Assembly (NCBI GenBank): GCA_964629635.1
Contig: CAZVQS010000002.1
Coordinates: 43,644 to 75,643 of the forward strand
Source of the DNA: an uncultured Gammaproteobacteria bacterium
Lineage (GTDB): Bacteria > Patescibacteriota > Microgenomatia > UBA1406 > GWC2-37-13
DNA length: 32,000 bases
Direction: 5' to 3'
The translations under genes were made by a program, and so were the position numbers. Shown one piece after another: positions 1-32,000 of this stretch. Every line of letters starts with the position of its first letter. Position 1 is the first letter of the stretch. The notes below the pieces were generated by a model, which made no database searches, was not told the DNA's origin, and saw only the letters and a list, made by a program, of their open reading frames with translations.

Positions 1-2
1 TG

Positions 3-797
3 CTGACATCCATCCCTGAATTTGCCGTCGGTCTCACCTCCCTTTCGGAGCATAATCCCAATATTTTCGTCGGCAACCTCATCGGCGGCGTCGCAACCAT
101 ATTCATGCTCATCATTCCGCTTCTGGCGATTTTCGGCAACGGCATCAAATTGAACCACCAATTGACCAGTGAGAACATGATTCTTGCGTTTGTCACCATG
201 CTGACGCCCGCATTCATGGTCATGGACAAGCGGGTGACGAACCTTGAGGGAGTGATCATGATCATCATGTACGCAGGCCTGTTTTATTTCATCGAAAGCA
301 GGAAAGGGGTGATGGACGGAAACGAGACCAATGTCCTGCGCGCACGCTACTATTCGATCGAATCGCTGCTCAAGGTCCTCCTGGGTATCGCAATCGTTTT
401 CGTATCAAGCAACGCCATTGTCAACAAAACCCTTTTCTTCGCGAAGGAATTCAACATATCCCCGTTTTACCTGAGCCTTATCGTGCTTGCCGTCGGGACC
501 AACCTCCCGGAGCTTTCCATCGCGGTTCGTTCCGTCATATCGGGACGCAAGGACGTCGCATTCGGCGATTACATGGGTTCGGCTGCAGCCAACACATTCC
601 TTTTCGGTTTGTTTACGCTCCTCAATTCGGGAGAGGTGGTGACCGGTTCGAACTTTGTCCTTACCTTCGCGCTCATCGCTTTCGGACTGGTGCTTTTCTT
701 TTATTTTTCCAGGTCGAAAAACGACATTTCGCGCGAAGAAGGATTTATTCTTCTGTGCCTCTACATAATTTTCGTGATAGTGGAGCTGGTCAGATAA
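3..797 (+). CDS. Ca2+/cation antiporter (CaCA, YrbG-like) membrane protein; 5' end lies outside the window
   Basis: The frame is open from the window edge (LTSIPEFAVGLTS... precedes the listed Met at 105). Two alpha-repeat-like motifs are present (SIPEF near the edge, GTNLPELSIAVRS later). The profile is multi-pass hydrophobic. Confidence 0.75.
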   Translation: MTSIPEFAVGLTSLSEHNPNIFVGNLIGGVATIFMLIIPLLAIFGNGIKLNHQLTSENMILAFVTMLTPAFMVMDKRVTNLEGVIMIIMYAGLFYFIESRKGVMDGNETNVLRARYYSIESLLKVLLGIAIVFVSSNAIVNKTLFFAKEFNISPFYLSLIVLAVGTNLPELSIAVRSVISGRKDVAFGDYMGSAAANTFLFGLFTLLNSGEVVTGSNFVLTFALIAFGLVLFFYFSRSKNDISREEGFILLCLYIIFVIVELVR

Positions 798-1599
798 CAA
801 GCGTTGCCAGAAGCGGCAAATGGTCCGACACGTCATTTTCGATTACTTCAAAAGTCACGGTCTTTATGGTTTCACTGGTGAATATGTAGTCGACGACGTT
901 TCGCGGGTGTTTGCTCAACTCGTTGGATTTGGGGCGGGTTGTGGATATGTTGTATTTGTCGACAAGGCTCGTGAATGTGTCGTTGAAGGGCTCCATTGAA
1001 ACGGATGAGGGAAACAGATTGAAGTCGCCGGCTATTATAGACGGGTAATCGACCTGCTTCGCGATATCCCTGATTTTTTTACACGCTTCGGTTGTCGCCG
1101 GGTTACCGATCTTGTTGCGTGACCAGATCCCGTGGTAATTGATGACCCGCAGTTTCCGGTCCGCCGGGAGCAGGATGTCGGTCACCTGTACGCTTCTGCT
1201 TTCCTCCCTGCTCCAGTTGGTCCAGTCGGTTGCCATCGTGTAATGATTCTGAAGGAAAACCGCTTGTCCTTTGAGAATGGGATACCGGCTTTTGCAGTAA
1301 TTCCCCAGTTCGAGAAATCCGTTAAAATCCGCCCTGAAATCCTTATGCCCGTGGAAATCCTTCATGCTAAAGTCCTTCATGATCCAGTTAGGCGCATAGA
1401 AGGAGTAGGGGAGGAATCCGGTCGCGCCGTTTATCGCGTCATACGAAACGTATTCGCCGTTTGTTGATTCTTCCGCTTTTCTCGTTACTTCCTGGAGGCA
1501 GATTATGTCCGGCTTAATCTGAGCAAGAAACTTTTCCAGTTTGCGGTTGTTCGTTTCGAAAAGCGCGACGTTAAGCGACAGCAGCCTGACGGGTTCCAT
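790..1599 (-). CDS. endonuclease/exonuclease/phosphatase (EEP) family protein
   Basis: 269-aa ORF with an ATG start. EEP landmarks: LLSLNV...DIICLQEV near the N-terminus, GDFN in the middle, SDHLPL at the C-terminus. Confidence 0.8.
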   Translation of the reverse strand: MEPVRLLSLNVALFETNNRKLEKFLAQIKPDIICLQEVTRKAEESTNGEYVSYDAINGATGFLPYSFYAPNWIMKDFSMKDFHGHKDFRADFNGFLELGNYCKSRYPILKGQAVFLQNHYTMATDWTNWSREESRSVQVTDILLPADRKLRVINYHGIWSRNKIGNPATTEACKKIRDIAKQVDYPSIIAGDFNLFPSSVSMEPFNDTFTSLVDKYNISTTRPKSNELSKHPRNVVDYIFTSETIKTVTFEVIENDVSDHLPLLATLVI

Positions 1600-1724
1600 A
1601 GAAAGATTATATCAAGCGGATGCGCTGTATAGTCAACCATATGCTCATTTTCCGCGACGCGCCCCCGGCGTCCGTTACTATGATCGCGTATAAAAAATAT
1701 ACACATCAAATATGTAAATTGTCA

Positions 1725-1754
1725 TTGACAAACAAAAGCGGGGGTGCTTATACT
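1725..1754 (+). promoter_or_regulatory. sigma70-type promoter for the TasA-like/SipW cluster
   Basis: TTGACA (1725-1730), 18-nt spacer, TATACT (1749-1754). Lies 34 nt upstream of the ATG at 1788. Confidence 0.5.
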
Positions 1755-1787
1755 GAATGTTCCCTGTTATAAGTATTAATTCAATGC

Positions 1788-2402
1788 ATGAAAAACAACA
1801 AGCGGGTCGGATTGAGCGTCGTTATCATTATGGCGGTTGCCGCAGCGGCCGTCGGAGGCACGTACGCGTATTTTACGGCACAGCGCAGTGCCGCCCAGAA
1901 CAAGTTCACCGCCGGCACCTTGGATATGAGCGTCACCGGTGACAACAACACCGCAAACGAACCGTTTGTCGTAGATAACATAGGGCAAAACGGCGATATT
2001 GCCGGAGCAAAGACCTGGACCGTGAAAAATACCGGAACGATGCCCGGAAGACTGCTCCTGAAACTTGCAGGTATCGCCAATGAAGAGAACGGATGCAACG
2101 ATCAGGAGAAAGCGGTTGAATCGGACTGCGATGCGCCGGGGAACGAAGGGGATATGGGAAAAGTGATACAGGTCCATGTGGCGCTTGACGGAGGGGAAAT
2201 CGCATCCTCCTACCTCACGGGCGCAGAGGAAAACAAAATAGGGGACACGTGGAATGCAGCGCCGTCTGTCATCATCAATCCCGGGGAACAGAAGACGGTA
2301 AGCCTTTCGTGGAATACGCCGGCAAGCGCTTACGGAAACGAAATCCAGAGCGATTCCGTGAAATTCGATACGCTTTTCCGGCTGGTCCAGCTGACGAAAT
2401 AA
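1788..2402 (+). CDS. secreted TasA/camelysin-like protein with a SipW-cognate-type signal peptide
   Basis: N-terminus is MKNNKRVGLSVVIIMAVAAAAVGGTYAYFTAQRSAAQNKFTAGTLDMSV: basic n-region, h-region, then the A-x-F...N-x-F-x-AGTL motif typical of TasA/CalY-type substrates. The next gene is a SipW-type peptidase. Confidence 0.7.
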   Translation: MKNNKRVGLSVVIIMAVAAAAVGGTYAYFTAQRSAAQNKFTAGTLDMSVTGDNNTANEPFVVDNIGQNGDIAGAKTWTVKNTGTMPGRLLLKLAGIANEENGCNDQEKAVESDCDAPGNEGDMGKVIQVHVALDGGEIASSYLTGAEENKIGDTWNAAPSVIINPGEQKTVSLSWNTPASAYGNEIQSDSVKFDTLFRLVQLTK

Positions 2403-2420
2403 TACAGTCTGTTTTATTGT

Positions 2421-2443
2421 GGGGCGGTCTTTACGGCCGCCCC
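2421..2443 (+). terminator. GC-rich hairpin between the TasA-like gene and sipW-like gene (possible partial terminator or attenuator)
   Basis: GGGGCGG (2421-2427) pairs with CCGCCCC (2437-2443) across a 9-nt loop. The downstream sequence is only weakly T-rich (TTATGCATCTTATG). Confidence 0.4.
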
Positions 2444-2445
2444 TT

Positions 2446-2937
2446 ATGCATCTTATGATAAAAGCAACCGCTATGTTTCTTTTCCTGTCTGCCGCTTGCG
2501 CAATCCTGGCTGTTTTGTTTTTGCCGGGCCTGCTCAACGGCATGCCGGGATTCAGGTCGTTTCTCGTGCAGTCAGGTTCCATGGAGCCATCCATCATGAC
2601 CGGCGACATCATCATCGTCAAACCGGATTCCCGTTACGAGAAAAATGACGTTATTACCTTTATCAACCGGGAAGGGCGTACCGTAACGCACCGCATAGCC
2701 GGCACAAACGGCAAAGGTACGGCCGTTTCGTACGTGACGAAGGGCGACGCAAACCGCGCCGAGGATGAGGATACCGTATCGTTTCAACAGGTCGCCGGCA
2801 AAGTGGTGCTTGTTGTTCCGAAGCTCGGATTCCTTGTCGGTTTCGCGAAAACCGGATATGGCATGCTTGCGTTTATCGGCTTACCTGCACTTATACTGGC
2901 AGGAGGGGAATTTGTTAACATCATCCGGAAAAGCTGA
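2446..2937 (+). CDS. signal peptidase I, SipW/archaeal-ER type (copy 1)
   Basis: Shows GSMEPSIMTGDIIIV (Ser nucleophile box), VTHRI (His box), TKGDANRAEDED, and a C-terminal TM segment. The listed ORF starts at a GTG (2419); the ATG at 2446 is preferred. Confidence 0.8.
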   Translation: MHLMIKATAMFLFLSAACAILAVLFLPGLLNGMPGFRSFLVQSGSMEPSIMTGDIIIVKPDSRYEKNDVITFINREGRTVTHRIAGTNGKGTAVSYVTKGDANRAEDEDTVSFQQVAGKVVLVVPKLGFLVGFAKTGYGMLAFIGLPALILAGGEFVNIIRKS

Positions 2938-2945
2938 GCGTTCTT

Positions 2946-3518
2946 ATGAAAGGGATTAAACTGCTGATGGTTTCAGTCATGATCGCGGGTAACGTTCTTT
3001 TGAGAACCGAAGCCACAAGCGCGGACCTGTTTGCGGAACGGAAGGTGGCGCAAAATACTCTGCAGGCAATCACCCTTTCGTTTTCGGAGAGCAATACCGC
3101 AAACGGTTCGCGTTCCCCGCACCTGTTTAATGTTGCAGGCCTGAAGCCGGGAGGCTTTGACGTGCGGGCAATACGTTTGCGCAACGAAAGTTCGCTTGAC
3201 GTTCCCTATGCGCTCGGGTTTTCCCCGGTCGACGGGACGGACGCCGTATGCGCCGCACTGGATATCGAAGCACAGCTTAACGGGGAAAAAATATACGAAG
3301 GCGCGCTTTCCTCCCTCTCGGCGGATTCAAAACTGGGCAGGGGAGCATATGACGACTGGGTTTTTTTCGTACGTCTTGACAAGCGGGATGCGCCGCTCAA
3401 GAACGGAAGGTGCGGATTTAATTTCGTGTTCAAGTCCCGCCGCGGATCGCAGGATGCTGAATCGGGCTTCTCCGCCCGGCAGGATGTTTATAATTCGGTA
3501 GCGCTCGGTGTATGGTAA
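2946..3518 (+). CDS. second secreted protein with a SipW-cognate-like N-terminus (TasA/TapA-like accessory candidate)
   Basis: N-terminus is MKGIKLLMVSVMIAGNVLLRTEATSADLFAERKVAQNTLQAITLSF. It shares F-x-A-[QE]-R...AQN-x-[FL]-x-A-x-TL with the protein at 1788-2402. Confidence 0.6.
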   Translation: MKGIKLLMVSVMIAGNVLLRTEATSADLFAERKVAQNTLQAITLSFSESNTANGSRSPHLFNVAGLKPGGFDVRAIRLRNESSLDVPYALGFSPVDGTDAVCAALDIEAQLNGEKIYEGALSSLSADSKLGRGAYDDWVFFVRLDKRDAPLKNGRCGFNFVFKSRRGSQDAESGFSARQDVYNSVALGVW

Positions 3519-4030
3519 AAAGTACACTTGTCCGGTTGCGTGCGTTTGCGCGTGCGAGAGCATATTATCTTCTGATTTTCACGTATATTTTCCATACGGT
3601 ATTGTTTACCGCATGTTCCGTCGGGATACCGGGACGCGTTCATGTATACACGAATACCTCAGGCTCAATGGAACCTTCGGCACCCGCCGGCAGCGCAAGC
3701 CTGGTCCTGATTCAAGATCCGTTTTCGTATGAGGCAGGAGACATCATCGCGTTCCGTACGGATCATGAAACGGTAATCCACCGGCTGCAGGGCGTGCGGG
3801 GCAACAGATACATAACCAAGGGCGACCGCAACGACGCAATCGACCCCGGGCTGCTTGACCCGCGCCGCGTTATCGGTAAAGCGGTTCTGACTATTCCGTT
3901 TGCGGGGGTCTGGATCAATTTCATGAAAGAGCCGTTCGGGAGCGCGCTTTTTCTTGTCCTGCCTGCCGTGTTTTTTATCGTCACCGAGATTACCTGCATT
4001 CTTTTGCCTTACCGGAACCGGTTATCCTGA
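3512..4030 (+). CDS. signal peptidase I, SipW/archaeal-ER type (copy 2)
   Basis: Shows [16 protein letters not shown] and [12 protein letters not shown]. Its ATG at 3512 overlaps the stop of the upstream gene (ATGGTAA). TM segments at both ends. Confidence 0.8.
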
Positions 4031-4225
4031 AGGAAGGGAGGGGCGGTTTAATCCCCGTTTTCTCAATTTCGGAAAGATAATTACAGCGGCGATAAACAGG
4101 ATCCATAAGGTTGTATCATCGAGCTGCCCGAGGACAGGAATGAAGTCGGGAATCAGATCTATGGGCGAAACCGTATACCCGAGCATAAGCCCAAACAGGA
4201 TTTTTGCAATGCGGGATAATTTCAT
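4022..4225 (-). CDS. DUF1232 (YkvA-like) small membrane protein
   Basis: The [18 protein letters not shown] motif is present. The listed ORF begins at a TTG (4231); the ATG at 4225 is preferred. Confidence 0.65.
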
Positions 4226-4294
4226 GTGCAACTCATGCTAGCTCATTGCAGTATGAATACCGTTTGAGGGCTGTCGGAGAAAAGTGAACGGCCT

Positions 4295-4693
4295 TTATTC
4301 GGTGGTGACTCCGTCAAAGTCCGCCTCATTCTTCATCGCCTCGTCCCGCGTTTTGCGGACGATGCCGTCCTTGTGGTGGGGAGGCGCGTATATCGTATAA
4401 AGCTTGAGGGGTTCGGTTTGGGACGCGTTCACGATGTTGTGTTCGGCGCCCGAAGGCACGATGATGACGTCCCCGTCCTTGACCTCGTATTCGTTGCCGT
4501 CGATGAGGACCTTGCCCGTTCCGGATTCAAACCTGAAGAATTGGTCGTTTTCCGTGTGCACTTCCATCCCGATTTCCTCTCCCGGCGCAAGCGACATGAG
4601 CACAAGCTGCATGTGTTTCCCGCTGTAAAGCACGCGGCGGAAATCAGTGTTTTCGACGGTCAGTTTTTCGATGTTGCTGTTATATCCTTTCAT
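4295..4693 (-). CDS. cupin domain protein
   Basis: Cupin_2-like core: GEEIGMEVHTENDQFFRFESGTGKVLIDGNEYEVKDGDVIIVPSGAEHNIVN. Confidence 0.75.
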   Translation of the reverse strand: MKGYNSNIEKLTVENTDFRRVLYSGKHMQLVLMSLAPGEEIGMEVHTENDQFFRFESGTGKVLIDGNEYEVKDGDVIIVPSGAEHNIVNASQTEPLKLYTIYAPPHHKDGIVRKTRDEAMKNEADFDGVTTE

Positions 4694-4764
4694 ATGATAA
4701 ATAGTACTGGTAATAGTTCAATTATAACAATTACACCCGAAGTTATCCGCCGGAAGCGTAAGAC

Positions 4765-5994
4765 TCAGAACAGTATGAGGTCGGGTTTCAGGATCATGAC
4801 GAGGCCGAGAATGACCATGACAATGCCTCCGATTAGGTTTGAGAGCTTGCTGTATTTGGTGGTGAGGGCAAGCTTGTCCATGCCATAGAGGGCAATGCCG
4901 AACACGATAAAGTCATCAATCATGTAAAACGCGATATAGGTAAGGATGTACGAAGCGTTTTCAAGGAACCCGAGCCGGTTGAGTTCGAGGATTTTGGTGA
5001 ATGCTTGGGGGATTCCTATGGAACATGCGAATTCGATAACATTGACGGAAAACGCAATACCCAGGATGGTGAGGAACGTGATAAACGTGAATTCCTTTGT
5101 CGCCAGAAACGATATCTTGTCCCGGATTTCCTTGCGCTGTTTGTAATCGGTGATTTTGCATTCGATTTCTTTTTTACGCCATTCCTTCAGAAACAGCACG
5201 CCTCCGATAATCGATACGATACCGACGACCGGGGTTACGAACGTATCGAGCCGTACGAAATCCCATGTCTTGTACCATGCGGTCAGTATGAGCGTATACA
5301 TGATTGCCTCCGCCAGTATGAACGTTCCGGCAAAAAGCACCATCTTCCTCCGGTTCCCGACCTGCAGGAGTATCATGAGGAAGGTGATGAGCACCCACAT
5401 GGCGCAGGGATTGAATCCGTCGAAAAATCCGAACAGGGCGGACAGGATGAACAGCGGATACTTTTGTGTATCGATTTTTCCGAGGATGGGGAGAGTTACC
5501 GAATAGTTCGGTTTGGTGCTGCAGGGGACCAGACCGTCCCCGTCGCAGGTTGAACTGGCTCCCGCCCCGTCGTCTTTGCCTATTTTCTCCAGATCGGTGG
5601 GAGTCCCCTTCTTCCCGGTCTGTTCTATCAGGGTCAGAAGCTCCTTCCCGGTTGTCTCCGGTTTGTCAAATCCTATTACATATTTGTTGCCGATAACGGT
5701 GATAGGCGTTACTTTGCTCGATCCGACCCGCTCCGTGAATTTAACCCACACGTTCCGGTCTTCAGGGTTTTCCAGCCGGTAATAGGTAACCGAAAAGTCT
5801 TTTCGGATTGCGAGCTGTTCTTTCAGGAAGGCTTCCTCCGCTTCGCAGTGCGTGCAGCCCGAACGGACGAATACGACAACGCTTGTCTTTTCGCCGGTAT
5901 TTCCGGGAATGGGCGATTGCGCAAAAACCTTTCCCGGCACAAGGGTGAGTACGAAAACAGCCGCTGTTATTCCTGCCGCAATGATTTTCCTCAT
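4765..5994 (-). CDS. thioredoxin/glutaredoxin-fold domain fused to a DsbD/CcdA-like membrane thiol-disulfide transfer domain
   Basis: Signal peptide MRKIIAAGITAAVFVLTLVPGKVFA, then a CTHC redox motif. The multi-pass domain has FDGFNPCAMWVL and EFACSIGIPQ. The start at 5994 is preferred because a promoter (6010-6039) lies inside the longer listed ORF. Confidence 0.6.
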   Translation of the reverse strand: MRKIIAAGITAAVFVLTLVPGKVFAQSPIPGNTGEKTSVVVFVRSGCTHCEAEEAFLKEQLAIRKDFSVTYYRLENPEDRNVWVKFTERVGSSKVTPITVIGNKYVIGFDKPETTGKELLTLIEQTGKKGTPTDLEKIGKDDGAGASSTCDGDGLVPCSTKPNYSVTLPILGKIDTQKYPLFILSALFGFFDGFNPCAMWVLITFLMILLQVGNRRKMVLFAGTFILAEAIMYTLILTAWYKTWDFVRLDTFVTPVVGIVSIIGGVLFLKEWRKKEIECKITDYKQRKEIRDKISFLATKEFTFITFLTILGIAFSVNVIEFACSIGIPQAFTKILELNRLGFLENASYILTYIAFYMIDDFIVFGIALYGMDKLALTTKYSKLSNLIGGIVMVILGLVMILKPDLILF

Positions 5995-6009
5995 GTTAAG
6001 GTATCTGTA

Positions 6010-6039
6010 ATTATAAAATGCCGCATATGAACTATTCAA
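6010..6039 (-). promoter_or_regulatory. sigma70-type promoter for the thioredoxin/DsbD-like gene
   Basis: On the minus strand: TTGAAT (6039-6034), 18-nt spacer, TATAAT (6015-6010). This leaves 15 nt between the -10 box and the ATG at 5994. Confidence 0.5.
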
Positions 6040-6142
6040 CTGTTTGAAAGGGTCCGATGCAGCCGGGTGCAAAATATAAACCTAATTGATAATTAAACTG
6101 TCCTAAAGGCTACCGAAGAAAATCACCACGGTTACTGTCGTA

Positions 6143-6892
6143 TTATTCTCCTCCCAGCAGTTTGATTGTATACATAATTAGAATTCCCGTGAAAAATATG
6201 CCGAAAGAGGTCAATGATTTTCTCATGTCAGTTTCTTTTCTGATTTCCGGCATAAGATCCGACGCTGCTATATATATAAAACCTCCTGCCGCAAAGGGAA
6301 GAAGATAAGCGGTAATATTTTCAATCCGGAAAGAAAGGAAATATCCAGTCACTCCACCCATAACAGCAGTCAATGCTACCAGGAAATTGGAAATAAGAGC
6401 TTTTTTGCGGCTAAATCCCGAGTAAAGAAGTACGCCAAAATCACCAATTTCCTGAGGTATTTCGTGGAGCGCAATTGCGAAACTGGTAGCTATGCCAAGC
6501 TTAATGTCCATTAAAAAGGTTGAGGCAATGACAAGTCCATCAATAAAATTATGTACGGCGTCCCCAAAAAGATTCATATATCCAAAGGTGTGAACATCAC
6601 AGTGTTTATTATGACAATGACGCCAATGAAGCAGCTTTTCTATCAGAAAGAAGAATACAAAGGACAATAACACTATTAAATACATGTTCCCGGTATCCAG
6701 TTTTTCAGAGGCTTCAGGTAAAAGGTGAATAAAAGCTCCACCCATCAAGGCGCCTGCCGAAAGAGAAATCAGGAATAAAAGAAACCTGGAAAGTGTTTTT
6801 TCTTTCAACGAAAGGGTGAATACGCCTATTAAAGAACCGAGGCTTATTAAAAAATTGGCGGCAACAATATAAAGAAGTTTTTCCATATGCAT
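6143..6892 (-). CDS. ZIP family divalent metal (zinc/iron) transporter, ZupT-like
   Basis: HEIPQEIGDFGVLL motif, His-rich loop HWRHCHNKHCDVH, multi-pass membrane profile. The ATG at 6892 overlaps the upstream stop by one base. Confidence 0.8.
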   Translation of the reverse strand: MHMEKLLYIVAANFLISLGSLIGVFTLSLKEKTLSRFLLFLISLSAGALMGGAFIHLLPEASEKLDTGNMYLIVLLSFVFFFLIEKLLHWRHCHNKHCDVHTFGYMNLFGDAVHNFIDGLVIASTFLMDIKLGIATSFAIALHEIPQEIGDFGVLLYSGFSRKKALISNFLVALTAVMGGVTGYFLSFRIENITAYLLPFAAGGFIYIAASDLMPEIRKETDMRKSLTSFGIFFTGILIMYTIKLLGGE

Positions 6893-7197
6893 CAATGATT
6901 ATGCTTGCCATAGCAAAGCTCGCCCTGTTCAATCCTGATTGCTTTTCCTGAGACAATCGCATGCGCGATTTTTTTCAATGCCCTATTGAGGATTCTGGTA
7001 AAAGTGGATTGGGAAATATTCATTTGTTTGGATGACTCGATCTGATCCAGCTCATCAACTTCGTAAAGTTTCAACGCTTCTAACTCATCCGGTAACAGCA
7101 ATACTTCATCAAGATCCCGCATCGGAATACCTTGAGGTTTAAAATACAATGTGCTGGCTTTAAACCTTAAACAACGGTGTATTACTGGTCTGGGCAT
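6892..7197 (-). CDS. DUF134 (UPF0251) predicted DNA-binding protein
   Basis: MPRP...FKPQGIP N-terminus, followed by the LEALKLYEVDELDQIESSKQMNISQSTFTRILNRALKKIA helix-turn-helix region. Confidence 0.7.
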   Translation of the reverse strand: MPRPVIHRCLRFKASTLYFKPQGIPMRDLDEVLLLPDELEALKLYEVDELDQIESSKQMNISQSTFTRILNRALKKIAHAIVSGKAIRIEQGELCYGKHNH

Positions 7198-7276
7198 ACA
7201 TCGGGAAAATAATTAACAGGAATCCCTACTTAGTTTTTGCACATAAAGATCTTCTAAGCAGGATTTTCTGTCCTTA

Positions 7277-7498
7277 TTATTTCATCTCTGCAATTTCTTT
7301 TTCCACATCTTCAAGTTCTTTCTTTAAATTGCTCACGTAGGCTTCAAGATCATTCTTCGTTGGATTTTTGTCTATCCGATCACAGCATCGCACCATTCTG
7401 CGGCCGAATCCTTGCCCCCTTCCTTTTCCGCATGTTCCCATTCCGCGACCTGTCATCGGTCCTTTTCCCTGCGGTCCGGTTCCGTCTAGATTTGGCAT
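7277..7498 (-). CDS. DUF5320 family small protein
   Basis: N-terminus is MPNLDGTGPQGKGPMTGRGMGTCGKGRGQGFGRR, with a coiled C-terminal tail. A strong SD (GGAGGTG, plus-strand 7507-7513) sits 8 nt from the ATG. Confidence 0.7.
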   Translation of the reverse strand: MPNLDGTGPQGKGPMTGRGMGTCGKGRGQGFGRRMVRCCDRIDKNPTKNDLEAYVSNLKKELEDVEKEIAEMK

Positions 7499-7521
7499 AT
7501 GTATTTCACCTCCTCTCAGTA

Positions 7522-7567
7522 ATTATGAATATGTATTCATAATATAGCGGGGAATGGTAATTGTCAA
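7522..7567 (-). promoter_or_regulatory. promoter plus palindromic operator of the DUF5320-DUF134-ZIP operon
   Basis: On the minus strand: TTGACA (7567-7562), 17-nt spacer, TATTAT (7544-7539). A perfect 10-bp inverted repeat, ATTATGAATA-TG-TATTCATAAT (7522-7543), covers the -10 box and the start region. Confidence 0.55.
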
Positions 7568-7619
7568 GGAGATTCTGTAATTTAGCCCCGGACGTATACC
7601 GCCAGACTAGTCAATCACC

Positions 7620-7718
7620 ATGAAGGTCTTACTGCTCTTTTATGCCGTAATGCGCCTGATCTTGTACGTAAATCAGAGTTGTGAGGGGCCTCTAATTAAA
7701 TTAACGCAACTGAATTAA
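7620..7718 (+). CDS. candidate small ORF (32 aa, hydrophobic N-terminus); weak support
   Basis: Translates to MKVLLLFYAVMRLILYVNQSCEGPLIKLTQLN. No obvious SD. Lies in a relatively GC-rich patch of the island intergenic region. Confidence 0.15.
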   Translation: MKVLLLFYAVMRLILYVNQSCEGPLIKLTQLN

Positions 7719-7728
7719 GGAGTTCTCG

Positions 7729-7794
7729 ATGAAGCAGGCTCACAATTTGTCCAGAGCAATTGAGGGCGTTAGAACCTTTTATGCTCAGATTTAG
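7729..7794 (+). CDS. candidate small ORF (21 aa) with a strong Shine-Dalgarno site
   Basis: AAGGAG (7717-7722), 6-nt spacer, ATG at 7729. Translates to MKQAHNLSRAIEGVRTFYAQI. No recognisable family. Confidence 0.25.
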   Translation: MKQAHNLSRAIEGVRTFYAQI

Positions 7795-7826
7795 TATAGT
7801 AAATAAGATCCAGTTTCAATATCTTC

Positions 7827-7858
7827 TTGACATTCATTATCTTATCTCATAAGATAAT
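7827..7858 (+). promoter_or_regulatory. marR-family gene promoter with a palindromic operator
   Basis: TTGACA (7827-7832), 17-nt spacer, TAAGAT (7850-7855), then 6 nt to the ATG at 7862. A perfect inverted repeat, ATTATCTTAT-CTC-ATAAGATAAT (7836-7858), overlaps the spacer and -10 box. Confidence 0.55.
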
Positions 7859-7861
7859 AGT

Positions 7862-8305
7862 ATGAATACCTCAAAACAAATGATGTTGAATCAATTTATG
7901 CAATCCTTGATGAGGATTCGCCGTATTGCTGAACAGTCATTCATTGTTCCCATAAAAGATGGAAGTGTTACGTTACTTCAAAATCAAGCTCTTCTCCACT
8001 TGAAAGATCATCCAGGTTGTACGGTAGGTGAGCTTTCGGCAAAATTAGGACTTTCATCTTCCTCCGCAGCTCAGCTAATCGAAAGATTAATAAATTTAGA
8101 TGCAATAAAGAAGACGCTAGATGAAGATGATCGTCGAATTACCCACCTCTCACTTACAAAAAAAGGCCATGACCAAACGGAGGTAGCTCACAGTATGTTA
8201 GCAGAGAAAGTTGGGAATGTTTTTTCACAGATGCCTGAGGAGGATTTAAAGGAAGTCGTTCGTATTTTTACCAATTTTCTCAAAAAAATAGAGAAACAGA
8301 AATAG
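7862..8305 (+). CDS. MarR family transcriptional regulator
   Basis: 147 aa with a winged-HTH region TVGELSAKLGLSSSSAAQLIERLINLDAIKK...DDRRITHLSLTKKG. Confidence 0.8.
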   Translation: MNTSKQMMLNQFMQSLMRIRRIAEQSFIVPIKDGSVTLLQNQALLHLKDHPGCTVGELSAKLGLSSSSAAQLIERLINLDAIKKTLDEDDRRITHLSLTKKGHDQTEVAHSMLAEKVGNVFSQMPEEDLKEVVRIFTNFLKKIEKQK

Positions 8306-8306
8306 A

Positions 8307-9245
8307 ATGAAAAAAATAGTAATAATAATATTTCTTTTAATTGTGGGATTATTTGTGATAAGAATGATAATTCTCAAAAAACCCAGCACAGAGATACTGT
8401 ACACGATAATAAAAGAGGACTTGGTAGAAACTGTACAGGTAAGCGGTACATTTAATAAAACTGCATCTGATGAGGAAAAGGCTCTTGCATATCTTAATTA
8501 CCAAAATGCAATAAGTGCTGTTAAAACAAGTCAACAAAACAAACTTGCTGCAGATGCGGCTATGTGGACAAAACAGAAGGCTTTACTAGATGCGCAAAAT
8601 GGCGTTGATTATAAGAATAATAACACTACCAATACTATAACGAAAAAAGACTATACAGATTTGGAGAAATATAGCATCGATGGTACGCTAACTCAGGCAC
8701 AAAAAGATTTTTTAGCATCGGAAACAAAATATAAAGAAGCAGACATTGCTATCGGAGCGGCAAATGCTCAGGTTGCAGCAACACAGATTGCCTATGAAGA
8801 TACATTTCTCAATGAGCCCGTTATATCAGCAGACATCAATGAAATGTATTTGCCACGAATATCTATCGGTCAAAAAACAAAAATAATCTTTGACGCATTT
8901 AATAATCAAACAGTGACGGGACTTGTTAAAAGTATTGATACCATAGGAGCAGTGAAAGGAGGAGTTGTCACATATGAAATAAAGGTTTCACTGGATACAA
9001 TTCCATCCGGGGTACGGGCAAATATGACTGCGCTTATTACGATAGAGACGCTCCGTAAAAACAGTATTCTTTCAGTTCCAAATAGTGCCATTATTGCCAA
9101 AAACAATAAAAGCTATGTTGAACAGATAGTAAAACAAAAGAAAAATGAAGTAGAGGTAAGCACGGGGGTAAAAGGTTTAGTCAAAACTGAAATTATAAAA
9201 GGACTGGGTGAAAAGGATGTGATTGTTGCAAACCCAAATGATTAA
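8307..9245 (+). CDS. HlyD/MacA-like periplasmic adaptor (membrane fusion) protein
   Basis: N-terminal TM segment, long coiled-coil-like central region, C-terminal beta-barrel-like segment. Positioned directly upstream of an FtsX permease and ABC ATPase. Confidence 0.65.
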   Translation: MKKIVIIIFLLIVGLFVIRMIILKKPSTEILYTIIKEDLVETVQVSGTFNKTASDEEKALAYLNYQNAISAVKTSQQNKLAADAAMWTKQKALLDAQNGVDYKNNNTTNTITKKDYTDLEKYSIDGTLTQAQKDFLASETKYKEADIAIGAANAQVAATQIAYEDTFLNEPVISADINEMYLPRISIGQKTKIIFDAFNNQTVTGLVKSIDTIGAVKGGVVTYEIKVSLDTIPSGVRANMTALITIETLRKNSILSVPNSAIIAKNNKSYVEQIVKQKKNEVEVSTGVKGLVKTEIIKGLGEKDVIVANPND

Positions 9246-10521
9246 TAGGTTATTCAAGACAAATAAATCTTTTGAGGTTGGGTTTTTTCTTGCTGTTTCC
9301 GATATTAAACGGAGCAATCCCTGGACTACCGGCTTGATTATTTTTGTAATGATGCTTACGTTTTTTAATATGATTCTCCTGAATGGGATATTGATTGGAC
9401 TTGCTCAAGGAATGACGGGAACGTTCAAACTATACTATGCATCTGATGTGCTCATTACCCCCTCATTAAACAAAAAGAGCATAGAAGATACAAATATGAT
9501 TTTAGCGGTTATTGACAGTTTGCCAACAGTAAAAAATGTTACTGCTCGGTATACCGGTCAGGCAACTCTTGAATACGGGTATCAAACAAAACTTAAGGAA
9601 TCTGATAGTGCAGAAAGCGTGAATTCATTACTAGTAGGGATAAATCCAGAGAAAGAAAATAAAGTAACCCACCTGTCTCAAATGATTGTTGCAGGACAGT
9701 ATCTTGAACCAACTGATATGGATGCGGTAGTTCTTGGATCTGATTTAATTTCAAAATATACAACAGCCAGAGGATCTTCGGAGTCTGATGGGAGTAAGAT
9801 ATTAAAAACCGCAGATGTTGGTTCAAAACTTAGATTGACTGTGAACAATATTCAAAAAGACGTTGTGATTAAGGGAGTTGTAAGTACTAATAATTCGACT
9901 GTTGATAGTCGCATATATATGACAGAAACGGCGGCAAGACAGTTATTTGATAGGAAAGGGCTTAACGTAAACGAAATAGCAATTACACTAACAGACAATT
10001 CGTCTGATGCTGCTGCAAAATCCTATATTAAAAATAATTTGAATGACGCAAGTAATGTGTTAATTCAAACATCAAAAGAAGCAATCCCGAGTGGAATTAG
10101 TCAAATGATTAAAACCTTTACCCTCCTTGGAGTTATGGTAGCTGCAATTGCTCTGTTTGTTGGAGCGATCACTATATTTATAGTGATCTATGTCAATGCA
10201 ATAACTCGACGTAAATTTATTGGGATTCTTAAAGCAGTTGGAGTTCCAAGTAGTGCAATAGAAATTTCCTACATATTTCAGGCTCTTTTCTATGCAATTT
10301 TTGGAATTATTATTGCAAGTATTCTCCTCTTGGGATTTCTCACTCCCTATTTTATTCTGCATCCTATACATTATCCTGTGGGAACGGGATCACTTGCGAT
10401 TACCCTAAATGATGTTTTGACTCGGGCAATTATTTTGTTGATTACCGCCTTTATTTCTGGACTAGTTCCAGCTTGGCTTGTTACGAAGCAAAATACTTTA
10501 GATGCAATTTTAGGAAGATAA
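9223..10521 (+). CDS. ABC transporter permease, FtsX/MacB-like
   Basis: One N-terminal TM segment, a large extracytoplasmic domain, then a C-terminal FtsX-type 3-TM bundle (ITRRKFIGILKAVGVPSSAIE). The start is uncertain: TTG at 9223 with AAGGA upstream, or ATG at 9238. Confidence 0.75.
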   Translation: MLQTQMINRLFKTNKSFEVGFFLAVSDIKRSNPWTTGLIIFVMMLTFFNMILLNGILIGLAQGMTGTFKLYYASDVLITPSLNKKSIEDTNMILAVIDSLPTVKNVTARYTGQATLEYGYQTKLKESDSAESVNSLLVGINPEKENKVTHLSQMIVAGQYLEPTDMDAVVLGSDLISKYTTARGSSESDGSKILKTADVGSKLRLTVNNIQKDVVIKGVVSTNNSTVDSRIYMTETAARQLFDRKGLNVNEIAITLTDNSSDAAAKSYIKNNLNDASNVLIQTSKEAIPSGISQMIKTFTLLGVMVAAIALFVGAITIFIVIYVNAITRRKFIGILKAVGVPSSAIEISYIFQALFYAIFGIIIASILLLGFLTPYFILHPIHYPVGTGSLAITLNDVLTRAIILLITAFISGLVPAWLVTKQNTLDAILGR

Positions 10522-10523
10522 CT

Positions 10524-11195
10524 ATGATTATTGTAAACAATATAGTGAAAAAATTTAAGATGGGTACGGTTGAGAGTATCGTATTAAAAGGAATAAACTT
10601 TACTGTGCCTAAAGGACAGTTTCTTGCAATTACTGGGAGATCAGGATCTGGGAAAAGTACACTTCTCTATCAATTGGGACTTCTAGATCACCCGACTGAA
10701 GGCTCAATCACTATCAATGATGAGGTGGTAACAAACCTGTATGGTTCAAAACGAATTGAATTTCGTCGAAAAAATCTCGGATATATTTTCCAGGATTATG
10801 CAATCCTTCCAACGCTTACTGCTAAGGAAAATGTCATTCTACCTATGATGATGGGAGATGATGCTAAAAATAGCATTGAACAAAGGGCAAAAGAGGCATT
10901 GGAAAAAGTTGGTTTAGAGAAGCAGATTAATAATCTACCTTCTCAACTATCAGGAGGTGAACAGCAGCGAGTAGGTATTGCTCGGGCAATTGCACACAAT
11001 CCTAGTATTATCTTTGCTGACGAGCCAACAGCTAACCTTGATACTGAATCTTCAAAGGTCGTACTAGATATTTTTCTTAAGCTGAATAATGAGGGACAAA
11101 CCATCATCATGGTTACTCATGAACCCGAGTATGCAAAATTAGCAGACCGGATAATTGAAATTAGCGATGGAAAGATAATTTCCGACAAAAAATAG
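10524..11195 (+). CDS. ABC transporter ATP-binding protein (MacB/LolD-like)
   Basis: Walker A GRSGSGKST, signature LSGGEQQR, Walker B IIFADEPT. The ATG at 10524 is preceded by AGGAAG; the longer listed ORF (10473) overlaps the permease. Confidence 0.9.
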   Translation: MIIVNNIVKKFKMGTVESIVLKGINFTVPKGQFLAITGRSGSGKSTLLYQLGLLDHPTEGSITINDEVVTNLYGSKRIEFRRKNLGYIFQDYAILPTLTAKENVILPMMMGDDAKNSIEQRAKEALEKVGLEKQINNLPSQLSGGEQQRVGIARAIAHNPSIIFADEPTANLDTESSKVVLDIFLKLNNEGQTIIMVTHEPEYAKLADRIIEISDGKIISDKK

Positions 11196-11224
11196 GTTGT
11201 TGAGATTTCAATTTAAAATAGGTG

Positions 11225-11545
11225 TCAAGCTTTCATCATCGATAATAACATCTTAAATTGTTTATTTGCTTTAAGGGCGTGAGGTTCACCTGCTGGCATA
11301 TGAATAATTTCTCCTGTTTTAACTTTATTGCAAATTCCAGAGATTGTTATTTCTGCTTCGCCATCAACTATGTATACTAAAGCATCATATGGAGTCTTAT
11401 GTTCACTTAATCCCTGTCCTTGAGCAAATGCAAACAGAGTAATGGTCCCTGAATTATTTTTTAAGATTTCTTTACTAACAATGGATCCTTCTTGATAGCT
11501 TATATGTTGATCGAGGGAAAAATGAAATGTTGATGATTTATTCAT
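11225..11545 (-). CDS. cupin domain protein
   Basis: 106 aa. Cupin core: GLSEHKTPYDALVYIVDGEAEITISG...GEIIHMPAGEPHALKA. Confidence 0.7.
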   Translation of the reverse strand: MNKSSTFHFSLDQHISYQEGSIVSKEILKNNSGTITLFAFAQGQGLSEHKTPYDALVYIVDGEAEITISGICNKVKTGEIIHMPAGEPHALKANKQFKMLLSMMKA

Positions 11546-11643
11546 AAATTAAGTATATCAAACCGAGCAAACTGAATAAGAGGCTTAAATGCTGAAGTAG
11601 TTTATGTCAATATAGATTGTCCTGACGCTCTAAATCAATCAAG

Positions 11644-11726
11644 TCCAGGGGGAGGGATTCGAACCCCCGTAGGCATACGCCAGCAGATTTACAGTCTGCC
11701 CCCGTTGGCCACTTGGGTACCCCTGG
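11644..11726 (-). tRNA. tRNA-Tyr (anticodon GUA), type II with a long variable arm; CCA not encoded
   Basis: Hand-folded minus-strand read: CCAGGGG UA CCC AAGUGGCCAAC GGG G GCAGA CUGUAAA UCUGC UGGCGUAUGCCUAC GGGGG UUCGAAU CCCUC CCCCUGG A. A TGn-TATAAT promoter (hexamer at plus-strand 11736-11741) lies 9 nt upstream of the 5' end. Confidence 0.85.
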
Positions 11727-11764
11727 AGTGGATTTATTATAACACAAAACGGAAGGCCGTACCC

Positions 11765-11793
11765 TTGAAAGACATATGCGGGTAAAGTAAAAT
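11765..11793 (+). promoter_or_regulatory. ldh promoter (leaderless geometry)
   Basis: TTGAAA (11765-11770), 17-nt spacer, TAAAAT (11788-11793), then 8 nt to the ATG at 11802. Confidence 0.5.
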
Positions 11794-11801
11794 GAAGGCC
11801 T

Positions 11802-12716
11802 ATGAAAAAAACAAAAGTGGCGGTTGTCGGATGCGGGAGGGTAGGCATTACTGCGGCCTACACGATGTACATAAAAAACACCGCAAACGAAATCATGCTG
11901 TTCGGCCGTGACATCGACAAGCTTATCGGCGAACAGCTCGATTTCATGCACAGCCTTTCCTTCATCGGCACCACCAACATTACGGTGGGCGAGGATTACG
12001 AAAAGCTTGAAAATACCGACGTGGTCGTATTCACGGCAGGCGTTGCGCAGAAGGAAGGCGAGACGCGGCTGGACCTCGTGCGCAACAATACGGAAATCAT
12101 CAGCAAGATGATCCCCCAGATCGTGAAGCATGCGCCTGAGGCGAAGATCATACTCGTATCCAATCCGGTCGATGTGCTTGCCTATAAGGCTGCCGCGATC
12201 GCCGGGCTTCCCCGCGGCCGCGTGTTCGGCAGCGGCACCACCCTTGACACTGCCCGTTTCAGGTACCATCTCTCCGAATTCCTGAAAGTGAATCCGAAAA
12301 GCATTCACGGATACATTCTTGGCGAACACGGCGACAGCTCGTTTCCCACGCTTTCCAGCACCAATGTCGGCGGCCAGCTTATCACTACCATGAAAGGTTT
12401 CTCCCCGGAAAAAGCGATGGAAGCCTATACCAAAGCGCGGGATGCTGCTTATAAAATCATCGCCGCAAAAGGAGCAACATATTACGCGATCGGCGTTGTC
12501 ATCAACCAGCTGGTTGATGCGATCCTCAGCAACGCGAAACGGGTATACCCCCTGTCTATTCCCCTTGAAGGGGAGTACGGACAGTCAGGCGTAGCGCTCA
12601 GCGTACCGTGCGTTCTCGGACGCCACGGCATTGAACGGATACTTGAGATCCCCCTGTCACCGGAAGAAAAGGAAAAGATGGACCATTCCGTGCAGGTGCT
12701 CAAAAAATTCCTCTGA
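11802..12716 (+). CDS. ldh: L-lactate dehydrogenase (LDH/MDH superfamily)
   Basis: Rossmann motif KVAVVGCGRVG. AGVAQKEGETRLDL has Gln at the LDH-type specificity position. Also SNPVD and the GEHGDS catalytic-His region. Confidence 0.85.
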   Translation: MKKTKVAVVGCGRVGITAAYTMYIKNTANEIMLFGRDIDKLIGEQLDFMHSLSFIGTTNITVGEDYEKLENTDVVVFTAGVAQKEGETRLDLVRNNTEIISKMIPQIVKHAPEAKIILVSNPVDVLAYKAAAIAGLPRGRVFGSGTTLDTARFRYHLSEFLKVNPKSIHGYILGEHGDSSFPTLSSTNVGGQLITTMKGFSPEKAMEAYTKARDAAYKIIAAKGATYYAIGVVINQLVDAILSNAKRVYPLSIPLEGEYGQSGVALSVPCVLGRHGIERILEIPLSPEEKEKMDHSVQVLKKFL

Positions 12717-12734
12717 TATAGTACACTTATACAC

Positions 12735-13184
12735 ATGTTCATCCATCCCGTGTATGCACAGTGTCCGGTCTGTGTCGTGACCGTTGGCGGTGGACTCTTT
12801 ATCGCCAAGAAGCTGGGCATAGACGACCTTTTGGTTTCCATCTGGCTTTCCGGCCTCAACACCGCATTCGCGTTCTGGTTTGCGTCCATGATGAAAAACA
12901 GGATACTGAAAAACGGCTACGGCTGGGCTATTTCATTTTTCGTGCTCACCCTCGGGTACCTGGCCATGTCCGGACAGACCGGCCACCCGGGCAATACGTT
13001 TTTCGGGATCGACAAGACGGTGTTCGGCATGACCTTGGGATTTGCGGTGTCGCTTCTGGCGATAGGAACCGACCGGTTTCTCCGCTCCAAAAACAAGGGG
13101 AAAGTGTTTTTCCCGTACCAGAAAGTGATCGTGCCCCTCATCTATCTTGTTTTCACCAGCGGTCTTTTTATGTTACTCGTTTAG
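12735..13184 (+). CDS. hypothetical multi-pass membrane protein with an N-terminal CxxC motif
   Basis: 149 aa. CPVC near the N-terminus, followed by about four hydrophobic segments. No family recognised. Confidence 0.55.
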   Translation: MFIHPVYAQCPVCVVTVGGGLFIAKKLGIDDLLVSIWLSGLNTAFAFWFASMMKNRILKNGYGWAISFFVLTLGYLAMSGQTGHPGNTFFGIDKTVFGMTLGFAVSLLAIGTDRFLRSKNKGKVFFPYQKVIVPLIYLVFTSGLFMLLV

Positions 13185-13200
13185 ACAATACGCAGGCAAT

Positions 13201-13737
13201 ATGGCGCAATCCGATATACAGTCATTCATGGACAAAATCAAGAAAATGGAGCAGGGACACAAGCTCGATCTTTCATCAGGCGAGGACCTGTCGATTGCAA
13301 TCATGAACCTCATTTCGATCGAAGAGCACCTCTTTTTTTCCGGCAGCAAGACCGGCGAAACAAAGTATTTTGACCTTCTGGATGAAGTGCGCAGGATGCG
13401 CGTATCGCTTTTGAAGGAGATAATAAAGGAATACGAAGGCGAAGTATGGTGTATCAGCAAACATCTCCTAGCCGCGTCCATGCGCGTCATGGAAGTGGGA
13501 ACCAAAGCCTTGAAAAACGGGGATAAGGAGAAAGCCGCGGAGTATTTCAGGAAGTCGTATGATCTTTATAATCTGTTCTGGGGGCTCAATCTCGGTATCG
13601 TGAAGCCGGGCGAGATGAAAAAAACGGGAGAACCGCCCCGCGAAAAGCCTATTGCATATCGGGATGAAAAAGGGACGTCGCTGCTTGGTAAAATGGGAGT
13701 GATGATCGGCAAGGTGCTTGACTGCTGCCGCGAATAA
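13201..13737 (+). CDS. hypothetical soluble protein (178 aa) ending in a CC motif
   Basis: The ATG at 13201 is preferred over the listed 13147 start, which overlaps the previous gene. Predicted helical; C-terminus is ...VLDCCRE. The stop is 4 nt before hypC. Confidence 0.55.
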   Translation: MAQSDIQSFMDKIKKMEQGHKLDLSSGEDLSIAIMNLISIEEHLFFSGSKTGETKYFDLLDEVRRMRVSLLKEIIKEYEGEVWCISKHLLAASMRVMEVGTKALKNGDKEKAAEYFRKSYDLYNLFWGLNLGIVKPGEMKKTGEPPREKPIAYRDEKGTSLLGKMGVMIGKVLDCCRE

Positions 13738-13741
13738 ACCT

Positions 13742-13912
13742 ATGTGTTTCCTTATACCCCGCAAGGTGCAAAAAATCCAAGGTAAGAAAGCGCTCCTGTC
13801 AAACGGCTTATGGGCGCTCATGGATCCGCAGGCAGGTATAATAAAAGAAGGGGACGAAGTCCTCGTATTCGGGAATTTAATAATTGGCCATGCTCATGAA
13901 AAATCAAAATAA
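13742..13912 (+). CDS. hypC: HypC/HupF-family hydrogenase assembly chaperone (short form, 56 aa)
   Basis: Starts MCFLIPRKVQKI (Met-Cys N-terminus, the C-x-x-I-P-x-K-V pattern of HypC). Contains GDEVLVFGNLII, equivalent to GDxVLVHxG. Hydrogenase genes lie nearby. Confidence 0.65.
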   Translation: MCFLIPRKVQKIQGKKALLSNGLWALMDPQAGIIKEGDEVLVFGNLIIGHAHEKSK

Positions 13913-13913
13913 A

Positions 13914-14789
13914 ATGCAGGGTGTGCTCTGGGCTTTGTTTACCGCAACCGTTTCCGGTTTTGCCATATTCTATTCGAAAGTGTCGGTTGCCAAAATAGAT
14001 CCGCTTGTCCTTGCAACCGCCCGCAACCTGTTTGTCGGATTCGCGTTCGCGTCGCTACTTTTGCTGTCCTCCAAGCTGAGGGAGTTGACGGAGCTGAAAA
14101 AAAGCAGCCTTGCCAAACTTATTCTCATCGGTACCATCGGCGGCAGCATACCGTTTTATCTCTTTTTTACCGGCATCCGGCTCATCGGCGCCCAACAGGC
14201 GAACCTGATCCATAAATCGCTTTTCGTGTGGGTTGCGGTGCTGGCAGCCATTTTTCTCAAGGAGAAAATCAATGTCCGGCATATCGTATCGGGGCTTTTC
14301 ATAATATCCGGAACCTATGTGTTTGCGCCCTTTGGGCTTTCCTTGGGTAGGGGCGAGCTTCTGGTCCTTGCCGCAACACTCATGTGGTCGGTCGAAAACA
14401 TCATCGCAAAAAAAGTCTTGAGGGAAGTATCGTCCGAAACGACCGGTCTCTTCCGCATGGGCTTGGGGGGTCTGGTCCTTTTTCTCCTGACGGTCGTATC
14501 CGGAAAAGCACCGCTTCTTTTCAGTCTTGACCGTACGCAGCTTGCAACCGTAATGATCGGAGGCGGCATCCTGTTTTTCTACGTGTACGGATGGTTCAAG
14601 GCATTGCGGCTTGCACCTGCGAGCCTGGTTACCGCGGTTCTCACCTTCTCCCTGGTTGTCGGAAACCTGTTAAACGGTGCGTTTGCCGGCATGCGGCTGA
14701 CCGCAGGCGACATATACTCAACAGCGCTCGTTGCCGCGGGTGCCTGCCTGGTTGCCGGCTTCGGCATCAAGGAACTGAAACATCAATGA
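13914..14789 (+). CDS. EamA/DMT superfamily transporter
   Basis: About ten hydrophobic segments in two EamA-like halves. The ATG at 13914 (MQGVLWALF...) sits 1 nt after the hypC stop; the listed ORF begins at a TTG (13884). Confidence 0.7.
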   Translation: MQGVLWALFTATVSGFAIFYSKVSVAKIDPLVLATARNLFVGFAFASLLLLSSKLRELTELKKSSLAKLILIGTIGGSIPFYLFFTGIRLIGAQQANLIHKSLFVWVAVLAAIFLKEKINVRHIVSGLFIISGTYVFAPFGLSLGRGELLVLAATLMWSVENIIAKKVLREVSSETTGLFRMGLGGLVLFLLTVVSGKAPLLFSLDRTQLATVMIGGGILFFYVYGWFKALRLAPASLVTAVLTFSLVVGNLLNGAFAGMRLTAGDIYSTALVAAGACLVAGFGIKELKHQ

Positions 14790-15523
14790 TCGACAAACAG
14801 GGTTTGCTCTTGTGCGCGCGCTATTCGGTGGCCCCCAACTATTTCGGATACTGCGGTCCCGGGGAAAATGCCAGCCTGGTCGACCATCTGAAAGAGGGGG
14901 TTGCGGATCCGGAAATGCGGTCCATCCTCAAGGAATTTGAAACCCTGCACCTGTATCTTAAGCTCATTGCCCGCGAAAACGGGATAGAAGATGCGTTTGA
15001 CCGGCGGGTCGTTGACGCGTACTGGGTCGGTAACGGGCTTTTGGACCGCGTTGGAAACGGCGATTATGCGGCATTGCTTGATGAGAAGTTCCATATCGGC
15101 CGGAAACTGGAGCATAAAGCGTACGGACTACTGAAACACAAAGTCCTTACCCGCCGCCTGTATCCGCACCACTCCTTCCACGTGTTCAATATTTTCAAAC
15201 GCACCGGCCATGACCCCGCATTTCATACCCTCAAAACGATGGACGAATGCCGTATCGGATGGGGGAAAGTCGTTAAAACCGCTCCGGATTCGGTTACCTG
15301 CAGGACGCGCCCCCTTGTGTTCACGGACAACCGGCTGGGTTTCGGGCGGGCGGTCGAGCGTACCCTGCATAGGGAATACCGGGGCAAGCAAATTTTGGAC
15401 AGGGTGAAAGTCGGGGATTGGGTCAGTTTCCACTGGGGGCATGTGTGCGATATCATTTCGCCGAAGCAGGTCGCGTCGCTGAAAGCGTATACGGTCCGAG
15501 CTGTCGATTATTTCAACTCATGA
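14786..15523 (+). CDS. hypothetical protein with a C-terminal HypC-like domain (245 aa)
   Basis: The ATG at 14786 overlaps the EamA stop (ATGA). The N-terminal ~150 aa is unrecognised (ARYSVAPNYFGYCGPGEN). The C-terminal ~90 aa, ECRIGWGKVVK...VGDWVSFHWGHVCDIISPKQVASLKAY, parallels the HypC pattern MC-IGVPGQI...VGxWVLVHVGFA. Confidence 0.55.
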   Translation: MIDKQGLLLCARYSVAPNYFGYCGPGENASLVDHLKEGVADPEMRSILKEFETLHLYLKLIARENGIEDAFDRRVVDAYWVGNGLLDRVGNGDYAALLDEKFHIGRKLEHKAYGLLKHKVLTRRLYPHHSFHVFNIFKRTGHDPAFHTLKTMDECRIGWGKVVKTAPDSVTCRTRPLVFTDNRLGFGRAVERTLHREYRGKQILDRVKVGDWVSFHWGHVCDIISPKQVASLKAYTVRAVDYFNS

Positions 15524-15906
15524 AACGCATTTATGTATTCGGCAACCCGTTCCTCAAAGAGGACGGCGTGTCCCTCACGCTTGCCCAGTCGATGCAAAAA
15601 TCGTTTCCCTTCCTTGAATTCGTCGTCATGGACCCGAACGACAATTTTCCCCCGGAGGGGGAGCGGGATCTTTGTATCCTTGATGCGGTAAAAGGGATCG
15701 GCAAGGTTATGCTTCTTGATTTCAACGACCTTTCAACCGTTGAAAAAAGCCCGGTTTCGCCGCATGATTACGACCTGCTGCTGCATCTTCTTTTGCTCAA
15801 GAAGATGAAACGGATCGATGAGGTCAGGATCATAGGTGTTCCCTACGGTGCGGCTGACAGCGGTGTTGCGGAAGAGGTGCGCATGCTTATTTCCAGTTTA
15901 CTTTGA
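15520..15906 (+). CDS. hydrogenase maturation endopeptidase (HycI/HyaD-like)
   Basis: The ATG at 15520 overlaps the upstream stop (ATGA). VFGNPFLKEDG, ILDAVKG and SPHDYDL match the three metal-ligand regions (GDDG, VDA, TH) of HycI-type proteases. Confidence 0.6.
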   Translation: MKRIYVFGNPFLKEDGVSLTLAQSMQKSFPFLEFVVMDPNDNFPPEGERDLCILDAVKGIGKVMLLDFNDLSTVEKSPVSPHDYDLLLHLLLLKKMKRIDEVRIIGVPYGAADSGVAEEVRMLISSLL

Positions 15907-17221
15907 GGAAATGGGACGCGCATGACATGCAGGGGTCAAACGCCCGGATGAATTTTTCCACTTCATAAATGATCTTGTGCTGCGTTGCCCCTAAGACGAG
16001 AAGCTCCTCCACGATTTCCCGGATGGCGCGTTCCATGATTACCTGGTTCTGGCCGGTCGGAACCACGATTTCGCCTTTTCGCACCATGCCGTTTGACGCT
16101 ATTTCCAGCTTGTAGTAAAGGGTGCCGCGCGGCGCCTCGATCACCCCCACTCCGAATCCTTCCCTTGCCACCGGCTTTACCGGCGCCTCGGGTTTTATCT
16201 CCATGATGCCGTTTATCAGTTCCACTGCCTGGTCAATCGAGTGGAGGATTTCCACCGCCTGGGCGAGGTTGTTGTAAAACAGGTTTTTTGTCGGGATGAG
16301 CTTCAGGTATTTTGCGGCGCTTTCCTTCGTTTGCGCATGGAGGTACTGTCCGCCCAGACTCAAGCGGGCGATTGCGCCGACCATCATGAGGTCGCCGTCG
16401 AAATTGAATCCGCGCGCCTGCGAATAGGGGATAACCATGCCGTTGAGGTGGTTGCCGAGGTCCTGTTCCTCGATCGTTTCACCCTTTGACGTTTTGATTT
16501 CCCCGTCAAGGTACGAAAAATCCGGGGAAACGAGCGCGGAGAATACGAACGGCGCGTGCACCTCATGGAAAAAGGAAGTATTGGCGAAAAGCTCGATGAG
16601 TTTCAGTATTTTGGGCCGGATAGCCTTAAGGCCGGGTACGAGCGCTTTCAGGTCCTCGGTTTTGGGAACCTTGAGGAATCCCCCGACCTGGGGAGTAGGC
16701 GCATGCACGGAACGGCCGCCGACCGCAATAGACAACTTGTTTCCCGTTTCTTTCACCTCAAACGCATCATCCAGAAGTTCATGCTCAAGGGGATTCTCCA
16801 TGTCAAAGTCAAGGATGGAGTTTTTCTTGAACACGTCAGGAAGCGCGAATATGTAAAGATGCAGTGCATGGTCCCGGATAATGAGTCCGTGGTACAGGAG
16901 CTTGCGCAAAAGCGCGGTCTGGGGAGAGGGCACGAGCCCGTATGCGTTTTCGACCGCTTTAATGGAGGCAAGCAGATGCGCATTGGAACAGGTTCCGCAG
17001 ATGCGGCTCACGAGCGCGGGTACTGCAGTCGCCGGTTTGCCCTGGATTGCCTGGGTATAAAAGCGTTTCCATTCCGAAATGCTGAACTTGAGATCCTTAA
17101 CCCGGTTTTCCTCGATACGGATATCTAGGGAGGCGGCCCCTTCGATCTTGGATATCTCGTCCAGTTTGATCGAATAGGTCCCTTTGGAAATGTCGCTGAT
17201 GTCAAAATTGCTGTCGTGCAT
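15887..17221 (-). CDS. [NiFe] hydrogenase large subunit, cytosolic group 3-like
   Basis: 444 aa. N-terminal Ni-binding motif RICGTCSNAH and C-terminal DPCMSCASH, followed by a 7-aa tail (FLKVNWK). Confidence 0.85.
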   Translation of the reverse strand: MHDSNFDISDISKGTYSIKLDEISKIEGAASLDIRIEENRVKDLKFSISEWKRFYTQAIQGKPATAVPALVSRICGTCSNAHLLASIKAVENAYGLVPSPQTALLRKLLYHGLIIRDHALHLYIFALPDVFKKNSILDFDMENPLEHELLDDAFEVKETGNKLSIAVGGRSVHAPTPQVGGFLKVPKTEDLKALVPGLKAIRPKILKLIELFANTSFFHEVHAPFVFSALVSPDFSYLDGEIKTSKGETIEEQDLGNHLNGMVIPYSQARGFNFDGDLMMVGAIARLSLGGQYLHAQTKESAAKYLKLIPTKNLFYNNLAQAVEILHSIDQAVELINGIMEIKPEAPVKPVAREGFGVGVIEAPRGTLYYKLEIASNGMVRKGEIVVPTGQNQVIMERAIREIVEELLVLGATQHKIIYEVEKFIRAFDPCMSCASHFLKVNWK

Positions 17222-17223
17222 AG

Positions 17224-17721
17224 TTATGGTTTTACTGCGGTGTCTTCGCCAAGACCCGCGATGCTTTTATTCACCAGGTCGATAAAAATCTGTTCGTTCA
17301 TGGGGCAACCGGGTACGTTTGCGTCAACCGGGACGATGTCTGCGAGCTTCCTGACCGTTTCGCTGTAGGGAAAGGCATCAAGAATGGGCCTGATTTCGCT
17401 CTTTTGGCTTTCGTTGAAAAAATTTCTCTGGTTGGAGGGCGATCCGTTGACCGCGCATGATCCGATTGCGACTAGAATTGCCGCCTTAGCGCGGATTTCC
17501 TTCAGTTTCGCCTCCTGGGAAGCGGAGCTGATAGCCCCCTCGACAAACGCGACATCCATTTGCTGGATGTCCTTGGTGTCGTCCCTGCGAAGCGTCCGCG
17601 CATGTACGAATTCGAGTTTTGCGAACCACTCCCGGTAATATCTGTTGAGTATTTCGGTGAACATGATGGTGGAGCCTTCACAGCCGGTGAACGAAAACAG
17701 CCCGATCCGGAGTTTCCTCAT
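17224..17721 (-). CDS. [NiFe] hydrogenase small subunit, minimal single-cluster type (165 aa)
   Basis: Shows FTGCEGS, IGSCAVNG and VPGCP, the positions of the proximal-cluster ligands. The stop is 2 nt before the large-subunit ATG. Confidence 0.8.
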   Translation of the reverse strand: MRKLRIGLFSFTGCEGSTIMFTEILNRYYREWFAKLEFVHARTLRRDDTKDIQQMDVAFVEGAISSASQEAKLKEIRAKAAILVAIGSCAVNGSPSNQRNFFNESQKSEIRPILDAFPYSETVRKLADIVPVDANVPGCPMNEQIFIDLVNKSIAGLGEDTAVKP

Positions 17722-17793
17722 ATCATCATTCTATCACGGGCGGGACCGATTGTTTTTACATCAACAGGCAGGCATATCTGCTATCATGGATAT

Positions 17794-18855
17794 ATGACCC
17801 TTACCGAGGTGTCCTATTTCAGTCGCAAGCTCGCGCCTTTTTTCATCCTTGCCTTTGTCGTGGTACTTATCATGTTTTACACGATAAAACTGTTCTTCCT
17901 GTTTGCGGAAATGAACCGGCCGGAAGATCTGCCTATCGAGACGGTCTTCAACGAATTGAAGCCTATTGAGATCGCAACCGCGTCAAACAGCGCCGGGCAT
18001 TCCTACGTGATCGATACCGTCGATGGAGAACCGATTACCGCGACCGCAACCGCAAAAGTGTTCATGCTTCCCGAAAGCAAATTCCGGTTCGGCTACCGCG
18101 AAAAAATATACCTCATGGCAAAAACATTCGGGTTCGAACCGGAGATAGAACACAAGCTTGAAAACAAGACAGAGGCGGTTTTCGACGACGGAAAAAAGAA
18201 GCTACGGATCGATATCAACAATTTCAATTTCAAATTCGATACCGACATCACACACAGTCCGGAGCTTTTCGAAAAAAACGGGGCTCCGAACAAGGAAACT
18301 GCCCAGAACCGGGCGGTCGACTTCCTCAAGTCGTTTGACCGGTATCCGGAAGATCTGGCAAAAGGCCGTATGAACGTGATTTTCCTCGAGTACGACAAGG
18401 CAGCAAGCAAAACCGGGGTTCTTGCCGACAATATCGGCTCCAACATGGTCGAGGTTGACTTTTACCGCGCGGACATCGACCAGTATCCGATCGTGTCTTC
18501 AAGCTATTTCAACAGCCACAACTATGTGACCATGGTGGTGACGGAGTTCGATTATAAGGTGGTAAGCGCACGCATCAGTTTCTTCGAGAAGTCCGAGGGA
18601 CAGGTCGGCATTTATCCGGTTATCGACGGGCATGCCGCCCTTGAAAAACTGGCGACAGGCAGCGGATTTATCGTGTCGGGTGCAAATATTCCAAAAAAGG
18701 AAATAGCTATCAAGAGGATGTTTTTGGGTTACTACGATCCGGACGTGTACCAGTCCTACCTCCAGCCGGTGTATGTGTTCCTGGGGGACGATAATTTTGC
18801 GGCATATGTGCCGGCTATCACGGATGAATGGCTGATCGATTACTCCAAGCTGTAG
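17794..18855 (+). CDS. hypothetical membrane-anchored extracytoplasmic protein (353 aa)
   Basis: The ATG at 17794 is preferred because a -10-like TATCAT sits 6 nt upstream. One N-terminal TM segment (LAPFFILAFVVVLIMFYTIKLFFLF). The remainder has no recognised family. Confidence 0.6.
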   Translation: MTLTEVSYFSRKLAPFFILAFVVVLIMFYTIKLFFLFAEMNRPEDLPIETVFNELKPIEIATASNSAGHSYVIDTVDGEPITATATAKVFMLPESKFRFGYREKIYLMAKTFGFEPEIEHKLENKTEAVFDDGKKKLRIDINNFNFKFDTDITHSPELFEKNGAPNKETAQNRAVDFLKSFDRYPEDLAKGRMNVIFLEYDKAASKTGVLADNIGSNMVEVDFYRADIDQYPIVSSSYFNSHNYVTMVVTEFDYKVVSARISFFEKSEGQVGIYPVIDGHAALEKLATGSGFIVSGANIPKKEIAIKRMFLGYYDPDVYQSYLQPVYVFLGDDNFAAYVPAITDEWLIDYSKL

Positions 18856-19745
18856 TACTTCACGTTTTCGTCGATCCATCGCACCACGTTTCGCGTGTCA
18901 TTGAACCGGTCTTCGCTTTTGAGGATGACGATGATGAACTGGTGCCCATTTTTTTTGTAGAAACTCACGAGGTTTTCTCCCGCGTTCTCGGTATATCCGG
19001 TCTTGAGTCCGCCGATGCCGTGGATTTCGCCAAGCAGCTGGTTGACGTTGGTAAGGCGGTGGAATCGGGTGAATTCCTCGTCCGCGATTTCGATTTCCTT
19101 GGTGGCCACAAACCGGGCGAGATACTTGTTTTTCAAAAGTTCCCGGGCCGCCACCGCCAGGTCAAGGGGGGTTGTGTACTGGTTCGGGTTATCCAGCCCC
19201 GCCGGGTTTTCGAAATGGGTAGACTGCATGCCGATTTCTTTTGCCTTGTCGTTCATGAGCGTAATGAATTTGTCATACCCGACATTGTCCGCGAACGTGT
19301 ATGCTGCATCGTTTGCCGAATGCACGAGGATACCGTAGAGGAGGTTTTCCGCGCTCATGCGCTCGCCCTGCACAAGGTCCATCACCTGGCCTTCGGTAAA
19401 TGCTTTTTTTACGGTCAGGATATCTTCGGGTTTATAGACATCGTTCACGACGAGGGATGTTATGATCTTGGTAGTGGAGGCGGGGAAAAACCGCTCCCTG
19501 CTGTTGCGCTCGTACACGGGGGTGAATGAGGGAAGGTCGGCAATGTAAACTCCCGCTGCCGTAATATCGGGCGGCGGTGCTTTGTCGACATAGGGAACCG
19601 GATGTATTTTGAACGGAAGGGAAACTTCCTGTTTGCCGAACGCTTCGCGGTTATAGGCGAATATATGGTAATACCACGAGTCGCCCGGATAAAAGAGAAA
19701 AAGGAATGTGAAAAGGACAAACAGGATATGGAATCGGTACTTCAT
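18840..19745 (-). CDS. D-alanyl-D-alanine carboxypeptidase (serine type, S11/PBP5-like)
   Basis: N-terminal TM/signal segment plus the SxxK (ASTTK), SxN (HSAND) and KTG (KTGYT) motifs. Confidence 0.85.
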   Translation of the reverse strand: MKYRFHILFVLFTFLFLFYPGDSWYYHIFAYNREAFGKQEVSLPFKIHPVPYVDKAPPPDITAAGVYIADLPSFTPVYERNSRERFFPASTTKIITSLVVNDVYKPEDILTVKKAFTEGQVMDLVQGERMSAENLLYGILVHSANDAAYTFADNVGYDKFITLMNDKAKEIGMQSTHFENPAGLDNPNQYTTPLDLAVAARELLKNKYLARFVATKEIEIADEEFTRFHRLTNVNQLLGEIHGIGGLKTGYTENAGENLVSFYKKNGHQFIIVILKSEDRFNDTRNVVRWIDENVKYYSLE

Positions 19746-21127
19746 TTATCCTCAGGTTCCTTATCAACATGTAACCCGAGCTCGACGAGCTTTTCCTCAC
19801 GGATCGGGGAGGGGGCATTCATGACCGCGGTTTTGCCGCCCGATGTCATCGGGAATGGAATGACCTCTCGCAGCGAGGGCTCGTTCGTGATGCAGGTGAG
19901 CAGCCGGTCGATGCCCGGCGCGATGCCTCCGTGGGGAGGGGTGCCGTAGGAAAACGCTTCAAGCATATGGCCGAACTGGGATTGGATTTCCTCCTGCCCA
20001 TACCCCATGATTTCAAAAACGGTCTTCAAAACGTCCGGTTCATGGCTTCTGATGCTGCCACCGCCGACCTCATACCCGTTGCAGACCAGATCGTACTGGG
20101 TGGTGAGTATTTTCGGTATGTCGCGTTTGGCAAGGAGCGCTTCCTTGTATTCGGGAAGAGGGGCCGAAAAGGGGTTGTGGGTGAATGTCCAGCCGCCTTC
20201 TTCCGTTTTTTCGAAAAAGGGGAAATCCACAACCCATGCGAATGCCTGGATATTCTGCTTTTTTTCCTCCTCCGTGCGCATGTCGAATTTGTCTGCCCCG
20301 TATTGCTCCATCGCCTGTTTGTAGGTGAACACGGGGAACGGTTTCGTGCGGATCGGGATATCGAGTTTTCCGTATACGTCGATGATCATTCCTTCGATGA
20401 GGTCCATGACGTCTTTCCGTTCCACGAAGCTCATCTCCAGATCAAGCTGCGTGAATTCGCCGTATGCACGGTCGGCGCGAGGATCCTCGTCACGGAAGCA
20501 GCGGGCGATCTGAAAATATTTTTCGAGACCCCCGGCCATAAGGAGCTGCTTGTACTGCTGGGGCGACTGGGGGAGCGCATAGAATTTACCCTTCTGCAGG
20601 CGGGAGGGTACGATGAAGTCGCGCGCCCCTTCAGGCGTCGTTTCGCTCAGGATAGGCGTTTCGATTTCAAGGAACTCATGGCCGAAAAGGTATTCGCGGA
20701 TGAGCTGGATGAACCGGGAACGGAGCGCGATGTTTTTCGCCATGCGGGGTCTTCTCAAGTCAAGGTACCGGTATTTCATGCGGATTTCCTCATCGATCTC
20801 GTATCCGTCGGTGTTGACCGGAAGGGGGAGGGGTTTGGATTTGTTGAGCACAGTAAAAGATCTTCCTTCAATCTCGACCGTTCCGGTCGGCAGCTTCGGA
20901 TTGACGAGCTTTTCCGGCCGTTTTTTCACGAGTCCTTTGATGATGACCGCATCCTCAAGCGACAATGTCTTGAATTCCTCGCCGCCAACGACCTGTACCA
21001 TGCCGCTCCGGTCGCGCAGGTCCAGGAACACGATTTTCTTATGGTCGCGTTTCGTGTTTACCCATCCGTACAGTTCCACTTCCTGTCCGATTTTTTCCGT
21101 TACGTCCTTGATATGGAGTGTTTTCAT
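19742..21127 (-). CDS. aspS: aspartyl-tRNA synthetase, bacterial-type core without the GAD insertion domain
   Basis: The ATG at 21127 (MKTLHIKDV...) is preferred. Shows an OB-fold N-terminus, FRDEDPRADR...EFTQLDLEMSF (motif 2), YGADKFDMR followed after ~12 aa by FAWVVDFPFFE, and PPHGGIAPGIDRL (motif 3). Confidence 0.9.
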   Translation of the reverse strand: MKTLHIKDVTEKIGQEVELYGWVNTKRDHKKIVFLDLRDRSGMVQVVGGEEFKTLSLEDAVIIKGLVKKRPEKLVNPKLPTGTVEIEGRSFTVLNKSKPLPLPVNTDGYEIDEEIRMKYRYLDLRRPRMAKNIALRSRFIQLIREYLFGHEFLEIETPILSETTPEGARDFIVPSRLQKGKFYALPQSPQQYKQLLMAGGLEKYFQIARCFRDEDPRADRAYGEFTQLDLEMSFVERKDVMDLIEGMIIDVYGKLDIPIRTKPFPVFTYKQAMEQYGADKFDMRTEEEKKQNIQAFAWVVDFPFFEKTEEGGWTFTHNPFSAPLPEYKEALLAKRDIPKILTTQYDLVCNGYEVGGGSIRSHEPDVLKTVFEIMGYGQEEIQSQFGHMLEAFSYGTPPHGGIAPGIDRLLTCITNEPSLREVIPFPMTSGGKTAVMNAPSPIREEKLVELGLHVDKEPEDK

Positions 21128-21263
21128 ATTCCCATATGATATACCAAAACACGCCGGTTTTGTATGCCTTTTATGCGATCCTGGTGTTTCGCGGGTGCAT
21201 CCGGATGGCATATTGCACGGGAGCGGCTGACGGGTAAGGAATGTAAGAAACGTAAGTGCGCTC

Positions 21264-21292
21264 TTTACTAAAACGTATTAGTGTGCTAAAAT
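21264..21292 (+). promoter_or_regulatory. extended -10 promoter driving the small ORF/leader RNA
   Basis: TTTACT (21264-21269), 17-nt spacer ending in TGC, TAAAAT (21287-21292), then 6 nt to the ATG at 21299. Confidence 0.5.
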
Positions 21293-21298
21293 AAAAAC

Positions 21299-21379
21299 AT
21301 GAATTCCCGCACGCTTACCATTATCACGTTCAGGCAAGCGGTCCTTTATGGGACGGAAGCGGGGACTTCATGCAGTTGA
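21299..21379 (+). CDS. candidate leaderless small ORF / leader peptide (26 aa)
   Basis: Translates to MNSRTLTIITFRQAVLYGTEAGTSCS. The ATG sits at the leaderless distance from a -10 box. The ORF is embedded in mutually complementary RNA segments upstream of a terminator. Confidence 0.35.
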   Translation: MNSRTLTIITFRQAVLYGTEAGTSCS

Positions 21380-21398
21380 CGACCACTCATGAAAAACC

Positions 21399-21426
21399 AC
21401 CCCGCCTCAAACAAGCGGGGTTTTTT
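21399..21426 (+). terminator. intrinsic terminator hairpin with a T-tract
   Basis: ACCCCGC (21399-21405) pairs with GCGGGGT (21415-21421) across a 9-nt loop, followed by TTTTTT (21421-21426). An A-run (21392-21396) precedes the stem. Confidence 0.7.
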
Positions 21427-21432
21427 AGTACT

Positions 21433-22647
21433 ATGGCAAAACAGGAACAAAAAAGACAACTGGAAACAGCTCCTGCCGGTAACGGCGCAGGACTGGGCAT
21501 ACGCTTTAATGCGGACGATTTGGCGGAGCTGGCTTTGAGGTCGCGGCATGCGGCGCTGTCGCACGGAACCGTGTCCGGGACGGGCGCCATGTCGTTTTCA
21601 AGGCGTTCGGTCCAGGCCGACGGGCAGACCGCAGGTCTCATCAATCAGCTTGAGCAGAGCGGCAGGGCACGGGTGGAGGAGCGTATTCCTTCCCGCAGCG
21701 GCTGCATGGATAGCGGGAACGTAGTCGTGTATCCGAAACGGAACAGGGATAAGGTATCTGTTATTGAAACAGTGGATGCGGATCTGCTTGCACCGATCGC
21801 ACGGCTTTACGGAGAACGTACCGTACCGGTCGATTCGGTGACACTCCTTCCCAACATATCCCCTGACAAGCCCAAAGGTTTGGTTATCGCGCTTGATCCA
21901 AAAGCGGAGAAACCCTGGCTCCGCGTTCCGGCGCTCAACTGGCAGTACGGCCGCGGGCTTTTGGTAACCGCCCTTCGCATGGATACGGACGAGTTTATCG
22001 AACGGAGCGACCTTTTGCTTGCAGGTGCACTTGCCGCTGGAAAGGAAACCGAACCGGGCGAGCTCAAATACCTGCAGTTCGCGTACGATGCGCAGGGGCG
22101 CATGTATATGGTAATGGCGGGCGGCCCGTCCCACCGCGAAACGGACGGCATGGTGCAGGGTATCGTGCAGGCGAAAAAGGCACGTCATGCCCAGGAAATC
22201 CTTGAGGCGCAGAACCAATTCGGCAGAATCAAGCGGACCGGTCTTGCGATGGAACTTGCGCACAGCTTGGGTTTGCCTATAGACGATTTCGTGGCGGACG
22301 CCACCTACATAGAAGCCGATCTTGATGCGGGACTGGTTTTTTCCGGTGCGGCGCAGACAAGCGCCAACGGACTCAAGCCTTTTACCGTCGGCAATTCGCG
22401 CATCATTCTCCATACGGAAGGACAGGGTGTGGTGACTCCGGTCGGCGCAAAAACGGCATCAAACCCCAAAACGGATATGCCTGCGCTTCCGCCGGGCATG
22501 GCCATCGATCCGCCTTCAAAAACCGCGGCAGCGCCTCTTTTCGGAGCGGAAGCCGTGGAAGGGTACATAGGGGCACTTCCCAACCGCATGCAGCTTGAGG
22601 TGCTTGGTCTCGGATATCATACGGACATGCGCCAGGCGCGAAGGTAA
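21433..22647 (+). CDS. orphan hypothetical protein (404 aa), no recognisable domain
   Basis: Long open frame with plausible amino-acid composition. The opposite-strand ORFs are R/C/H-rich shadows. The ATG at 21433 is chosen because the longer listed ORF (21370) runs through the terminator hairpin. Confidence 0.6.
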   Translation: MAKQEQKRQLETAPAGNGAGLGIRFNADDLAELALRSRHAALSHGTVSGTGAMSFSRRSVQADGQTAGLINQLEQSGRARVEERIPSRSGCMDSGNVVVYPKRNRDKVSVIETVDADLLAPIARLYGERTVPVDSVTLLPNISPDKPKGLVIALDPKAEKPWLRVPALNWQYGRGLLVTALRMDTDEFIERSDLLLAGALAAGKETEPGELKYLQFAYDAQGRMYMVMAGGPSHRETDGMVQGIVQAKKARHAQEILEAQNQFGRIKRTGLAMELAHSLGLPIDDFVADATYIEADLDAGLVFSGAAQTSANGLKPFTVGNSRIILHTEGQGVVTPVGAKTASNPKTDMPALPPGMAIDPPSKTAAAPLFGAEAVEGYIGALPNRMQLEVLGLGYHTDMRQARR

Positions 22648-22668
22648 GCTTCTTCAACTATCTTATAG

Positions 22669-22696
22669 TTGCATTTAATCGGAAAAGTACTATAAT
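22669..22696 (+). promoter_or_regulatory. sigma70-type promoter for the PRPP-synthetase-like gene
   Basis: TTGCAT (22669-22674), 16-nt spacer, TATAAT (22691-22696). The ATG at 22723 is 26 nt downstream. Confidence 0.55.
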
Positions 22697-22722
22697 GGGG
22701 GGCAACAGAATCTTCCAATCCT

Positions 22723-24051
22723 ATGCCAAGCCCCAGAAGCGAATTGGTAAAACAACTCGCGGTTCCTCGTATCGATATCGAGAGAGGACTTCCTGAAGTG
22801 CGCGTCATTCATGAACTTTTTTACCGCTACGACCAGTTCCTGGACGGGATGAAACGCGGATTCCCCAACAGTGAACGCTTCTTTGTCGACAACGCGATAT
22901 TCAAGGACGGCACCGCCTGGGTGAAGACGGTCGTTGGAAAAAAAGGGCGGGAGTCCGATCTCAAGGACCTTCCCCGGTACCGGGCGATCGTACCGTTTTG
23001 GTATTCCACCCAGTTCGGCAACGATGCCGAGGTCATGCAGGCTATAAAACAGGTCATTAACTCCCTGACGCATGCGGAGCGGGGACGGCAGCCGCTGGTC
23101 GATGAAGTTGTGGGAGTCGCCCCGTATCTTGAAATGCGTCAGGATAAGGACGGATCCGGAGAGGCGGGAAACCGGGAAGTGGGTGAGGCGATCAACGCCG
23201 AGGTTACGGCCCATGATTTAAGCGGCCTGAAAAAACTGGCGGTGCTCGGGCCCCACAGCTTTGAGGGTGTCCAATATCTTGAAAAGGAAGGAATCGAAGT
23301 GCTGCCCATAACGGCGGCTCCGCTTTTTGCCGAACACCTGAACGAGCACGTGTTCAAGCGTGAAGGGCTTTCCCCGCGGGAACAGAAAAAAAGGATCGAC
23401 CGGGACAATACGCGCATCGTGGCGCTTGACAAAGGCAGTCTGCAGCAGTGCGTCCATCTAGCGGAGCTTCTGGACATGGATCCCGCAGACCGCATCGTCG
23501 CGTTCGACAAAAAACGGAAAGGTCACAATATGGTTGCGGACTCCGCCCTTATCTACGGGGACCCCCAGGATCTGGTCGACCGCGATATCATCATTTACGA
23601 CGACATCATCGACACGTTCGGCTCCATGCAGAAAACCTGCGAAAGCCTCAAGAAGATGTATAAATGCCGCTCCATCACGGTCATGGCCACACACGGCGTT
23701 CTTTCGCATCCGGGGAGGCAGAACATCATCGATGCGCTTGAGCCCAACGGAAACCATGAAAAAGTGATCGACCGGGTCATACTGACCGATTCCCTTCCGC
23801 GGGCCAAATACGGATTCGACAAGCAGAAGGTGAAGGGTTTGTCGGTTCTTAATGTGGCGGAGATGCTTGGCCATCTTGCGCATGTATTTGCCGATTCCTC
23901 AAAGGAAGATATGCTGAAAGAAGAATTCTACCGGCAGTTCATACTGGAACCGATCGATAAGGAAGAGGTGTGGAATCTGTTTAAGCAAAAGCATGCCCGT
24001 CCCGATAAAATTGACTGGTACCACGAGGTTTATGAAGATTTCTCGATCTGA
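22723..24051 (+). CDS. divergent, extended ribose-phosphate pyrophosphokinase (PRPP synthetase)-like protein (442 aa)
   Basis: Aligns by eye with Prs along its length. VVGVAPYLEMRQDKD matches IPYxGYARQDRK. VLGPHS matches LDLH. DKKRKGHN matches the DKRR loop. DIIIYDDIIDTFGS matches the PRPP/ribose-5-P loop, and ATHGVLS matches THxVLS. N- and C-terminal extensions and insertions add about 125 aa. Confidence 0.65.
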   Translation: MPSPRSELVKQLAVPRIDIERGLPEVRVIHELFYRYDQFLDGMKRGFPNSERFFVDNAIFKDGTAWVKTVVGKKGRESDLKDLPRYRAIVPFWYSTQFGNDAEVMQAIKQVINSLTHAERGRQPLVDEVVGVAPYLEMRQDKDGSGEAGNREVGEAINAEVTAHDLSGLKKLAVLGPHSFEGVQYLEKEGIEVLPITAAPLFAEHLNEHVFKREGLSPREQKKRIDRDNTRIVALDKGSLQQCVHLAELLDMDPADRIVAFDKKRKGHNMVADSALIYGDPQDLVDRDIIIYDDIIDTFGSMQKTCESLKKMYKCRSITVMATHGVLSHPGRQNIIDALEPNGNHEKVIDRVILTDSLPRAKYGFDKQKVKGLSVLNVAEMLGHLAHVFADSSKEDMLKEEFYRQFILEPIDKEEVWNLFKQKHARPDKIDWYHEVYEDFSI

Positions 24052-25730
24052 TTGAGTTTTCCCCGAAGAGTCTCCCTGCCGTTCCAGCGGTTGATGTCCA
24101 GGTTAAAGACCGCCCGGAGCTTCTGCCCTTTGGCGATATCCCCGTAGTCGTTCGCTTTGAAGAACGAAATGAACTCCATGGGAAACGAGCTTCCCTGAGC
24201 ATCCTTCACCATCAGGCGCACGTGTTCGTTTTTGCGGCCGAACAGTTTTTTCTCAAGTACCACCACATCGCTCAGGAATAACGGATGCGGATTCCCCATT
24301 CCGAAAGGCGCAAGGGTTTCGATCCTTTTTGCAAGGGGCATGCGCAGCTTGGAAAGGGGAATGAGCATATCCGCCTCGATGACCTTTTCGAGGTCCTCTT
24401 CCCTGAGGAGTTTTTTTGCGGAAGCGGTCACTTTCTTGAGGAACGCCTCCCGCTTATCGTCCTTCAGGGAAAATCCCGCCGCAAGCATATGGCCGCCGAC
24501 GCTTATCAGATATGTGTCAAGCGAACGGAGAAAATCGGTTATGTGGAATTTGTTTACGGAACGGGCGGACCCTTTCCAGAATCCGTCGCTTTTCGTCATG
24601 ACGATCGTGGGACGGGAATATTTTTCGGTGATTTTGGATGCGATAAGGCCGATGATGCCTTCATTCCATTCGGTTGAAGAAAGGGTGATGACGAGAGGAA
24701 GTGTCTGGTCCTTGAGGAGCATTGCCTCAACCATATCCTTGGCCTGTTTCACGGCAATCGTAACAAGGTCCTGCCGGTCCCGGTTTGTGCCTGCCACCCG
24801 GGAGGCAAGGTCATGCGCCTGGCGGTCGTTGTGGGTGCACAGGAGCCTGAGTGCGTCGATCGCATGTTCGAGCCTTCCCACTGCGTTGATGCGGGGGGCG
24901 ATGACGAATCCGATTTCGTAGGGGGTGATTGTCTTGTCCGATATGCCGGCCTCCTTCATGATATGGATAATGCCGCGGCGGCGCAGCGTAGTGAACGCCT
25001 TGAGCCCGTGGTAAACGATCCCGCGCGCCGGCCCGACCAGCGGAACCAGGTCTGCAATAGTCCCGATCGCTGCCAGGCTCAGGTAGTCGCACTCGAAATA
25101 CCCGTTCAGTTTTTCCCGGTTGGCGGGACTTTCGGAGTCGAAGTTTCCGGCAATTTCCTTGGAGAAAAAGTACGATACCGCCGAGCCGGAAAGGGCGGGA
25201 ATATGGAAGATGGCCTCCGCATCTGTCGGGGGATGAGCGGGTTTGAGGTGGTGGTCTGTGACGATAACTTTTATGCCGAGTGATTTTGCGTATGCGATCT
25301 CCTTCGTCCCGCTTATTCCGTGATCGACACTGATGATGAGACCCGGATCATATTCCTTTTTCACCCGGTCGATTCCCTTCACCGAAAAGCCGTACCCTTC
25401 CTGTTTTCGGTGGGGCACATAGGGCATGACTTTGAACCCCAGCAGGTGAAGCGTTTCCCACAGGATGGTGCCTCCGGTGATGCCGTCGGCGTCATAGTCC
25501 GTATATACAACAATCATGCGGCCCGCATCTTTCATTTCACGAAGCACGGCAATAACTGTTTTGATCTCTTTATCGTACTTGAAGTCCTTGAGGGTGATTT
25601 CGCGCGGATGGGGAGGATGCATAAACTGCGCAACGTCCGTTATGTTCCGGTTTCGCAGGATCGTATCAACGATATCCTGGTCCGTAATTTTGTCGTCCGC
25701 CCTGAACTCTTTTTTCCACGTGATTTTCAT
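24030..25730 (-). CDS. recJ: single-stranded-DNA-specific exonuclease RecJ
   Basis: 566 aa. DHH motifs: YTDYDADGITGG, ISVDHG, VTDHH. DHHA1-type GGHMLAAG. C-terminal OB-like region. Confidence 0.9.
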   Translation of the reverse strand: MKITWKKEFRADDKITDQDIVDTILRNRNITDVAQFMHPPHPREITLKDFKYDKEIKTVIAVLREMKDAGRMIVVYTDYDADGITGGTILWETLHLLGFKVMPYVPHRKQEGYGFSVKGIDRVKKEYDPGLIISVDHGISGTKEIAYAKSLGIKVIVTDHHLKPAHPPTDAEAIFHIPALSGSAVSYFFSKEIAGNFDSESPANREKLNGYFECDYLSLAAIGTIADLVPLVGPARGIVYHGLKAFTTLRRRGIIHIMKEAGISDKTITPYEIGFVIAPRINAVGRLEHAIDALRLLCTHNDRQAHDLASRVAGTNRDRQDLVTIAVKQAKDMVEAMLLKDQTLPLVITLSSTEWNEGIIGLIASKITEKYSRPTIVMTKSDGFWKGSARSVNKFHITDFLRSLDTYLISVGGHMLAAGFSLKDDKREAFLKKVTASAKKLLREEDLEKVIEADMLIPLSKLRMPLAKRIETLAPFGMGNPHPLFLSDVVVLEKKLFGRKNEHVRLMVKDAQGSSFPMEFISFFKANDYGDIAKGQKLRAVFNLDINRWNGRETLRGKLNQIEKSS

Positions 25731-25814
25731 GGGTTAATTGTACCGCAAATCCGAAATCAGGTGAGGTGAAGTGCCGTGAATAATCCGTAGCCTGTTTGGT
25801 ATCATATAGGTACC

Positions 25815-26873
25815 ATGTTAGTACCCATAATAACCGCGGTCGTGTTAAGCGTCGCCATAATTTTCATCGTGATCCGTTTTGTCCTGCCCAACGTAACCAA
25901 AAGCATGATCGACCAGTTCCTTGTGATAGCCAAGACGCAGCTTGGCGCGCAGAATGATGACATCGCCAAAGATTATGAAAACAAGAAGCAGGCGATCGAA
26001 GCGCTTATAAAGGAGCTGCGTACCGATCTGGAACGTAACGACGAACGGCTGGTTGGCGCGGAAAAGGAGCGGGTCGGTTCGTTCCGGGAAATCAAAACGG
26101 AGCTTGAGAACCAGCGGAAGTTGACCGAACAGCTGCGTGCGACAACCGACGGCTTGAGCAAAGTCCTTTCAAGCAACCAGATGCGCGGACAGTGGGGGGA
26201 AAAAGTGGCGCAGGATCTTTTGAGCATGAACGGCTTCGTGAAGGGTCTCAATTACGATGCGAACAAGGAGCAGGATACCGGTAAACGGCCGGACTTCACC
26301 ATATACCTGCCGAACAAGGCAAAAATCAACGTGGACGCGAAGTTCCCGTACCAGAACCTGAAACGCATGGCTGAAACGAACGATCCTTCCGCGAAGGTGG
26401 AGTTGAAAAAGCTGTTCGAAAAGGACGTACGGGAGAAAATACGCCAGGTGACGACCCGCGACTACATAAACCCGGAAGACAATACCGTTGACTTCGTGAT
26501 TCTGTTCATTCCGAATGAGATGGTGTTTTCCTTCATATACGAAAGCATGAGCGAGGTATGGGTTGAGGCGATGAAACAGAAAGTGGTGCTGGCCGGGCCT
26601 TTTACGTTCACCGCTATTCTGCGCATGGTAAGCCAGGCATACGAAAACTTCAAGTACCAGAAGAACGTTCAGAAGATCATCGGACACATCCGAGCGTTCA
26701 TGACGGAGTTTGACAGGTTCAACGAAGAGTTCACGAAGATAGGGGAGCGGATAGACTCGCTGTCGCGCCAGTTCAATACGGTCAACACGACGCGCACGAA
26801 CCAGCTGGTCAGGTCGGTGGAGAAAATAAAGCTCGAGGAAACGGATACTGCGCAAACCCCTCTGTTAGACTAA
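25815..26873 (+). CDS. rmuC: DNA recombination protein RmuC
   Basis: N-terminal TM segment, coiled-coil region, and the RmuC core QWGEKVAQDLL...RPDFTIYLPNKAKINVDAKFP. Confidence 0.85.
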   Translation: MLVPIITAVVLSVAIIFIVIRFVLPNVTKSMIDQFLVIAKTQLGAQNDDIAKDYENKKQAIEALIKELRTDLERNDERLVGAEKERVGSFREIKTELENQRKLTEQLRATTDGLSKVLSSNQMRGQWGEKVAQDLLSMNGFVKGLNYDANKEQDTGKRPDFTIYLPNKAKINVDAKFPYQNLKRMAETNDPSAKVELKKLFEKDVREKIRQVTTRDYINPEDNTVDFVILFIPNEMVFSFIYESMSEVWVEAMKQKVVLAGPFTFTAILRMVSQAYENFKYQKNVQKIIGHIRAFMTEFDRFNEEFTKIGERIDSLSRQFNTVNTTRTNQLVRSVEKIKLEETDTAQTPLLD

Positions 26874-27812
26874 GCCTCCGCCCTTGAATATTTTGGGCTT
26901 GAGCCAATCCTGGGCGTTCGGTGCTCCTTCTTTCGACTGAGAAGTCGTTGCGCGTTCAACCGTATCGACCGTCCCCTGGGATTTGTGTTCAAATGAGGTC
27001 TGGCTCGTCGGGTTGCCCGGTTTCGGCGCGTTGATCGCGGGCATGCGGGGTTGCGTTGCGGCATTTGTTTTGGCGAGTTTTTTGACCGCTCCCGCCTTCA
27101 GGAGGGCCGCGACCGTTTCGAACGTTTCCGCATTCACCGAATAGGCGGTGAAGTTGTTGGTGGCGGCAGCGATTCCCGCATACAGATTGGTCGCGATATC
27201 CTTGTCCAGTTCAACCTGCAGAGCCTGAAGCGTTTTGAGCGCAAGCTCTGAGGTGGACGATGACGTTTTGTTCACGAAATTGATGGTGCCGTAGAAGGCG
27301 TTGGTCAGATGGCGGTCGATATTGATGATGTTCTTGCTCTGGAACTGGGTCTGGTTTTCCGTGTACAGAGCGCCGATATTGTTGAGGTTCGGGACATCCA
27401 CGGCAATGATGAAATCAAACGATCCGCCGGTATAGGAAAAGTTCACCTGGTTCGGATTAAGCTTCGGAAAGCCGGGACGGGGAGTGATGGTCAGGTTGAA
27501 AAACTGTCCCTGGATGTTGTAGTCGATTTTGTCGATCGAGCCGTCGGTATAGGGAAACGAAACGACGAGGTTGTCTCCGCCGACCGACAGGTTGGCCTGT
27601 ACCTTGTCCGCGCCCATAAGATCGCTGTTTAACGGCGATGAGCAGACAAGATTAACCGTTTTTCCGAGTTTCACGAGTCCGAGGTAGAGTGAGGTAGCCG
27701 AGGCTATAGCGTCGACGGTAGGATTCTGGGGAAGCACAATGATGCCCGTCGTGCCTTTGTTAACGGTTTCCACGATACGCGATGTGGTTTGGCTGTTGTT
27801 ATTAGGAAACAT
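26865..27812 (-). CDS. DHH-family (NrnA-like) protein with degenerate catalytic motifs and no DHHA1 domain
   Basis: Collinear with the NrnA DHH domain, but IIVLPQNPTVDAIAS replaces HxxPDxDAxGS, IDRH replaces IDHH, and AATNNF replaces GDTGRF. The C-terminus is a low-complexity tail ending in GGGLV. Confidence 0.6.
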   Translation of the reverse strand: MFPNNNSQTTSRIVETVNKGTTGIIVLPQNPTVDAIASATSLYLGLVKLGKTVNLVCSSPLNSDLMGADKVQANLSVGGDNLVVSFPYTDGSIDKIDYNIQGQFFNLTITPRPGFPKLNPNQVNFSYTGGSFDFIIAVDVPNLNNIGALYTENQTQFQSKNIINIDRHLTNAFYGTINFVNKTSSSTSELALKTLQALQVELDKDIATNLYAGIAAATNNFTAYSVNAETFETVAALLKAGAVKKLAKTNAATQPRMPAINAPKPGNPTSQTSFEHKSQGTVDTVERATTSQSKEGAPNAQDWLKPKIFKGGGLV

Positions 27813-27813
27813 A

Positions 27814-29268
27814 TTATAGGATACATTTTACCACATCACCTACTCGAATGTCAAGGGGAGGAGAGAAAATCATACCTGATTCTTGGTCCTTTTTGACCTC
27901 CTGAACCTTCTTTGCCCTGACCTGGAGCGATACGAGGCGGGTTTTTCCTATAAGATTATTGCTTCGATACAATTGCAGGCTGTCACCAGCATTGATTTTC
28001 CCCTTGAGGATCTTCATGCCGAATACGCGTTCTCCCTCAATCTGGAACGAGGCTACCACCTTTGCTTCACCCTTCAGGCTCTTTTCCTGTTCTTCCTTTT
28101 CCTGAAGCAGGTCCGCAACCTCATTAAGCTCGTCAAGAAGTTCGTAAATAATGCCGTAGGTCTTAATGATCACTTTTTCCTGCTTCGCCAGGTCCTTGGT
28201 CTCCGGATCGGGTTTCACGTTGAAACCGATGACGATAGCCTTGCTTGTTTTAGCGAGGAAAATATCGGACTTATGGATGTCGCCGACTGCGCTCAAAAGG
28301 ATATCCACGTTCGTGTTGCGCATGAGTGCGGCGTTGATGGCCTCAAGGGAGCCTTGGGAATCGGACTTGATGACGAGCGCAAGCTTCTTTTCCACTTTCG
28401 GCGCCGCAAGGATGGACGCAAGGTCAAACTTGCCTTTCTGGTCCTGGTTGACGGGAGCGGCGGCGGCCTGAGCCTGCACCGGTTCGTTTGCGATGATCGA
28501 GCCCACTTCCGGAGTCTGCTCGAATCCGAGCAGTTCAAACGGGGTTGAGGGTGATACGGTTTTCAGCTGGATGCCAAGATCGCTGATCATGGAGCGGATA
28601 CGGGCTTTTTTGTCCTGTGCGTACACGGTGTCGCCTACCTTCAGGGTGCCGTTTTTGAGGATTACGCTCAAAACGATACCGCGCCGGTCTTTTTTGGTTT
28701 CGATGATGTATGCCTGGGGAGCGGCTTTCGGATCATATTTGAGTTTCTTGTCGGATGCGACAAAAAGAATGGTTTCGAGTAGATCGGGGACCCCTTTTCC
28801 GGTTTTGGCCGATATGGGCACGACCGGTACGTTCCCGCCTTTTCCTTCGACCATCACTTCATGCTTGAGCAAGTCGTTTTTCACTTTTTCCGGGTTCACG
28901 TCGGGCAGGTCCATCTTGTTGAGGACTACGATGAAGGGAACTCCCGCAGCTTTGATATGGGAGATGGACTCAACCGTCTGGGGCATGAGCGAGTCATGCA
29001 CGTCGACGATGAGGAGCGCCACGTCCGCGACATGCGCGCCGCGTGCGCGAAGCAGGGAAAACGCTTCGTGTCCGGGGGTATCGATGAAGGTGATGCGGTC
29101 CGTATCGTATCCCTTGATCTTGGTTGCCACTTCGTAAGCGCCTATTTTCTGGGTGATGCCGCCGTGTTCGCCACTGGCGATGCGCGACTTCCTGATGAAG
29201 TCAAGGAGCGTGGTTTTGCCATGGTCAACATGGCCTAATATGGCGACAACAGGCGGTCGTGGCTGCAT
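27814..29268 (-). CDS. infB: translation initiation factor IF-2, minimal form beginning at the G domain
   Basis: 484 aa. Starts MQPRPPVVAILGHVDHGKTTLLD and continues with DTPGHEAF and NKMD. Only 36 nt separate it from the nusA stop. Confidence 0.9.
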   Translation of the reverse strand: MQPRPPVVAILGHVDHGKTTLLDFIRKSRIASGEHGGITQKIGAYEVATKIKGYDTDRITFIDTPGHEAFSLLRARGAHVADVALLIVDVHDSLMPQTVESISHIKAAGVPFIVVLNKMDLPDVNPEKVKNDLLKHEVMVEGKGGNVPVVPISAKTGKGVPDLLETILFVASDKKLKYDPKAAPQAYIIETKKDRRGIVLSVILKNGTLKVGDTVYAQDKKARIRSMISDLGIQLKTVSPSTPFELLGFEQTPEVGSIIANEPVQAQAAAAPVNQDQKGKFDLASILAAPKVEKKLALVIKSDSQGSLEAINAALMRNTNVDILLSAVGDIHKSDIFLAKTSKAIVIGFNVKPDPETKDLAKQEKVIIKTYGIIYELLDELNEVADLLQEKEEQEKSLKGEAKVVASFQIEGERVFGMKILKGKINAGDSLQLYRSNNLIGKTRLVSLQVRAKKVQEVKKDQESGMIFSPPLDIRVGDVVKCIL

Positions 29269-29304
29269 AGACTAAAAAATAAACTTATCCCCAAGCCGCA
29301 CGCG

Positions 29305-30306
29305 TTATGCCTGCGGTTTGGTTTCAACGGGGTTCTCTTTCGTTTCGGGGGTTGAAGATTTGGTCTGTACTATATCGAGCGTATAGCCGGTAAGCCTTGA
29401 GGCCAAATTCACATTGACGCCGCTTTTGCCGATTGCGAGGGGCGCCTGTGATTCATCAACCGTGATTTTCGCTTTTTTCTCTTCGCGGTTGAGTTCGACG
29501 TCGGTTACCTTGGCAGGGGAAAGGGCTGCGATAATGAACAGTTTGTCGTCCTTGTTCCATTGGATGATGTCGATTTTCTCCTTGCCGTCGAATTCATCCG
29601 TCACCGTCTGGACGCGCACGCCTTTCTGTCCGACGCATGCGCCGACCGGATCAACCGATCCGTGCGTGCTCGCGACCGCGATTTTCGCGCGTTCACCGGG
29701 CTCGCGGACCGTGATTTTGATTTCGACCGCGCCATTTCCGATTTCAGGCACTTCTTTCTTGAAAAGCTCATCGATGAGGCGGGGATCGGTGCGCGATACG
29801 ATGATGCGCGGGTTACCGAATTTGTCGTCTGCGATTTCCTTGAGATATACGGTGTAGGAGTTGTTTACGGAATAGTTTTCGCCCCTGATCTGCTCTTCGC
29901 GGGGAAGGAGCGCTTCGGCTTTGCCGATGTCAAGGTGGGCGTTGAAACCGTCATAGCGGATGACGCGGCCCCGCATGGCCGTGCCGACCTGGCCTTTGTA
30001 ATGGCTGATTACCGTGCGTTTTTCCGCTTCGCGGATTTTCTGCAGTATGACCTGTTTTGCGGTTTGGGCCGCAATCCTGCCGAATCCGGGGGGAGTGATA
30101 TCCTTGTCTTCCTTGAAAATCTTGGACTCGCCCGTTTCACGGTTCAGCTTCGCGGTAAGCACTTCCTCCTCCTTGCCGGGGTACTCTTTCTTGTATGCGG
30201 CAACGAGAGCCATTTCAATTGAGGCGATAACCTCATCCGGAGATATGCCCCGTTCTCCCGCAACCTGATTGAGCGCTAAAGCGAATTCGGTCTTGATAAT
30301 TGTCAT
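29305..30306 (-). CDS. nusA: transcription termination/antitermination factor NusA (S1 plus two KH domains, no C-terminal AR repeats)
   Basis: 333 aa. NusA N-terminal domain, S1-like region (GTAMRGRVIRYDGFNAHLDIG), and KH regions (ACVGQKGVRVQ, AIGKSGVNV). Confidence 0.9.
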   Translation of the reverse strand: MTIIKTEFALALNQVAGERGISPDEVIASIEMALVAAYKKEYPGKEEEVLTAKLNRETGESKIFKEDKDITPPGFGRIAAQTAKQVILQKIREAEKRTVISHYKGQVGTAMRGRVIRYDGFNAHLDIGKAEALLPREEQIRGENYSVNNSYTVYLKEIADDKFGNPRIIVSRTDPRLIDELFKKEVPEIGNGAVEIKITVREPGERAKIAVASTHGSVDPVGACVGQKGVRVQTVTDEFDGKEKIDIIQWNKDDKLFIIAALSPAKVTDVELNREEKKAKITVDESQAPLAIGKSGVNVNLASRLTGYTLDIVQTKSSTPETKENPVETKPQA

Positions 30307-30326
30307 ATGAGCTTATAAATTTTTGA

Positions 30327-31040
30327 TCATTCCTTTGCCTTTTCGGCAGCGGGAGCTTCCTTAGCTTTTTCCGTACCGGCTTCCGCCGCACCGTCCTCGC
30401 CCTCAGGCTTGGCCGTGATCACCTCGGGAGCTGCCGCAGCCGTCGTTTCGGCGACCAGGCTTTCCTCCTTGTGTGCGGTCACGGACACGATCACCTTCTC
30501 GGGATCGGTGGTTACGGTGTATTTGCCAGATTTCGGAAGGGCGGAAACCTTGATGTCCTCTCCCAGTTCCTTGATGACGGAAATATCCACCTCGATTGAA
30601 GCCGGAATGTCCTGGGGAAGCGCTTCAACCTCAAGATGCGCGGACTGGGTCAATAGGACGCCGCCTTTCTGAGCGACAGCCTCGGAAACGCCCACAAGCG
30701 CAACCGGTACTTCCGTTACGATTTTCTTGGTGAGGTCGATCTTTCTGAAGTCGACATGCAGGACACTGGAATCCAGCGGATGCCGCTGGATGTGTTTGAC
30801 AAGCGCAGGGATTTCCTTTTCACCGAGCTTGAGGTATACGATTCCGGTTTCATGCACGATCTTGTAGACATGCGTAAATTCAGGATATTTGACCGTAATG
30901 GCCTGGGACTTGAAGTCGGTTCCGAATACGTTTGCGGGAAGGGAACCTTCTCTCCTCATTTTCTTAACTTTCTTTCCGAATACGGTACGTTCCGTGACGG
31001 GAAGCGTTACCTGGGCGGTCTTTTTTTCCTGTTTTTTCAT
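30327..31040 (-). CDS. rplY: 50S ribosomal protein L25, long Ctc form with an Ala/Glu/Lys-rich tail
   Basis: 237 aa. The L25/Ctc pattern includes RREGSLPANVFG and QRHPLDSSVLHVDF. Confidence 0.85.
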   Translation of the reverse strand: MKKQEKKTAQVTLPVTERTVFGKKVKKMRREGSLPANVFGTDFKSQAITVKYPEFTHVYKIVHETGIVYLKLGEKEIPALVKHIQRHPLDSSVLHVDFRKIDLTKKIVTEVPVALVGVSEAVAQKGGVLLTQSAHLEVEALPQDIPASIEVDISVIKELGEDIKVSALPKSGKYTVTTDPEKVIVSVTAHKEESLVAETTAAAAPEVITAKPEGEDGAAEAGTEKAKEAPAAEKAKE

Positions 31041-31041
31041 A

Positions 31042-32000
31042 TTATTCTTTCAGCATTTCAATGAAAAAAATTTTATCTGCTGATAACTCAGTATTATAGA
31101 GGATCCGGTTTTGATTAACAAGGGGAGAAAAATTCTGATTGACGAGGAACATGTCCTGGGGAAGCGTTATTTCAAGGCTCAAATCGTTGTTGATGGAACC
31201 GATCTGTTTCTGGAAAAGGAGCTGGTAAACCGACTTGCCTTTCGTGAACCCTTTTATGGACTGGTACTCGACCGTGACTTCGCGGGTGGACCGGACCGGT
31301 ATTTCGATGAAAAAGCCCACTTTCTTGAACTGGCCGATCTCCTGGTCGAAATCGTGGATTTGGGCGTCATCAACCAGCACGCGGTTCACGACCGAATCGC
31401 GGGGGAGCAGGATCTGGAAATAGTTGCGGTAGTTGCCGCCGGGAAACACATCCTGCACGGCGTTGTTGCGGAATTTGATATTGAGGCGGCTTCGCACGAT
31501 GCCGTCTTCGTCGATTGCCACCTTCACGTCCATGATGCGGTCCATGTAGAAATTGGCCTTGTTCACTCCGAGGTTCGCGTCATAGGGAAACATGAAATCG
31601 GCATAGCAGTTGGCGACATTCCGGGGGCACTGCGGTTCGATGATGCGCCCGGACCAGTAATAGGAGTCGATGGTTTTCTGGAGGTCCTCCATTTCGAAAT
31701 AGAACGCAAGCTGCTTTTCCTCGGCGGACTTGAAAAGCTCCATCATGAGTTCCCGTTCCGGAACCGTTTCGAGGTTGACGAGGATCTGACGGGTAATAGC
31801 CGAAAGGAAACTCTTTTTCTGGGTTGATCCGGGGAAGAAGTCCTTTTCCGCATAAAGCTGCGTCTTGAGATAGAAGTTTTCGGCATTCACTTTTTCGTTG
31901 AAATCGGGGATATACAGGTCCCCGTATGCCGCAAGGATATTGCGTATGGCAGTCGTCGTCACGAGGATGCCGCCGGTAAAGTCGGTCAGCTGCTTTTCCT
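31042..32000 (-). CDS. C-terminal part of a large protein, probably DUF4012 family; 5' end outside the window
   Basis: The frame stays open to the window edge (upstream residues ...EKQLTDFTGGILV precede the listed GTG at 31962). The family call is based on remembered sequence style only. The stop is 1 nt from the L25 start. Confidence 0.55.
   Translation of the reverse strand, partial: EKQLTDFTGGILVTTTAIRNILAAYGDLYIPDFNEKVNAENFYLKTQLYAEKDFFPGSTQKKSFLSAITRQILVNLETVPERELMMELFKSAEEKQLAFYFEMEDLQKTIDSYYWSGRIIEPQCPRNVANCYADFMFPYDANLGVNKANFYMDRIMDVKVAIDEDGIVRSRLNIKFRNNAVQDVFPGGNYRNYFQILLPRDSVVNRVLVDDAQIHDFDQEIGQFKKVGFFIEIPVRSTREVTVEYQSIKGFTKGKSVYQLLFQKQIGSINNDLSLEITLPQDMFLVNQNFSPLVNQNRILYNTELSADKIFFIEMLKE

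Follow-up and report, generated by a model that had tools for sequence, protein, structure and literature searches.

Conserved Patescibacteria cassette of two secreted beta-sandwich proteins and two SipW-like signal peptidases, a putative TasA-superfamily fibre system

A four-gene cassette, S1–PA–S2–PB, was identified in a 32-kb window (the whole stretch of DNA analysed, 32,000 nucleotides), and it is our favoured reading (probability about 0.6) that this cassette builds a TasA-superfamily donor-strand-exchange fibre, in which S1 is the major subunit, while S2 serves as a nucleator, anchor or tip in the way of TapA or AbpB. As judged from sequences and structure models, both S1 and S2 are secreted beta-sandwich proteins that bear SipW-type signal peptides, and PA and PB are archaeal/ER-type signal peptidases that sit in the membrane and keep an intact Ser-His-Asp active site; we infer that S1 polymerises.

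Organization and conservation of the cassette

The four genes were arranged in the order S1, PA, S2, and PB within 1788–4030, and the coordinates and strand of all four open reading frames were confirmed as originally predicted (Table 1). The predicted overlap of the S2 stop and PB start codons was real (ATGGTAA, 3512–3518), and the near-consensus promoter placed upstream of S1 stood as a consensus match only, with agreement at 11/12 positions. The cassette, from a Patescibacteria bacterium of the Microgenomates type, is self-contained and probably co-transcribed. The upstream gene had a divergent promoter match in the same spacer region as the cassette promoter, and PA had an alternative GTG start at 2419, translation from which would cross the hairpin downstream of S1. 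The Rfam scan of the window gave tRNA-Tyr and nothing else.

Table 1. Features of the cassette in window coordinates
Feature	Coordinates	Strand	Description
Promoter match	1725..1754	+	TTGACA-N18-TATACT, sigma-70-like; 34 nt 5' of S1 start codon
S1	1788..2402	+	Putative major fibre subunit, 204 aa
Stem-loop	2421..2443	+	GC-rich, 9-bp stem, right after S1 stop codon
PA	2446..2937	+	Archaeal/ER-type signal peptidase I, 163 aa
S2	2946..3518	+	Putative minor or accessory subunit, 190 aa
PB	3512..4030	+	Second archaeal/ER-type signal peptidase I, 172 aa

The proposed four-gene arrangement proved to be conserved in Patescibacteria, with the cassette found in >300 species-level genomes. The conserved core, shared by 83 related loci that came for the most part from Microgenomates-group Patescibacteria, was S1–PA–S2, and these loci displayed modular variation downstream of S2: (i) S1–PA–S2–PB, with PB after S2 in 44/74 informative loci (~60%); (ii) S1–PA–S2 without a second peptidase within 2.8 kb or more, in 15 loci; and (iii) S1–PA–S2–S1'–PA', in 11 loci. 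PA was always located behind an S1-type gene, also in the last of these architectures, and PB was always located behind S2. Conserved neighbours were not found among the 83 loci: the flanking genes of the window adjoined the cassette in two of them only, and the commonest neighbour family occurred near it in 14. The arrangement was beyond chance, as it turned up again in dozens of genomes that were independent of each other and had different genes on either side of it. A CxxC membrane protein (4765–6072) was considered as a thiol-oxidoreductase for the Cys pairs of S1 and S2 and was dropped, because it had no linkage to the cassette elsewhere.

Secreted proteins S1 and S2

S1 was composed of a signal peptide (residues 1–27, predicted cleavage after T25-Y-A27 and before Y28-F29), a donor-strand-like segment (residues 28–46), and an acidic beta-sandwich (mature pI 4.45) with the conserved pair Cys103/Cys114. 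It passed Pfam PF12389 (Peptidase_M73, TasA/camelysin; 33.4 bits, E = 5.2e-8, whole-protein score against a gathering cut-off of 22.5 bits), with the match limited to residues 5–85 (model positions 4–76 of 196), that is, the signal peptide plus N-terminal third, and it also passed NCBIfam TIGR04088 (SipW-dependent-type signal peptide, a 34-position signal-region model with a cut-off of 19 bits) with 31.8 bits over residues 13–45. By its scores S1 was no orthologue of TasA or BsaA: it fell below the TasA equivalog NF046066 (13.5 bits vs cut-off 450) and the BsaA family TIGR04090 (16.6 bits vs cut-off 60). Its relatives numbered 237, some of them named "TasA family protein" or "SipW-dependent-type signal peptide-containing protein" in Patescibacteria.

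S2 was composed of a signal peptide (residues 1–26, predicted cleavage after T24-S-A26 and before D27), a donor-strand-like segment DLFAERKVAQNTLQAITLSF, and a beta-sandwich with the conserved pair Cys102/Cys156. It belonged to no curated family: it scored 14.3 bits on PF12389 (E = 0.038), under the 22.5-bit cut-off, and gave no match to TIGR04088. Only 3/28 S2 orthologues matched PF12389 at E ≤ 0.1, while some long S2-family relatives reached 22.7–35.8 bits. The S2 family was linked to the S1 family by profile–profile alignment (hhalign: 88% probability, E = 3e-6, 157 columns; 34% probability with signal peptides removed). The original prediction that both substrates are TasA-like thus held for S1, while S2 passed neither model and was tied to the family through this profile–profile link only.

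The S2 family was conserved in 74 loci, with T24, A26, D27, and C156 invariant. A single-sequence homologue search recovered S2 itself alone; the family search needed an alignment of S2 orthologues drawn from the loci, and it yielded 1166 cluster representatives at E ≤ 1e-3. As judged by these profiles, S2 is a remote paralogue of S1 in a large family of its own. Long S2 relatives carried C-terminal LTD, fn3, or CBM96 domains, which are surface-binding domains, and they kept the gene order S1–peptidase–S2; in addition, in-frame peptidase::S2 fusions were present in four protein clusters. A look-up of the S2 sequence returned short Logan contigs only. No cell-wall or membrane anchor motif was found in S1 or S2.

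The motif proposed to follow the hydrophobic region of both substrates was conserved in both families: T-x-A at the predicted cleavage site, then R-x4-N-x-F-x-A-[GT]-T-L-[DS]. The T-x-A of TasA is the SipW cleavage site (T-W-A/A-F). In the cleavage-site logos, T at −3 and A at −1 were near-invariant in both families, while the remaining positions distinguished two site types: (i) a bulky or variable −2 (Tyr, Gln, Arg, or Phe) and Tyr/Leu/Phe at +1 in S1 and (ii) Asp/Ser/Asn at −2 and invariant Asp at +1 in S2.

Signal peptidases PA and PB

PA and PB each had two transmembrane segments (in PA one N-terminal and one C-terminal, from hydrophobic windows), and the original assignment to archaeal/ER-type signal peptidase I with intact catalytic residues was borne out: both passed the NCBIfam TIGR02228 cut-off of 51.85 (PA 87.6 and PB 79.6 bits), both contained SGSMEPS (the predicted GSMEPS), the His box V[TI]HR[IL], and TKGDxN, and both aligned to human SEC11A/C via SGSMEP, HR, and KGDxN...D, with Ser, His, and both Asp residues aligned. 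In PA, the catalytic residues were Ser45, His82, Asp101, and Asp107, and this Ser/His/Asp/Asp set was kept in 78/78 first-position peptidases. Neither enzyme reached the SipW equivalog NF046067 (97.8 and 68.1 bits, respectively, vs cut-off 190); by these scores, they are SipW-like in type and not SipW orthologues.

PB was a paralogue of PA. PA formed its own clade (nearest neighbour 86/86), and PB formed a separate one (nearest neighbour 36/40) with the signature S.SM.P, GGN.Y.TKGD, and PRLIIGKV. From this clustering, PA and PB each represent an old peptidase clade that is bound to its own cassette position. It is possible, if doubtful, that they form cognate pairs of non-overlapping specificity, S1 being cut only by PA and S2 only by PB. 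Such pairs would be consistent with the position-keeping clades, with the systematic difference of the S1 and S2 sites at −2 and +1, with the catalytic residues kept in 46–47/48 second-position peptidases, and with the overlap of S2 and PB; however, the S2 T-x-A-D site was unchanged in the 15 loci without PB within 2.8 kb or more, S2 was followed by another S1–PA pair and no PB in the 11 S1–PA–S2–S1'–PA' loci, and the upstream PA-like peptidase was fused in frame to S2 in the four fusion clusters. Moreover, one SipW serves several substrates in Bacillus and Clostridium (PMC9674648, PMC11580942). With these three groups of loci and proteins, the notion that each substrate has its own peptidase did not survive as a universal rule.

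Hairpin downstream of S1

The hairpin had a centroid free energy of −19.9 kcal/mol (z = −3.4 vs dinucleotide shuffles). Of 68 related S1–PA spacers, most formed a much more stable fold than their shuffled versions (median z = −5), with stems of 11–16 bp whose sequence varied among genomes, while the other cassette junctions were overlapping or near contiguous (median −8 and +9 nt). A strong hairpin behind S1 in most loci suggests that S1 is the major subunit and is produced in surplus. A T-run followed the hairpin in only 6/58 spacers, so that termination at this site was not established; the hairpin is a candidate partial terminator or 3'-end-stabilising element, giving more S1 than downstream products.

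Structure models and the fibre reading

The AF2 monomer model of S1 (pLDDT 85.8) contained eight beta-strands, and that of S2 (pLDDT 78) was of low confidence at residues 22–56. Both models were beta-sandwiches of eight or more strands; the fold matches were generic beta-sandwiches or pilins, and TasA was absent from the best 50 Foldseek matches of either model. The top match of S1 was the Saci_0406 filament (7pnb; E = 2.8e-3, TM 0.31–0.33, weak), with CFA/I or CS17 pilins also among the top matches (weak, E about 3e-3), all of them donor-strand filament subunits; S2 matched generic Ig/PapD-like sandwiches. The S1 profile had no real match among PDB sequences, and no solved TasA-superfamily structure was recovered there.

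In hhalign, the stretch of S1 from the signal peptide through the donor strand to the first hairpin matched full-length TasA with 93.6–94.8% probability; its donor-strand region aligned to TasA residues 28–39, with F29 and F40 of S1 on F29 and F39 of TasA, the latter two named as donor-strand contact residues (PMC9674648). The similarity spanned just the signal peptide plus ~55 mature residues, and with signal peptides removed, the match to mature TasA fell to 42% probability over 49 columns. The post-cleavage segment of S1 and S2 was highly conserved, of low confidence, and outside the sandwich in the monomer models, as expected for an intermolecular strand.

S1 and S2 could instead be secreted to the surface or into a matrix without polymerising, for instance as a monomeric coat, an adhesin, or a binding protein, with the peptidases serving export only and the TasA likeness reflecting a shared SipW-type signal. 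We hold this to be unlikely. Its strength is that the TasA similarity was concentrated at the N-terminus, that the folds matched generic sandwiches, and that fibre assembly is read here from sequence; yet the post-cleavage segment was among the best-conserved parts of both families while unpacked in the monomer models, the N-terminal segment of S1 aligned residue for residue with the TasA donor strand, and a high-output S1 gene against tightly coupled low-output genes is the typical split of a fibre operon. All characterised proteins of the superfamily polymerise via strand donation (PMC9674648, PMC9245690, PMC11580942, bioRxiv 10.64898/2026.01.04.697558).

PA and/or PB could also be the general signal peptidases of the cell, located beside abundant secreted proteins, or one heteromeric enzyme, and not dedicated to fibres. 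Both are complete two-transmembrane SPase I enzymes of the TIGR02228 type, Patescibacteria genomes are reduced, and the 32 kb in view is too little to look for a LepB-type enzyme; still, the peptidases travelled with S1 and S2 where all flanking genes differed, peptidase::S2 fusions existed, and the substrates carried a special TIGR04088-type signal, all of which makes this reading very unlikely. That S1 is a camelysin-type metalloprotease (from the Pfam name Peptidase_M73) or a ribosomally made peptide precursor (from its JGI name) is suggested by database names alone and can be practically dismissed: S1 contains just one His and lacks an HExxH motif, its ~177-residue structured domain is conserved end to end, unlike a core peptide, and no modification enzymes were found within or near the cassette.

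Under the donor-strand-exchange reading, S1 and S2 would be exported by Sec and then cut after T-x-A by a cassette peptidase, which would free an N-terminal strand in each, YFTAQRSAAQNKF for S1 and DLFAERKVAQNTL for S2. The strand of one S1 would then slot into the beta-sandwich of its S1 neighbour, in the manner of TasA, BsaA, and AbpA, giving an acidic fibre. S1 would be in excess, as the hairpin would terminate or stabilise most transcripts after S1, while S2 would be made at a low level from read-through transcripts, along with the peptidases. S2 may then act like TapA or AbpB, as first strand donor and/or cell-proximal anchor or tip, with possible binding functions in the lineages whose S2 bears LTD, fn3, or CBM96. 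TapA, a protein much scarcer than TasA, acts as a strand donor to it (PMC10151520); the AbpX gene adjoins a TIGR02228 peptidase, and TasA-superfamily loci bear tip and minor components (bioRxiv 10.64898/2026.01.04.697558). By analogy, gene position, an N-terminus like the donor strand of the major subunit, and low-expression coupling would make S2 a TapA-like accessory protein. PA would probably process S1 and could also process S2, while PB, a paralogue of long standing whose catalytic residues are intact, may be tuned to the S2 site, where Asp is invariant at +1; some members of the lineage may do without PB or have its gene elsewhere.

S1 further carried N38, E58, and K75 at near-BsaA triad spacing, and the triad was complete in 120/197 S1 sequences (~60%), including the S1 of this cassette; position 38 (Asn or Ser) showed no covariation with E58 or K75 in the S1 family, and thus an isopeptide triad stays a lead. 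A bolder version, which we rate as quite unlikely, would make an exchange-and-lock pilus the main non-type-IV surface fibre of Microgenomates-group Patescibacteria, with S1 exchange, BsaA-like intermolecular isopeptide locks in the triad-bearing S1 proteins (this cassette included), S2, by itself or with added LTD, fn3, or CBM96 domains, as a host- or surface-binding tip or anchor, and two co-evolving peptidases that process in an ordered, substrate-specific way, PA acting on S1 and PB on the Asp+1 site of S2.

Novelty and significance

Much of bacterial diversity belongs to the Patescibacteria, whose presumed way of life is attachment to other cells, and to our knowledge, almost nothing is known of their surface structures beyond type IV pili. 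As far as experiments go, the claim that such a system had not been characterised in these organisms stands; however, the genes already carry the name TasA family at NCBI, and PF12389 in Patescibacteria was already noted (PMC9245690). New here are the hairpin after S1, the LTD/fn3/CBM96 domains of S2 relatives, and the peptidase::S2 fusions. The four-gene, chaperone-free putative fibre cassette is a candidate for a role in attachment or matrix formation that can be put to the test, its small size would allow reconstruction in a heterologous host, and it offers a natural experiment on signal-peptidase specificity, with two old paralogues, two site types, and natural enzyme–substrate fusions. 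If the exchange-and-lock pilus were true, ultrasmall episymbionts would have a chaperone-free attachment organelle from four small genes.

Comparison with known systems

The comparison was applied to the Bacillus subtilis tapA–sipW–tasA operon (PMC9674648, PMC10151520), which shared with the cassette the order substrate, SipW-type peptidase, and substrate, a major plus a low-abundance accessory secreted protein (the low level of S2 being inferred), both with a T-x-A site, and a post-cleavage N-terminal segment of S1 aligning to the TasA donor strand; the N-terminus of S2, like that of TapA, resembled the donor strand of the major subunit. The cassette differed from this operon as follows: (i) the major subunit came first and the accessory protein second; (ii) a second paralogous peptidase followed in ~60% of loci; (iii) S1 was shorter than TasA (177 vs 234 mature residues), its C-terminal two thirds being without detectable TasA similarity; (iv) PA and PB were under the SipW equivalog cut-off; and (v) the hosts were monoderm ultrasmall Patescibacteria.

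Pyrodictium abyssi abpX and AbpX-like loci (bioRxiv 10.64898/2026.01.04.697558) had a small acidic TasA-superfamily subunit beside a dedicated TIGR02228 peptidase, as the cassette has with its putative subunit S1 (median pI 4.17 in the S1 family vs about 4.0 for AbpX-like proteins) and often added minor or tip components, with variable structure. As differences, S1 had Phe at position 2 but Ala (46/90) or Asp (40/90) at position 4, and ten transmembrane helices were reported for bacterial AbpX peptidases, compared to two in PA and PB.

Clostridium perfringens sipW–bsaA–bsaB–bsaC (PMC11580942) contained one SipW-type peptidase plus two TasA-like proteins, one of them polymerising by donor-strand exchange. 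The BsaA isopeptide triad N35, E56, and K74 corresponded to N38, E58, and K75 of S1, with Asn two residues before the core Phe in both; the S1 triad was incomplete in part of the family and did not covary, and S1 stayed below TIGR04090. The cassette had no VWA protein and contained two peptidases, not one.

In archaea, the AbpA/AbpB bundling pili (PMC9245690) and the Saci_0406 threads of Sulfolobus (PMC9715654) are built of beta-sandwich subunits with an N-terminal donor strand, as proposed for the cassette, Saci_0406 being the best, though weak, Foldseek match of the S1 model. Unlike the cassette, the archaeal systems rely on the generic signal peptidase, the ABP locus having none of its own (PMC9245690). 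AbpB, for which a role in initiation or adhesion has been proposed and which has additional distal domains, paralleled the long S2 forms with LTD, fn3, or CBM96.

Gene organization of the cassette and its surroundings

The four co-directional ORFs of the cassette, namely those of the putative secreted substrates S1 and S2 and of the signal peptidases PA and PB in the order S1–PA–S2–PB, were recovered as in the original prediction, together with the ATGGTAA shared by the S2 stop and the PB start, and with a near-consensus promoter (TTGACA-N18-TATACT, 11/12 positions; consensus match only).

Features of the cassette, of its surroundings in the window and of related loci
Feature	Location	Strand	Description
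Promoter	1725-1754		Near-consensus match
S1	1788-2402	+	ORF, 204 aa; putative major fibre subunit
S1 triad N38, E58, K75	1899-1901, 1959-1961, 2010-2012		Spaced almost as in the BsaA isopeptide triad
S1-PA spacer hairpin	2421-2443		Centroid free energy -19.9 kcal/mol, z = -3.4
PA	2446-2937	+	ORF, 163 aa
S2	2946-3518	+	ORF, 190 aa; putative minor/accessory subunit
PB	3512-4030	+	ORF, 172 aa
CTHC protein	4765-6072	-	435 aa
Low-GC island	6001-11726		GC 0.36-0.40 (0.50-0.55 elsewhere)
Gly/Arg-rich small ORF	7277-7498	-	73 aa
tRNA-Tyr	11643-11726	-	End of low-GC island
NiFe-hydrogenase genes	15887-17721	-	Large-subunit-like and small-subunit-like (Oxidored_q6), adjacent
Long S2-family protein	L087:1873-3267		S2-like N-terminal domain, then LTD
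Peptidase::S2 fusions	L090:38-1012; L091:677-2617		Each known from a single metagenomic contig

The cassette was flanked by unrelated genes (Na/Ca exchanger, EEP-family nuclease/phosphatase, DUF1232 protein, and cupin), and the window was otherwise an ordinary bacterial chromosome encoding NusA, IF-2, L25, LysRS, RecJ, RmuC, a lactate/malate-type dehydrogenase, and NiFe-hydrogenase subunits, the last of note in a genome that otherwise looked reduced. The low-GC island carried a ZIP transporter, a DUF134 protein, a MarR regulator, and an HlyD/FtsX/ABC efflux set, with the 73-aa ORF immediately downstream of the DUF134 gene, and it looked like horizontally acquired DNA inserted beside a tRNA gene. 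The 435-aa protein had no Pfam match; near its N-terminus was a CTHC thioredoxin-like motif, with several membrane segments after it, and the protein may act as an extracytoplasmic thiol-disulfide oxidoreductase. It was rejected as a partner of the S1 and S2 Cys pairs, its gene showing no linkage to the cassette in other genomes.

Conservation and distribution of the cassette

The S1 family was abundant: 237 relatives were found in a word-limited search, and at least 316 encoded in species-representative genomes were confirmed. Named records came from Woesebacteria, Levybacteria, Roizmanbacteria, Shapirobacteria, Pacebacteria, a few Moranbacteria, or "Patescibacteria group", some being already labelled "TasA family protein" by NCBI. 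Many cassette contigs (among loci L004-L083) were titled "uncultured Gammaproteobacteria", "Pseudomonadales", "Limisphaerales" or "Methylococcaceae"; their S1 proteins were 37-62% identical to that of the window and belonged to the same family as those of Woesebacteria, Levybacteria, and Roizmanbacteria, with matching cassettes, and the taxonomy in such titles is probably a placeholder or a product of mis-binning.

A total of 83 loci (the 80 best matches to the S1 of the window plus three from exact look-up, so that the proportions are biased to close relatives) were classified with tblastn and family HMMs, and the 74 free of an early contig end displayed four kinds of architecture: (i) S1–PA–S2–PB in 44; (ii) S1–PA–S2 followed by at least 2.8 kb of other genes in 15; (iii) S1–PA–S2–S1'–PA' in 11; and (iv) irregular in four. 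The predicted arrangement recurred in related genomes, and since the neighbouring genes varied between loci, the cassette was an autonomous unit with the invariant core S1–PA–S2.

S1 and S2 families

The original prediction had taken both substrates as TasA-like, which held for S1: it passed the TasA/Peptidase_M73 model PF12389 (33.4 bits, cut-off 22.5) and the NCBIfam model TIGR04088 "SipW-dependent-type signal peptide" (31.8 bits, cut-off 19), and in profile search it fell far under the TasA and BsaA orthologue models. S2 reached no curated model (PF12389 E = 0.038). The S1-family profile was compared with full-length B. subtilis TasA (TASA_BACSU, P0137, exact-sequence match), giving 93.6-94.8% probability restricted to S1 residues 1-89, a stretch running from the signal peptide through the post-cleavage strand to the first hairpin; without signal peptides, this fell to 42% over 49 columns. 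The alignment paired the TasA cleavage site T-W-A|A-F with S1 T25-Y-A27|Y28-F29, and the donor-strand contact residues F29 and F39 of TasA (PMC9674648) with S1 F29 (83/90) and F40 (invariant in a 30-sequence alignment; 82/90 in a larger set). Comparison of the S1 and S2 families gave a probability of 88% (E = 3e-6, 157 columns), which dropped to 34% for their mature parts alone. The S1 profile found no solved structure by sequence. AF2 models of both were beta-sandwiches (pLDDT 85.8 for S1 and 78 for S2); Foldseek against PDB gave only weak matches for S1, the top ones (Saci_0406 thread, CFA/I or CS17 pilins) all being donor-strand filament subunits, and generic Ig/PapD-like sandwiches for S2. 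By these sequence and model comparisons, S1 formally belongs to PF12389 and TIGR04088 on the strength of its N-terminal third, and S2 is its remote paralogue. Each family had a conserved Cys pair; mature S1 was acidic (pI 4.45, family median 4.17), and mature S2 had a pI of 5.87.

Cleavage is predicted at T-x-A in both families: (i) S1 (90 sequences) had T in 80 at -3, A in 82 at -1, Y, L or F at +1, and F in 83 at +2; and (ii) S2 (74 sequences) had T in 73 at -3, D, S or N at -2, A in 74 at -1, and D in 73 at +1. The predicted shared motif was found after the cleavage site as R-x4-N-x-F-x-A-[GT]-T-L-[DS] in both families; this segment was among the most conserved parts of each and yet lay outside the sandwich, at lowest confidence, in the monomer models, the picture that would be expected for a strand packing only between subunits.

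S1 N38, E58, and K75, with the Asn two residues ahead of the core Phe, were spaced nearly as are N35, E56, and K74, which form the intermolecular isopeptide triad in Clostridium perfringens BsaA, where F37 is a core residue (PMC11580942). Among 197 distinct S1-family sequences, the triad was complete in 120, Ser replaced Asn in about a quarter, and this replacement showed no covariation with E58 or K75. By analogy, a BsaA-like isopeptide function of the triad is put forward as a hypothesis.

A full HMMER search with the S2 profile over 1.84 billion cluster representatives matched 1166 proteins at E <= 1e-3, of which 536 reached E <= 1e-10. Among 144 newly listed matches, 102 were short like the S2 of the window, and 27 exceeded 340 aa. 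All 10 long forms tested had a C-terminal Lamin Tail Domain (LTD), some with fn3 or CBM96 in addition, and several attained the PF12389 cut-off. Those with an S2-like N-terminal domain followed by LTD (432-942 aa) included P0237, P0239, P0246, P0251, P0257, P0271, P0295, P0301, and P0303, and one long form stood in the order S1-like, peptidase, S2-LTD.

PA and PB and their relation to the substrates

PA and PB passed TIGR02228 (archaeal/ER-type signal peptidase I) at 87.6 and 79.6 bits, respectively (cut-off 51.85), and both stayed below the 190 bits set for the SipW equivalog. They aligned to human SEC11A/C via SGSMEP, HR, and KGDxN..D, and each had one N-terminal and one C-terminal hydrophobic segment. 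Both look active, as had been proposed, the Ser, the His, and two Asp being kept in all 78 orthologues at the first position and in 46-47 of the 48 at the second. When peptidases were labelled by the preceding gene and the nearest neighbour was taken from another locus, it carried the same label for 86/86 peptidases after S1 and 36/40 after S2; identity averaged 41% and 35% inside the two classes and 30% across them, and each class had its own conserved signature. The PA/PB duplication is therefore old, with each copy locked to its position, which is compatible with some division of labour.

Three facts spoke against a strict rule of one substrate followed by its own peptidase: (i) in loci without PB, S2 retained the same T-x-A-D site; (ii) in S1–PA–S2–S1'–PA' loci, S2 had no PB; and (iii) in P0270, P0275, P0282, and P0277 (separate 50%-identity clusters), a complete, catalytically intact peptidase was fused in frame to a complete S2, with an extra LTD in one fusion. 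In these fusions, each known from a single contig, the peptidase's second transmembrane segment continued into the hydrophobic signal segment of S2, with T-[SA]-A-D next, a layout that makes topological sense, and in locus L091 one such fusion came immediately after an S1-like gene.

Hairpin after S1

Among 68 related S1–PA spacers (median length ~72 nt, median z -5), stems were of 11-16 bp, perfect or near-perfect, and varied in sequence among genomes; a clear T-run followed in only 6/58, and the hairpin could serve either transcription termination or message stabilisation. The PA–S2 and S2–PB junctions were overlapping or near-abutting (median gaps -8 and +9 nt). This hairpin spacer, set against the tight downstream junctions, suggests that S1 is produced in excess and PA, S2, and PB at low, coupled levels.

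Proposed mechanism and comparison with known systems

TasA-superfamily fibres with dedicated SipW/TIGR02228 peptidases are already known, gene-level annotation exists in NCBI, and PF12389 has been recorded in Patescibacteria (PMC9245690). The searchable literature yielded no conserved Microgenomates S1–PA–S2(–PB) cassette, S2 family, position-locked peptidase clades, hairpin after S1, S2-LTD forms, or peptidase::S2 fusions.

In the proposed mechanism, S1 and S2 would be exported via Sec and cleaved after T-x-A by a cassette peptidase; the freed N-terminal strand of S1 would then enter the next S1 subunit by donor-strand exchange, the mode known from TasA, BsaA, and AbpA, polymerising into an acidic extracellular fibre. 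S2, presumably scarce, would donate the first strand and/or make an anchor or tip. PA would probably act on S1 and be able to act on S2 too, and PB may be specialised for the Asp+1 site of S2.

The low S2 and peptidase levels proposed here resemble B. subtilis tapA-sipW-tasA, in which TapA and SipW are much scarcer than TasA (PMC10151520). The S2 relatives with LTD, fn3, and CBM96 follow the same pattern as AbpB, a proposed minor subunit gaining variable binding domains (PMC9245690), and as the AbpX and Tafi loci, for which "tip and minor filament components" have been described (bioRxiv 10.64898/2026.01.04.697558).

Follow-up and report, generated by a model that had tools for sequence, protein, structure and literature searches.

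The stretch of DNA analyzed here (the window, 32 kb) carries the genes for both subunits of a [NiFe]-hydrogenase and, convergent with them, a series of accessory genes (Table 1). The two-gene unit and the subunit lengths given in the original prediction (165 and 444 aa) agree with the open reading frame coordinates. A promoter and terminator scan of positions 13000–18200 yielded signals no higher than those of shuffled controls.

Table 1. Genes and sequence motifs of the hydrogenase locus, in window coordinates
Feature	Position	Strand	Remarks
Membrane protein gene	12735-13184	+	without family match
180-aa protein gene	13195-13737	+	without family match
HypC-type chaperone, 56 aa	13742..13912	+	M-C-F-L-I-P start; profile match
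EamA/DMT-family membrane transporter, 301 aa	13884..14789	+	Pfam EamA, E 3e-32
DUF6390 protein, 245 aa	14786..15523	+	Pfam E 1.6e-58
Maturation endopeptidase (HycI/HybD family)	15520..15906	+	convergent; 3' overlap of 20 nt with large-subunit gene
[NiFe] large subunit gene	15887..17221	minus	444 aa
L2 DPCMSCASH	15911-15937	minus	large subunit; 7-residue C-terminal tail past His
L1 RICGTCSNAH	16976-17005	minus	large subunit
Small subunit gene	17224..17721	minus	165 aa; proximal-cluster domain only; C14, C89, C139
P-G-C139-P-M	17299..17313	minus	fourth canonical ligand position; C139 in 120/120 homologues
F-P-Y-S-E-T-V loop	17353..17373	minus	family sequence F-K-Y-K-E-K-V
G-S-C89-A-V-N-G	17443..17463	minus	third cluster ligand; C89 kept in 119/120 homologues
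G13-C14-E15-G16-S17	17671..17685	minus	N-terminal cluster-binding loop; S17 in column of second CxxC Cys

Enzyme class and closest relatives

The small subunit matched Pfam Oxidored_q6 (E 1.7e-21) and the large subunit NiFeSe_Hases (E 1e-28), and Pfam, solved-structure and Foldseek matches placed both proteins in fold families of group 3 hydrogenases. A group-3-type two-subunit enzyme had been predicted, and the large subunit bore this out, i.e., its top solved relatives were α subunits of group 3b sulfhydrogenases (E 1e-66). Among the best solved relatives was 5yxy (1.4e-66), HydA and ShyA were the top matches, and the curated group 3b model NF040832 scored 250 bits, below its cut-off of 880. 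The closest solved large subunit was that of Pyrococcus furiosus SHI (group 3b; 9e1j, 9nez; E 1e-65 to 1e-66), and the protein was nearer to group 3b than to group 3d. It contained the group 3b signatures RxCGxCxxxH (L1) and DPCxxCxxH (L2) in a 3b-type sequence. Both motifs were near-invariant across 81 large subunits and harbor the only cysteines of the protein (75, 78, 431 and 434).

The rest of a group 3b enzyme was different. Group 3b small subunits of about 250–260 aa hold three clusters, whereas here 165 residues contain three cysteines. Moreover, no heterotetramer with an NAD(P)-binding γ and an Fe-S β subunit was encoded in cis: HydB/HydG (β/γ) genes occurred neither in the 32-kb window nor among the recurrent neighbors of about 80 related loci. 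The δ subunit of P. furiosus SHI, with about 260 aa, three clusters and a canonical C-Y-G-C motif, was covered by the small subunit alignment only in residues 1–150, in contrast to the window protein with its single cluster site. Its N-terminal domain superposed on our small subunit model with a TM-score of 0.78. Native SHI is an NADPH-using heterotetramer, whereas the two-subunit state at the window locus is a natural one.

Truncated small subunits with a mean of 164 aa have been described for hyd2, a clade of CPR group-3b-related hydrogenases (Jaffe et al. 2020, BMC Biol 18:69, PMC7304191). Judged by best matches, the truncated small subunit and gene content, on which the assignment rests, the window enzyme probably belongs to hyd2, and its minimal architecture is of a type already known. 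Its small subunit, like its homologues of 155–170 aa, agrees with the hyd2 truncation (about 164 aa). Further likenesses to hyd2 are a CPR host, a group-3b-related large subunit, the absence of β/γ genes nearby and a HypC-like neighbor (PMC7304191). The paper plotted same-strand neighbors only, left the function “uncertain” and, in the passages searched, mentioned cysteine solely for Ehr proteins, not for the small subunit. It also treated the clade as CPR-specific, whereas we found the same cluster in DPANN archaea; the closest homologues were all from CPR or DPANN. A literature search on truncated small subunits in Patescibacteria returned only Jaffe et al.

The cluster-binding site of the small subunit

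Exactly three cysteines had been predicted for the small subunit, and C14, C89 and C139 are indeed the only ones. Ser17 was confirmed by direct reading of its codon, TCC at positions 17671–17673 (minus strand), within TTC ACC GGC TGT GAA GGC TCC ACC for F-T-G-C-E-G-S-T. Both HMMER alignment to solved small subunits and MAFFT alignment placed C14 in the column of the first Cys of the CxxC motif, with Ser17 replacing the second, as proposed originally. A mis-called start that hides a cysteine was rejected: an in-frame TAG lies at 17731–17733, four codons 5' of the ATG, and an earlier start therefore cannot supply an extra Cys. A sequencing or assembly error was likewise rejected, because the identical 165-aa protein was present in SRR12489244, SRR12489245 and SRR12489248 and an orthologue with 84% identity, found in a different sample, retains G-C-E-G-S.

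As predicted, the small subunit comprises only the proximal-cluster domain, without medial or distal cluster. Foldseek best matches of its AF2 model (pLDDT 86) were the single-cluster proteins 7t2r_E and 5xf9_C and the N-terminal domain of P. furiosus SHI δ. HoxY (group 3d, 5xf9_C) and HydS of the bifurcating HydABCSL (7t2r_E) are similar to it in size (about 180 aa) and fold and hold the proximal-cluster domain alone (TM-scores 0.80/0.74). In contrast to the window protein, they have four Cys ligands (HoxY, G-C-F-G-C), where we found three and Ser17 at the second CxxC position. They also belong to multi-subunit complexes with NuoE/F/G-type modules.

Two known proteins have a non-Cys residue at this position. 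FrhG of the Methanothermobacter marburgensis F420-reducing hydrogenase (3zfs/4omf) had been named as precedent, and Asp60 of its S-G-C-T-G-D motif does share an alignment column with Ser17. In FrhG, the proximal cluster has Asp60 as one of its assigned ligands. The second knuckle Cys is replaced in both proteins, by Asp in FrhG rather than Ser; moreover, and unlike the window enzyme, FrhG contains a ferredoxin domain with two additional clusters and is accompanied by an FAD/F420 subunit. In NuoB/Nqo6, cluster N2 (2fug_6) combines tandem cysteines C45-C46 with the non-Cys residue E49, like C13-C14...S17 in the hydrogenase family, whereas the window protein has lost the first tandem Cys. NuoB was also less similar in fold (TM-score about 0.5), and it pairs with NuoD, whereas the window small subunit pairs with a Ni-Fe large subunit. 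In terms of alignment columns, G-C-E-G-S of the window hence corresponds to G-C-F-G-C of HoxY, S-C-Y-G-C of P. furiosus SHI, G-C-T-G-D60 of FrhG and C45-C46-A-I-E49 of Nqo6.

The family consensus is F-T-C-C-E-D-S-T, with a NuoB-like tandem Cys and four cysteines overall. C13-C14 was found in 70 of 86 loci, whereas the window protein has G13-C14 and thus G-C-E-G-S in place of the C-C-E-D-S of the hyd2 family. The three-cysteine prediction therefore holds for this protein but not as a family state, which normally includes four cysteines through C13-C14. From the alignments, G-C-E-G-S appears to be a derived three-Cys state of the window lineage alone, and apparently a new one. G13 and G16 go with the canonical knuckle, and C13 pairs with D16. 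C-S-E-D-S, another three-Cys form, had many separate origins and is kept by whole clades; G-D-E-G-C, also with three cysteines, occurs in a sister family. In all, the loop variants on the family scaffold comprised C-C-E-D-S, C-S-E-D-S, G-C-E-G-S, G-C-E-G-C, C-D-E-G-C and G-D-E-G-C.

We compared the locus with an orthologue from another sample (L090), in which G-C-E-G-S is kept, and obtained dN/dS values of 0.11 for the small subunit, 0.05 for the large subunit and 0.10 for the protease, in a dS range of 0.5–0.8. On these ratios, the three-Cys variant is maintained by purifying selection; it is rare and natural, and clearly kept by selection. A decaying or inactive gene copy is extremely improbable. 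It would account for the loss of one canonical ligand and of the family-invariant residues W8, K118, K120 and K122 in the small and F309 in the large subunit, but it conflicts with low dN/dS over this divergence and the kept motif, with intact frames throughout, with all four Ni-Fe cysteines in place and with a complete accessory cluster.

Among natural [4Fe-4S] clusters, Ser ligands are rare. We propose that in the window lineage an ancestral tandem-Cys loop C-C-E-D-S became G-C-E-G-S, so that the cluster would be held by C14, C89 and C139. Based on the sequence comparison, Ser17 probably completes the ligand set. Its oxygen would most likely be the fourth ligand, at the position of FrhG Asp60; alternatively, one iron site may be open or solvent-bound.

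A version in which Ser17 is not a ligand is somewhat unlikely. The three cysteines would then hold a [3Fe-4S] cluster, or a [4Fe-4S] cluster with water/hydroxide, Glu15 or a large-subunit residue as candidate ligands of the fourth iron, and the site would have a different potential, possibly with a bias to H2 oxidation. Small subunits with C-S-E-D-S and three cysteines are common and stable, so that the family can do without a fourth Cys. Ser17 is present even in the four-Cys C-C-E-D-S forms, where C13 could serve as fourth ligand; its conservation is hence no proof of a ligand role. Also, Glu15 is invariant (120 of 120 homologues), but this residue is found as well in canonical C-E-G-C subunits, which do not need it as ligand. 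Ser17 ligation is favored by Gly at positions 13 and 16, which restores the canonical G-C-x-G-X knuckle with residue 17 facing the cluster, as for FrhG Asp60 and the G-C-E-G-C relatives. Moreover, the large subunit offers no additional Cys.

The convergent accessory gene cluster

The flanking genes had been described as lying on the opposite strand and thus as providing no co-transcribed partner. Their orientation is as described, but the convergent ones downstream code for hydrogenase accessory proteins: endopeptidase, DUF6390, EamA and HypC form a conserved cluster together with the hydrogenase. The endopeptidase, found in 80 of 81 loci that hold the large subunit, scored 24.6 bits against Pfam HycI (cut-off 23) and E 3e-6 against TIGR00072, below the cut-off of that model. 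The HypC reading frame as a single sequence reached 15.7 bits, below the Pfam cut-off of 28.5, and a profile of 20 orthologues, in which M1 and C2 are invariant, matched HypC of Thermococcus kodakarensis (2z1c) with E 2e-9. We found the HypC gene in 35 loci by phmmer and in 19 more by clustering. The EamA gene was present in 67 of 89 loci and shared an operon with the structural genes in locus L093.

The two genes at the 5' end of the cluster (12735..13737) occurred in 13–14 of 89 loci, confined to a Roizmanbacteria-type subgroup. No recurrent HypA, HypB, HypD, HypE or HypF gene was found in the related loci, from about 6 kb upstream to 10 kb downstream of the small-subunit gene, and a literature search returned nothing on hypD or hypF in CPR. 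A functional link to the neighboring ldh gene, suggested earlier, was rejected as a conserved feature; the adjacency recurs in one other locus.

DUF6390 was found in 59 of 89 loci (phmmer), and a literature search returned nothing on it. Its model (AF2 pLDDT 83.6) consists of a helical N-terminal domain, a C-terminal β-barrel and a terminal helix; C10, C23, H129, H132, C155, H216 and C221 are conserved. Foldseek found only generic OB-fold matches (uS17, E about 0.008) and none for the N-terminal helical domain. The sequence link to HypC was weak (Pfam E 0.01, PDB profile E 1.2, hhalign probability 14%); its recurrent support is indirect, through shorter or sister proteins with a match in each family. 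DPANN loci carry a shorter DUF6390 analogue, and some members are labeled “hydrogenase maturation factor” by JGI.

From this, DUF6390 probably acts in maturation, and its C-terminal domain would be related to HypC. That it is instead a third subunit, with a metal or Fe-S center that relays electrons from the small subunit, seems quite unlikely to us. Its linkage to the hydrogenase in so many loci, the four conserved Cys and three conserved His, and the N-terminal domain without structural match would suit such a relay. However, the gene is co-transcribed with protease and HypC and not with the structural genes, from which it is on the other strand in most loci. Moreover, the recurrent weak HypC similarity of the OB-type barrel includes equivalents of the Cys and His residues, and the JGI label and the shorter DPANN analogue also speak against a third subunit.

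Redox partners and proposed function

The claim that no redox partner is co-transcribed holds for the window, and no diaphorase gene was found in about 80 related loci; some orthologous loci, however, do have partner genes. In the 32-kb window we found no genes for ferredoxin, TrxR-like proteins, DUF362 homologues, Cys-rich small open reading frames or other redox partners, and most related loci also were without a linked partner gene. By contrast, a ferredoxin and a TrxR-like flavoprotein adjoin the cluster in DPANN loci, and in four CPR loci the accessory operon includes a ferredoxin and a 411-aa flavoprotein of the ferredoxin/rubredoxin-reductase type. Fusions of the small subunit were found with a TrxR-like protein on three contigs and with a NuoF-like protein in a hyd2 locus with DUF6390. 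In view of these linked partners, “stand-alone” describes the genes of the window and not necessarily the working enzyme.

An engineered α-δ heterodimer of P. furiosus SHI was active, did not use NADPH and received electrons directly from pyruvate:ferredoxin oxidoreductase (PMC3200332). We consider it rather probable that the window locus encodes a functional, minimal cytoplasmic [NiFe]-hydrogenase of hyd2 type in a Microgenomates-like CPR host, taken jointly with the Ser17 ligation proposed above and the maturation and carrier steps that follow. The group-3b-related large subunit would have an intact Ni-Fe site with the four L1/L2 cysteines and a cleavable seven-residue tail. For its maturation it would depend on the convergently encoded endopeptidase and HypC, with DUF6390 and EamA as probable further factors. 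The small subunit, a HoxY-like domain alone, would place its single cluster beside the active site. As there is no medial or distal cluster, this cluster would have to be close to the surface and pass electrons straight to or from a carrier encoded elsewhere. Judging from the relatives, the likeliest carrier would be a small [4Fe-4S] ferredoxin and/or a flavoprotein, and the enzyme might release or take up H2 during fermentation.

A heterodimer that works without any protein partner, by direct reaction with small molecules such as polysulfide or sulfur or as an H2 sensor, is very unlikely. The lack of a partner gene in cis in most loci, including the window, and polysulfide reduction reported for group 3b enzymes would be compatible with it. 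Yet ferredoxin and flavoprotein fusions and neighborhoods arose independently in several lineages, the sulfur-reductase and NADPH functions of P. furiosus SHI are assigned to the β/γ subunits, which are absent here, and no regulator or signaling gene is linked to the locus. In the window lineage, the F-P-Y-S-E-T-V loop of the small subunit has lost three conserved lysines, and the otherwise invariant W8 is also missing. Judging from the alignment, these losses could be a sign of a changed or weakened partner interaction.

More tentatively, and rather unlikely in its full extent, the hyd2 core may serve the ultra-small CPR/DPANN symbionts as a modular “H2 plug”, in which the single cluster tolerates migration of the fourth ligand. 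The states found in related small subunits range from C-x-x-C through C-C-x-x-C to C-C-x-x-S, with a change from C-C-E-D-S to G-C-E-G-S here. Electrons from H2 may pass to ferredoxin or to an NAD(P)H-independent TrxR-like flavoprotein and not to NAD(P), which would make the enzyme an H2:disulfide (thioredoxin) reductase. We take PDB 5nii to be the NAD(P)H-independent TRi of Desulfovibrio vulgaris. DUF6390 and EamA may be new maturation components that replace parts of the Hyp machinery. If this broader proposal were true, the window enzyme would represent a viable and selected three-Cys form, and among [NiFe]-hydrogenases its proximal cluster would be the first natural one with Ser ligation (or an open site).

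A large part of microbial diversity belongs to CPR bacteria and DPANN archaea, and little is understood of their energy and redox metabolism. The two-subunit enzyme is routinely annotated as NADPH-coupled group 3b, despite having no NADPH module; a role linked to ferredoxin or thioredoxin reductase would alter metabolic reconstructions for hundreds of genomes. Moreover, the natural series of loop variants on one small scaffold would allow proximal-cluster ligation to be related to potential and catalytic bias. A stable natural heterodimer of large and small subunit, about 70 kDa in size, would also be an attractive minimal hydrogenase for engineering.

Hydrogenase genes and enzyme type

The original prediction described a minimal two-subunit [NiFe] hydrogenase, and both ORFs were found where it had placed them and with the lengths it gave. 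The small subunit contains exactly three cysteines, i.e., C14, C89 and C139, and no others. Ser17 is encoded by TCC at 17671–17673, where the DNA ACC GGC TGT GAA GGC TCC ACC reads T-G-C-E-G-S-T. The large subunit has no cysteines besides the four Ni-Fe ones inside RICGTCSNAH and DPCMSCASH, after which comes a 7-residue tail. We excluded a longer small-subunit N-terminus from a mis-called start, because an in-frame TAG lies four codons upstream of the ATG. An identical small-subunit protein occurs in three further assemblies, and a different sample yielded an orthologue of 84% identity that keeps the G-C-E-G-S motif. The three-Cys state is therefore genuine and the observation confirmed; the interpretation given with it is right in part.

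Features of the window in and around the hydrogenase genes
Feature	Position	Strand	Remarks
ZIP transporter	6143–6895	-	in low-GC block
MarR	7862–8305		in low-GC block
HlyD-like gene	8307–9245		in low-GC block
FtsX	9223–10521		in low-GC block
ABC ATPase	10473–11195		in low-GC block
tRNA-Tyr	11643–11726	-	end of low-GC block
HypC	13742–13912	+	56 aa; profile of orthologues vs T. kodakarensis HypC, E 2e-9
EamA transporter	13884–14789	+	converges on large subunit
DUF6390	14786–15523	+	converges on large subunit
HycI-type endopeptidase	15520–15906	+	3' end overlaps large-subunit 3' end by 20 nt
Large subunit	15887–17221	-	444 aa; NiFeSe_Hases match, E 1e-28
Small subunit	17224–17721	-	165 aa; Oxidored_q6 match, E 1.7e-21
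352-aa protein	17797–18855	+	N-terminal transmembrane helix; diverges from small-subunit gene, overlaps DacA

The nearest relatives of the large subunit are group 3b sulfhydrogenase α subunits from Thermococcus and Pyrococcus (E 1e-65 to 1e-66); its score against NCBIfam HydA was 250 bits, far under the equivalog cut-off of 880 bits. The small subunit aligns with group 3 small subunits only over their N-terminal domain, which carries the proximal cluster. For its AlphaFold model (pLDDT 86), the best superpositions were on three structures: the single-cluster subunit HydS (7t2r_E) and HoxY (5xf9_C), with TM-score 0.80/0.74, and the P. furiosus SHI δ subunit in its N-terminal domain.

Two CPR-specific clades of group-3b-related hydrogenases have been described by Jaffe et al. 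2020 (PMC7304191). The small subunits of one clade, hyd2, are consistently truncated (mean 164 aa), β and γ subunits are not proximal, a HypC-like family is close by and the function is called "uncertain". The window enzyme fits hyd2 as described there in every feature compared, and the enzyme type is already published and not new. We found more than 1,100 small-subunit homologues of 155–170 aa. A scan of species-representative genomes located the gene in 244 genomes, with Roizman-, Gottesman-, Beckwith-, Chisholm-, Uhr- and Andersenbacteria and Paceibacter as bacterial hosts and Woese- and Aenigmatarchaeota and Burarchaeum among DPANN archaea.

Microgenomates-type contigs share synteny with the window, i.e., genes matching DHH, RmuC, RecJ and a phosphoribosyltransferase, then AspRS, DacA and a 353-aa gene, precede the hydrogenase. 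TPA_asm MAGs with a CPR- or DPANN-type cluster are often titled "uncultured Gammaproteobacteria" or "Pseudomonadales" (related loci L012, L014, L016–L018 and others). Because of the gene content and synteny of those MAGs, these titles are probably placeholder or wrong labels.

First ligand loop of the small subunit

Across 120 small-subunit homologues, the first ligand loop (residues 13–17) lies in a near-constant F-T-C-C-E-D-S-T stretch, with C13 present in 116, C14 in 112, E15 in all 120, D16 in 116 and S17 in 115. C89 and C139 are essentially invariant. Four cysteines in total were counted in 101 homologues and three in 11. The claim of three cysteines is hence true of the window protein but describes a lineage-specific, derived state, as the family has four including a tandem Cys. 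Among 86 loci, 70 carry C-C-E-D-S, 11 C-S-E-D-S, one C-C-E-G-S and three G-C-E-G-S, the last all being copies of the window organism.

We derived column equivalences by aligning the loops with PDB-verified sequences. The window loop G13-C14-E-G16-S17 and the hyd2 consensus C-C-E-D-S align with G-C-F-G-C in HoxY, S-C-Y-G-C in P. furiosus SHI δ, G-C-T-G-D60 in M. marburgensis FrhG and C45-C46-A-I-E49 in T. thermophilus Nqo6. From these columns, the family site is a complex-I-like tandem Cys with the fourth Cys shifted from position 17 to 13, and the window site a canonical knuckle with Ser at the place of the FrhG Asp. S17 occupies the column of the second CxxC Cys in the alignment with HoxY, FrhG and the NuoB-like Nqo6. 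The minimal enzyme and its Ser-for-Cys substitution are both real. The suggested FrhG precedent is exact at alignment level, with Ser17 in the Asp60 column. In FrhG, the knuckle Asp is a cluster ligand (PMC3591093).

In a neighbour-joining tree of small subunits built without the motif columns, C-C-E-D-S is ancestral and found in deep DPANN and Gottesmanbacteria branches. C-S-E-D-S has many separate origins and persists in whole clades. G-C-E-G-S (window and the related protein P0002) branches, like two G-C-E-G-C sequences, within the Roizmanbacteria-type crown. The state in the window is therefore a derived one, by C13G and D16G. A single nucleotide (TCC to TGC) separates the window loop from a re-created canonical C-x-x-C.

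Compared with the 84%-identical orthologue and its locus (L090), the small subunit has a dN/dS of 0.11, the large subunit one of 0.05 and the protease one of 0.10, with dS between 0.5 and 1.2. Selection therefore maintains the three-Cys enzyme. The window lineage alone has replaced the family-invariant W8 of the small subunit by L (codon 8, 17698–17700), lost three conserved lysines (K118/K120/K122; F-K-Y-K-E-K-V to F-P-Y-S-E-T-V, 17353–17373) and changed large-subunit F309 to I (codon 309). These changes may be linked to an altered cluster site or partner surface.

Among 1.84 billion representative proteins searched, related small subunits showed further loops, i.e., C-C-E-G-C (short and long forms), C-D-E-G-C, G-D-E-G-C, G-C-E-G-D and S-C-E-G-E; among the 150 matches listed, none had x-C-x-x-S without C13. 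These five loops are carried by sister families of short small subunits (proteins P0249/P0391, P0250, P0254, P0344 and others). The G-D-E-G-C proteins also have three Cys, with Asp replacing the first Cys. Gene order is kept in P0391 loci: small subunit, large subunit, a 157-aa gene at the protease position without a recorded family match, then EamA and a protein with a HypC domain. The find is mainly of value as a natural series of predicted proximal-cluster ligand variants, together with candidate ferredoxin/thioredoxin-reductase-like links.

Accessory gene cluster

The opposite-strand flanking genes had been set aside but belong to the system. Conserved accessory genes converge on the large subunit. 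Of the 89 loci scanned, 81 have the large subunit, and 80 of these also have the protease; EamA is present in 67 loci, DUF6390 in 59 and HypC in 54 or more. Two of these loci have the accessory genes on the same strand and upstream. No recurring HypA, HypB, HypD, HypE or HypF family was found in related loci within ~6 kb upstream and 10 kb downstream of the small-subunit gene.

DUF6390 has the conserved residues C10, C23, H129, H132, C155, H216 and C221. Its model (pLDDT 83.6) comprises an all-helical N-terminal domain and a C-terminal β-barrel plus helix, and a fold search of the PDB returned OB-fold matches only. Direct similarity to HypC is weak. HupF_HypC is matched by shorter DPANN analogues of DUF6390 and by a 233-aa sister protein, and one protein matches both DUF6390 and HupF_HypC over the same residues. 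We infer that DUF6390 is a maturation factor and not a redox subunit.

Metal-handling genes recur near the cluster, among others at L006/L007 5134–5916, L050 13251–14504 and L042 11754–12623: a nicotianamine-synthase-like gene, an NRAMP-like transporter (named from sequence only), a gene for VIT1/rubrerythrin and ORFs resembling heavy-metal ATPases. Nine loci have a ~770-aa heavy-metal P-type-ATPase-like ORF, named from its N-terminal sequence. Together with the conserved EamA, the recurring metal-handling genes hint, speculatively, at a local Ni/Fe supply.

Electron partners and neighbouring features

No qualifying electron partner candidate was found in the 32-kb window. The proposed link to ldh was not upheld as a conserved feature, since its adjacency to the hydrogenase is not conserved among related loci. 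"Stand-alone" is an apt description of the genes in the window, which has no partner gene, but not of those in some relatives, where partner genes are linked or fused. In DPANN loci, the immediate neighbours of the protease are a single-cluster ferredoxin and a flavoprotein of TrxR-like type; a CxxC motif is present in this flavoprotein, and its second Rossmann motif is degenerate in several cases. Four CPR loci (L059 13908–15452, L088 11456–12955, L081, L084) have the accessory operon extended by a single-cluster [4Fe-4S] ferredoxin and a 411-aa ferredoxin/rubredoxin-reductase-type flavoprotein, with NifS and NifU genes next in three of them. One related locus has a DUF362 insert.

Two fusions were found. 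P0242 (L093 10001–11503, also L094), from one archaeal lineage on 3 contigs, joins a TrxR-like flavoprotein (CVNC, degenerate NAD(P)H motif; top PDB match 5nii_A, E 4e-56) to a hyd2 small subunit with the loop F-S-C-C-E-D-S-S, in the operon HypC / 166-aa protein / EamA / fusion / large subunit. P0248 (JGI 3300072015, 6.8-kb contig) has a NuoF-like module (FMN and 4Fe-4S domains) and a hyd2 small subunit with the loop F-T-C-S-E-D-S-T, connected by a long linker rich in Pro/Thr/Ser; its locus also has the large subunit, DUF6390 and, at the protease position, a 132-aa gene without a recorded family match. An engineered α-δ heterodimer of P. furiosus SHI shows activity, makes no use of NADPH and receives its electrons directly from pyruvate:ferredoxin oxidoreductase (PMC3200332). 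By analogy with this heterodimer and from the partner genes and fusions in relatives, the single cluster appears to serve ferredoxin or flavin partners as a port accessible from the surface. In most genomes, that of the window among them, no partner gene sits beside the hydrogenase.

The 352-aa protein, which had no family match, is 98% identical to its L090 orthologue (dN/dS 0.012) and far more conserved than the hydrogenase genes; its position is kept in Roizmanbacteria-type loci. The block 6100–11726 has a GC content of 36–40% vs 50–55% elsewhere in the window and resembles an efflux island that was acquired and inserted at a tRNA gene.

Follow-up and report, generated by a model that had tools for sequence, protein, structure and literature searches.

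The leader preceding a 404-aa orphan gene in the window (the whole stretch of 32,000 nucleotides that was analysed) is a real element and most likely a translation-sensing switch, which probably operates as a ribosome-dependent (leader-peptide) transcription attenuator gating the orphan gene. The host contig belongs to a Patescibacterium and is Microgenomates-like, and the element sits between a divergent aspS, encoding aspartate--tRNA ligase (AspRS), and the fast-evolving orphan gene (Table 1). The same architecture was identified in 21 distinct sequence types (the window and 20 others) on Patescibacteria contigs: a promoter of the sigma70 type precedes a short ORF, and the RNA contains four segments complementary to one another, an apical hairpin (P4) and an intrinsic terminator.

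Table 1. Features of the leader element and its neighbours, in positions of the window.
Feature	Positions	Strand	Remarks
aspS, aspartate--tRNA ligase	19742..21127	-	NCBIfam NF001750, E = 3e-182; neighbour, outside the RNA
-35 hexamer TTTACT	21264..21269	+	Promoter scan; TTTACA or TTGACA in 17 of 21 sequence types
Extended -10 TGCTAAAAT	21284..21292	+	Promoter scan; identical in window and nearest relative
Leader ORF, 26 codons + TGA, MNSRTLTIITFRQAVLYGTEAGTSCS	21299..21379	+	Stop at 21377-21379; ATG at predicted +1
Segment 1, UCCCGC	21305..21310	+	P1 5' strand, putative anti-antiterminator; codons 3-4
P2 hairpin, CGCUUACC...GGCAAGCG	21312..21340	+	Within ORF; predicted by folding
P3 hairpin, GUCC-UUUAUG-GGAC	21341..21354	+	Encodes V-L-Y-G-T
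Segment 2, GCGGGG	21359..21364	+	P1 3' strand; alternatively, putative antiterminator 5' strand
P4 hairpin, UUCAUG-c-AGU ... ACU-CAUGAA	21367..21393	+	Apical part of putative antiterminator; contains leader stop codon 21377-21379
Intrinsic terminator	21399..21426	+	Segment 3 (A)CCCCGC 21399-21405, loop 21406-21414, segment 4 GCGGGG(U) 21415-21421, T6 21421-21426
Orphan gene, 404 aa	21433..22647	+	Regulated gene in the attenuator reading; ATG 6 nt past T-run

Conservation and covariation across Patescibacteria

The sequence parts, the extent to which they are conserved and covary, and the statistics of the ORF were established by computation. The promoter and RNA of the window are ~88-93% identical to those of the nearest relative, and the intergenic DNA just upstream is ~55% identical. 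An earlier note on this DNA had described four mutually complementary GC-rich segments, with segment 1 able to pair with segment 2, segment 2 with segment 3 and segment 3 with segment 4, in the manner of a classic attenuator. All sequence features listed there, the four segments included, are found at the positions given, and the proposed logic holds up: relatives show the four-segment design again, together with the terminator and the small ORF, and these parts covary. For example, the segments of the window type (UCCCGC:GCGGGG:CCCCGC:GCGGGG) are replaced in further lineages by UCUCC:GGGAGG:CCUCCC:GGGAGG and CUUCCU:AGGGAGA:UCUCCCU:AGGGAGA, and in another lineage by GGCGG-U-GNNGU:ACNNC-CCGCC:GGCGGG. 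Complementarity of segments to their own partners exceeded that to swapped partners, both for the 2:3 (p = 5e-5) and for the 1:2 (p = 0.004) pairing. In a model-fitted alignment of eight close sequences, 88.8% of cells were paired and 19 pairs were altered on both sides, a level reached by none of 500 shuffles, with slid controls giving 32-46%. Covariation in homologous intergenic regions, which the earlier note had named as a means of checking its pairing scheme, was found both between lineages and within the close family.

Close relatives were obtained through a protein search and contig look-ups, and the diverse members were located by hand and with custom scans. A covariance model (R1), built from the window and its closest relative L001, returned nothing but terminator-like matches in an initial set of 160 aspS loci, and recovered the closer relatives added later. 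A metagenome scan with AspRS identified no close relatives, the best match having 62% identity. Furthermore, when both strands of 1.03 Mb of sequence were scanned under strict criteria for the entire architecture, 14 matches resulted, 11 of which lie within the 5% of sequence immediately 5' of aspS, on the strand opposite to it.

These results bear on a reading in which an ordinary promoter and 5' UTR carry chance hairpins and a chance ORF, or in which the terminator is left from some other transcript. GC-rich hairpins followed by T-runs are common, and single ORFs taken one by one against shuffles give P = 0.03-0.2; however, the architecture and its covariation occur in 21 sequence types and cluster strongly at a single genomic site. 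The flanking genes are divergently oriented, and there is therefore no upstream transcript needing this terminator. We regard such an origin as hardly credible. Reading the same hairpin as a minus-strand terminator was rejected, its T-run in that direction being unconserved in relatives; the strand of the element is fixed by the orientation of the T-run in these sequences.

The leader ORF and its predicted start

The extended -10 promoter described in the earlier note is present and is separated from its -35 hexamer by a spacer of 17 nt, forming the sole sigma70-like match of a promoter scan within 20800-22000. Each of the 21 sequence types possesses a sigma70-type promoter, with TAAAAT/TATAAT boxes equivalent to the leader -10 in L165, L166, L167, L170 and L173. 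The leader ATG lies 6 nt past the -10, and the corresponding distance is 6-11 nt in 12 family members. Like geometry was observed for other genes in the window, namely recJ (TACAAT+6), the hydrogenase small subunit gene (TAGAAT+6), aspS (TATCAT+8) and rmuC (TATCAT+9). Judged from this promoter geometry, transcription would start at or next to the ATG at 21299 and yield a leaderless mRNA; initiation of this kind is probably widespread in the lineage.

The 26-codon ORF that had been read from this ATG is found in the sequence with its stop codon in place, and a small ORF also recurs among relatives. Specifically, an ATG-initiated ORF of 14-32 codons occurs in 19 of the 21 sequence types, its ATG often at or a few bases past the predicted transcription start, and homologous leader ORFs of 25-28 codons were identified in the same five relatives that carry the equivalent -10 boxes. 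Compared with dinucleotide shuffles, the presence of the ORF is significant (Fisher p = 3.7e-5, or 2.5e-4 with the close family counted once). In every ORF-bearing member the stop codon falls within a span from 3 nt upstream to ~20 nt downstream of segment 2, a placement by which a terminating ribosome would cover segment 2; these ORF counts and stop positions derive in part from reading related loci by eye. Within the close family, the single indel in the ORF is 3 nt long, and differences at the codon positions stand at 75:64:89. The peptide has no match among known leader or arrest peptide families.

Three features of the ORF count against the attenuator reading. First, the peptide sequence is weakly constrained. 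Its best-conserved stretch, V-L-x-R-T, is encoded where hairpin P3 forms, and in L167 this hairpin persists while the encoded residues change from R-T to W-A, indicating that part of the apparent peptide conservation is RNA conservation. Second, the closest relative (L001-L003, three independent contigs) has AGG for ATG without another canonical start, and nonetheless retains the RNA in full and keeps its orphan gene intact. A further relative, L162, carries GTG in place of the leader ATG. Third, a run of codons specifying a single amino acid does not recur.

Codons 5-10 of the ORF read T-L-T-I-I-T, on which the earlier note had based a comparison with trp/thr-type attenuators. Thr/Ile sensing of the thr/ilv type finds no support among relatives, where the same codons read N-Y-A-I-I-M, M-F-H-A-L-M, N-W-N-C-I-R and N-Y-Q-L-T-F; no codon run for any one amino acid recurs across the family, and the downstream genes are unrelated orphans. 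In the family leader peptides Thr stands at 1.5x and Ile at 1.2x background, and the only enriched residues are Cys (4.9x) and Asn (1.9x), the Cys excess resulting from UGC-GGG at segment 2. Sensing of Asp/Asn, a candidate prompted by aspS, was rejected on the grounds that Asp is depleted (0.24x) alongside the modest Asn excess, that there is no run, and that aspS is on the other strand. A rare-codon cluster was also discounted, the only candidate being AGG-CAA at codons 12-13, which is moderately rare and not conserved. The signal is most likely translation progress on the leader, as affected by starvation, uncharged tRNA or ribosome inhibition, and not one amino acid.

Alternative RNA structures and the proposed switch

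The 134-nt RNA folds at -43.8 kcal/mol, compared with -32.1 +/- 3.3 kcal/mol for shuffles (z = -3.57; 0 of 200 shuffles as stable). P1 is formed by differing sequences in relatives (CCCGCAA/UUGCGGG, CACCCAA/UUGGGGUG and GGAUACCC/GGGUAUUCC), and in the model-fitted alignment this helix is 90.7% paired, with 3 pairs altered on both sides. P2 is kept in L001, has loosely equivalent hairpins in other close relatives and is absent from distant members; P3 was recovered by RNAalifold in all six close sequences and is 100% paired in the model-fitted alignment. P4 shows a compensatory change of A21374-U21387 to G-C in L001, and an equivalent hairpin of other sequence exists in most members, with 7 pairs of this helix altered on both sides. 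An outer extension of the 1:2 helix (ATGAA with TTCAT), part of the original proposal, is unsupported; it competes with P4, whose pairing is backed by the compensatory change. The terminator hairpin (dG = -10.8 kcal/mol, GC stem of 6-7 bp) occurs in all family members, its stem pairs being invariant or nearly so among close relatives and reading CCUCCC/GGGAGG or UCUCCCU/AGGGAGA in other lineages; that the 3:4 pair and its T6 end 6 nt before the ATG of the 404-aa ORF was confirmed.

The earlier note had also offered a second interpretation, in which the P1-P2-P3 three-way junction is a riboswitch aptamer. On this view, extended to protein-binding leaders, attachment of a metabolite or a protein to the junction would stabilise P1 and lead to termination, and the ORF would be incidental. 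Consistent with this, the close family preserves P1 and P3 well and P2 loosely, L001 retains the RNA without the ATG, L167 keeps P3 despite its altered residues, and the sharing of a strand between P1 and the antiterminator is a typical layout of OFF riboswitches. However, the junction and loop nucleotides vary even between close relatives, leaving no conserved aptamer core, and in distant members, which are without P2 and P3, the region is reduced to a simple 1:2 hairpin whose loop measures 4-11 nt. Furthermore, the downstream genes have no common function, and conservation above chance level is seen for the ORF as well as for the geometry of its start and the place of its stop. Rfam scans of the window and four related loci, at gathering and permissive settings, returned nothing relevant, and no family reached its threshold, in agreement with the earlier note, which had recognised no known riboswitch class. 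The best scores were driven by the terminator, namely 17.1 bits for Thr_leader (RF00506; threshold 55), 16.1 for Trp_leader (RF00513; threshold 41) and 13.2 for Leu_leader (RF00512; threshold 50), the alignments to these models covering only the terminator. Taken together, these findings make a riboswitch or a leader bound by a protein quite improbable. Among other RNA classes, a T-box leader was rejected, the element being on the opposite strand to aspS and the Rfam scans containing no T-box match, as were SRP RNA, 6S RNA and tRNA-like readings, on structure and strand and on the Rfam results.

In the attenuator that we favour, the sigma70-type promoter would be constitutive and a 70S ribosome would load on the leaderless 5' end, at or next to which the ATG lies. 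The nascent RNA could adopt three alternative pairings, 1:2 (P1 around P2 and P3), 2:3 (an antiterminator capped by P4) and 3:4 (the terminator with its U-tract), and the ORF would span segment 1, P2, P3 and segment 2 and end inside P4. A ribosome at codon 17 or beyond, or at the stop codon, would cover segment 2, allowing 3:4 to pair and transcription to terminate ~6 nt before the orphan gene. A ribosome delayed at about codons 1-16 would disrupt P1 and leave segment 2 free to pair with segment 3 before segment 4 is made, resulting in read-through; this would also free the G-rich segment 4 and the U-tract directly upstream of the orphan ATG. That the ORF is translated, where transcription begins and ends, and which way the switch operates are here deduced from the arrangement of the sequence parts. 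When the ribosome footprint was modelled codon by codon, segment 2 was masked from codon 17 onwards. Equilibrium ribosome-mask folding was too noisy to define a stall window, as 1:4 pairing and near-equal energies confuse the MFE. The terminator and antiterminator have near-equal equilibrium energies, and the ribosome-free default state is ambiguous; both points count against the attenuator reading.

For the orphan gene, an in-frame upstream ATG at 21370 would yield a 425-aa version, but the reading frame from this position is broken by two 1-nt indels in a relative, placing the start at 21433. The distance from T-run to orphan ATG is 3-15 nt in the close family and leaves no room for a separate promoter, and the orphan must therefore depend on read-through. 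The protein has no match in Pfam, NCBIfam, PHROG or PADLOC, its homologs among 5.8 billion proteins comprise only one cluster, and its AlphaFold model was unusable (pLDDT 30.6). Homologs occur in L166, L167 and L001, with identities of 31-84%, and the locus is hypervariable, with orphans 31-43% identical where the adjacent AspRS is 83-85% identical. Among distant members, no mutual homology was detected between the downstream ORFs, which are orphans and not biosynthetic genes.

Genomic context and comparison with known systems

In 19 of the 21 sequence types the leader cassette lies ~140-510 nt from the aspS start, on the opposite strand, and in many lineages it is placed between the 3' end of recJ and the start of aspS. 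The conserved neighbour of the cassette is aspS, a role shared by no single downstream gene family, and this adjacency is left unexplained by a purely cis-regulatory role, a further point against the attenuator reading. The adjacency could be accounted for by a stand-alone small gene, whose product would be a terminated sRNA of ~128 nt and/or a peptide of ~26 aa, kept for itself or for a role linked to aspS/recJ through promoter competition or antisense read-through into recJ, with the orphans reached by leaky termination. The leader is served by a strong promoter and a terminator of its own, the downstream ORFs are unrelated, the leader promoter in L166, L167, L170 and L173 has a -35 box overlapping that of the aspS promoter, and dual-function attenuators acting through both RNA and peptide have precedent (PMC6614838, PMC7298713). 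However, such a gene would need neither the segment 2:3 match nor a stop at segment 2, both of which are conserved, and its peptide is poorly conserved and matches no peptide family. Moreover, the two promoters of the window are ~100 nt apart and do not overlap, and the close relatives L169 and L172 are without the cassette, which is therefore dispensable for aspS. We consider a stand-alone gene unlikely; such a function could also exist alongside attenuation, in the manner of trpL in Sinorhizobium.

A more far-reaching form of the attenuator reading, possible though rather unlikely, is that of a Microgenomatia-wide, amino-acid-independent sensor of translation status between recJ and aspS. 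A leaderless micro-ORF attenuator would there turn on lineage-specific, very fast-evolving orphans when ribosomes slow, for example in a symbiont short of host amino acids, and the RNA, the peptide or the back-to-back promoters would also couple to the expression of aspS/recJ.

Gene regulation in Patescibacteria/CPR is almost unexplored, and our searches of the literature turned up no description of an attenuator or a leader peptide in the group. Leader-peptide attenuation is itself a known, textbook mechanism, which limits the surprise; what would be new, as judged from sequence, is its occurrence as a family in Patescibacteria/CPR. Such a family would offer a first handle on translational and nutritional sensing in ultra-small, host-dependent bacteria, a marker for a hypervariable orphan-gene locus, and, for the genetic toolkits currently under construction for these organisms, a naturally occurring terminator/antiterminator part.

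Among known systems, the element is comparable to the classical leader-peptide attenuators of amino-acid operons, such as E. coli trp, thr, his, leu and ilv (represented in Rfam by RF00513, RF00506 and RF00512). The two share a short leader ORF, four segments capable of 1:2, 2:3 and 3:4 pairing, a first structural gene directly preceded by an intrinsic terminator, and a stop codon placed such that a terminating ribosome would cover segment 2. Unlike these attenuators, the present element has no cognate codon run, an orphan downstream in place of a biosynthetic enzyme gene, an ORF running through segment 2 into a fourth hairpin, an apparently leaderless start, covariance scores far under the Rfam thresholds, and a Patescibacterium as host.

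Closer parallels for the predicted start exist in Deinococcus deserti, with 14 predicted leaderless leader-peptide attenuators (PMC4007540), and in the polycysteine leaderless short ORFs of mycobacteria (bioRxiv 10.1101/834739). As in these systems, a sensory short ORF is predicted at the transcript 5' end without a Shine-Dalgarno sequence, and the position of the ribosome on it would decide the fate of the downstream gene; however, the mycobacterial ORFs act on translation by unmasking a ribosome-binding site, where a terminator is present here, and in the present family aspS lies on the other strand and a residue run is absent. With regard to the signal, the attenuators responsive to translation stress or antibiotics, such as the B. 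subtilis bmrCD leader (PMC4191407) and the mef/mel leader (PMC4335068), likewise combine a leader peptide lacking an amino-acid-specific run with stalling that shifts the terminator to an antiterminator, so that translation status is the signal, as would be the case here. Unlike the present orphans, to which nothing ties antibiotics, bmrCD and mef/mel are known efflux or resistance genes with Shine-Dalgarno-led leader ORFs. Finally, the Sinorhizobium meliloti trpL attenuator gives rise to the trans-acting RNA rnTrpL and the peptide peTrpL (PMC6614838, PMC7298713). Although the element described here has no sequence similarity to trpL and no sign of a trans target, that system demonstrates that a terminated transcript, like its peptide, can be functional in its own right, which could explain conservation independent of the downstream gene.

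Leader architecture and genomic context

The region upstream of a 404-aa plus-strand ORF of the window (the orphan) was found to match exactly its description in an earlier note made from the sequence alone. An extended -10 promoter (TGCTAAAAT, 21284-21292) is accompanied by TTTACT at 21264-21269 with a 17-nt spacer, a 26-codon ORF opens at ATG 21299, 6 nt past the -10 box, and closes at TGA 21377-21379, and all four complementary GC-rich segments are present. Segments 1 and 2 can form helix P1 (the anti-antiterminator), which encloses hairpins P2 (21312-21340) and P3 (21341-21354); segments 2 and 3 can form the antiterminator, capped by P4 (21367-21393), and segments 3 and 4 the terminator. 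A promoter scan of 20800-22000 returned the leader promoter as the sole sigma70-like match. For the 134-nt RNA the folding energy is -43.8 kcal/mol, versus -32.1 +/- 3.3 for shuffles (z = -3.57), with 0 of 200 shuffles as stable. The hairpin at 21391-21421 also scores as a minus-strand terminator (tail GGTTTTTC), a reading rejected because its T-run is not kept in relatives; this score is probably incidental.

Coordinates and sequences of the leader, its relatives and neighbouring genes
Feature	Locus	Position	Strand	Detail
Segment 1	window	21305-10	+	(U)CCCGC
Segment 2	window	21359-64	+	GCGGGG
Segment 3	window	21400-05	+	CCCCGC
Segment 4	window	21415-20	+	GCGGGG
T6 run	window	21421-26	+	directly after segment 4
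Orphan	window	21433-22647	+	ATG at 21433, read from sequence
aspS, bacterial-type aspartate--tRNA ligase	window	19742-21127	-	NCBIfam E = 3e-182
aspS start	window	21127		TATCAT+8+ATG
Hydrogenase small subunit start	window	17721		TAGAAT+6+ATG
recJ start	window	25730		TACAAT+6+ATG
rmuC start	window	25815		TATCAT+9+ATG
Downstream gene	L166	46-1263
Downstream gene	L167	1103-2293
Downstream gene	L165	51-671
Downstream gene	L170	1677-2300
Leader peptide	L173			MKSYQDNQFNPIIVACVLTRTEARGD
Leader peptide	L166			MNTQNYAIIMFRSTVLLRTCVGVVHYE
Leader peptide	L165			MDTRMFHALMFQAIVLNRTGGGVFHMI
Leader peptide	L170			MNTRNWNCIRLQLMVLYRTRCGNNV
Leader peptide	L167			MSTPNYQLTFIHVAMVLAWAKSGADPMI
Segments 1; 2; 3; 4	L069, L076, L080, L162, L006			UCUCC / CCUCC; GGGAGG / GGGGGG; CCUCCC; GGGAGG
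Segments 1; 2; 3; 4	L089, L091			CUUCCU(A); (U)AGGGAG(A); UCUCCCU; AGGGAGA
Segments 2; 3; 4	L005, L010, L040			GGCGG-U-GNNGU; ACNNC-CCGCC; GGCGGG

The leader lies between divergent aspS and, to its right, the orphan, which had no match in Pfam, NCBIfam, PHROG or PADLOC and only one cluster of homologs in a search of 5.8 billion proteins. Beyond the orphan are a ribose-phosphate-pyrophosphokinase-like gene with its own -10-like box and a convergent recJ. Since the flanking genes are divergent, there is no upstream transcript needing a terminator here. The closest AspRS sequences in genomes are from Patescibacteria (Roizmanbacteria, Gottesmanbacteria and Curtissbacteria among them), at no more than 76% identity, which points to a Microgenomates-like CPR bacterium as the source of the window. 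At 461 aa, the AspRS of the window is without the PF04073 (YbaK-like tRNA_edit) domain inserted in some close homologs, including that of locus L167 (2501-4345; P0006) and many others of about 614-626 aa. Elsewhere in the window, a low-GC island (6000-11726; 36-40% versus about 52% in the remainder) adjoining tRNA-Tyr (11643-11726, minus strand) and carrying a ZIP transporter, a MarR regulator and an HlyD-like/FtsX/ABC efflux set looks horizontally acquired.

Recurrence and covariation across related loci

Among loci (L-numbers) fetched through AspRS from genome contigs, metagenome contigs and contigs with closer AspRS homologs, the same architecture was identified in 20 more distinct sequence types. 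Close relatives (AspRS identity 77-86%) share the promoter TTTACA-17-TAAAAT/TATAAT, an ATG 7-10 nt past the -10 opening an ORF of 25-28 codons, P1, P3, P4 and a CCCCGC/GCGGGG terminator, with the downstream ATG 3-15 nt later. In distant members (AspRS identity 52-78%) the design persists with different segment sequences; further variants occur in L012, L015, L097 and L174. In AT-rich lineages (L076, L080, L069, L162, L006) segments 2 and 4 have the sequence of a consensus Shine-Dalgarno, GGGAGG, and the anti-Shine-Dalgarno CCUCC is imitated by segments 1 and 3; in place of these the GC-rich window lineage has GCGGGG/CCCCGC. Leaders with a start codon 6-7 nt past segment 4 and its U-tract include L080, L069 and L089. 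In L005, a public Roizmanbacteria contig, a run of N between aspS and the leader (3884-3932) leaves the promoter region incompletely readable.

Comparison of homologues, a check put forward with the original claim, showed that the segments covary. In duplex energies, segment 3 prefers its own upstream region to swapped partners (diagonal mean -13.7, off-diagonal -10.7 kcal/mol; permutation p = 5e-5), as does segment 2 its own 5' region (p = 0.004). Aligning eight close sequences to a covariance model, a procedure biased towards the model's structure, gave 88.8% paired cells and both-side changes in 19 of 32 pairs; none of 500 shuffles reached any of these measures, and with the partner offset by 1-3 columns 32-46% of cells were paired. 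By helix, pairing was 90.7% for P1, 100% for P3 and 81.5% for P4, with the terminator essentially invariant. A plain MAFFT alignment with RNAalifold recovered P3 and the terminator only, because the register of P1 shifts and P4 varies in length. When the sequences are folded one by one, P1 is UCCCGC/GCGGGG, CCCGCAA/UUGCGGG, CACCCAA/UUGGGGUG, GGAUACCC/GGGUAUUCC or GUCC-A-CCCC/GGGG-C-GGAC.

The nearest relatives, L001-L003, are syntenic contigs with an orphan 84% identical to that of the window; identity is about 88-93% over promoter and RNA and about 55% in the intergenic DNA just upstream. Here, pair A21374-U21387 is replaced by G-C, which supports P4 and speaks against an outer ATGAA/TTCAT extension of P1 that had been proposed earlier. 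Two 1-nt indels put a candidate 425-aa orphan, beginning at in-frame ATG 21370, out of frame, thus placing the orphan start at 21433. In all three contigs the leader ATG is replaced by AGG, a real caveat.

A riboswitch aptamer, the alternative originally offered, is unlikely: there is no conserved unpaired core, distant members are without P2 and P3, and the regulated genes have no common function. Rfam gave no match anywhere near the element at gathering thresholds, and a permissive scan yielded nothing beyond Thr, Trp and Leu leaders below threshold (13-17 bits versus the 41-55 needed), aligned to the terminator alone.

The leader ORF and the proposed signal

An ATG ORF of 14-32 codons is present in 19 of 21 sequence types, with GTG in L162 and none in L001. 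For 16 members, an ATG ORF no shorter than the one present and ending within 75 nt before the terminator had P = 0.03-0.4 per member against dinucleotide shuffles (Fisher p = 3.7e-5 combined; 2.5e-4 with the close family counted once). All ORF-bearing members place the stop codon from 3 nt before to about 20 nt past segment 2. In the close family the only indel within the ORF is of 3 nt, and differences by codon position (75:64:89) give a weak coding signature. The -10 box precedes the start codon by 6-11 nt in 12 members, and recJ, the hydrogenase small subunit gene, aspS and rmuC in the window have a similar geometry (6-9 nt) without a Shine-Dalgarno; leaderless initiation thus seems common in this organism. 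IF-2, encoded at 27814-29268 on the minus strand, is only 484 aa long, which is unusual; its gene has a start context (TTTTTTAGTCTATG, 29269-29285) much like that of the orphan (TTTTTTAGTACTATG, 21421-21435), which may represent a U-rich internal initiation context.

Together, a 5' short ORF, covarying 1:2, 2:3 and 3:4 pairings, a stop at segment 2 and a gene-abutting terminator constitute a signature of ribosome-dependent transcription attenuation, and the pairing logic first proposed for the window recurs in relatives. A ribosome at codon 17 or beyond would, from its modelled footprint, cover segment 2 so that the terminator alone could form; at earlier codons segment 2 would be free to pair with segment 3 before segment 4 is made. 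With segment 4 removed, the minimum free energy fold in the window is the antiterminator (-33.1 versus -30.9 kcal/mol), a preference stronger in L001 (-36.0 versus -28.6 kcal/mol). Speculatively, L001, having lost its ATG, may read through constitutively, which would reconcile its intact orphan with attenuation.

Thr/Ile sensing, as initially suggested, found no support, the Thr/Ile codon run not being conserved in relatives. Over the family as a whole, enrichment is limited to Cys (4.9x) and Asn (1.9x), and Asp and Glu are depleted; the Cys excess arises because UGC-GGG lies at segment 2. The best-kept peptide motif, V-L-x-R-T, overlaps P3, and L167 keeps this hairpin while losing the residues, which makes it unlikely that sensing depends on the peptide sequence itself. 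The signal is likely to be translation progress in general.

Linkage to aspS and related attenuators

A strict scan for terminator, segment 2, segment 1 and ATG ORF over 1.03 Mb on both strands gave 14 matches. Of these, 11 lie on the strand opposite aspS and no more than 650 nt upstream of it, in a zone that makes up about 5% of the sequence searched. Ancestrally, the order seems to have been recJ(->) [<- variable ORF <- leader] aspS(->). Two close relatives are without the cassette and the orphan: L169, where aspS and a prs-like gene are immediate divergent neighbours, and L172, where recJ and aspS are 48 nt apart. The locus downstream of the leader is hypervariable: different lineages have ORFs with no relation to one another, in L165 and L170 the orphan has given way to unrelated genes of 206 and 207 aa, and within the window's lineage the orphan evolves much faster than the adjacent AspRS (31-43% versus 83-85% identity). 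In L166 (~1430-1440), L167 and L170 (~2462-2472 in each) and L173 (~1462-1472), the oppositely oriented promoters of the leader and of aspS share part of their -35 boxes just upstream of aspS (TTTACAAG / CTTGTAAA), suggesting competing back-to-back promoters; in the window the two promoters are about 100 nt apart.

That aspS, rather than any downstream gene, is the constant partner, together with these overlapping boxes, favours the main rival explanation, a stand-alone sRNA or small-protein gene, which leaves both the segment 2-3 covariation and the stop position unexplained. Alongside attenuation, the leader may nevertheless have a stand-alone sRNA or peptide function, by analogy with Sinorhizobium meliloti trpL, an attenuator with such an additional function (PMC6614838, PMC7298713).

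The element matched no curated family, and literature searches returned no attenuator described in Patescibacteria. It would work like its closest known counterparts. One group of these is the classical amino-acid attenuators, but the element is without the cognate codon run, one of the features defining that class. The others are the leaderless leader peptides predicted in Deinococcus deserti (PMC4007540), mycobacterial leaderless short ORFs of the polycysteine type (bioRxiv 10.1101/834739), and attenuators such as bmrCD and mef/mel, which respond to stalling and are likewise without cognate codon runs (PMC4191407, PMC4335068).
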